Notes under the pieces: generated by a model
Told to the model about the DNA's origin: nothing
Seen by the model: the letters and a program-made list of their open reading frames with translations, nothing else
The model's database searches: none
Made by a program: the position numbers and the translations under genes
Assembly: GCA_964016885.1 (NCBI GenBank)
Contig: OZ024743.1
Coordinates: 54,312,001-54,376,000, forward strand
Length of the DNA: 64,000 bases
Direction: 5' to 3'
Origin: Eledone cirrhosa
Lineage: Eukaryota
Shown: positions 1-64,000 of the stretch, in pieces
Position numbering within the stretch: position 1 is the stretch's first letter
Layout: each line of letters opens with the position of its first letter

Positions 1-1690
1 AAATTGAACGGGAACAAAACAGAGAGGCAGTACGAACAAAGCTTTATTAGTTTCACGCTCTTGAGAGTGCGGTGGTGATGGGGAACGACGTTTCGGGCAT
101 AAGCCCTTCTTCAGTTGAAAAGTGTGTGGGAAGAGAGTTCCAAGGGTGTGTAGAGGAGTGGTGGAGAGACATATAGCAAAAAGGGGTGAGAGGAAATGGT
201 GCAAATGAAATTAAAAATAAAAGCATGATCAAAATAAAATTAAAATGGAGTAAAACAGGTGGTGGAAGGGTGTGGGGCGTGTGGGGGGGGGTGGCGGGTG
301 GAGTGGGGACACGGGGTGTCCGAGCGGGGAGGGCTGAATGTGGTGTGTGTGTGTAGGTGTACGTGTGTGTGTGTGTGTGTATGTGAAAGCAAGGGTTGGG
401 GGAAGAACGGGGTTGCATGTTCAGGAAGAGGTGGTGTGGGGTGGTGTGTGCGTGTGTGGATAGAGGGGCGAGGGGAGATGATTCCGGAGGCTGAATGTGT
501 AAATATGTGGTGGTACGCACGTGTGTGTGTGGTGTTTATGCGTGTTGTGGATGTAGGTGGCGTGTGGGGAAAAACATATTTTTGTGTGTATCTCCGGGGG
601 TGAGTCGTACAGGTAATTCCGTAAAAGGATGTGGTGGAATGCTGAGTAAAATCCTTGGGATGCGGTAGATTCTCGCTCGGGATCAAGGTTCACATATGTG
701 TAATCCGTGAAGAGATTGGTCGGAAGAGGGGAGATGTGGGTTGCGCGCGCAACAGGAAGTGGTCAGAGGGTCAAGGCAGGAGGAGGGTTGTGTGTCTGTG
801 TGTGTGCGGAGGTGGTCAAAGAGGCATAGCAGCAGTAGGGTAGAATGGTAAGTGAAGATAGTCAGTGTGTCAGTGTATGCGGAGGTGCGGTGGGCAGGGG
901 AGAGAATGGGTAGGTGTGAAAGTTGGAGTGAGGAGGGTGTGTGTGTGTATTAGTAGAGGTGTTAGTGGGATGTGTGTGTGTTTGAGAAAGGGTGTGGGTG
1001 GAGCGGGGAGAGAAGGGTGTGGGGGAATATGGAGGGAGTGTAGTGTACTGGTGTGTGTGTGCGTGTTTGGATGAGTGTGTGTGTGGTGAAGGGGGTGTTA
1101 GTGGGTGTTAGTATACTGGATGTGGAGAAATGGTTGAATGCGGGTGTGAGTGGGGGTCAGTGGTGGTAGGGTGTGTAGAGTTGGTGGTGTAAGAGGGTGT
1201 GTGTGTTCGTGTGCGTAGGGTTGGGGGTGTTAGTGATGTTAGTTGCGTGTAGAGTGGGTGGTGTAAGTGGGTGTGTGTGCTCGTGTGCTTGGGGTCAGGG
1301 GGTGTTAGTGATGTTAGTTGCGGGGTGGTGGGGTGGGTGTGTGGGGGTGAGGGTTAGGGGTGGTAGTAGGGTGTGTGTTTAGTGTGAGCGCCTGTATATA
1401 TGTACCGGTGGGTGTGTGCGTGTGATAAGGAGGGGGAGGAGAAGAAGGGAGGGATGTTAGTATGTTAGTTGAGGGAGGGTGGTCGGATGTGGGGTGGAGG
1501 TGTTAGTATTGTTAGTTGTGGGGTGGGCGGTGAAAAGGAGGGGTGTGTTAGTGGTGTTAGTGGTGGATATGGGTGGGAGGAGGGGGGGGGGGGTGAAGGC
1601 TAAAGGAATAAGGGTGGGGAGTTCAGGTCGGGGGGGAGTGTGGGTCTGTAGGGTGAAGATGGTTCGTTGTTCGACCCTGATTAAAATACA
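1..1690 (-). mobile_element. 5'-truncated Penelope-like retroelement: GIY-YIG C-terminal tip plus long CA-rich 3' region/pseudo-LTR
   Basis: Minus strand at ~1620-1682 translates IRVEQRTIFTLQTHTPP followed by a frameshifted LN, like the E..I..L.T..P.GLN end of PLE endonucleases. Downstream are a hammerhead core CTGAAGA-AGGGCTTATGCCC-GAAACGTC (87-114) and AATAAA (43-48). Confidence 0.65.
84..118 (-). ncRNA. Minimal type I hammerhead ribozyme motif (PLE-associated)
   Basis: Reverse complement reads CTGAAGA A GGGC TTAT GCCC GAAACGTC: intact core, stem II, palindromic stem III and a GUC site. Stem I pairs poorly. Confidence 0.65.
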
Positions 1691-1744
1691 CTTGTGAATA
1701 GTGCAGTTTTAAATCAACATGCACTATTCACAAGTGTATTTTAA
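1681..1744. repeat. Perfect 25-bp inverted repeat (hairpin)
   Basis: TTAAAATACACTTGTGAATAGTGCA, 14-nt spacer, TGCACTATTCACAAGTGTATTTTAA. Confidence 0.9.
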
Positions 1745-1765
1745 CCTTCCTATCATGTCTTCCTC

Positions 1766-1831
1766 TTTTATCTGACGAAAACACAAATGTTATTGCATGA
1801 TGATATTTGTTTTGAAATGCGCATAATAAAA
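1766..1831 (+). ncRNA. Type I hammerhead ribozyme with long stem II
   Basis: TTTTAT (stem I)-CTGACGA-stem II ACAAATGTTAT/ATGATATTTGT-GAAA-TGCGCA-TA^ATAAAA (stem I'). All core positions are present, stem III is palindromic and the cleavage triplet is AUA. Confidence 0.75.
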
Positions 1832-1956
1832 TACATGGAACTCTTTTAACCATCTTTTGATCTTATATATTATTTATACTCCAGTCCTACAAACTGTAGA
1901 GTGCTTCTTATCGGATATCTGCATTGCTTTATTGTAATACAATAAAACTCACCTCC

Positions 1957-1988
<32 letters not shown>

Positions 1989-2354
1989 CGATATTAATAA
2001 ATGGAAACTATATTTATAAAACCATATTTATTTCATTATACATATTTCAAGGATACCAAGTTAAATTATGGTATGCCTTCATTAGACAAAATACAATATA
2101 TATCAGTTTTACAAATAAGCATTGACGTACCCTTTCAAGATGCGACCATTACTTTTGGAGGACATCAGGTTAGTGGTTTGTTTATATTACTTTAGTAAGT
2201 CTTAGAGTTAAGGACAATTACAAAAGACGGAGAGAGAGAGAAAAGCGTTGAGAAAAAACGGAGAGAGAGAGAAAAGCTTGGAGAAAAAGGGAGAGATAAA
2301 TAAAGAAAAAGAGGAAAGAAAAGAAGAAAAAATGAAAAAATAAGAAAACAGAGG

Positions 2355-2398
<44 letters not shown>

Positions 2399-2400
<2 letters not shown>

Positions 2401-2586
2401 CACTCAGTGCTCCTTTGGGAGCCCCTACATGGACACACTGGAAGAGGAAGACCAAGGTTGACGTATGTTGATGCCCTAAGGTCAGACACTGGTCTGTTGG
2501 AGACGCAGGACATGGCAGCGATAATGAGGGACAGAGACCGCTGGAGAGAACTCGTCCATGGATCTCGGGAATTTTACCCCCCTTAG
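2399..2586 (-). mobile_element. RTE-clade LINE 3' end fragment
   Basis: Minus strand encodes the G.RPRLTYVD.L..DTGL....MAAIMRDRDRWRELV C-terminus. Near-identical copies lie at 14328-14540 and 48481-48628. Confidence 0.65.
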
Positions 2587-2740
2587 ATATATATATATAC
2601 ATATATACATACACATATATATATATAGATATAGATATTTATTTATTTATATATTTATTCATTTATTTATTTATTCAATGGAAGAAATTTGGTTGATCAA
2701 AAATCTGCCAACTTATTATTTAACAGGATATATATATATA

Positions 2741-2940
2741 TAACAAAGGAATTGTGGTAAGGAACCAGATGGACCATAACGCAACAGAGTACTCAATACT
2801 TAGGGTAGTAGAGTGGGAAATAGGAAAAAAGTATGACCCCCGACGGCAGAGATCAAGCCGTTTCGACGGCTATTTCTGGACTGAGTCCAGAAATAACCGT
2901 CGAAACGGCTTGTGCTCTGCCGTCGGGGTCATACCTTTTT

Positions 2941-2945
<5 letters not shown>
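2741..2945 (+). repeat. (TA)n-embedded ~190-bp repeat with terminal cruciform palindrome, copy 1
   Basis: Shares TGTGGTAAGGAACCAG.TGGACCATA.CGCA...AGTACTCAATACTTAGGGTAGTAGAGTGGG with copies at 6871-7032 and 14071-14257. The 3' ~125 bp form an inverted repeat. Confidence 0.85.
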
Positions 2946-2977
<32 letters not shown>

Positions 2978-3347
2978 ATACTTGGGGAGGGTCATATTTG
3001 TGTAATATTGCCAGAATTATTAACAGAACACACTCACTGTTTGGTTGGTTTCGCTTTTCGCTTCTGTGTCTTTTATATCGGTAATCTAATTTATTCGGTC
3101 CTCAATGTTGCCATTGACTGACCAACGGTCAAAAATAATACAGATACAATATAGACACAAACACATATATATAGTTTATCATAAATCTTTCGTTGCACAA
3201 TGGCAACATCGTCAATGGTGCTATTGTTTCCTCCTGTTGCATTTTATTTTCTACGCCATCTTTATTTAGTCTGTTTTCGTCCTTTTAGTTCCTGAGAAAG
3301 ACCCAGTGTTGGTCTATCCTTTCACCTATGCTACGAGCTGTCTGTTG

Positions 3348-4139
3348 TCATGTTGTCATGTTTCTGCAAGTACCCTCTGTACATCTTATGCTATAGACTA
3401 CGTTTCTAGTTTTACAGTTTATCCGGGGGTTTACCTTAGATATGATACATTTCCTATTAGTACAGTGGGTTCTCTTAAAAGGGTAGGTTTTGCTGATTAG
3501 GGATTTTATGGTGGTTCCTGGCTTTTCTACCACCTTAATCTTTAAGTGGGTCTTTCTCAGGGCCTTTCTACACTGGGTAGCTAATTTCCCTCCAGGGTTA
3601 GCGTCCACAAACATGACACTCTGGTATCTCTGGTTGTCGTACCATGAGGTGGCTTTCCCTATCTTATGTCTAGCCCTATCTAATCTATTCCATGATTTGC
3701 TCCTGTATAATGGGCAAATTCCTTTCATGTCCAGTTCTATGAGGGTCTTATACTTCTCCGTGGCTCCTTCGTATACTCTGACTCTGTCTCTTTGGTTGTA
3801 GCCAGAGAACTGCATGCGGTTGATGAAGTGTTGGATGTGTCTTTCCATTTCTGTTGGGTCGCACATGCTGGACACGTTCTTCATCACTCGTACCAAGTCT
3901 GCGATCAGAATATTAAACTTAGGACTACTGGACATGGCTGAGTTTTTGAGTATCAGGTATTTGGAGGCCATGGGTTTAGCATAGTGTGAGTGGAGAATTT
4001 GGGCTCTCTCGTCTATAGTGTTAATCCTGAGTTCCGTGTCTAATACAGGTAGTCTATTGTTAGGGTGTTTGGAAGGGTAGTCGATAGTTACAGTTATACT
4101 CTGGTGTATGGAATTAGCTATCTGCTGGATGCTTTCCAT
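3348..4139 (-). pseudogene. PLE RT thumb/linker and start of GIY-YIG endonuclease
   Basis: LPVLDTEL, YAKPMAS, MQFSGY, LYRSKSW, MFVD..PGGKLA, IKVVEKPG, C...C...C, NVVYSIRC. Confidence 0.85.
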
Positions 4140-4233
4140 TGTGCTACGTTCTAAATCAAACTAGTGCTCTCTTGTGGGGATGTTCTTATAACTATATTGA
4201 TATCGTCTACGTAACGAGAGTATATGATGAGGT

Positions 4234-5229
4234 CTATGGAGCTCTCATTAAGGGGATCTTTAACTCTTCTTTCCCACCATACGATAAAAAGGTTGGCACG
4301 TCACCAGCTATGCTGACGCCAATGGCTGCTCCCTCATTTTGGGTGTAGATCTTCTCGTTGAACTTGAATATGTGGCCCTTTAGGGTAGTTTTGATACTAG
4401 CCCCTATTGCATGTGCGACCATTTTTCTTACCTGATCATTGTTTTGGGGGGTCCGTATAGCTTTGGTCCACCCAATCCACCTTCCCATGGGTGTCTTTTT
4501 AGCCATTGAGGTTATGGTGGGGGGTCTACCTCTTATGGGTCTACTGGGGCAGAAACGTATAAGGTCATGGCTGTCTAGGTAGTCAGTGTCGTAGGTAAGT
4601 CTAAGTAGAAGGCCCAGTTCATCTGTGTCGACGTCGCAGAACTCCACCTCACTCTCAATGATCATCTCCACACATTTTCCCACAGCAAAATCAATGTTAA
4701 TGGATGGGTAAAGTGATACCACATCCATGCTGCCTATTATGCAGTTGGATAGGTTCCTATTTTTGTTTCACTCACTGATTCTGCTGAGGAGGTCCTCTGT
4801 ACTCTCACATACATCTGGGGACATCTTGATTATGGGGCGTATAACCATTGACAGGAAGTAGGAGATCCTGTAGTTGCTAGCAATATTTGCTCCGCATACA
4901 GGTCTTGTTGGTGGTCCTGTTGTCGGGTCGTCGACTGTCTTGTGGTCTTTGCTGAGCCCATACAAGGGTGGTATGCCATTGTTAGACGCCTGGAAGTTGT
5001 TGGCAGTGCGTCTGCTTGGCTTTAGGATGTCGGTCCACATCATCATGTGAGCGTTGAGGATTTTCTCTCTCCCATCATGTATTTGCTGTGTAATTTCGCT
5101 CGTGTTGGTGATGTGGGGTTGCATAGCCTTGATGTAGTTCGGCATGCTATCTATTGACATCCTACCAGACTTATCCGTGGGTAGACATACTACCTCACCA
5201 TCCCGTGTGCGCTGCTTGAGGCTAATCAA
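4234..5229 (-). pseudogene. PLE reverse transcriptase, motifs 1-B
   Basis: ORFs 4768..5229 and 4234..4728 are in the same frame, separated by one TGA (LLSRISE*NKNRNLSNCIIGSMDVVSLYPSI). Confidence 0.85.
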
Positions 5230-5351
5230 GCCTTCTACAGGTTTCCTCCCAAGTTGTTGGGCCTCTGGTCTGCTCTGTCTCTTAGTATACCGGTCTACTA
5301 TTTGTTTAATCTTATTTCTAGCTATAGTGAACTGTGCCTCTGTCTCGTCAT

Positions 5352-6194
5352 CTATTTGTTGTGGTATGCAAACTCTTTATTAAAGGGTAACCTCGTAGGA
5401 TAGATATTACCCATCTTATATGTTTTGTCAGCTTGGTTGAAGAATAGTTTCTCTAAGGGGTTGTCATATCTATCGTCATAGTTGTGTGTGTTGCTATTAT
5501 TGTTATTATGGTGGTTGTTGTTGTTCCTATCATTAGCATTATTATTATTGTTATGATTGCTAGACATATTGTTGCTGTGATTGTTGTTTTCTTCACCGTT
5601 ATTGTTGTTGTTACTGTTATTTCTACCATTGTGGTTGTGACTTTTATTATGTTTCTTGTTTTTGTTGTGTCTATCATTAATGTTGCTACATGTATTATTT
5701 CTATTATTACCACTGTGGTTGTTGTTGTTGTTATTCGTATTGTTACCGTTATTACTACTGTGGTCGCTGCTGCTGTGTCTGTAGTTAATGTTTCTATTAT
5801 TATTATTATTGTGGTTGTTGTTGTTGTTCTGTCTATCGTTAGTATTACTACCATTATTACTACTTCTCATTCTCCTGCTATTGTTATTGTTATGACTATT
5901 ACTATTATAGCTGTTATTTCTATACTCAGAGTTATTGTTTATATTACTACTATCGTTATTATTGTTGTTGTTGTCCGTATAGTATTTGTTGTTGTTTACT
6001 TTTGCATTCCAACGTATTTTTGTGAAACACTTTTCCAGCTGCGTTTTGCACTCAATAGGGTTAATCTTTTTGTAGATGGCAAATTTTGGTGGTAGTCGCA
6101 GGATTTGTTGTTCTTGTTCACTGATTAAAGTGTTCCCATAAATATTTACTGTGTGGTCATTGGTAAATTCTTCCAGTAGTTTTACATCAGTCAT
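5352..6194 (-). pseudogene. PLE N-terminal ORF segment containing an in-frame Asn-rich (AAC/AAT)n expansion
   Basis: MTDVK...[18 protein letters not shown]...FTKIRWN is a typical PLE N-terminal motif, followed by ~170 Asn-rich codons and then PTRLPFNK. The part of ORF 5352..6605 upstream of ~6250 is microsatellite. Confidence 0.7.
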
Positions 6195-6251
6195 ACGGAT
6201 ATTGTTGATGTTATCTGGGTATTTTTGAGAACATTCTATTTTCCTTTCCGT

Positions 6252-6302
<51 letters not shown>

Positions 6303-6435
6303 CGTTTGTGGGGGTGAGACAGTACTCGACAGTACTGAGAGTACTCGATATATGGGGAGATGTAGAGTAGATCTAGAAATATGGTAAATCTCCAGCGTGG
6401 GGCCGAAACCGCATTTTATATATATCTGTATATAT

Positions 6436-6548
<113 letters not shown>

Positions 6549-6618
6549 TGTGTGTGTGTCTGTGTGTGTCTGTGTGAGTGTCTGTGTGGAAAAATATATA
6601 TACATCTATATCTTGATA

Positions 6619-6662
<44 letters not shown>

Positions 6663-6740
6663 TATATATATATATATTTATTTATTCAATTGAAGAAATT
6701 TAGTTGATCTAAAATCGATATATATATGATAAAAAAAAAA

Positions 6741-6799
<59 letters not shown>

Positions 6800-6807
6800 A
6801 TATGTAT

Positions 6808-6870
<63 letters not shown>

Positions 6871-6872
<2 letters not shown>

Positions 6873-7031
6873 AACCAGTAAGACCCCGACGGCTGAGCTC
6901 AAGCCGTTTCGACGGCTAATTCAGCTCAGCCGTCGGGGTCTTACTGGTTCCTATTACCCACTCTACTACCCCAAGTATTGAGTACTTTGGTGCGTTATGG
7001 TCCACCTGGTTCCTTACCACATTTCCTTCGT

Positions 7032-7032
<1 letters not shown>
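6871..7032 (-). repeat. (TA)n-embedded cruciform repeat, copy 2 (internal deletion in hairpin)
   Basis: Reverse complement of 14071-14257, flanked by (TA)n on both sides. Confidence 0.85.
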
Positions 7033-7062
<30 letters not shown>

Positions 7063-7278
7063 CTGTGAGTCTATTGTGAATGTATATGTATGTGTATACA
7101 TACATATAATTCTAAATATATGTAGATATTTATGTTTCTCTCTGTTTATTTCCTTTCTATATTTATGTCTCTCCATCTTATCTACCACACTAGATGTCCA
7201 TCTCTCTATCACTCCTTCTCCTCGTCTATCTCTCTATATCAATTTATTTCTCGCCCTTTCTCTCTTTCTCTCACTCAA

Positions 7279-7360
<82 letters not shown>

Positions 7361-7508
7361 ATGTGTGTGAGTGTGTGTATTTATATGTATGTATGTATAT
7401 ATATATATATATATATATATAATGTATGTGAGTGTGTGTATTTATATGTATGTATGTATATATGTATATATATATATAATGTGTGTGAGTGTGTGTATTT
7501 ATATGTAT

Positions 7509-7556
<48 letters not shown>

Positions 7557-7621
7557 ACACATATATATATATGTATCTATGTATATACATATATGTAATA
7601 TGTATATCTATGTATATATAC

Positions 7622-7693
<72 letters not shown>

Positions 7694-7782
7694 AATATAG
7701 ATATATATATACACATACAAGAAGAGAGAGATGAGATAAATATAAACGCACATAAATACACACCCATACACACACACACACA

Positions 7783-7822
<40 letters not shown>

Positions 7823-7823
7823 T

Positions 7824-7881
<58 letters not shown>

Positions 7882-8366
7882 TTACATATATACAATTCAT
7901 ACATATATACATAAAACTACTTAAGTCCTTTGTTCTGTAACCATTATGTTGTTTATCGGAACCTAAAGACTCTTCTGAAGAATAATAATTTAGTGAAAAA
8001 CCAATGTTGTGTAAATACGTCAGACTTCTGACCGTTTCCATAGCAGACATTAATTTCTGCGTGTGTCATGTTATATTAGTATTGCTATTATACGGAATTA
8101 TCGCAACCGCATTAGATTTGCTTCATTAGGTATTTCGAAAATAAAATTTTACTTATCATCTACTCCTCTTATTGTTGTTTATGTTGTTGTTGCTGTTATA
8201 GTTGTTATAGTTGTTTTTATTTCTGCCATAACTCATGCCTCTTCTCTCTCTGTTAAATTTATGGAATACGTATAACGTATATAAAAATAAAATAGAGATT
8301 TATTAAGCATATGTATATGATGACAAATATATATGAAATATATGTATTTGAAATATGTTATGTATA

Positions 8367-8402
<36 letters not shown>

Positions 8403-8422
8403 TATATATATATATATGTATA

Positions 8423-8499
<77 letters not shown>

Positions 8500-8500
8500 G

Positions 8501-8538
<38 letters not shown>

Positions 8539-8629
8539 CATATATCATTTATTTACGTCACTTATATTCATACCAATCTATGTATCTACTTTTCTCTCTC
8601 TCTTTACATACACACACACGCACACGCAC

Positions 8630-8660
<31 letters not shown>

Positions 8661-8670
8661 AACACACACA

Positions 8671-8736
<66 letters not shown>

Positions 8737-8799
8737 GGTATGTATATGTGTATGTGTGTGGTTGACCACCATTTCCCCCCAAAATTACTGACATAAAAC

Positions 8800-9000
8800 A
8801 CGAAATTTTTCATGAAATTCACAGTTTCCGTTTCCTTCCACTTCTGACTCTCTATCTTTCTATTTCATCTTTTATGTCTCATTCTACTATCTTTTAATGA
8901 AGGAAGAGTGTCCGAAACGTAAGGTCGCTTTTCCTACTATATCAAGCGTTAAACGAATATATTTCTTAATTGTACTGTGCTGCTTTCTTTGTTTTTTCCC
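8800..9000 (+). mobile_element. Hammerhead-bearing non-coding repeat (PLE pLTR-like), copy with mutated core
   Basis: CTCATTCT...TTAATGA AGGA AGAGTG TCC GAAACGTAAGG...CCTACTATATCAAGCGTTAA matches the reverse complement of 12864-13050 and 29312-29520. Confidence 0.65.
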
Positions 9001-9324
9001 CTTTAGCACACACCCTCCTTTAGAGTAGTTCAGTAGAATTTATGTGTGTAATTATAGAAATTCCTGTAACATAACTGATATGAGAATTTTCTTTGCCAAT
9101 GTTTTATTGTTGCAGTTTCTGTTTAGAATTCAGAAAATACACCAGCACAAGGAGAACAGAGAGATGTAAAATGAGATGCAAGAAACGAGGGAACTCTCAT
9201 AGATAAAATACACAATGAGAGAAATATCTCTCTATGATACTTACTCATGCATCCAGATTTCTTGAATCTCTCCCCCATTTAGAATTGTCATCTAGTAATG
9301 TTTCAATCGGAGACTCTATTCTTT

Positions 9325-9780
9325 CAACTGACTTGGTAGACGCCCACAACATTTTAAACCATCTTGCCTGCAACAGCTCCGAGCACCCTTTTGAATTCCA
9401 TGTGTCTAACACCCGTGGACATGCGTACAAAGTCAGAAAACAGCACACCTCCTATGACTTTCGGAAACATTTCTTCACGCTCAGATCAGAGTTACTGGAG
9501 CATGGATCAAGCTACCTGCATCAGTTGTAAGCTGCCGAGACACTGCATCAGTTGTTAGCTATAGGGACACTGCAATCATAAAAAATTCCATGCTTCCCGA
9601 AATTCGACAACACTACACCTGATATTATACACTCACGCATGCATTTGTGTGTATATCATGACTCATACACTGTTCACTTTCCTGACATTTGTACATTATT
9701 CTATGTACTATACATGCACATTTGATGAGTTGTAGTGCACCTGAGCACTGTACACAATCATTTTCATTACTATTATTATT
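9325..9780 (+). mobile_element. CR1-clade LINE 3' end
   Basis: NTRGHAYKVRKQH..DFRKHFFTLR motif (TRGH..K...R..FF..R), followed by a 3' UTR ending in an (ATT)n tail. Confidence 0.75.
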
Positions 9781-10844
9781 GACGTGAGCAAGTTTTTCAA
9801 ACCTCAATATAGTCAAGAATGTCCCAGAAACTCACGTTATTTTCCTTCTCTTGCAATACCATGTTCCCCCAACTCTTCCCCTATGTTGAATTGTCATCTA
9901 CTCATCTTTCACCTGAGGACCGTATTGACATGAACAATCTTTAAAAACCTTAATTATTGTATAGTCCCAAATATGATAAAAATGAAAAAAGCAAATTTCG
10001 TGATGACAACTATCTTACGGTGTATTAGCATTTAATCTGCTATATACACAATTTACACTATAGTTTGCTATATTTATATATCATTTGATATATACACTAT
10101 GTACACTATAGTTTGGTATAGTCATATTGCATTTGATATATATATATATTATGTAAACTATTCTTTCCTAGCTAGGGTTTTTCTAAACAAATATTCCTCC
10201 CTTGACTAAAATACCGTTGAGATTTGAAATCCCTTCCATGGGAACAAAAATTCCATCAGTTTGAGGGTCACTAATTTAAAAAGCATTGATCAAATTCCTA
10301 CACATTGTCTATAGTGCCTCAATCTTCATATCCACTCCATATATTCCTTAAACTACTTCTGAGAAGGTTTCTCTGTGATGGATATCATATCTTTTACGTC
10401 ATGCGATCTTGTGTTTACTGCATAGGCTTAATAGATTTACAGTTATTAATATCAAGTATGGATAAATGTTACTACTTCATACGAAGAATTGATTTGGCGA
10501 GATCTTGCTTATTGCATCAAATAGGAAAAAATATCTTTACATGTCTTGACCAGCATTAATATTTAAGAACTTCAGTAGGAAAAGCAAAATACAAAAAACT
10601 AAAAAATAAAAGCTAAAACAAATTGAAAAAAAAAAACGTTTTCTCCCGTAAAACACTCAGCTTTCAAGTATATATCATAATCCATGAATAATGGAGCTGA
10701 ACATTATCGATGTGCCAGATGCGAAAGCCATAACAGTAATGCGCGCGCACACATTTATATGTATGTATGTACGTACGTACGTATGTATGTATGTATGTAT
10801 GTATGTATGTATGTATGTATGTATGTATGTATGTATGTATGTGC

Positions 10845-11003
<159 letters not shown>

Positions 11004-11007
11004 CATA

Positions 11008-11185
<178 letters not shown>

Positions 11186-11189
11186 CATA

Positions 11190-11250
<61 letters not shown>

Positions 11251-11597
11251 TGGAGTAGAAGTAATACTGTTGAAGAGAGAACGAGAGAGAGAACGGAGAG
11301 CAAAATTGAGATAAGCAGACAGTCATGCAGACAGAGGAAAGAGGGAGAGGGTGAGTGAGACAGACAGAGAGAGAGAGAGAGAGAGAGATGAAAGTAATGT
11401 GGATCGGATGAAATCCAGAAATTGTGTACAAGATAACATGACCATATTTTCTCTGCTATTAACATATTATTAATGTGTTTCTCTTCACGGTGCTGGCAAT
11501 AAACTTAGAATAATATTTCCAGATATCTCACTGATTTCGTTTCCACATTCGCATGTCTTGTACGTATATGTGTGTGATTATATATGAATATATATGC

Positions 11598-11639
<42 letters not shown>

Positions 11640-11694
11640 ATCTGTGTTTTTATATGTATATATATATGTATATATATGTGTATATATATATATA

Positions 11695-11735
<41 letters not shown>

Positions 11736-12123
11736 GCGTGTGTGTGTGTTACTTAAAGTTACAGCAAAATCATTTATTCTTGATATAAATGAATAGCTAA
11801 CACGTGACTTGACATTGCGCAAGAATGACGTCACACGTCAATGTTAGCAACCAGTAATGTCGAACAGTAATGTTAGCCAGCGATAATCTTTTACTGGTTT
11901 CAATCTGTAGACTGTGACCATGCTTGATTACTGCCTCCCAGGGATTTAGTCCAACTTCTCAACTGGAGTACTAACCTTTTTAAAGTCTGATATACCACGA
12001 TCGTTTTGGCACATTAACTTAGAAACAGACACAAACGTATACACAGAGAGTCACACACGCGCGCGCGCGCACACACACAGACAGAGGAATATATAAGTAT
12101 TCTCCTAGTCCTCTCTATTTAAA

Positions 12124-12314
12124 TAATTGTTTCTATTTTAGGCACAAGGCCAGCAATTACCCAGTACATTACTGGTACTTTATTTTATCGACCCCGTAAG
12201 GATGAAAGGCAAAGTTAATCTCGGCGGGATTTGAACTCAGATCATAAAGGGACGTAACTCTATGCTTCAAAGTATGGCGTCCGACTCTCTACCGATACTG
12301 CCAATCCATCGCCC
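12124..12314 (-). mobile_element. tRNA-derived SINE (abundant octopus-type family), full length
   Basis: A box TGGCAGTATCGG, B box GTTCAAATCC, central CTTTGCCTTTCATCCTTACGGGGTCGATAAAA and tail GCTGGCCTTGTGCC..AA.TAGAAACAATTA. Confidence 0.85.
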
Positions 12315-12803
12315 TTAAAAGTTATATAAATAATAATATCAATAACATGGAAGTGATGGATTTTCTTAAAATACATTCATGGCTGCAAGGAGATCACATT
12401 GTAACAACGTGGTTTCTGCTATACCTCCTTTCCAATGCGTGACAACTTGAACAATCGTCCTATATTATGGCCTCGGGTGGACCGCTACTCTGAGAGAAAT
12501 ATTGTAAAATTGCTGAATATACACGAAAGAAGAGAAGGCTGGGAGCACGTCTATGTCTTTGTTTGTGCAGCGTAACTAAGCAGCTCAACAAGATGAGAGC
12601 AATGAAGTAAGCACCCGACTTGGAAATTTATTCAGTGATATTTCATTGGTTGTACTAGTCCCTCTCCCAGACCATGGGGTCGTTTCTTCCTCTATAGAAA
12701 AGGTCGGCTGTGTTCAGACCTGGAGAGGTTTGGGCTCCGCCAGATTTAGAAGTGCCCTAGACACGCTGAATGACGGTGCCTCTACGATTCCACAAGGAGT
12801 CTC

Positions 12804-12853
<50 letters not shown>

Positions 12854-12863
12854 GTATATATGT

Positions 12864-13234
12864 AAAAGGTAAACAGAAATAACAACACAATCGGTACAGT
12901 ATATGGAAGGTATATATTAGGTTAACGCTTGATATAGCAGGAGTAGGGTCCTAACGTTTCGGACGCTAGTCCTTCATCAGAAGAAAGAATGAGAAATAAA
13001 ATAGATTAAGGGGACGGGTGGGATGGAATTGGAAAAAAATGTCTTTAGATAAAAAGGAAGATGAGGTTGGAAAGATACAGGGAGGATTGGTTGCATATGG
13101 GGGGGGGGGTGCAGAGGTTGGAGGAAGCGCTTGAGAGTAGAATGGAGCTGGCGGAGAAAACATTTGAGATTGGGCATATTGAAGGTACTAGGGTGGGAGT
13201 GAAAAATAGAAGGCTGCGAAGAATGTAGTAGAGG

Positions 13235-13235
<1 letters not shown>
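12864..13235 (-). mobile_element. Hammerhead-bearing non-coding repeat (PLE pLTR-like), best-preserved copy, between (TA)n tracts
   Basis: Homologous to 8800-9000 and 29312-29520, with an intact hammerhead at 12949-12984. Confidence 0.7.
12949..12984 (-). ncRNA. Minimal type I hammerhead ribozyme
   Basis: TCTT-CTGATGA-A GGA CTAGCG TCC-GAAACGTT^AGGA: core intact, stem I TCTT/AGGA, palindromic stem III AACGTT. Confidence 0.75.
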
Positions 13236-13271
<36 letters not shown>

Positions 13272-13345
13272 TAACAGATTTGGATTTTAGTCTTAGTCTT
13301 CAAATTTATTATTATTACTATATATATATATATATATATATATAT

Positions 13346-13466
13346 GCCATTCTGAGTTCAAATCCCGCCGAGGTTAACTTTGCCTTTCATCCTTACGGGG
13401 TCGATAAAATAAAGTACCAGTAATGTACTGGGTAATTTCTGGCCTTGTGCCAATAGTAGAAACAAT

Positions 13467-13468
<2 letters not shown>
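13346..13468 (+). mobile_element. SINE, 5'-truncated
   Basis: B box through tail of the main SINE family. Confidence 0.8.
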
Positions 13469-13508
<40 letters not shown>

Positions 13509-13599
13509 TATGTTAAGGTATCCGAGCATATATATGTATGATTATTATTTTTCTCAATAAAAAAGATCAATGGACCTTGGTTTCAGCATGAAGAATATA

Positions 13600-13668
<69 letters not shown>

Positions 13669-14025
13669 AGCCGTATATCGTTTAAGAAACAGAGTCTTTC
13701 GTACTCTTTTACTCTTTTACCTGTTCCACCCATTCGGCTGAGGCCATGCTGGGGTACATAAAGTATGTAAAATTCAGGAAAAAGTACACACTATAAGGTG
13801 GAAAATCCCTTATTTCCTTTGCGACGCCGTTTCAAAGTATCGTGAGTAATCATCCATTGATTAACAAATATCGTAAAGAAAATAAGGTCTTTTCCACTTT
13901 AAAGTATGTACTTTCCCCTGAATATTGTATGCTTTATGTATGTTTTTCTCAAACGGGCTCTTTCTCTCTATATACATCTTTTCTTACCAAAGAAAATAGT
14001 GAAGTACTTCACTATAATCACATAT

Positions 14026-14070
<45 letters not shown>

Positions 14071-14072
<2 letters not shown>

Positions 14073-14254
14073 CGGAAGAAATGTGGTAAGGAACCAGGTG
14101 GACCATACCGCACCAAAGTACTCAATACTTAGGGTAGTAGAGTGGGTAATAGGTACGAGTAGGACCCCGACGGCTGAGCTCAAGCCGTTTCGACGGCTAG
14201 TTCAGAATTAGCCGTCGAAACGGCTTGAGCTCAGCCGTCGGAGTCCTACTCGTT

Positions 14255-14257
<3 letters not shown>
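14071..14257 (+). repeat. (TA)n-embedded cruciform repeat, copy 3
   Basis: Near-perfect palindrome at 14149-14258 with nested GACGGCT/AGCCGTC sub-hairpins. Confidence 0.85.
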
Positions 14258-14289
<32 letters not shown>

Positions 14290-14324
14290 AGGATTCCTGG
14301 CTTTCACCCAGGCGGCCCGGGTTC
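14290..14324 (+). pseudogene. tRNA-Glu(TTC) fragment (anticodon arm to T-loop)
   Basis: AGGATT CCTGG CTTTCAC CCAGG CGGCCCGGGTTC matches the conserved metazoan tRNA-Glu body. The acceptor stem and most of the D arm are absent. Confidence 0.7.
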
Positions 14325-14327
14325 ATG

Positions 14328-14540
14328 TCTAGAGAGGGTAACATTCCTGAGATCCATGGACGAGTTTTCTCCAGCGGTCTCTGTCCCTCATTATCGCTGC
14401 CATGTCCTGCGTCTCCAAGAGACCAGTGTATGTCCTTAGGACATCAACATACGTTAACCTCGGTCTTCTTCTTCCAGTGTGTCCATGCAGGGGCTCCCAC
14501 AGGTGCACTAAATGCAGTGTCAACTCTGGATGTCGGTGAG
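14328..14540 (-). mobile_element. RTE-clade LINE 3' end fragment
   Basis: RHPELTLHLVHLWEPLHGHTGRRRPRLTYVDVLRTYTGL...DRDRWRKLV. Confidence 0.7.
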
Positions 14541-14559
14541 CATGTCCAGCCAACCTCAG

Positions 14560-15022
14560 GAGCTGATGCAGTAATAGGTCAGCTTCAGCACTTGGTAATG
14601 AGAAAAAGGGAGGTAGGTGTAAAAGGCAAAGTCGTTATCTTCAATTCGGTATTCGCGTCAACCCTTACCAATGGTAATGACCAAAATAATAGGATCACGA
14701 ATACAAGCGGCCTAAATAGGGGTTCTTCCGAAGGGTCTGTGGAATAACGTTACACGATCTCATATACTTGCAGAAACTTCTACAGCAGGTCCCGTTGAAC
14801 GGGGTCATTTGTCTTTCTAAGTCTAAGAAGCAAGCATACACGTCTTGGCAATATTCTCAAGATTTCTTAAAGACCTGTCGCAGTGTGAAAACTTGGTCGA
14901 CTGGGCTCCGTCCGGAGCAAAGGCCAATCTGTTATCAGTTAGTTGGGATTTGACAATCGCCCCCCATCTCTTAGCCAGATATTTAGCAGACTTTACAGGG
15001 AGGCTTATCAAAAAAATCCCTC
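14560..15022. mobile_element. Two degraded RTE RT fragments in opposite orientations
   Basis: 14560-14755 (+) is homologous to 41990-42200. 14756-15022 (-) encodes ISLP.K...RS.VDQVFTLRQVFKKS.EY.QDVYACFLDLE across frameshifts. Confidence 0.65.
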
Positions 15023-15255
15023 AATAATTGGAGCAATCTCTCTGGTCTCCCCTTTTGAAATTGGGATTATATATATGCATGTATGTATGTATATATACAG
15101 AGTGACAGGCGCAGACAGGATGACAGTGTGTGTATGTGTGTGTATGTGTGTGTATGTGAGTGTATGTGTGTGTGTGTATATGTTTGTGTGTTTGTGCGCG
15201 CGTGTGTGTCACAAAATATACACCAAGAAACATCAGAGATAACCAAGTAGTAGCT

Positions 15256-15286
<31 letters not shown>

Positions 15287-15556
15287 AGACATGAAAGTAT
15301 TGCCGCCCAGATAAGAAGCTGATAAATTGTTTAAAAGGAGTATTTAAGCTGTGTAAAGAAGCAAACCAGACAGCCACCATTCCTTATGTTGTGTTCGGCA
15401 GTTCTTCAGTTCTTCAGAAACATACCGACATTTTAGGAAAAAGAAGGTATATAGCTTGAATACTAAAAAATGATGAGGTTCAACAGGGGTCAAAGGAGAG
15501 GGTTTTTCCTTGCAAGTTTGGCTTCAGTGTAATATATTTTCATGAAATAGCAATGT

Positions 15557-15642
<86 letters not shown>

Positions 15643-16002
15643 TGTGTACACGCACATGCATACATACATTCAGAAATAGTAAGATGACATGACACATACA
15701 TAATCTTACGTGTGTGTGTGTGTGTGTGTTTGTGTGAGAGAGGGAGAGGGGGTGTATGTGTATGTGTATAAACTGAGATGACAGAAAAATGCACAAAGGA
15801 CCAATTATATGATGGAAGATATACGTATATATTTACGCATGTATGTCTGTGTGTGTATTCATATATACACATATACATACGTACATATATATGCACACGC
15901 CCGTGTATATATACACATACGTATTGACACGTGTATATATATATACATATATATATAATATTCCAACGCTACACACACGCACAGACATACACACACACAC
16001 AA

Positions 16003-16053
<51 letters not shown>

Positions 16054-18609
16054 CAGATAGTGAGATCAAACTGAATAAAATAACAGATGATAAGAAAACA
16101 AAAATAAATTTAAAAAATTATTAAAAAAAACAAAACAAAGTGAAATAACAGTTTGATAATGTAAAGGATGCGACAATAGTACAAGAAGAATGAGGGAGTT
16201 GCAGATGAAGAGTAAGAGGAGGAGGAGATGGGTACGTGTCTCTAAATGAGGGAAGAGGGGTGAGAGAATAGCTAGTTATGGAGGAGGAGTAGAGGGTGAC
16301 AGATAGAGAGGCAGATGTAAAAGAAAACATAAAATAGGCAATGATGGGCGTTTTTTGTACTCAAATAATATAGGACTATATGAAAGCAGTTTAATACGGT
16401 AACAGTACTATGTGGAACCCATCCATAGCCGGCACTTCCATTAAGCACAACTAGGCAGCCACATAGGGCGCAGACATCAGAGAGGTTCAAAGCTCAGAGA
16501 GGCTCAAACCTCCGAGAAGCGCATTAATGAACCTTAAATGATCACTGTTTATAAAAGAAATTGCATAATTACTTTAAATATATAATGAAGAAAAGTTAAC
16601 AAATGAAACATCGTGTTATGGAAAGGCGAGCAAATTTCAATTATAAAGGTTTGCTAGCTTACTCTATGCTACCATTACCCAGGTTTCTCTATTAAATAGT
16701 CGTACAAGATGGGCATATAAGCCCCTAGAGACTGAAAAATGTAGACATAATTTATTCACTTTGGTGTAATGGAAACGCAGCCGTCCGGTGTATGGCATAT
16801 GTAAATTAGATTCCTATAGGCAACATTGTCCACTTCCATCTCTAGAGTCTCGTATGTAACTAGTACAAAATTTTAGTATGTTACCCATTCGCTAACCAGA
16901 GTTGGAAGCCGAATAATTTTAGAGAGCTTAAATTTGATTGCTTGGTCGAACCACACAAGTCCCCCTTGTTCGACCTACTGACCAATATATAATTATATAA
17001 TCATTTCCTGCGATCAATAAATAATCACCAAATATCATTGCCGCCTAGCAACGTTATGGAAATATTCAAAGCTGTGGAGTGTGTATGATATTATCACCTG
17101 TCACATGATTTGGTGTGGGTGAGTGTCGACTGTTTAGTTGAAAATTCAAGTTTAGTAATTTTCTTGGTGTGGTCAGACCAAAAATGAAATGAGCCGATCA
17201 GCAGATCCAACCAAGGAAATAATAATTCAATTGTCCTTTCCATTGCTGATACTGTCTGCCGGTCGCAACTCCCAACAGAAAGAGCAACATGAAATAAGTA
17301 TTTTGCTCAAGAGCACAACGCACCATCCGATACTGGAATCGAACCCACCACGTTATGATCACGAGTTCAACATTGTAACAACCAGGCAACACATTTTCAT
17401 CAGCAAGAAGTAATAAAAATCATGTTCGTCAATTTACCAAACTGTAAGTTGAAATTATGTTATTGGAGAGAATGTGCCATATGGCTGGGAGAAGACTGCA
17501 CACAATATAGAGCTAATCAATGGTACTAAATACCCAGGTGTCGGCTTTGCTTAAATCACCCTAGTTTCATGACATAAACTGTCCGTTTTAAAATGTTCAT
17601 ACTTATATTAAAATCTTCCATCACAATTCTATGAAAAACATTTTTCTTCGGTAATGTTCCAAACACGAGCATGAAATAATTATTTTAATAAATTTCGCTA
17701 AATTATTTCAAAAGTAATTCAAACCCATTCTCAGTATATTTCATTAGAAATATGGTGACAGAAGGCTTGAAATATGCTTGTTTTCTTTTCTTCTCTTATT
17801 CATCTCCATATGAAGGCTTGTGACTCAGTGGTTAAGTTTATCGGCTCACGGTCTTAAGGTTCGGCAGCTTAATCAAACAGAGTTGAAATAATTTTATTTG
17901 GGAGAATCGGGCGCACGTTGTAGATCTAAAATAGGAGGTTAAATTTCAAGGCATCGGCTCCGTGGGGGTGATAGACAGGTCATAAAGTAGTTTTATCCTG
18001 TAGTAAAAATATGAAAATATGAAAAATATGAAACACAGGTACTATTATACCAACTATACAGCCAAAACTTCAATATGTAATAATTTCTTGCGGTCAATAT
18101 ATAGATAATTAAACATCATATTTGCTGTATTGCAGCATGGCGGAAATATCTAAAGCGGTGGAAAATGACGAATGAATTTATGAACTGTCATGATTAGGTG
18201 TGAGTGAGAGTGTACTGTGTAGTGGAAAATGCATACGTAGTAATTTTCTTAGTGTTAATCAGAACAAATATGAAAAACTAGGTTTGTCAGCTTACCAAAC
18301 TGTAATTTTGAATTATTTTATTTGAGAGAATGGGACACACATCTAAATATGTAGATGCCGGTTCTGGTTGACAGACAGACAGATGTAAATGGAAAAAAAA
18401 AGAACCAACGATGGGCGTATTTTGTACTAAAATAACACAGAACCATATGATAGCACTTTAATTTTGTAGAGAAATAATGTGGAACCTCGTCAAACGATGT
18501 CTCCTTCATTTAATCCTTCTTTTATTCTTTTTTTCTTTCTATCTTTCTTTCATCTTTTCTTTCATATTCCTACGCGTCTACGCGAACTTTGTCTGTTTTG
18601 CTTCTGAGC

Positions 18610-19190
18610 CACAGCCACCACCTTCACAACCACCACCACCACAACCACCACCACCACTACCACCACCACCACCACCACCACTACCACCATCAACACCACC
18701 ACCACCAACAACAACAACAACAACCATACCAAAACAGCAGTCATCACCATTGTCACCATCACATCAACCACAACCATTATCATCATCATCATCACCACCA
18801 TCACCACCACCACCACCACAACTATCATCACCATCACCAGAACCACTACCACTACCACCATCAACACCACCACCACCACCAGCAGCAACAACAACCATAC
18901 CAAAACAGCAGTCATCACCATTGTCACCATCACATCAACCACAACCATTATCATCATCATCACCACCACCACCACAACTATCATCACCATCACCAGAACC
19001 ACTACCACTACCACCATCAACACCACCACCACCACCACCACCAGCAACAACAACCATACCAAAACAGCAGTCATCACCATTGTCACCATCACATCAACCA
19101 CAACCATTATCATCACCACCACCACCACCACCAGCACCAACACAACTATCATCACCATCATCGTCGTTGTCATCCTGGTCGTCGTCATCA
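18610..19190. repeat. Three tandem ~170-bp low-complexity (CCA/TCA/ACA) units
   Basis: CAACCATACCAAAACAGCAGTCATCACCATTGTCACCATCACATCAACCACAACCATTATC recurs at ~18721, ~18892 and ~19051. Confidence 0.8.
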
Positions 19191-19489
19191 TGGTGAACAT
19201 CAACAGTATCAGTTGACTGTGACGACAGTGTCACATGACAAGTGGTTGACCTGCTATCAGTTGAAGTAATAAAGTTCACGTCTTGTCTCAGTGCAGAGCC
19301 CTGGAAAATGGCGGCGAGAGTGGTGAGTGAGGGGGGAGGAGGAGGAATAGGTGGTGGTGGTGGCGATGATGAATATTGATACAATACGAAAGAAAATAAT
19401 TTTGAAAAATTAGTATAATACACTATGTATATATTCATGTATGTAAATATGTATGTATATGTGTGTGTGTATATATGTATGTATTTATG

Positions 19490-19566
<77 letters not shown>

Positions 19567-19583
19567 TATATATATATATATAT

Positions 19584-19742
<159 letters not shown>

Positions 19743-19748
19743 ATATAT

Positions 19749-19864
<116 letters not shown>

Positions 19865-19987
19865 GTGTGGGGTGGGGCTATGTATATATGCATATTTATT
19901 TGTGTATGTATGTGTGTACTTGTGTAAGTATGTATCTAACTATCTATCTATCTATAGAAATATATCTATGTACGTATGCATGTGTAC

Positions 19988-20020
<33 letters not shown>

Positions 20021-20063
20021 TGTATGTATGTATGTATGTATGTATGTATGTATGTATGTATGC

Positions 20064-20111
<48 letters not shown>

Positions 20112-21579
20112 ATCGTCCAGAGTCTAATTATTCCCGATAGATGTCGCTCTGCCAATATTTGCCGCCATTTTGTAAAACCTGGTGTTTTGTAAAACTTGGG
20201 CGGAGTTTTCTACATGAAGCACAGCAATATTGTGTCAATTAAGAGAGGTATTTACCTTCCTTGTGGGGTATCACAACATGCATCTGTTGCCATGCCATTT
20301 CACTGAGAAGACTACAACAACAGCAACAACACCAGTATCAACAGCAAAGTCATTAACTACAACAACACTGGCAACATTACTAATAATAACAATAACAGGC
20401 GTCCTCATCAGCAAAAACAACAACAACAACAACACTAAAGTCATTAAATATAAGAACACTAGCAGCAATAATAATAATAACAGACATCCTCATAGACGAC
20501 AACAACAACAGTAACAACAAAAACAACAACAACAGCATTTATAACAACTAACAGATGAACCTCCGTGAGAAATAGAAAGAAAAATAAATAATTGTTTAAA
20601 AATAAGAAGGAAAAAATAAAGGGAATGCTTCTCTCTCTTTGAAACAACATTACGTTGTCTTGATAAACTTCGCTCCGGTTTATAAATATTTCAAACGTCT
20701 TCTATTACACTGAAGCCATTTTGTTGACCCCCGGGACATCAAATCCCTCCTACTGAATACAAACACTTCGACGTCTGTTTCAACAGCCAACAACCAGGCG
20801 TTCGTATTTCCTGTGCTATGTATAAACATTAACACCCATCGTGCTACACGGAATGACATTACTAAATGAGCAGAGGGAGGGAATGCCAAAACCACATTGC
20901 TTTTTTTTTCCCCTTTCTTTCTTCAAGTTATGATAGTTCTAAAATGCTGCTTCACATTCTGGCTTCTGTTACTCCCAGCATACAGGATGCTCTAATTTGT
21001 TTTCTTCTTAAGTGGAAATATATATATAAAAAAAATACTTGGGGTATATGATAAAATAGAAACGGATGGGCTTTACTCTTGTAATATAATCTATATTTGA
21101 AGTGAATGTTGTAACGTGAGAAATGCTCTCAGTGCACCACTCGGCTGTCTGTTTTCTAGTCCCGATTGTAGTAACCATTTCAGTTCATATACATTGCTAA
21201 TATCTTTGAAAGATGGATAATCGTTATAACATCCATTTTTCTCACTCATACCGGGTTTGGATGAACAAATCTGAACCACAAATTAATTTTACTGCCTCAA
21301 TGAGGTCAGACAACATCACTAATGTGTGTGACCTTGTGTGATTATATATTCTTGATATACTAAACACCACTGGTATATACTGAGACAACGGCCTGGCATC
21401 ACACAACTCTGGTGAGCATACATGAAATAAATTCCGTGAACAATTAATAATTATTTTCTGTAACCTAGGACTAACGGTCAAAGTAGACACTAACTTCTCT
21501 AAGGCTAACTACCTAGACCTAAACTACAGATTCTTAAAAGCTAACTGCTAAAACCTAAGTACATGTTCCATAAGGTAAA

Positions 21580-22250
21580 TTAAAAGTTAATATACATTAG
21601 CATAGGCTCGTAATGTTTCGAAATCTAGTCCCTAACATAGCCGCAGAATATCTAATTTATCATTCTCTTTGAAAATATTTGATAACACAGCCCCCTATTA
21701 AAGTAGTGCTTTCCTATTCAGCAGCTTCAAAGATAAGATTCAGTATACACAATATACCTTTCCATAAAATAGAAATAGGAATAAACCTCGGGAATTATCT
21801 AGTTCACACCCCTTTTCTATCTAAATGTAATAACCTATCTAAGCAAAAAAAAATTTGAATTAATAGCCAAATATGTCCTCCACAGGACAGAGATAGTAGA
21901 ATCTTCAGTAGGAATTCCATTGTGATCAGCTATCCTGTGGCCCCTCCATTAAGTCAATGATAACTGTAAAAACCCGGATGCTCTTGCCAAAGAACGAATG
22001 CCTATTGCAGCAGGCTTGTAACATACATCGATAATATAGGAAGATGATGTTACACCCGAGAACCCCATTTAAACAGTTGGTGGAAAAATAAATGTGGAGA
22101 AATGCATGAGAATTAAAGGATAAAAAGAGTGCGTGCACCAAAGGATCTATCAAATGAAGGCTTTACCAGTGAAGAAGGTAGAATGCTCCAGAGCTTAAAA
22201 TATTATAAAGAAATTTTGAGGAGCTGTTTGCATTTCAAAAAAATATTTGC
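21580..22250 (+). mobile_element. Highly degraded Penelope-like element fragment (thumb-linker-GIY-YIG)
   Basis: Broken-frame remnants resembling S.FKDKIQY, F.PPF..NV.T.L.K.F..LI.K, RIFSRNSI.ISY.C and CLLQ, ENPFKQ. Confidence 0.45.
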
Positions 22251-23703
22251 TCTCTTCATGGAATCCCCATATCCTAGACATACAGTTTACATACATAGCT
22301 AGATATACAAAACCCACTTTAAACATACCTGTATGTTTCCTGCAACTCACAAACTAATACAGTTTCTCAACATTTCAGGCTTTATAAGTACTCAGGGGGC
22401 GTAAGCGGGGGTGGATGTGGAAAATCAGTATTTTTTTCTATGTTGGCTCCGTTGATTTCTTTTAAAATCAAAATTAGTCGTTTAGTTTACATATTGAGAC
22501 CACAGCACATCCTATTTATTTTATAGCACATGGGAGTTTTAGTAATGTACTTTTTTTTTGTCATGTATAATGTTTTTTTTAATGTATAAAGAAAATTAAT
22601 TGCCGCTAGAAATAGATTAGCAAAATTTAATGAGCTGAGGTGGGGGTAGAATAAAAGCAGGAGGGCGGTTGGAAAAAATCTGAAAAATTAGTAAACGAGG
22701 ACACACACCTTCCGTCACCATGAATACTCCAGCTATATAACCTCAGCAGGAAGAAAAGCAAATGAAGTCAACTTTATCCTTATTTCTTCCGGGGCCGATA
22801 GAACCAGTCAAATACTGGGGTTGATTTAATCAAATTTTCCCTCCCATAAATTGCTGGCCTTGTGCCCAATTTAGAAGTCATTATATATACATATAAGCTA
22901 TATGAATAAATATATAGATTGACCGATCGATAGAAACATGCATAAAAATAATGTACAGACATAGCTACATACATGCATACATGCTTGAACGTATATATAC
23001 ATGCATATATACCTAGATACACACAGAGACAGAGATTGAATTACGTATACATACAAACATATATACGCACATACTTATATGCATACATGCATACACCTAT
23101 ATACATGCATACACGCATATACATACACCAAAATATATAAAAACATACATTCATGCATACATACATGCATACATACGTACATACATACGTACATACATAC
23201 ATACATATATACATACATAGTTACATACTTATACAAATGCATATATTTTTGTAGAATGATAAAGAAAACACTCTTCCGATTTTCACATATTTTTCCTTAA
23301 TACCACACTGCAAATATAATATGAAGGTGTCGTTAAATAGGTAGATATACATCTCATGTCTTGGATAGATGCTAAGGTGAGGTGTTGAATCACCTATCTT
23401 GTTAGCAATCAGAGTCACTAGCGCCCTTTATCCACTAATCGCTTCATCTTTTGATATGGCGTTTCAGAACTGTATTTAAAATGCATCAATGCGTAATATT
23501 TGAAGTGCCATGCGCATGCCTATGTGCGTGCGCACGCTTATGTGTGGATGAGTGTTTTGTTGTATGTGTGCCTATGAATGCGTGTGTGACTATTTGAGTG
23601 TGAGTGTGTGTGAGTATTTGTATGGGTGTCATTGAGTTTTTCGATCAATGGCTGTGCGTGCGTTTGTTTCTGTGTGTGAATCATCATTTCTTTAACACTG
23701 TAT

Positions 23704-23755
<52 letters not shown>

Positions 23756-24684
23756 TTTGGTATGTATTGCTATATCTATGTGTATCATTACGTGATTGTT
23801 TATATAAATATGTGGACCAATGCGTGAGTGTTTCGATCTATTCATAGAAAATTATCGTTTACAATTGCACATACGCATAAATGTAGTAAACATTATACAC
23901 GTCAATATACATCTTATCACACGAACACTTATACACATACACACACAGAGAGTCACCGACACGTGTCTATCTATCTGTCTATATAATAACAGTGTTTAGG
24001 GAAAGATTCAATATAATTTAGAGAAAAGATTAAACTTAGATTAGAATAATGAGAAAGTTCTTCCAACTCTTGTTACCTGAAGTTGTCACTACAGTGAGGA
24101 AACAACCAATGCAATCCATAAGGTTATCTACAGAAAAAGGCTTAATTTACTGTTGGTTCATATAGGGCATGTTTTACGAAAATATTGAATCTTTAACAAC
24201 TCTACGTTAACAAACTATGCGTTCTGATAACATGTCCTTTTGGGCACATGGATTATGTTATATACGAGCTAACTTGTATCAAATACGGCGAATATTTCAT
24301 TGGCGACATGATTTGGCTCTTGCACAGCCGAAACAAAGGCCACCTGCTCACATGCTACTCTCCCGATCAAAACATAAATTATTTGGGGCTGTGATATAGG
24401 GTGGCCTCGTGGTAAGGGTGTTTGACTTACGATCATAATGTTCTCATGGGCTGGGCTGTATGTTGTAGTCTTGAGCAAAACACTTCATTTCACGTTACTT
24501 GAGTATATTCTGCTGAAAATGAGTACCAACAATAGCTGCGGGTTTAACCCTGCGATGGAATCTATCAAATACGGCGAATATTACAATGGCAATATCAATT
24601 GGCTCTTGCACAGCCGAAACAAAAACCACTTGTGCACACGTTACTCCTCACGACAAAAATATATATTACTTGGTGCTGAGATAT

Positions 24685-24970
24685 AGGATGGCCTTGTGGT
24701 AAGGTTGCTGGACTTACGATCATAATATTGAGGATTTAATTCCTGGGCAGGGTTGTGTGTTGTGTTCTTGAGCAAAACACTTCATTTCACGTTGCTCCAG
24801 TACACTCAGCTGAAAATGAGTAGGGCCAATAGCTGGGGGTTTAATCCTGCGATGGGCTGGTGTCCAGTCCAAGGGGAAATCTTGAATTTTCTGTCGCTTC
24901 ACGCCACGAAACCGGGATAGGCATTGGCCTGACGAGTCTCCTAGCTTGAGACAGACTTTAGACTTAGACT
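24685..24970 (+). mobile_element. Second tRNA-derived SINE family (V-domain-like); partial tandem duplicate at ~24397-24560
   Basis: TGGCCTTGTGG A box, GTTGTGTTCTTGAGCAAAACACTT, CCTGCGATGGGCTGGTGTCCAGTCCAAGGG and a (GACTT/TAGAC)n tail. Confidence 0.65.
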
Positions 24971-25080
24971 CTGATATAGGTCTATAGTGTGTAAGAATAT
25001 GCGTAAAGGTTTAAATTCAGACACACGATAAACAGGAGATATACGCGCTATTAACTTAACTTCGTGGCATGTCTTGCGTT

Positions 25081-25121
25081 GCATAACTGAGAGTTTCGTA
25101 GACTAAAAACCTCATCAGGTG
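25081..25121 (-). ncRNA. Degenerate hammerhead motif
   Basis: CAC-CTGATGA-GGTTTTTAGTCTAC-GAAACT CTC AGTT-ATG: core intact, stems I and II eroded. Confidence 0.4.
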
Positions 25122-25244
25122 ATGTAAAATTGCAGAACATTCCAGTGACAAGCAGACACCTGTGTCGTGTGTGGAATTCAAGACGAATGCCTGCAACTGA
25201 AAATGTACCTAAAAACAGACACTTTTGTCGAGTTATTTTTATGT

Positions 25245-25317
<73 letters not shown>

Positions 25318-25325
25318 ATATATAC

Positions 25326-25397
<72 letters not shown>

Positions 25398-25454
25398 ATG
25401 TTTATACATACATATATATATGTATGTATGCATGTATATATATATATATTTATG

Positions 25455-25513
<59 letters not shown>

Positions 25514-26363
25514 AAATGAGTGAGATATTGGAAGTAAGTCTGCTAGTATTCTTAAATAAAAAGTCGGTGAACACATTTCAGCGAGAAAATTAGAAATATC
25601 TTAGATTTTTTTCTAATGTAATTTAATTAGAATTCTTCACCTCAATTGCAAGTTTTATATCATCATCGTCGTCATCATCATCATCATCATCGTCGCTGCC
25701 CTACCAACGCCAACAGTACTACCACCACTACACCACCACCACTATTACCTCCACCAACATCATCATTATGGTTACCACTACCAAAAGTGCCATTATCATG
25801 ATCTTCGTCATAATCATTAACATCAGTCTTCAGTCTAAATTAGAAACTATTACTATTTTTACTAACAGTATGAGAGATGAATTGGCAGTATCGTTAGAGC
25901 ATCGGACAAATTGCATTGCTGATTTTGGTTCGGCTCTTTACCTTCTGTGGATAAATCCCACCGCGGGGTTAATATAATCAACTTTTACTTTCCACCAAAT
26001 TACTGGAATTGTGCGAATATTAGAAAGAATCTTTAGTAATAGTCGATTGGAAACATCAGTAAAGAATTGGGAAAATGCTTTAGACCCTAAAGCTTAGGGT
26101 ATTCGTTCCGGCTATGGTTAACCCCCACCTCAGAGGGGGTCAATATAACCTTATTTCCCCAACCCCCAAAATTACTGGCCTTGTGCCAATGCTAGAAAGT
26201 ATTATTATTGATTGTGAATTGGCAGCATCGTTAGAACGTTGGAATGCTTGAGCGTATTTGTTCCGGCTTTTTACATTTTGAGTTCAAATCCTGAGGCGGT
26301 TCAATTTGCTATTATCCTTCCTGAGTTGTTAAACTGAAGTATCAATCAAGTACAGGCTCTATG

Positions 26364-26482
26364 TAATATAGAAATGGCTTCTACAGGACTAAAACTTTCA
26401 TTCGATGGAAATCATCAGGACTTTCCCGATGATTTCCTTCGAATGAAACTGTTCGAGTCTTTTAGAAACGATTTCTATATTA
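26364..26482. repeat. Imperfect ~120-bp inverted repeat made of two back-to-back hammerhead-like cores
   Basis: TAATATAGAAAT...TTTCATTCGA.GGAAATCATC / GATGATTTCC.TCGAATGAAA...ATTTCTATATTA. Confidence 0.75.
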
Positions 26483-40830: not shown

Positions 40831-41714
40831 TGAGTGAGAGATAGATACACACACATAGACACACACACAAACATATATGTGTATAGTATAATTTTGTTAT
40901 GTAACTTACACCGGTCTGATAGTTTATCTATTCATATCCATATTTCCCAATTGCCTATTTGACATAACACCGTCTATTTTTGCTTTCTCTTTTTTTCTCT
41001 TTTCTTCTCTTTTCTTTTTAACTGTCAACTGCTTTCTTTATAATTTTCTCTCTTTTTCCTTTTCATTCATTGTCTTTTCATAAAATCCATTCTCTTTCTT
41101 TTTCGTCTCCTCTACAATTGTATTTTGTTTATTTTTTAAAACTAATTCTGTTTCTTCTACAATTCTATTTTCTTATCTATTTTTTTCAAACTAATTCTGT
41201 ATTTTCTGTACCCAACCCTTTCTCTCATTCTCTAATTATCTATCTACGTTTTTGTCTGTCAGTCTGTCTGTATGTTTCTCCTTTATACGCTACCCTTTTT
41301 TTTTTTGTTTCCAGCTCTCTCACATACTCACAAATTCCTCAATTATTATTTTTGAATAGTCGGAGAAAGGGGAATGTGGAGAAGGGACAGCGCATTAGAC
41401 TTTTGCAAGTTTCTTCAAAACTTGTGGGAACTTGAGAGAGAGAAAATTAGAGGAGTGGAGAGGGGGAGGGCAGAGGGAGGGAGGGAGAGATTGAGATCAT
41501 TTCAGTTAATACTTAGTTTATGAATTATCTGTAAAAAATGCCCATGTCAGTGGGAAATTCCCAGATGGTTGCTTGCAGCATTTGGTATGAATGGTTTCGT
41601 AAAGAGTGTTTTGCAACAGTTGTGACAAAGACCGAACGCTTGCTACATTGTAATACACAATCTTACCCTGTGGAAATTCCACAGTTTAATTAGAAGCAAT
41701 CACCAAGTATCAAA

Positions 41715-42230
41715 GATCAATACAATATGCAGACGAGAAGATAATACTTAACTCAACAGAAGGTGATCTACGACTTGCACTTGATAGGTTTGATGCCGAG
41801 TGCTGAATGGCTGAAATGAAAATCAGTGCTGCAAAAACGGGGGCACTCGTTCTCTCAAGGGAGCCTGCGCAGTGCATTCTACATGTGAATAGAGTTCCAC
41901 TGAAGTAGGTGGAGAAGTTCAAATATCTTTGGGTCATGTTCAGGAATGATGGAAGACAGGAGGCTGAATTAAGTGCAAGATTTGTGGGATCTGGTGCAGT
42001 AATACGCCAGCTTCAGCGTTCGGTATTCAGAAGAAGGGAGGTAGGTGTAAAAGCTAAACTCGCTATCTTTAATTCGGTATTCGTGCTAACCCATACCTAT
42101 GGTCATGAATATTGGGTAATAACCGAAAGAATACGATCGCGAATGCAAGCGGCCGAAATGGGTCTTTGGAGTAACGTTTCTCGATAGCGTACGTAGCTTG
42201 AAGATCAGAGGGACGCTTCAGGTAAAGAGG
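41715..42230 (+). mobile_element. RTE LINE reverse transcriptase fragment
   Basis: QYADE...MKISAAKT...VEKFKYLWV...KAKLAIFNSVFVLTHTYGHEYW...RIRSRMQAAEM. Confidence 0.85.
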
Positions 42231-42385
42231 ACCAATTTGATTGGGGAACAGCCTACCAATTTGGTATATATCGACGGCAGACGATCCCGAATTGGCAGGC
42301 TGTCCCCGAATCGGTCCTCCATTTTCTATTTTCTATTTTCTATTTTTCTGTCTTCCATCTTCTATTCTCTGTTATTCGCAAATAA

Positions 42386-42456
42386 CACCTGATGAAATCG
42401 TCTAGTCTTGCATCATAATCAAATGATAGGGATGGGCCATCGAAATATGTATAGTG
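42386..42456 (+). ncRNA. Type I hammerhead ribozyme with long stem II
   Basis: CAC-CTGATGA-[AATCGTCT..ATCAT AATCAA ATGAT..GGGCCATC]-GAAA TATGTA TA^GTG. Confidence 0.6.
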
Positions 42457-43512
42457 CTTTCGCGGGATTAAAATTCTAAAGTAGATTTTCCACTCCGGTC
42501 TTCTGTTGTTGTTTCAAGGAAGTATATATATATATATACATAGGATAACGTTATGTTCGAGCACCAATGCTAATTATTTTGATTTAAGCCGAACCGGCTA
42601 CCGCTCTGTATGCAAATGACCTTCATCAGCTCATATACATAAGCGAGAAATCCTTAAGTTTCTAGCATATTTTTATATCAGCAGAAGCTATGTTGATCTG
42701 ATACCTAGACAAAGCGACAAATAATTTTGTAGGTTCTTCCCCTTGCTTTTGCTGGGAAAAGGATGTGTCACAGCCTTACAAAATCATAGCAAATTGCTTT
42801 CAAATGTTTCTCATAAACACATTGTATATAATTCGATATACAACACATACATGTGTATAACGCTATATTGGAGCATTAATACTGATGTGAGATGGATAGG
42901 TTTTTAACACATTGCAGGATGATAAAGTACGTATATATGCTTGTGTTAAATATATGCATTTATATGTTTCTGTAAACGCACACAATGCCCGCGATTTTTG
43001 CAGTCTCTAGCCGCTTTCCTTTGATCTTGTTATAGTTTAATGCAGTCATGGGCAAACTGCAACCCGCGAGGCGCCAGCAACCTTTTCGGCTTTCTGAACA
43101 GCACGCCTAATTTAAAAATTGTCTTGAATTTTTTAGTAGTAGTAGTAGTAGTGTTATACTTCAGATTTTATAAACTCAGTCTCATTGGTCATCTAGAGAC
43201 GTTGAAATCGACTGTTGTTGCATTTTCTAGTTGTTCGACCAACAGAACAGTATTCTTATGAAATTAACGTCTAAATGGCTAGCTATTTCACAGACACATG
43301 TACTCTTAACGTAATCCTGAAGGAGATTCAGTGTGACACAATCTGTGACAAAGATGGTCCCTTTATATTATACCTTCAGTCCATCTGACGGGGATGCAAA
43401 CAGTTTCCATCTATTTAACCCCACTCACGAGACTTGGGTTAACATAAGGCAATTCCAAATGACATTTGCCTAAGATGTGATCGAAATAATGCTATCATAC
43501 CAAGCATTCTGA

Positions 43513-43731
43513 ATAATTGTCTCTATGTTTGGCACAAGGCCAGAAATTTGAAGGGAAGGGGAAAAGCGAGAGTATCGGTCCCAGTGCCCTTCTGGTACTT
43601 TATTTTATCTACCCCGTAATGATGAAAGGCGAAGCTAACTTGGGTGGGATTTGAACTTAGAACATAAACAGCTGTAGCTATATGACGCAAAGCATGTTGT
43701 CGGATGCTCTACCTTTACTGCCAATCCACCA
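43513..43731 (-). mobile_element. SINE (diverged)
   Basis: Matches the SINE consensus. Confidence 0.75.
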
Positions 43732-44079
43732 CTCTGACTATACCGAACAATAAAGATTATTTCTCTTACAAATAATATTTGACTAAGATTCCATGCAATG
43801 GGGTCGACGTAGGCAATAGTATACTAAGCATACCAAATAATTGTTTATTTATTTGGCATAAGGCCAGCAATTTGAAGGGAGGGGAAAATCGAGTATATAG
43901 ACCCCCAGTGCGTTAACGAATAATAAAGATTACCTCACTTTATATCGAAACTAGGGTCTAATGATTCCGAAGCGAACCTTTTAATCATTCTGCCATGCTG
44001 CGTTCACGGCAAAATATACGTCATAGGTTCAATATACTTGTTATTATTATCTTTATTTGTATTATTTCATCTTTCAATA

Positions 44080-44300
44080 GGGTGGTGAATTGGCAGTATC
44101 CGTAGAGCGTCGGAGATCATGCTTCGCGACATAGAGTTACAACCCATTACTTTCATATTTCAAATACTGCCGGGGTTACCTTTGTCTTTCCTCCTTACGG
44201 GTTCGATAAAATATAGTACCAGTAACGCAATGGAGTCGATTTAATCGAATTTCCCTTCCCCCAAAGTTGTTGGTCTTGTGCCCTAATCAGAAACCATTGT
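44080..44300 (+). mobile_element. SINE (diverged)
   Basis: Matches the SINE consensus. Confidence 0.75.
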
Positions 44301-44441
44301 TTCATTCTTCATGATTCGGAGGTCGAAAAATAAAGTAGGAGAAAATTACTGACATCGAATTAATTGATGATCAAAATTAATTAATGATCAAAACCAGATT
44401 TTCTAGCCTTGTACCTATGTCAGAAATCATTCTCATCATCG

Positions 44442-44478
<37 letters not shown>

Positions 44479-45062
44479 TATCCTCATCGTCATTGTCAAC
44501 ATCAACATTATTTTTATGAAAATCGTTGTCGTCACCCTCATCATCATCATCATCCTGCTGATCATCATTATCCTCATCACCATTATCGTCGTCATCGACG
44601 AAGACCCCCCCCCCCTCACCACCACCACCATCATCATCATCAACATCAACACCATCATTACCAACACCGTCGTCTACATTATCCATCATCATCACCATCA
44701 TCAACACCACTAGCAGCAGTTCTGTCGCCAATGTCATGTCTCTTCAGATGCAATTGTTGTGTTGGATCGAAAACCAATCAATCATGTTTATTGATCACCT
44801 TGTAGGTCTTGAAGTGAAGAACGGTGTCTCCATTTTCCAATGCAGGAATATGAAAACGGCATTGCAACTAAACGACATTTTGAAAGATTGTAAAGCTAAT
44901 ATAAACACTTTAACGATTACTTAATGGACTTTCCAACTGATAATGTTCAATATCTGATAAAATTAATGACTTATTAATTATAGATTTTTCAATTTTGTTA
45001 GTTAAATCTCCTTACAGAGAATTCGACAATTGAGTATATATATATATAGAGTATATATTGAG

Positions 45063-45161
<99 letters not shown>

Positions 45162-45299
45162 CTCACACATATATATATATATATATATATGCGTGTGTGT
45201 GTATGCATGTGGTGTATGAATATATATGTATGTAAATGTCTGTATGTATATATATACATACATGTATATACATATATGTTTTTATATATATATATCATC

Positions 45300-45335
<36 letters not shown>

Positions 45336-45724
45336 CCAATATATGCATGTGGTGTATGTATCTGTATATATGCATATATGTACTTGTGTATGCATATATG
45401 TATGGATGAGTGTATGCAAGCATGTATGTATGTATGTACGTATGTATGTAGGTTTGTATGTAACTACTTGCGGTGGTACATCAATACATTCCACCATATA
45501 CGACTGATGAATTACAATCAAATATGATATCACATAGAAATATAGACTGCTGTGAAAGACGACAAACATATATCTTGACATAGCAAATATTTGTAGTTTC
45601 ATGTGAAGGTGGTGGTGGTGGTGGTGGCGTCTGTATTTCTGAATTGGTTATTGTGCTGGTGCCAAAGAATTATGTTTGTGCCTGTGCATATGGATACGCT
45701 GGTTTGATATGTGAGTATTTGCGC

Positions 45725-45829
<105 letters not shown>

Positions 45830-46134
45830 ACTGAATGGTAAAAACCCGATTCTACTTAAAACATAGAAATATTAACTGAACAAGCACTCAATACGCCCAA
45901 ACAGAGTGTAAAATGTCTTCTAAAGAGAAAGTGTCAATGACCTCGAATTTTGGGCTTAAAGAATTATGTGTGTGTGTGTTTCTGTTTGTGTATGTGCGTA
46001 AGTGTACCCTTGTACAGATGTGCAGAGTGTTATAAACACGATTCTACTTAAAATATTGAAACATTAACGGAATAAGCACTCAATACTTCTAAGCATAGTG
46101 TAAAATATATCTTCTAAAGAGAATGTGTAAATAA

Positions 46135-46296
46135 CGGTTTCTTATGTAGGCACAAGGCCAGCAATTTTTGGGGAGAAGAAAGTCGATGAAATCGACCCAA
46201 GTGCTTGACTGGTACTTTATTTTATCGACCCCGTAAGGATGAAAGGCAAAGTTAATCTCGGCGGAATTTGAACTCAGATCACAAAGAGCCGTAACC
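46135..46296 (-). mobile_element. SINE, 5'-truncated
   Basis: Tail through B box. Confidence 0.8.
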
Positions 46297-46429
46297 CCAA
46301 CGTTCGGCTTAAAGGGAAAAACATAGATATCCAAGAACGAAAAAAAAGAAAACAAAAAATTAAAACACGGAAAATGTTTTAACATATGTGTCAATTTTCA
46401 CTTCCAGAAATACTGGAATGCTGGATCAT

Positions 46430-47240
46430 TTCCGGAAACATCCCTATTCTATACGATGATTAAAACATTCTAAAAACACACCAAATCATCAAAAAGTAAA
46501 AGACATTCTAAATCATCAAAAGTAAAAGACATCCTAAAAGATATCTTTACTAGGCCAAAAAGCCCCTCGTTACAAATTGCAAAAGAACAAACTGTGGTAT
46601 TTGCTGATACCTAATTGAGGGACCAGAATTCAAGTTTAAGGTTGGATAAACTTTCAGACTAAAGGGAAATTTCAACTACAACTCGGGAAACCTAATCTAT
46701 GTGGTTACATGCAGCAGATGTTTGTAAAATTAGATAGGAGAGCGAGCATTTTATTACGCAAAAGAATGACTATATATCGCCAACAAATCCGTGAGGAAAA
46801 CACGAGGCAAATCCTATTAAGTAGTCACATTGCAACATGTGCAGGATTAAAGTTACTCAACTTCAACCCTTTCCGATTCTACAAATGTTCAGACTCTTTC
46901 ACTCAACAGCAGAGAATAAATAAAGAAAAGCAATTCATCAACAAATGCAAGCCACAATTAAATATGTAATTGTCCTCCCATTAGACAATGAATAATTGTC
47001 TAAACAGGACGAATGTGTATCAGAACACGTGAAGGTCGAACCCACACATCTTTTTATCCAGAAGACAGGGTGTGTGGGTTCGACACCTTCGCGTGCTGAT
47101 GCCTATTTTTTCGATCTGAATATGCTTATATCGGCTTATTTGCCCTGTTATTTGACTGTTATTTGTTGTTAAATATTCGGCAAAAGCTCCGAATTCTATT
47201 TTAAAATTACCCATACAGCCCTTTTCGAAACACACGGTTG
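46430..47240 (+). mobile_element. Penelope-like element 3' fragment (linker + GIY-YIG endonuclease + 3' region)
   Basis: IIKSKR..LKDI...VTNCKRTNCGIC...SGNLIYVVTC, then LRKRMTIYRQQIR...SSHIATCA...RINKEKQFINKCKPQLN (ORF 46709..46969). Confidence 0.75.
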
Positions 47241-47257
47241 CTTATATATATATATAT

Positions 47258-47430
47258 TAGGTGGAACCAGTTTTAAACTATTTAGACCATTACCTAACAG
47301 AGTACTCGATTCTTGGGATACTAGAGTACAGCTATATTATAAAGAGACGGGACCCAACGCCTCAGTTCTTGCCGTTTCAACAGCCTGGAAATAGCCGCTG
47401 AAACGAAATGTGGCTCAGCCGTAGGGGCTC

Positions 47431-47433
<3 letters not shown>
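47258..47433 (+). repeat. (TA)n-embedded cruciform repeat, diverged copy 4
   Basis: GACCATTA..AACAGAGTACTCGAT.CTTGGG...TAGAGT...GCCGTTTC...AAATAGCCG..GAAACG...GCTCAGCCGT.GGGG. Confidence 0.6.
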
Positions 47434-47513
<80 letters not shown>

Positions 47514-47585
47514 GGTGTGGAAGGCTTAAAGCGTGCGTAAGCGGTAGGCCGTTTGAGCACTCGATGCTCTTACAGAGCAGAGTAT

Positions 47586-47839
47586 TATCACATAAGAAAC
47601 AGAGAACCAGTGTTGCGACACATAAAATTTATTAGACATATTACAATCGTTTCTCTGGCGACCAGCTCGAGGCACGATCGATGTAATGATCGAACCTGAC
47701 TCTGAAATCGCATGCGATTTGAGAGTCACGTTCGATCATTACATCGATCGTGCCTCGAGCTGGTCGCCAGAGAAACGATTGTAATATGTCTAATAAATTT
47801 TATGTGTCGCAACACTGGTTCTCTGTTTCTTATGTGATA
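47586..47839. repeat. 254-bp near-perfect foldback palindrome
   Basis: Arms of ~110 bp are exact reverse complements (TATCACATAAGAAACAGAG...GATCGAAC). The centre TGACTCTGAAATCGCATGCGATTTGAGAGTCA is also nearly palindromic. Confidence 0.95.
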
Positions 47840-47841
47840 TA

Positions 47842-47877
<36 letters not shown>

Positions 47878-47889
47878 TGTATGTGTGTA

Positions 47890-47927
<38 letters not shown>

Positions 47928-47932
47928 TGTGT

Positions 47933-47964
<32 letters not shown>

Positions 47965-48387
47965 ATTGAAAGAGAGAGAGAGGGATGGAGGGAGAGAGAG
48001 AGAAAGAGAGAGAGAGAGAGGGAGAGAGTGAGAGAGAGAAAAGGAGAAGAAAGAAAAGGATAGAGCGGTCAAGGTGGAGAACGTAAAAGCAATGCCACGG
48101 AGTTAAACCATTCAACCAAAAGGGGTTTCCTCCTTAGGCGCAATGCACTCCTCCCGATTTTACGGAAAAAACAGCAGGACATCGAAGGTCTCGCCGGCGA
48201 CCAGCTCGAAAAAGCAGTTTCCTGGTTTGCGCCCGAAGTACCAGGTCCAGTAACAACTATGTATGATACTTAATACATTAGTAGATAGTCAACATCATAT
48301 TTGACAAAGAAATGGATTCAATAGGACTAAAAGAGTTTCATTCTTATGAAATGATCATAATCATCTCTCTCTCCATCTCTCTCTCTC

Positions 48388-48472
<85 letters not shown>

Positions 48473-48480
48473 CTATCTAT

Positions 48481-48628
48481 CTAAGGCGGGTAAAATTCCC
48501 GAGATCCATGGACGAGTTCTCTCCAGCGGTCTCTGTCCCTCATTATCGCTGCCATATCCTGCATCTCCAACAGACCAGTGTCTGTCCTTAGGGCATCAAC
48601 ATATGTTAACCTTGGTCTTCCTCTTCTA
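48481..48628 (-). mobile_element. RTE-clade LINE 3' end fragment
   Basis: RGRPRLTYVDALRTDTGLLEMQDMAAIMRDRDRWRELV, ending in an (AGAT)n tail. Confidence 0.7.
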
Positions 48629-48644
48629 GTGTATATATATGTGC

Positions 48645-48680
<36 letters not shown>

Positions 48681-49370
48681 CTGTATGGATTTGTGTGTGT
48701 AGATGTGTGTGTGAGGGGGTAGGTGTGAGTGTATGTACAAGTCAACCAACATAGGTCTTTTTATTTCTAAACTCTCTACGTATTTGACTGTTACCATAAT
48801 TTTCAGTATTATCACCCCACATAAATTCCTCTATTTGTATGTGTGAATGTGTGTGTGTGTCTGTGGGGGTGGGTGTGAATGTATGTGCAAGTCAACCAAC
48901 ATAAGTCTGTTTATATGTAAATTTTCTAGTATTCTACTCTAACCATAATTTTCAGAGTACCACCCTACACAAATTCCTCAATTTAAGATTGGCTATCATC
49001 GAAATATATATATCAGTAAATAAAGGATTATGAGTTCATGCAATTGACTTATGTTTCGTCACTATCTATATGTATATATATATATATATATGAGAATAAA
49101 CGTGCTGCGGGGTTGCTAATGGGTTACATATGAATAAAGTTAGTCCTTCATCAGTGATCTTCCAACCATCATTGGTATTTCATCGCTTTAAAGACCATAT
49201 ACCTCCGGTTGGTGCGAGCAACGGCTAAAAAAAGTCGTTGGGACACGTAAATAAAGGGGACACCAGTGTAAAGAAACAAAAATGGTGAAGCAACGAAAAG
49301 TGAGGAAGAAGGAGTCAAGTCCCAAATTTCTATGAATTTAAATATGCAGAGAGCGGCTGGTCACCAATTC

Positions 49371-49421
<51 letters not shown>

Positions 49422-49504
49422 CATACATGCATATATATATGTATGTATGTGTATATATATACTTATATATATATATATTTATATATACACATACATATAC
49501 ATAG

Positions 49505-49539
<35 letters not shown>

Positions 49540-49672
49540 TGTCACAGATGTGAATGTACGTGTTTCTAAACCAACGTTATATTTTAATCAAATACAAGTA
49601 TCTAATTTAATTTCACTTCTCACCTTGCTAAAATGAAAACTAATATATACATAGATACATGTGTAGAAATAT

Positions 49673-49771
<99 letters not shown>

Positions 49772-49921
49772 CACACACATATATACGTACATACATCATA
49801 TATATATATATATACATATGTGTGCATGTCCATAGAAATGTCTACCTAAAAAATATGCAAATATACATTTATATTAACATGTGTTTACAAAACGACACAC
49901 ACTCACACACACACATATACA

Positions 49922-49978
<57 letters not shown>

Positions 49979-50118
49979 CTATGTCGTCAGTGACAGATGT
50001 CAATATATGTGTGTCTCTGAACGTTGAACCAACGATATATTTTAATCAAATGCAAGTATCTAATTTAATTCCACTTCTCACCTTGTTAAAATGGAATCTA
50101 AAACATATATACATACAC

Positions 50119-50171
<53 letters not shown>

Positions 50172-50546
50172 ATGAATATGTATATATTCATAGTTGATAT
50201 CTATATATATATTTGTCAAGGTTTCACGCTACAATTCCATCATGAGACATGATTTTGTCAGAGATTGAAGCAAGGTTAACGACAGATCCTACTGCACCTG
50301 TGTTTTAAGCATTTTTACACATGCATGTGAGAAAATATCTTACGAACACACACACACACACAGTGAGAAAATAACTCGCGCACACACACACACACAGATG
50401 TGTGTGTGTATATATATATATATATGTGTGTCGATATAAAGATATATATATATATATATATGTATAAATACATACATATATATGTGACGTGAGTGTGTGT
50501 GTGAGAGTGTGTGAGTGAGAGTGTGTGAGTGAGAATGCGTGTGTGT

Positions 50547-50604
<58 letters not shown>

Positions 50605-50872
50605 ACACAAATTCACGCCAACTCATATATCAGATTAATTTTTTCTGAAAAGTGATATATTTAAAATGTCAAAGAAATATTACATTTTCAATTTACGTCG
50701 TAACATTAATTTACATGAACACTCAACTACACTGATATATAAACATACGTGGCATTCTCTCTCTATATGTGTGTGTGAGTGTGAGTGCTTGTGAGTGTGT
50801 GCGTGTATATATACTCACAGCCCTTCATTCATACATGCATACTAACACAAATAGGCACACACACATACACAG

Positions 50873-50907
<35 letters not shown>

Positions 50908-50940
50908 TATGTATATTTATGTACACCCGAATACACTTGC

Positions 50941-51009
<69 letters not shown>

Positions 51010-51569
51010 CATAAATACATGCATATGTGCGTGCGTGCATGCGTGTGCGTTTGTTCATACACTTGTATATGTATCTTGGGTGTTTCTCGCGATTCTGTCT
51101 ATGTTGGCGGATTTCTTTTGCAGAATGTTGACAACTTTTCGAACACTGTAAAGAATACTGTTTAGTATAATTTGTTATCTCTGTTTAGCCCAGATCAACA
51201 TTAATCAAAGTAAACTATGATTAATTGTTTCTACATTTGGCACAAGGCCAGCAATTAAACCAGTGTATAACTGGTGCTTTATTTTATCGACCCCGTAAGG
51301 ATGAAAGGCAAAGTTAATCTATGATTAATGGCAATCCAGTCGTGACAGGCCAGTCTTATTTAGGATATGTTACCCCTGAGTGCCGCATGCAATGCATCTT
51401 ATGCTGTTCACTATGAAATCGTGGGTTTTGAAATAAATTTATCTGCTATTTTAAACTTGCCCAATATTTGGTTATATGCAGGGCTGAACTTTCAACTGCT
51501 ATAGGACATTTGAGGCCTTTCTATAAAAGATATCAAATTATTATTTTTTATATTAATTTTAATGATAAA

Positions 51570-51957
51570 TAATTGTTTCTACTTTTGGCACAAGGCCAGC
51601 AATTAACCAGTGCATTACTGGTACTTTATTTTATCGACCCCGTAAGGATGAAAGGCAAAGTTAACCTCGGCGGGATTTGAACTCAGAATGGCAAGGGCTA
51701 TAACTCTATGCGTCAAAGCATTGCGTCCGACCCTCTACCGATACTGCCAGATAAATAATGATTTCTAGTATAGAAACAAAGCCAGTAATTTTTGGGGGAG
51801 GGGAAAGTCGATTAAATCGACCCCAGTACGTTACAGATGCTTTATTTTATCGACCCCGTAAGGATCAAAGGCAAAGTTAACTTCGGTGGGATTTGAACTC
51901 AGACCGTAAAGGGCTGCAATTTATGCTGCAAAGCATGATGTCCGACTCTCTACCGAT
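51570..51957 (-). mobile_element. Two tandem SINEs (plus a partial copy at 51222-51320)
   Basis: SINE consensus at 51570-51749 and 51755-51957. Confidence 0.85.
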
Positions 51958-52293
51958 AAATAATAAATAATACATATATATACAGGGGCCAGCTAGGATA
52001 GACATAATATCAACTCATTCTGCCGTCCCCTCTATCATGAAACGAAAAAACATTTTCGAGGAAATATTTGAATTCCTTTGAGAGGTTTTTTAATATGTTT
52101 AAGTTTTTGAAGTTGTGCGAAATTATTTTCAAGGTTTTTATACTGTCTGATGATGTTAGGCTATTGGAATCGGTAGGATGACAAATATCTAGCCTGTTCC
52201 TCAGCGAAATATATATCATGGAGATAAAAATAAACCTAAATACAACTGCATGTGGCCTTCGATCTATTTAATACTCAGTCGCCCCCTCCCCCC

Positions 52294-52342
<49 letters not shown>

Positions 52343-52670
52343 TTAAGATTATAGTGATAAAGAAGAAAAACTAATGATAAAATAATATATTTTAAGAAAC
52401 GAGGCCCCGGAAGGTGTGTGGCTACAGCTTATTTAGCTTATAGGTAAGTTCAGTACCGGCTACATGTATAACATTTAGGGTTACTATATAAACCAGTAAC
52501 ACTCTTTACTTTGGGCCACAATGTATAGTTATTTATATTCTATAAGGTAGAGAGTAACTTTACTATATAAAGTAGTAGTATTACACATTGCTTTGTAGTA
52601 TAGTTTGTAGTTAGTTTTAGAATGTGTCTTAATTTTACTATGTAGTGTAGTAAAACACTATATTATTCTA

Positions 52671-52885
52671 CAGGGTGGGCCAGAATTCATGATTCGCTTG
52701 TTAGTTATATTTCTTAACATGCTTATTTTATTGTTATTGTATTGTTTTAATTTATATGTGCTTACCGTATAGTGTTCATGATCTTATGCCTGTATATGGT
52801 ATTATATTCCTTAACTTGTTTTATAACATTTTGTGTTAATAGATCTATAAATAAGCAAGAGAGTCATGAATTCTGGCCCACCTTA
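52671..52885. mobile_element. Tc1/mariner-type MITE
   Basis: TA-CAGGGTGGGCCAGAATTCATGA ... TCATGAATTCTGGCCCACCTTA-TA: TIRs with TA flanks. Confidence 0.75.
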
Positions 52886-53473
52886 TAGTATAGGGTGTAG
52901 TTAGTTTTAGCAGTGTAGCGTCATATGGACGATTGTTTAAGGAATTCGCTTCCCAATCAGGAGATCTCGGGTTCGATCCCATTGCCTGGCATCTTGGAAA
53001 TGTCATTTTCATAAATACTCTCACCAAAAATGCACACATCACTTTAAGTTGTGTCCTGTGTAGTTAATGCTGGATTATTTGCCTAGGTTATTTTTCTCAC
53101 GTAGTATTGTTAAGCTAATCTTATGTAGTTTAAATATAAAGATATATATATATGTTTTTAGTACGCAGTCCCCCTTGCTTGTTTTTTAATAGACTGTATT
53201 TTTAATTTTCTGATTTTCCTTTCGCACATTTGCACTGCAGGTGTATTAGATCGGGTATGAAGTTTTCCAGAAATTAATTGGCTATCCCCATTCACTAAGT
53301 GATTTAGAGTATTTTTTTCTATTTTTCTAGGTATTATTATTTTTTTTTTTTGTTTTGTTTTTGCATTCATCGCAATTATGTTATCTGTTAGATTTCGCGT
53401 AGTAAATTAAGCCAATTAACAGTATGTCTGTTAAAGATTTTATGGTATTCATGAGAGGGAGAACATTCTAAAG

Positions 53474-53669
53474 CAGGCATGTCAAACTGAGGGGCCTCCG
53501 AGAGCCACATGGGTCACATATATGTTGTCTGACGGCCACACATGACAACTAATTGCGCACATTACAACTATCTTTTTATTTTATATTACGCTCGCGATGT
53601 AAAAACGGCTTTGCGGGCCGCAGGTGTGCTTCTAAGGGACCGCATGTGGGCCGCGTGTTGACATGCCTG
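53474..53669. mobile_element. hAT (Charlie-like) MITE
   Basis: TIRs CAGGCATGTCAA / TTGACATGCCTG, 8-bp TSD TTCTAAAG/CTCTAAAG, subterminal GCGGGCCGCA motifs. Confidence 0.85.
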
Positions 53670-54199
53670 CTCTAAAGAACGTTCCAGGGATATCCGAGGT
53701 TATGTTTGTTCCATGCAGAGGATTGAATTATTCAATATTCCTTTTACGTAAGCTATTCGTACTTGTTATATTGCTATTTGTGCTATTTCTGATATGGGTT
53801 TTGTTAAAAACATCCTCTTCCTTGTGGGTCGAGGAATGTAAGTGGGTTTCCTTACTGTTTTAGTTTGCTATGTTGAATAGTAATTAATATTCAGTCTATA
53901 TATATTACTATGTTTACTTAAAATTACGTCAGCTTTACAGGCCACGGAAATAAGTTGAGGATTACTCTTTGTATTATTCCCCTGATTACTATGAATGTTA
54001 TCTAGCAATTTATAGTCTTTCCGGTTTTACTATTTGAGCGTGCGTTACTGTTGTTACTACTACTGGGTTTAGGTGTATTTTCATCCTGATGATTACATTT
54101 TTACCTGTCCTTACTAATGTGTTTCGTTAGTTCTATCCATCCAGTGCATGTTCTACGTTATGTATGTTATGTCTACTTTTCATTATATGTACATCATCA

Positions 54200-54611
54200 G
54201 GGCAACGGATTAGGAGTATCGGTAGAGGGTCGGACGTCATGCTTTGACGCATAGAGTTACGACCCTTTCCATTCTGAGTTCAAATCCCGCCGAGGTCAAC
54301 TTTGACTTTCATCCTTACGGGGTCGATAAAATAAAGTACCAGTAATGTACTGGGTAATTGCTGGCCTTGTGCCAAAAGTAGAAACAATTATTATAATTGT
54401 TTAATAAATACAGATAAAGAAATCATTCTTAGTAGAAATCATTGTTAGTGATTGTTTGGCAGTATCGGTAGAACGTCGGACACATGCTTTGCGGCATATA
54501 GTTACGGCCCTTAATGTTCTGCCTTTACTTTTTATCCTTACGGGGTCGATAAAATAAAGTACCAGTAACGCACTGGAATTGATTTAATTGATGGCCAAAA
54601 GTAGAAACAAC
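54200..54611 (+). mobile_element. Two tandem SINEs
   Basis: 54200-54392 is full length; 54455-54611 is internally deleted. Confidence 0.8.
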
Positions 54612-55329
54612 TATATGTCCACTATTAGGTATGTATCAAATCTCGGTATAACCTACCTTAACGAAGGCATTGTTATAATATTTGGCACCCCATATAAACG
54701 ATGTTTTCATTAGCGGGTAGTTTATAAATTCTGGGCATGACTCCATTAAATATAGACTTAATAACTGCCTTAGGATAGACATAGTTTATCTTGGCCTAGT
54801 GAAAGTTTCCATTAGGCTTATGGTTGGGGTGGTAAAAGCCAATTTGAAATTCAAGTATGATATTTTTCAAAAACTGCTCCTTTTTTTGCAGTATCGTTTC
54901 CAGTCTATGTTGCTATAGCTATAAAGTGTGAATAGAGCATCGATCCTATAATGGCTATCCACCATATTACAGAATTCCTTTTCAATATGGTAGAGAATGT
55001 AATTTCCCACGAGATCAATGACTTGTGTGGAGTCAATTGATTCCATGATAATATCAAAATCATTTAGTTTATCTCTTCTTGTCCAGTATTTATTATTGAA
55101 TTCAACTATAGTTGTCCGAGCAGAAAGTAAGTATTATGTCAACTTCGATTTTACTTGCTTCAGTATTTTTCATGTCAAGAATTGGTGATATATTAAGAAG
55201 TGTACGAGATTTAGAGAAATAGTAACTGAAGGTATCTTCTTCTTCTTCTTCTTCTTCTTCTTCTTCTTCTTCTTCTTCTTCTTCTTCTTCTTCTTCTTCT
55301 TCTTCTTCTTCTTCTTCTTCTTCTTCTTG

Positions 55330-55755
55330 AGAGGGTGCTGAGAACAGAGTCTTCAAACACTCCTTCCAAAGGGTCCGACTGGATCTTCAAGCGTGACCAG
55401 CCAGGCTCAAAGATGTTATCCAACCATTTTGCTACACCTGTGTCTGTATCCCTCGAATTGGATTTTACCCGTGAAACGTGTCAAGCGGTTCTTTCATGAG
55501 ACATTCTAACCAAATGCCCATAGTATCGGAGCTGTGATCTCTCAATTCGGAGAAGTAGCGACTCTACCTGGAATGTCTCGCCAAGGACCCTTCGGAACAA
55601 CCCTATTTCGGTTGTTTGTATTCACGATCATATTCTTTCGCTCATTACGAATACTGAATCAAAGATACTGAATGTTGAAACTGGCACATACTGTACTAGC
55701 TCCTGCAATTCTTGCACTTAATTCACCATCCTGCCTTCCATCAATCGTGAACTTA
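55330..55755 (-). mobile_element. Degraded RTE LINE 3' fragment with (GAA)n tail
   Basis: Reverse complement is homologous to 36330-36820. The (TTC)n array at 55236-55328 is its tail. Confidence 0.7.
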
Positions 55756-56130
55756 CCTTGTCTTTTAAAATTCCAGCTGATATATATTTCCCCGAAGAGT
55801 AAATGGAGGACGATGTCTGGTGCATTGTATCCTTTAATAAGTCACTCTAGGAGACACACTCAGCATTGTTTGAAATTTTAGATATCTAAAGGATTACATT
55901 TAGCATTCGCTTTGTTAGCTAAGTCATTCAGTTATCAGATTGCTCCGTCTGTATTTAACCATAGACTTAATTCAAACTATCTGGTCTATGGTAGGGTCAA
56001 TAACGTTATTAGAACTCCATGTAGCCCTGAAGTGATAATTCCAACAAGATCAGTTGATGAGATCTTTTTTTAATTTTTGTAGTAGGCCTTCATTATATCA
56101 GATTCCGTTGAAACATTCTAAACAAGATAG

Positions 56131-56222
<92 letters not shown>

Positions 56223-57876
56223 GCGTGTGCGTGTGCGTGTGTGTGCGTGTGCGTGCGTGTGTGCGTGCGTGTGTGTGTTTATGTGTGTGTTTGTGTGTGT
56301 GAGGAACACTGAAAACGGAAAGTAAAGATCAATTCTTAATCAGCTTATCATTTTACGACCGTCATGATATAACGATACAGTGACTAATTGATAATAGTTA
56401 TGTAACGCCTTGTTATTACTCACGATACACCAGATCCATCTTACGGTCTTCATCAGAAACAATTTTATCTCTAAATGTTGACTTTATCCGATTCATTATA
56501 TTTTCACCTACTCTGCCTATTTCTAAATTTGATGGGCAAATCAGTTTGACTGAAGGTTTAACCTCAAAATGGTTAAATGATCCTTTAAAATAGGGGGATA
56601 TCGTTTTGTTCTACTTTCAACTTTTTAAAACTAATGTGGTAATTTTTGTAAAAGCAGCGAATTGGCGGAGTCGTCAGAACGTCGGATAGAAAACTATGCT
56701 GTATTCGTTTTGGCTTTCTGCTCTCTGAGTCCAAATGTCGCTGAGGTCAACTTTGCCTTTCATTCATTCCAGGTCGATAAAAAGGCATCAATCTAGTATT
56801 GGAGCCGATTCTTCCTCTATATCTTCTTTTCATTTCCATTCTCTCACTCCCTCTATCTTTCTCTGGAAGAAATCTGCTGTATTCAGCCTTGGAGGAGGAT
56901 AGGCTTCGCTGTGTTTAGTAATGCTATAGAAACGTCATGTGTCAAATCGGCGTCCCTACGGCTCCATCAGGAGTTTCATTGTTCTTATTGGGCTCATTTA
57001 TAATCATTTTAACAAGTCGCTCCTTAAATGTACCTTGTTTGTTATTGCCCAATGGAATGAATTTTAGGGAGTTTGAATAGCTGCTTAAAGCCAAGTTCAT
57101 TTTCATCATACAGACCTTAAGTGTGCATCGGTCAATTGTATGAATGAGCTAGCTTTTTGTAGCATTAGTTGATGTACTCCGTTTTTCCCGGGATGTTTTT
57201 TAGTCGCAAATTGATGTAGAATTTCTCCATTATTTAGGTAAACCACCGTTGACAACTGGCTGGAGCATCAGTTAGGTTTTGTAGATTTTTTAATAATCTG
57301 GGCAAAATCCAGATTCAACACTCAATACGATCACGTGGTTTACATAGTGAAATGGAAATACTGTGCAAACCAAGAATTTTTTTATATATATTACATTAGT
57401 ATTGTAAATCAAGAAATATAATTTTATTCGAGTACTGAATGCAGTTTGTGCTCAGATTGTATAAAATCTCCAAGACTTAACATTTTGCTTCACACAGTTG
57501 TCGAACGTTGACGGGGGTTACACACAGAATGGACATACACATGTGAACATATACATGTACATAGAAAGAGCGAGCGAAAGGGTGAGGAGGAAGCGTGGAT
57601 AGACGTGTAATACATACGGCGAAATATACTTAACGATATGCCCCAATACATACACATATATACAAATATACACACACCCTCACACACACACTGATACATA
57701 CATTCATACACACATATATATAGAGAGATAGATATATGTATACATGTATCCACACGACAAGCGTCTATATGTAAAATAGCAAAAAAGAAAACTAGATGAT
57801 AAATAATGGTTGACAGATGTGTTTTTTTTCCGTAAAAGTAAATCAAATATGTTAAAAGCTGGTTCACATATGTATG

Positions 57877-57935
<59 letters not shown>

Positions 57936-57943
57936 ATATATGT

Positions 57944-57975
<32 letters not shown>

Positions 57976-58016
57976 GTGTATATATATATATATATATATG
58001 TATCTCTCTCTCTCCC

Positions 58017-58140
<124 letters not shown>

Positions 58141-58816
58141 AGTAAGTATGTCTTTGTTAATGCAGTTAAGATTGAGATTCTCTAGTTACAGAAGTCTTTT
58201 AATGTGTAAGAACGTCTGAAATGTGATGTATTTCCAAAACAACAGCGAGAGCATCACAATATGTGAGTTTTAAAATCTCCACAAATATAAACATTTTTCC
58301 TTGCCTCCCTCAGACACCCTTACGTCTGTCATTCTACTTGCCTTCAGAACAATGGCGAAAAAATATATCTATCTAGAAAAAACGTGCTCTGTTTATTTAA
58401 CCACCTACATATATTCATATATTTTTACTTACACACACGCACCCTCCACATACAAGCCCCCCCCCCCCTTCCATACACACACACATACACATAATGTTAC
58501 ATAATATATATAATTGTAAAGCAGGTTAAAACTTGGAAAAAAATAGTAAATGAGCTAGCTAGGGTAACGACTCATACAGTATTTATTCTATATGCTAACG
58601 CTCAGCATGAACATTTCTGTAAAATCTGAACTTTCCTAACTTTTGAAACTTTTTATATTTGTGACATTTCTTTTAAATAATTTTGTTTCTGACACGTTAA
58701 TTACATTTTGGTAGTAACGAAATTACAAAATACTAACTGATCCCCAACTACTTTCTATAAAAACTTATTAAAGATTAGTTTTAAAAAAAAAAACTACCAC
58801 CATCTTCTCCTCTCTC

Positions 58817-58858
<42 letters not shown>

Positions 58859-59170
58859 GCTCTCCCTCTCTCTCCCTCTCTCTCTCACACACTCTCTCTC
58901 TCTTTCTCAAACACACACACACACACACTCTCTCTCCTCACACACACTTTACCTTATCATTTCCAGAGTAAGCGAAGTTTTAGACGACATATATATCACC
59001 GTTCGTGTACTAGATAATACCGAATATATCACGTGTCACCAACCACGTGTCTAATTGTACACAGCTTAATCAAACCTCAAAAATATACTTCACAACCAAA
59101 TATTTCTAAAAATCCAACATACTTTTGTGACACACTTACATATTATCAGCAACACACTAAAGTCTATTTT

Positions 59171-59580
59171 ACCGGTAAGAGTGTCAGACATCATGATTTG
59201 CAGCATAGGGTTGGGGCGTTTTACAGTCTGAGTTCAAATCCCGCTGAAGTTAGCTTTGCTTTTCATCATTACGAGGTTGTTAAAATAAAGTACCAGTGAA
59301 GCACTGGGATCGATTTCATCGACTTTCCCCTCCCTAAAAATTGCTGGCCCTGTACCCTAAAGTAGAAACAATTATTATGAAGGCAGGACGGGGATTAGCA
59401 GTATCAGTAGAAGGTCGGACGCTATGCTTTGCCACATAGAGTTACGCCCCTTTATACTCTGAGTTCAAATCCCGCCGAGGTTCATTTTGCCTTTCATCTT
59501 TACAGGGTCGATAAAATAAAGTACCAGTAATGTACTGAGATAATTGCTGGCCTTGTGCTTAAAGTAGAAACAATTATTAT
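59171..59580 (+). mobile_element. Two tandem SINEs
   Basis: 59171-59378 and 59388-59580. ATTATTATGAAGGCAGG flanks the second copy on both sides (TSD). Confidence 0.85.
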
Positions 59581-60526
59581 GAAGGCAGGTAATGTTAAAA
59601 ATAACAACACATAGATTTAACACAGAAGTTTATTTATTTTCAGCACCAATTATTTAGACAATTTAAACTCTAACCCCAACCCTAATCTTAACCCGACCCA
59701 AACCCCAACTAACACTATTTATATTTACCAGGGACCAGTAAAATAAGCTTTAAAAGTATGTTTTTCTATTTTACCGGGACCGTCAAAGTAGCCTATTCGA
59801 ATCGTTTTACATTGGTAGCACACTTTCAAAGAATACATTTTTGTTGTGTGTTGCACAATTTAAAAATCTTTTAGTGACTCCAACTTAAGGCAAATAATTA
59901 AATAAATAATTATCGTATGAAGTGTCAACAGTCACTCAATTTATTGTACGCGAAGTTGTCATTCATGTGTGTCTCTATACACACACACACACACACGCAC
60001 ACACACATATATATCACCCCACCACTCTCAAGAGCGTGAACCTAATAAAACTTTATTTGTCTGCCTCTCTGCTTTGTTCCCGTCTAAATTTGCACTATAT
60101 ATATATATATGTGTGTGTGTGTGCGCGCGTGTGTGTGTGTGTGTGTGTGTGTGTGAATATATGTGTGTATGCAGTGGTGGACTGGCCAGGTTGTCAGGTT
60201 GCCCAATGGCAGTGGGCCCGAGGGGTGGGGGGCACGGTCGCATTGCATGAGCCCACAGTAGCATTTCAGGGCGCACTGTAGTATTTTAGGGTTCAATGCT
60301 TTGCTTTCAAAAAATACCTGAAATCTAAGAGAAAGAATAACATTTTAAAAACATATATAAAACAATTAAGCAAAGCATTTGGTCAACCAATTCCCCAGGT
60401 AATTACTAGAAACCAAAATATACGATAGTGCAAATAGCTGGAATCAGGGGTTATACATTCTACTAAATCTAAAGCTTAGTGTATTCATGCATGCAAACAT
60501 ATATATATATAGACACAGACACACAA

Positions 60527-60612
<86 letters not shown>

Positions 60613-60778
60613 TATTTATATACTTACATAAGAACTACTGACCAAATAATGTTTGGTATTAATGGGTTAAAGACATCTGTCAAATCAATTAGTTTTGAAG
60701 GTGGTGTGTGTATATATATATGTGTATATATATATATATAGAGAGAGAGAGAGATAGATAGATAGATAGATAGATATA

Positions 60779-61871
60779 TTTCTTTATTAGCCACAGGGGC
60801 ACAAAAGAAGGGGACAAATACAAAGGGGGAAGTTTACATACAATAAAAACGTGTAAAATGTTATCACAGATGGAATTTAAAAGTTAGTCGATTTTCCCCA
60901 ATAGAGGGAGACAGTTTATATGGGTAACACAGACCCCCGAAAAAAATGTGCAACCCTCATCTCCAGGAGTACGAAGAGCTTGTACTCCTTTCCTCTCCTC
61001 CTCCTTTTCCTCAACCTACAGGCTGATATAGAGAGAAGGCCCATTCACTCGGGCCATTCTCGCCACTTTCACCCACCTTTCATAAAACTTGCTGGGGTAC
61101 AGCACCTCTCTCTCCATCCTGATTCTTCTTCCAAAGTGGTATTTGAAAAAAAGAATCAGTTGTTGGCCGGAGAGAAAGGTGTCTGACCTCAGCCCTTTCA
61201 ACCTTGTCCACCATACAACCTCTTTCGCCATAGCTATCACACAAAGGAAAACCGCCTCTCCTTCGTTTTTGAAGGAGGGTGGCGGTTTGATCATGACAAT
61301 GGACTCGGTGGTCAACTGGATTGGTCCCACCCGCGACAATAGTCGTTCTACATAGCCCCACAGGTCAGTGACGCCCGGGCAGTGTATGAATGCGTGCGCG
61401 ACGGTTTCTTCGTCTCGCACGCACCTCGGACAGATCTTTTTTGCAGGGTCCCTGCCCGGGCGCCCATGTCTGTAGAGCTTGTCTCGAACTGGTAGAGCTC
61501 CTCGGTAGCACTGCCAGGCCAGGGACTTTTGGAAGTTGTCCATCGGTCCTGGGCGGAAGGTCCTACCGAACAGACTGGCCAGTTCATCTTCCTCCACGCC
61601 CAGAGTTTCACCGAGCGCGTCGTCGCACTTGCTGCGGACCAACCCTCTATAGAATGACGAAGTGGAGTCTCCACTGATCGCCGGGTCCGCCTGCCAGAGG
61701 GCTGTGAGCGCCTGAGCACATTCGATGTGCCAGTCGCCCATTTTCCTCGGTCTCTGCTTGACCCAGGACTGCAGCTCGGTCAGCGAGACGAGTCGTGGGA
61801 AGGCTCGCCTCACGAACGGGGCCCACACCGGTTGTCCGGTGAGGAATACGTAGAGATGCCGCAGCCTGAGC
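60779..61871 (-). mobile_element. Tx1/L1-clade LINE 3' end, 5'-truncated
   Basis: Open ORF with a zf-RVT/CCHC motif, 3' UTR with AATAAA, (GATA)n on both flanks. Confidence 0.85.
61016..61828 (-). CDS. Tx1/L1 ORF2 C-terminal fragment (zf-RVT zinc-binding domain)
   Basis: LAWQCYRGALPVRDKL...CPRC..DEETVAHAFIHC...LW...AKEVVWWTR. The frame is uninterrupted but 5'-truncated. Confidence 0.8.
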   Translation of the reverse strand: MWAPFVRRAFPRLVSLTELQSWVKQRPRKMGDWHIECAQALTALWQADPAISGDSTSSFYRGLVRSKCDDALGETLGVEEDELASLFGRTFRPGPMDNFQKSLAWQCYRGALPVRDKLYRHGRPGRDPAKKICPRCVRDEETVAHAFIHCPGVTDLWGYVERLLSRVGPIQLTTESIVMIKPPPSFKNEGEAVFLCVIAMAKEVVWWTRLKGLRSDTFLSGQQLILFFKYHFGRRIRMEREVLYPSKFYERWVKVARMARVNGPSLYISL

Positions 61872-61913
<42 letters not shown>

Positions 61914-61926
61914 CTCACACACACAA

Positions 61927-61960
<34 letters not shown>

Positions 61961-62117
61961 TGAGTGAGTGTGAAAGACCAAAGGTCATTATTGAAAGTCT
62001 CTGGATTTCGCAAAAGACATAATATTTTTTATTGGAGAAGATAAGATAAGATATTTTTCCGCAAAAATTTGATTGCACTGTTTTGTTTCCACTTCCATAT
62101 GTATTTTTTGAAAATGT

Positions 62118-62300
62118 TGGATTGGCAGTATCGGTAGAGGGTCGGACGCCATGCTTTCCAGCATAGTTACATCCCTTTACGATCTGAGTTCAAATCCCGC
62201 CGAGGTTGACTTTGCCTTTCATCCTTACGGGGTCGATAAAATAAAGTACCAGTAATGCACTGGGTATTTGCTGGCCTTGTGCCTAAAGTAGAAACAGTTA
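62118..62300 (+). mobile_element. SINE nested in DNA transposon
   Basis: Full SINE consensus interrupting a sequence that is contiguous at ~32885-32900. Confidence 0.88.
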
Positions 62301-62404
62301 TTTATTCATTATAAAAATTAAATGATAACATTCTATATTTAGGTGGGCCCCCTTCACCTGACAACCAATATTTTTAGACCTAGTCCGTCACTGTATATAT
62401 ATAT

Positions 62405-63055
62405 ATAATGCATAATGCCAATCATTGTAAGTTTGAATCTAACTGACATGGAAAAACATATATATAGGAATAAGGTAAGCCAAAATCATAGTAGGTTCAA
62501 TATCACAGGGAGAAAGAAAGAGAAAGAGAAAAAGAGAGAGAGAGAGAAACGAGGTGGAACAGAAATAAAACATGGATTGCTGGTCGAAATGTAGTGTAGA
62601 TAGATGAGAAACAAAACGAGGATTTAGTTTATGGAACACCCAAATGATTTAGAAGTCGACATTAAGTTGGAGTAATAACATTAAGAAAGACATGAACGAC
62701 ACCACATTATTTTATTTTAAAAATTTTGAAAGTAGGTTTATAAGTATGAATTTTCATAAGAATTTTCGTAGTTGTCTCTGTGGCCTAGTGGTGGGTACTA
62801 GAGACGGTGGAGATACTGGCCTTGTGTTCAATCCTGGTCAAGAGGTACATGTAATCTTTTAGTTTTCTATTTTACAACCCATAGGAAAAAAACTGAAAAG
62901 GTTTACTGGGAACCCTACTCCCGACCAAGATTGAACTTCAAACCAGGATCACAATCGTCTATGATTCCTCCAACTAGGCCACCGAAACAACTACAAAAGT
63001 ATAATGAAAATTGATAATTATAAATCTACTTTCAAAATTTCAAAATCAAAGTTAC
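62405..63055 (+). mobile_element. Second copy of internal segment with convergent tRNA-like dyad
   Basis: Colinear with 31915-32520. Confidence 0.75.
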
Positions 63056-63145
63056 GAATTTTATATACTATTAATATATCTAACTTAATTTTACTGTCTT
63101 GTGTGCTTTACTGGTTTTCTTTTACTTTTTCACATACATAAACAC

Positions 63146-63478
63146 AGTGGCGGACTGGGTCTAAAAATATTGGTTGCCAGGAGATGAAGTGGGTCCACCT
63201 ACATATAGAATGCTATCATTTAATTTTTATAATGAATAAATAACATCTTCGAAAAATACATGGAAGTGGAAACAAAACAGTGCAATCAAATTTTTGCGGA
63301 AAAATATCTTACCTTCTCCAATAAAAATTATTATGTATTTTGCGAAATCCAGAGTCTTTCAATAATGACCAGAAGTCGACCCTAAATATTACTAATAGCT
63401 CTAGGATAGCCATGAACGACACCACATCTTTTAAACTTTGATTTTGCAATTTTCATTATACTTTTGTAGCTGTTCGGT
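63146..63478 (-). mobile_element. Inverted right end of the same DNA transposon family
   Basis: Begins CAGTGGCGGACTGG. It is the reverse complement of 61980-62393 (without the SINE) and of 32460-32600. Confidence 0.75.
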
Positions 63479-63625
63479 TTGTAAAATTCGTAACGTTTCG
63501 GTGGTTCATGCGCAAGAAGGTAGAATGAAAAATAAAAGACGAAATAGAATGAGAGTGGAGAGTGAGAAGAAGAAATGGAAAATATATTTTTATAAAGAAG
63601 CACATGTGTGTTCTGTTCGCCAGTT

Positions 63626-63669
<44 letters not shown>

Positions 63670-63713
63670 TAAGTATATATATGAAAATATATGAGTGTAT
63701 ATATATATACGCA

Positions 63714-63760
<47 letters not shown>

Positions 63761-64000
63761 ATATGTATATATATATATACAACATATATATATATGGAGG
63801 GGGTATCTCTTTTTCTCTCTCTCTCTATCTCTCTCTCTCCCTCTCTCTTTCTCCCTCTCTTTCTATATATATATATGGAGAGATACCTGCAGAAATAAGA
63901 ACACGACGCTATTATATGCAAGTCGAGAGGTTTTAGGTTGAACTCCCACAAGAATCCAGGGCTACTTGGATACATTTTGGCGTCAGTGTCGGTGCATTAA

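What the first reader, a model, noticed from the sequence alone, without database searches (positions are those of the whole stretch)
2741..2945. (TA)n-embedded ~190-bp repeat ending in a co-varying cruciform that contains half a hammerhead
Seen: four copies (2741-2945+, 6871-7032-, 14071-14257+, diverged 47258-47433+), each between (TA)n tracts, without TIRs or A/B boxes. A unique 5' ~80 bp is followed by a 100-125-bp palindrome. The outer arms differ between copies yet stay complementary within each copy (AAAGTATGACCCC/GGGGTCATACCTT; CCAGTAAGACCCC/GGGGTCTTACTGG; CGAGTAGGACCCC/GGAGTCCTACTCG). Each arm contains GAAA-CGGCT-loop-AGCCG-TC, which is hammerhead stem III plus a GUC site, but the CUGANGA slot is replaced by the mirror image. 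Inference: an undescribed non-autonomous element. Its hairpin may be regenerated at each mobilisation (PLE RT fold-back priming) or selected as a recognition structure (HUH/rolling-circle-like). It could also serve as a trans substrate for a hammerhead core.
Basis: partly seen in the sequence, partly recalled or inferred. Interest (0 to 1): 0.78.

Follow-up and report, generated by a model that had tools for sequence, protein, structure and literature searches.

The report
Hairpin stubs of a Penelope retrotransposon
This 190-bp hairpin repeat is the shortest and commonest insertion form (over 15,000 copies) of a Penelope-like retrotransposon that inserts into TA repeats; it likely forms when two DNA copies made from one RNA both stop at the same point and are joined head to head, so the copies would record how this poorly understood class of elements integrates.

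Summary
Read on the other strand it is the 3' end of an autonomous Hydra-clade Penelope-like element (PLE). The 'unique' 78 bp is the PLE tail and the palindrome is the usual inverted pLTR, shrunk to 61 bp. Longer copies run on through a 1.1-kb UTR into an ORF of over 700 aa (telomerase-like RT, GIY-YIG). There are at least 30,669 tails and 15,251 short hairpins genome-wide. The half hammerhead is a truncation: the parent has the whole U3-A8 motif. Arms match because both copy one template. What I did not find in print: most arms stop at one sharp edge (+1, in loop II, an initiator-like site) whichever of the two start points they began from; either arm can be the longer; both arms pass or stop together; an untemplated C is favoured over T at the edge (926 vs 240); yet 10 of 10 near-full-length copies pass that site. 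Best model: double run-off from an RNA 5' end, probably the capped transcription start, with long copies made from longer or circular RNA. No RNA data could test this.

The parts
2743..2819 (-).
   Evidence: in tandem parents this sequence runs on to the ORF ATG about 95 nt further
2820..2882 (-). Copy 1: pLTR 3' end on the tail-primed arm (sense +1..+61): 3' strand of hammerhead stem II, GAAA, stem III, GUC site, 3' strand of stem I
2883..2883 (.). Copy 1 junction: one base (G on +) between two arms that both reach +1; not the parent's base at sense -1 (T or C)
   Evidence: sequence; parents
2884..2945 (+). Copy 1: inverted pLTR arm (sense +1..+61), GAAA at 2902-2905, predicted cleavage site after 2924, ends TTCCTAT into (TA)n
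6870..7031 (+).
14072..14259 (-). Copy 3: tail plus hairpin, 95-98% identical to the parent's 3' end
47258..47433 (-). Copy 4: old, diverged relative with the same layout
   Evidence: E=1.6e-9
6302..6420 (.). Short copy of an older sister family (family 2) with the same tail motif and tail-plus-inverted-arm layout

Best explanation
The repeat is the shortest insertion class of an autonomous Hydra-clade Penelope-like retrotransposon: 78-bp tail plus pLTR end on one arm and an inverted pLTR end on the other, likely made when two cDNAs primed at both ends of a cut (TA)n site copy one RNA, run off its 5' end at the same site and are joined head to head. Steps: (1) SHOWN: identity with the parent's 3' end; parent unit of about 3.5 kb with RT and C-terminal GIY-YIG. 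(2) SHOWN: the two outer ends lie at two fixed sites 78 nt apart (+139, +61), each at a parent TAT that merges into target (TA)n. INFERRED, by analogy with in vitro work on PAc: the endonuclease cuts both strands and RT starts internally at these two sites. (3) SHOWN: most arms stop between -5 and +8 whichever start they used, and the two arms of one insertion pass or stop together. INFERRED: the stop is a real RNA 5' end, most likely the capped transcription start. (4) SHOWN: centres differ from copy to copy, with loss from either arm, microhomology, stutter and inserted DNA. INFERRED: end joining of two separate cDNA ends. (5) INFERRED: long and tandem copies come from a minority RNA that extends upstream of +1 (read-through or hammerhead-made circle).
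For: Parent link: 6 of 30 tail-query loci run on into a shared sequence. L081 shows inverted arm + truncated ORF + 1.1-kb UTR + tail. The 20 long loci picked as opposite-facing pairs mostly show the same head-to-head layout with ends at about +139 and +61. Protein: AF2 pLDDT 92, top Foldseek hits telomerase RT, atlas neighbours carry HTH_animal, GIY-YIG and RVT_1, Hydra motifs conserved in a 114-sequence alignment. Target: 96 of 99 tails abut (TA)3+. Edge: 61 of 99 tail arms and 44 of 61 detected inverted arms end at -5..+8; 74 of 99 are short hairpins and 7 of 99 run upstream; contigs of two separate runs show a step of roughly 20-40-fold in summed depth at this site (not a copy number). Coupling: of 13 tail arms that pass +1, 8 have a visible inverted arm and all 8 of those pass too; one mixed case (L182); 40 of the first 100 pass-through arms lie in opposite pairs (my count). 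One template: diagnostic block identical in 45 of 70, two different recurrent alleles in 2 of 70, other (mostly single-base) differences in 23, against 68% discordance if drawn at random. RNA end: among 3,522 hairpins with both arms at +1, the next base is C in 926 arm ends and T in 240, while parents have A or G; poly-A stutter at the edge; +1 reads TT-A-GTCC or TC-A-GTCC. In sister family 2 the stops cluster just upstream of the hammerhead core rather than in loop II (about 10 of 23 within 5-9 nt of stem I, my reading), so the fold does not set the site. Literature: two internal RT start sites flank the tail and both strands are cut and extended (PMC11167929); TATA-less internal promoter in Penelope (PMC2377424).
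Against: 10 of 10 near-full-length copies with a direct 5' pLTR run past +1 (ends -104 to beyond -890), so one mRNA starting at +1 cannot be the template of all copies; a second RNA class must be assumed and is not shown. Most arms that reach +1 carry templated bases a few nt further (about 60 of the first 100 listed start with A), so the edge is ragged (-6..+1) and only 13% show the C. Many C-led inserts are templated from the arms, so C need not be a cap. No DPE match at +28..+33. Some junctions recur (6 and 5 of 44), which could hide inheritance from short masters, although the commonest spans at least three subfamilies. L156 shows that two RNAs can serve. Hammerhead activity is unproven: 0 compensatory pairs within the family, no Rfam hammerhead hit, only 1 of 2 MFE folds gives the three-way junction, and no clear excess of ends at the GUC site (9 of 160 ends at +39..+46). 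The sample is the first 100 matches on one contig and is limited to copies with an exact 30-mer.
Confidence: 0.6

Rival explanations
1. Same parent and two cDNAs, but the RNA 5' end at +1 is an endonucleolytic cut (small-RNA slicing or a nuclease in loop II), not a transcription start.
For: Explains the position-fixed edge, the coupling of arms and the 10 of 10 long copies that pass (uncut RNAs) equally well. Ragged ends in a U-rich stretch.
Against: C-over-T excess at +1 and the initiator-like context kept across subfamilies fit a capped start better; both are weak.
Confidence: 0.17
2. Self-priming or fold-back: one strand is made first and loops back to make the second arm.
For: Arms nearly always share subfamily and sometimes private changes (L072, L152, L154). 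Short templated snap-back inserts occur at centres.
Against: Either arm may be the longer (22 vs 30), also by hundreds of bases; unpaired centre sequence occurs in both orientations; the second arm ends at a fixed site; foreign 155-nt insert (L061); chimeric arms (L156).
Confidence: 0.1
3. RT stalls at a structure (folded hammerhead or bound protein) rather than at an RNA end.
For: The edge lies inside hammerhead stem-loop II; in the copy-1 type it is in a predicted sub-hairpin.
Against: 0 of 10 long copies stop at the same sequence on the second pass; arms are coupled; family 2 stops elsewhere relative to the fold.
Confidence: 0.07
4. Short copies propagate from short hairpin masters as a non-autonomous family mobilised in trans (by the PLE, or by a HUH/Helitron-type enzyme).
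For: Short copies outnumber long ones about 10 to 1; a few junctions recur.
Against: 30 centres in 44 copies; the same junction in several subfamilies; each subfamily examined has long relatives; short copies lack the RNA downstream of the tail that PAc needs (PMC11167929); no HUH partner or Helitron ends seen.
Confidence: 0.06

Closest known systems
Hydra-clade Penelope-like elements (Craig et al. 2021, PMC8557442; e.g. Hydra-1_Obim, Hydra-1_Amil, Penelope-13_HM)
   Same: Single ORF with RT and C-terminal GIY-YIG; RW(K/R), DKT, CxCX5C linker, CxxC and CxH around E and N, no CCHH; (TA)n targets; hammerhead at the 3' end; inverted 5'-truncated copy (noted for Penelope-13_HM). EN stretch resembles the printed Hydra alignment by eye.
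   Different: Unit about 3.5 kb with a 1.1-kb 3' UTR (listed Hydra consensuses are 1.1-3.0 kb); U3-A8 core, 38-nt loop II and 5-6-bp stem III against C3-G8 cores with 3-10-nt loops in file S2; 78-bp tail against the usual 30-40; hammerhead sequence unlike Hydra-1_Obim. The paper's section and table that I read do not mention a dominant short hairpin class.
PAc (Poseidon of Anolis carolinensis) in vitro system, PMC11167929
   Same: Two internal RT start sites bounding the tail; both target strands cut and extended; AT-rich targets; uncleaved RNA used as template.
   Different: There the start site is reported as not homologous to the cut DNA; here both ends sit at a TAT matching the target. Different clade. 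How inverted copies are joined was not resolved there.
Inverted pLTR and palindromic junctions of Penelope in Adineta vaga, PMC3846280
   Same: Head-to-head inverted pLTR, optional tail on one arm, palindromes at the junction, Inr-like motif in the pLTR.
   Different: Explained there by self-priming on an antisense template from few copies; the statistics here favour two separate cDNAs.
PLE hammerheads and non-LTR retrozymes, PMC4209133 and 10.64898/2026.07.22.740005
   Same: Type I hammerhead in the pLTR, long helix II, short helix I, U3-A8 variant (known from Schistosoma Cercyon), opposite-strand motif pairs from truncated PLEs, circular template proposed.
   Different: Retrozymes are tandem units with whole ribozymes; these stubs are dispersed, inverted and lack the core.
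MITEs, Helitron/Helentron and Replitron derivatives (recalled)
   Same: Short, very abundant, hairpin-forming, in TA-rich sites.
   Different: No terminal inverted repeat pair in most copies, variable centre, and direct continuity with an RT-encoding parent.

Membership tests
Penelope-like element (EN+) | Single ORF with telomerase-like RT | tested here: met
   701-aa open frame in L088; Foldseek ranks 1, 2 and 5 are TERT. Pfam and PDB sequence searches gave no hit.
Penelope-like element (EN+) | GIY-YIG endonuclease in the same ORF | tested here: met
   VIY..YIG, R, H, E, N columns conserved in alignment A1; atlas neighbours carry PF01541 in 26-50% of members. L088 itself has a substitution in the YIG motif.
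Penelope-like element (EN+) | pLTRs in partial tandem, inverted 5'-truncated copy, tail on one end | tested here: met
Hydra clade | RWK and DKT motifs, CxCX5C linker, CxxC/CxH around E and N, no CCHH | tested here: met
   RWR, DKT, CNCPDGSIC, CNLC, CKH against section 11 of PMC8557442
Hydra clade | Insertion into (TA)n | tested here: met
   96 of 99 tails
Hydra clade | Generally short (<3 kb) | tested here: not met
   Unit about 3.5 kb because of the 1,125-nt 3' UTR; a general tendency in the paper, not a diagnostic
Hydra clade | Phylogenetic placement with reference Hydra RT/EN | not tested
   Reference sequences were seen only in the paper's supplement and compared by eye
Type I hammerhead ribozyme | Conserved core (N3 U4 G5 A6 N7 N8 A9 with 3-8 pair, GAAA, UH) and three stems | tested here: met
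   UUGANAA in 49 of 68 parent motifs with N7 = G, A, C or U; 19 of 68 have C3 with A8, a mismatch; 91.9% of cells paired against 30-55% for slid controls; families 2 and 3 keep the core with different stems
Type I hammerhead ribozyme | Compensatory changes within the family; Rfam match | tested here: not met
   0 pairs with change on both sides in 26 sequences; no hammerhead family at E<=10 in 4 loci
Type I hammerhead ribozyme | Self-cleavage | not testable with these tools
   needs an in vitro assay
MITE or HUH/rolling-circle non-autonomous element | Fixed internal sequence with conserved termini, mobilised as DNA | tested here: not met
   variable centre, variable 5' extent continuous with an RT parent
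Described Dfam/Repbase family | Match to a deposited consensus | not testable with these tools
   neither library is held; the family may already have an entry

The most novel reading that the evidence does not exclude
PLE integration is double target-primed reverse transcription from one RNA, and the element has two templates: its linear capped mRNA, whose 5'-proximal tail primes only 'strong-stop' run-off products (the tens of thousands of hairpin stubs, which fossilise the transcription start and cap), and a hammerhead-made circular or read-through RNA that alone yields full-length and tandem copies.
Probability: 0.35. Interest if true: 0.78.

Novelty: new member of a known kind. Interest (0 to 1): 0.55.

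Why it matters
How PLEs make their tandem and inverted structures is named as an open question in PMC8557442 and left open in PMC11167929. Earlier models rest on few copies. Here more than 15,000 independent junctions from one young family allow the models to be counted against each other, and my sample already leans against simple self-priming. If the edge is the transcription start, the genome itself maps the promoter, both RT start sites and perhaps the cap. In practice, repeat libraries will mis-file these stubs as MITEs, SINEs or microRNA hairpins (Rfam gave sub-threshold miRNA hits), and they seed the genome with tens of thousands of 100-125-bp palindromes that could form cruciforms or double-stranded RNA (untested).

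Tried and rejected
A pattern for a C3-G8 core upstream of stem III gave 22 matches; the 20 fetched were chance flanks or junction inserts; the real core is U3-A8. The broken PLE at window 3300-6250 is not the parent (BLASTP no similarity on its RT piece; no tblastn hit there). I first read the parent as Neptune-like; the motifs fit Hydra. A retrovirus-like strand jump at +1 as the source of long copies was rejected in simple form because 10 of 10 pass a second time. A right-arm-only GGAGTC variant (9 of 30) was query bias; it occurs on either arm in the other samples. The first arm-mapping script gave spurious TA matches and was redone (which still misses some inverted arms); the 'blockdiff' column was misaligned and is not used; the Fisher test used an assumed count of 60 and is not relied on. 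No RNA holder listed. Run X5 had only 3 contigs laid. Empty and filled sites were not compared. Pfam and PDB sequence searches were blank. Earlier-findings look-ups returned nothing. Paper searches that found no description of such a short run-off class; one search was empty. The cap-as-extra-base idea and the initiator consensus are recalled; I obtained no paper on them. Supplements of the bioRxiv preprint could not be seen and may list related families.

Full report
OBSERVATION. The four copies are present as described. The window lies in a 3.0-Gb, microsatellite-rich genome (G000:C4:54312001-54376000). Exact-pattern counts give 30,669 tail cores and 15,251 hairpins with both inner arms exact; reversed controls give 0. 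These are lower bounds. The diverged fourth copy is a real relative.

WHAT IT IS. With only the 80-bp 'unique' part as query, 6 of 30 loci did not turn back but ran into a shared sequence. L081 holds a textbook PLE insertion: inverted arm of about 630 bp, 5'-truncated ORF, 1,125-nt 3' UTR, then the 78-bp tail. In tandem copies the tail runs on to an ATG about 95 nt later. L088 has a 701-aa open frame. Its model (pLDDT 92) is closest to telomerase RTs, and 877 relatives were found at E<=1e-20 among 8,000 scored candidates. The motifs RWR, DKT, CxCX5C, CxxC and CxH, the lack of CCHH, and (TA)n targeting (96 of 99) are those given for the Hydra clade (PMC8557442 section 11). No tree with reference sequences was built. 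The copy-1 subfamily has its own long copies (1,536 full motifs).

ANATOMY. Taking +1 as the A of AGTCCAG, outer ends lie at +139 and +61, each at a parent TAT that merges with the target. In one search, 47 inverted arms began exactly at +61 and 4 at +139/140 (whole-palindrome copies); that script's calls near -337 are spurious. In 99 tail-anchored copies (the first matches listed on C1), 74 are short hairpins, 7 run far upstream and 18 are other, some of them very short or decayed hairpins. 61 of 99 tail arms and 44 of 61 detected inverted arms end between -5 and +8. Contigs of two separate runs show a sharp step in summed depth at +1 and a second at +139 (shape only, not copy number), so the edge is not an assembly artefact. 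Centres are diverse: 30 kinds in 44, with microhomology, A/T stutter, templated inserts and once 155 nt of foreign DNA.

HAMMERHEAD. The parent reads stem I (ACCCC), core UUGANAA-G, stem II with a 38-nt loop, GAAA, stem III, UC, GGGGU. N7 takes all four bases while the rest of the core is fixed; 19 of 68 motifs have C3 with A8 and may be dead. U3-A8 cores are known in PLEs (PMC4209133). Pairing is 91.9%, but there is no compensatory pair in the family, no Rfam hit, and 1 of 2 MFE folds gives the junction. Two sister families keep the core with different stems, which supports the motif. Short copies stop inside loop II and so hold only the 3' half; the 'mirror image' is the other arm. Ends show no clear excess at the GUC site, in line with uncleaved RNA being the template (PMC11167929).

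MECHANISM. Arms match because they copy one template: 45 of 70 diagnostic blocks are identical, 23 differ mostly by single bases, and 2 carry different recurrent alleles, against 68% expected at random. Either arm may be the longer (22, 30, 9 equal). The stop is tied to position, not length, since arms from +139 and +61 end at the same place. Arms are coupled: all 8 visible partners of 13 long tail arms are long too, with one mixed case. This points to a property of the RNA, its 5' end. +1 sits in an initiator-like word (recalled consensus), and among 3,522 hairpins with both arms at +1 the next base is C 926 times and T 240 times, while parents have A or G. A reverse-transcribed cap would give C (recalled), but many inserts are templated, so this is suggestive only. 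Penelope has a TATA-less internal promoter (PMC2377424). Against a single template: 10 of 10 near-full-length copies with a direct 5' pLTR, among 23 parsed of 25 loci, pass +1. That argues against a plain stall and a plain strand jump, and calls for a second, longer or circular RNA; circles were proposed in PMC4209133. In sister family 2 the stops cluster upstream of the core instead (23 matches), a small sample.

COMPARISON AND NOVELTY. Inverted 5'-truncated copies, tails, (TA)n bias and hammerheads are all published PLE features (PMC8557442, PMC3846280). The family is a new member of the Hydra clade as far as I can test; Dfam and Repbase were not available, and Hydra-1_Obim is a different family by eye. 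A dominant double run-off class with a sharp edge was not found in searches. The data lean against the antisense self-priming model of PMC3846280.

PAPERS SEEN. PMC11167929: parts 1-2 of 4 (abstract, main text, start of methods). PMC8557442: passages, section 11, supplement part 2 and supplement passages. PMC4209133: parts 1-2 of 4. PMC3846280 and PMC2377424: passages. 10.64898/2026.07.22.740005: part 1 of 5, no supplements. Others: search listings only.

VERDICT. Identity as a PLE stub about 0.97; Hydra clade about 0.9; two cDNAs running off an RNA end about 0.77, with the transcription start as that end 0.6 overall. Interest 0.55.

Noticed in passing
window 3300-6250 (-): Broken canonical-type PLE ORF (DKSG, RT, C-terminal GIY-YIG with internal cysteines) carrying a long Asn-rich insert near its N-terminus, like the N-rich inserts described in Adineta Penelope (PMC3846280). 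Not the parent of the finding.
   Followed up: partly
window 6302-6420; L281-L329: Older sister family with the same tail motif, a compact U3-A8 hammerhead and tail-plus-inverted-arm stubs; its arms stop near stem I. Link to an ORF is only weak (L286, L324).
   Followed up: partly
L069, L199: A third family with a U3-A8 hammerhead and different stems.
   Followed up: no
window 2814, 6368, 6960, 14143, 47327: Shared tail motif ACTCTA..N..GAGTAC; similar words are visible by eye at ends of published Hydra consensuses from coral and sea cucumber. Candidate RNA signal for RT binding or initiation.
   Followed up: partly
window 91-114(-), 12957-12980(-), 25094-25118(-), 29412-29435(-): Minimal C3-G8 hammerhead-like motifs of other PLE families; 9 pattern matches in the window against 2.8 expected.
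   Followed up: no
window 34050-34190: Another long hairpin, two inverted copies of a common repeat end joined through an (ATT)n run; a similar 47-nt word lies in the parent's 3' UTR at -567..-517 and at 8 window places.
   Followed up: no
window 54700-55130, 56485-56598, 21258-21746: Decayed fragments with weak similarity to the parent ORF.
   Followed up: no
window 2400-2580 and 14340-14500: Short repeat resembling the 3' end of an RTE-type LINE (recalled resemblance), next to copies 1 and 3.
   Followed up: no
window 61016-61870; L081 3319-5874: L1/Tx1-like LINE pieces (zf-RVT); an 851-aa open frame in L081, whose A/TA tail is the target of the PLE insertion there.
   Followed up: no
L072, L152, L154: Private changes shared by both arms of one hairpin: inherited from the template or later arm-to-arm conversion. 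Arm divergence could date insertions as LTR pairs do.
   Followed up: no
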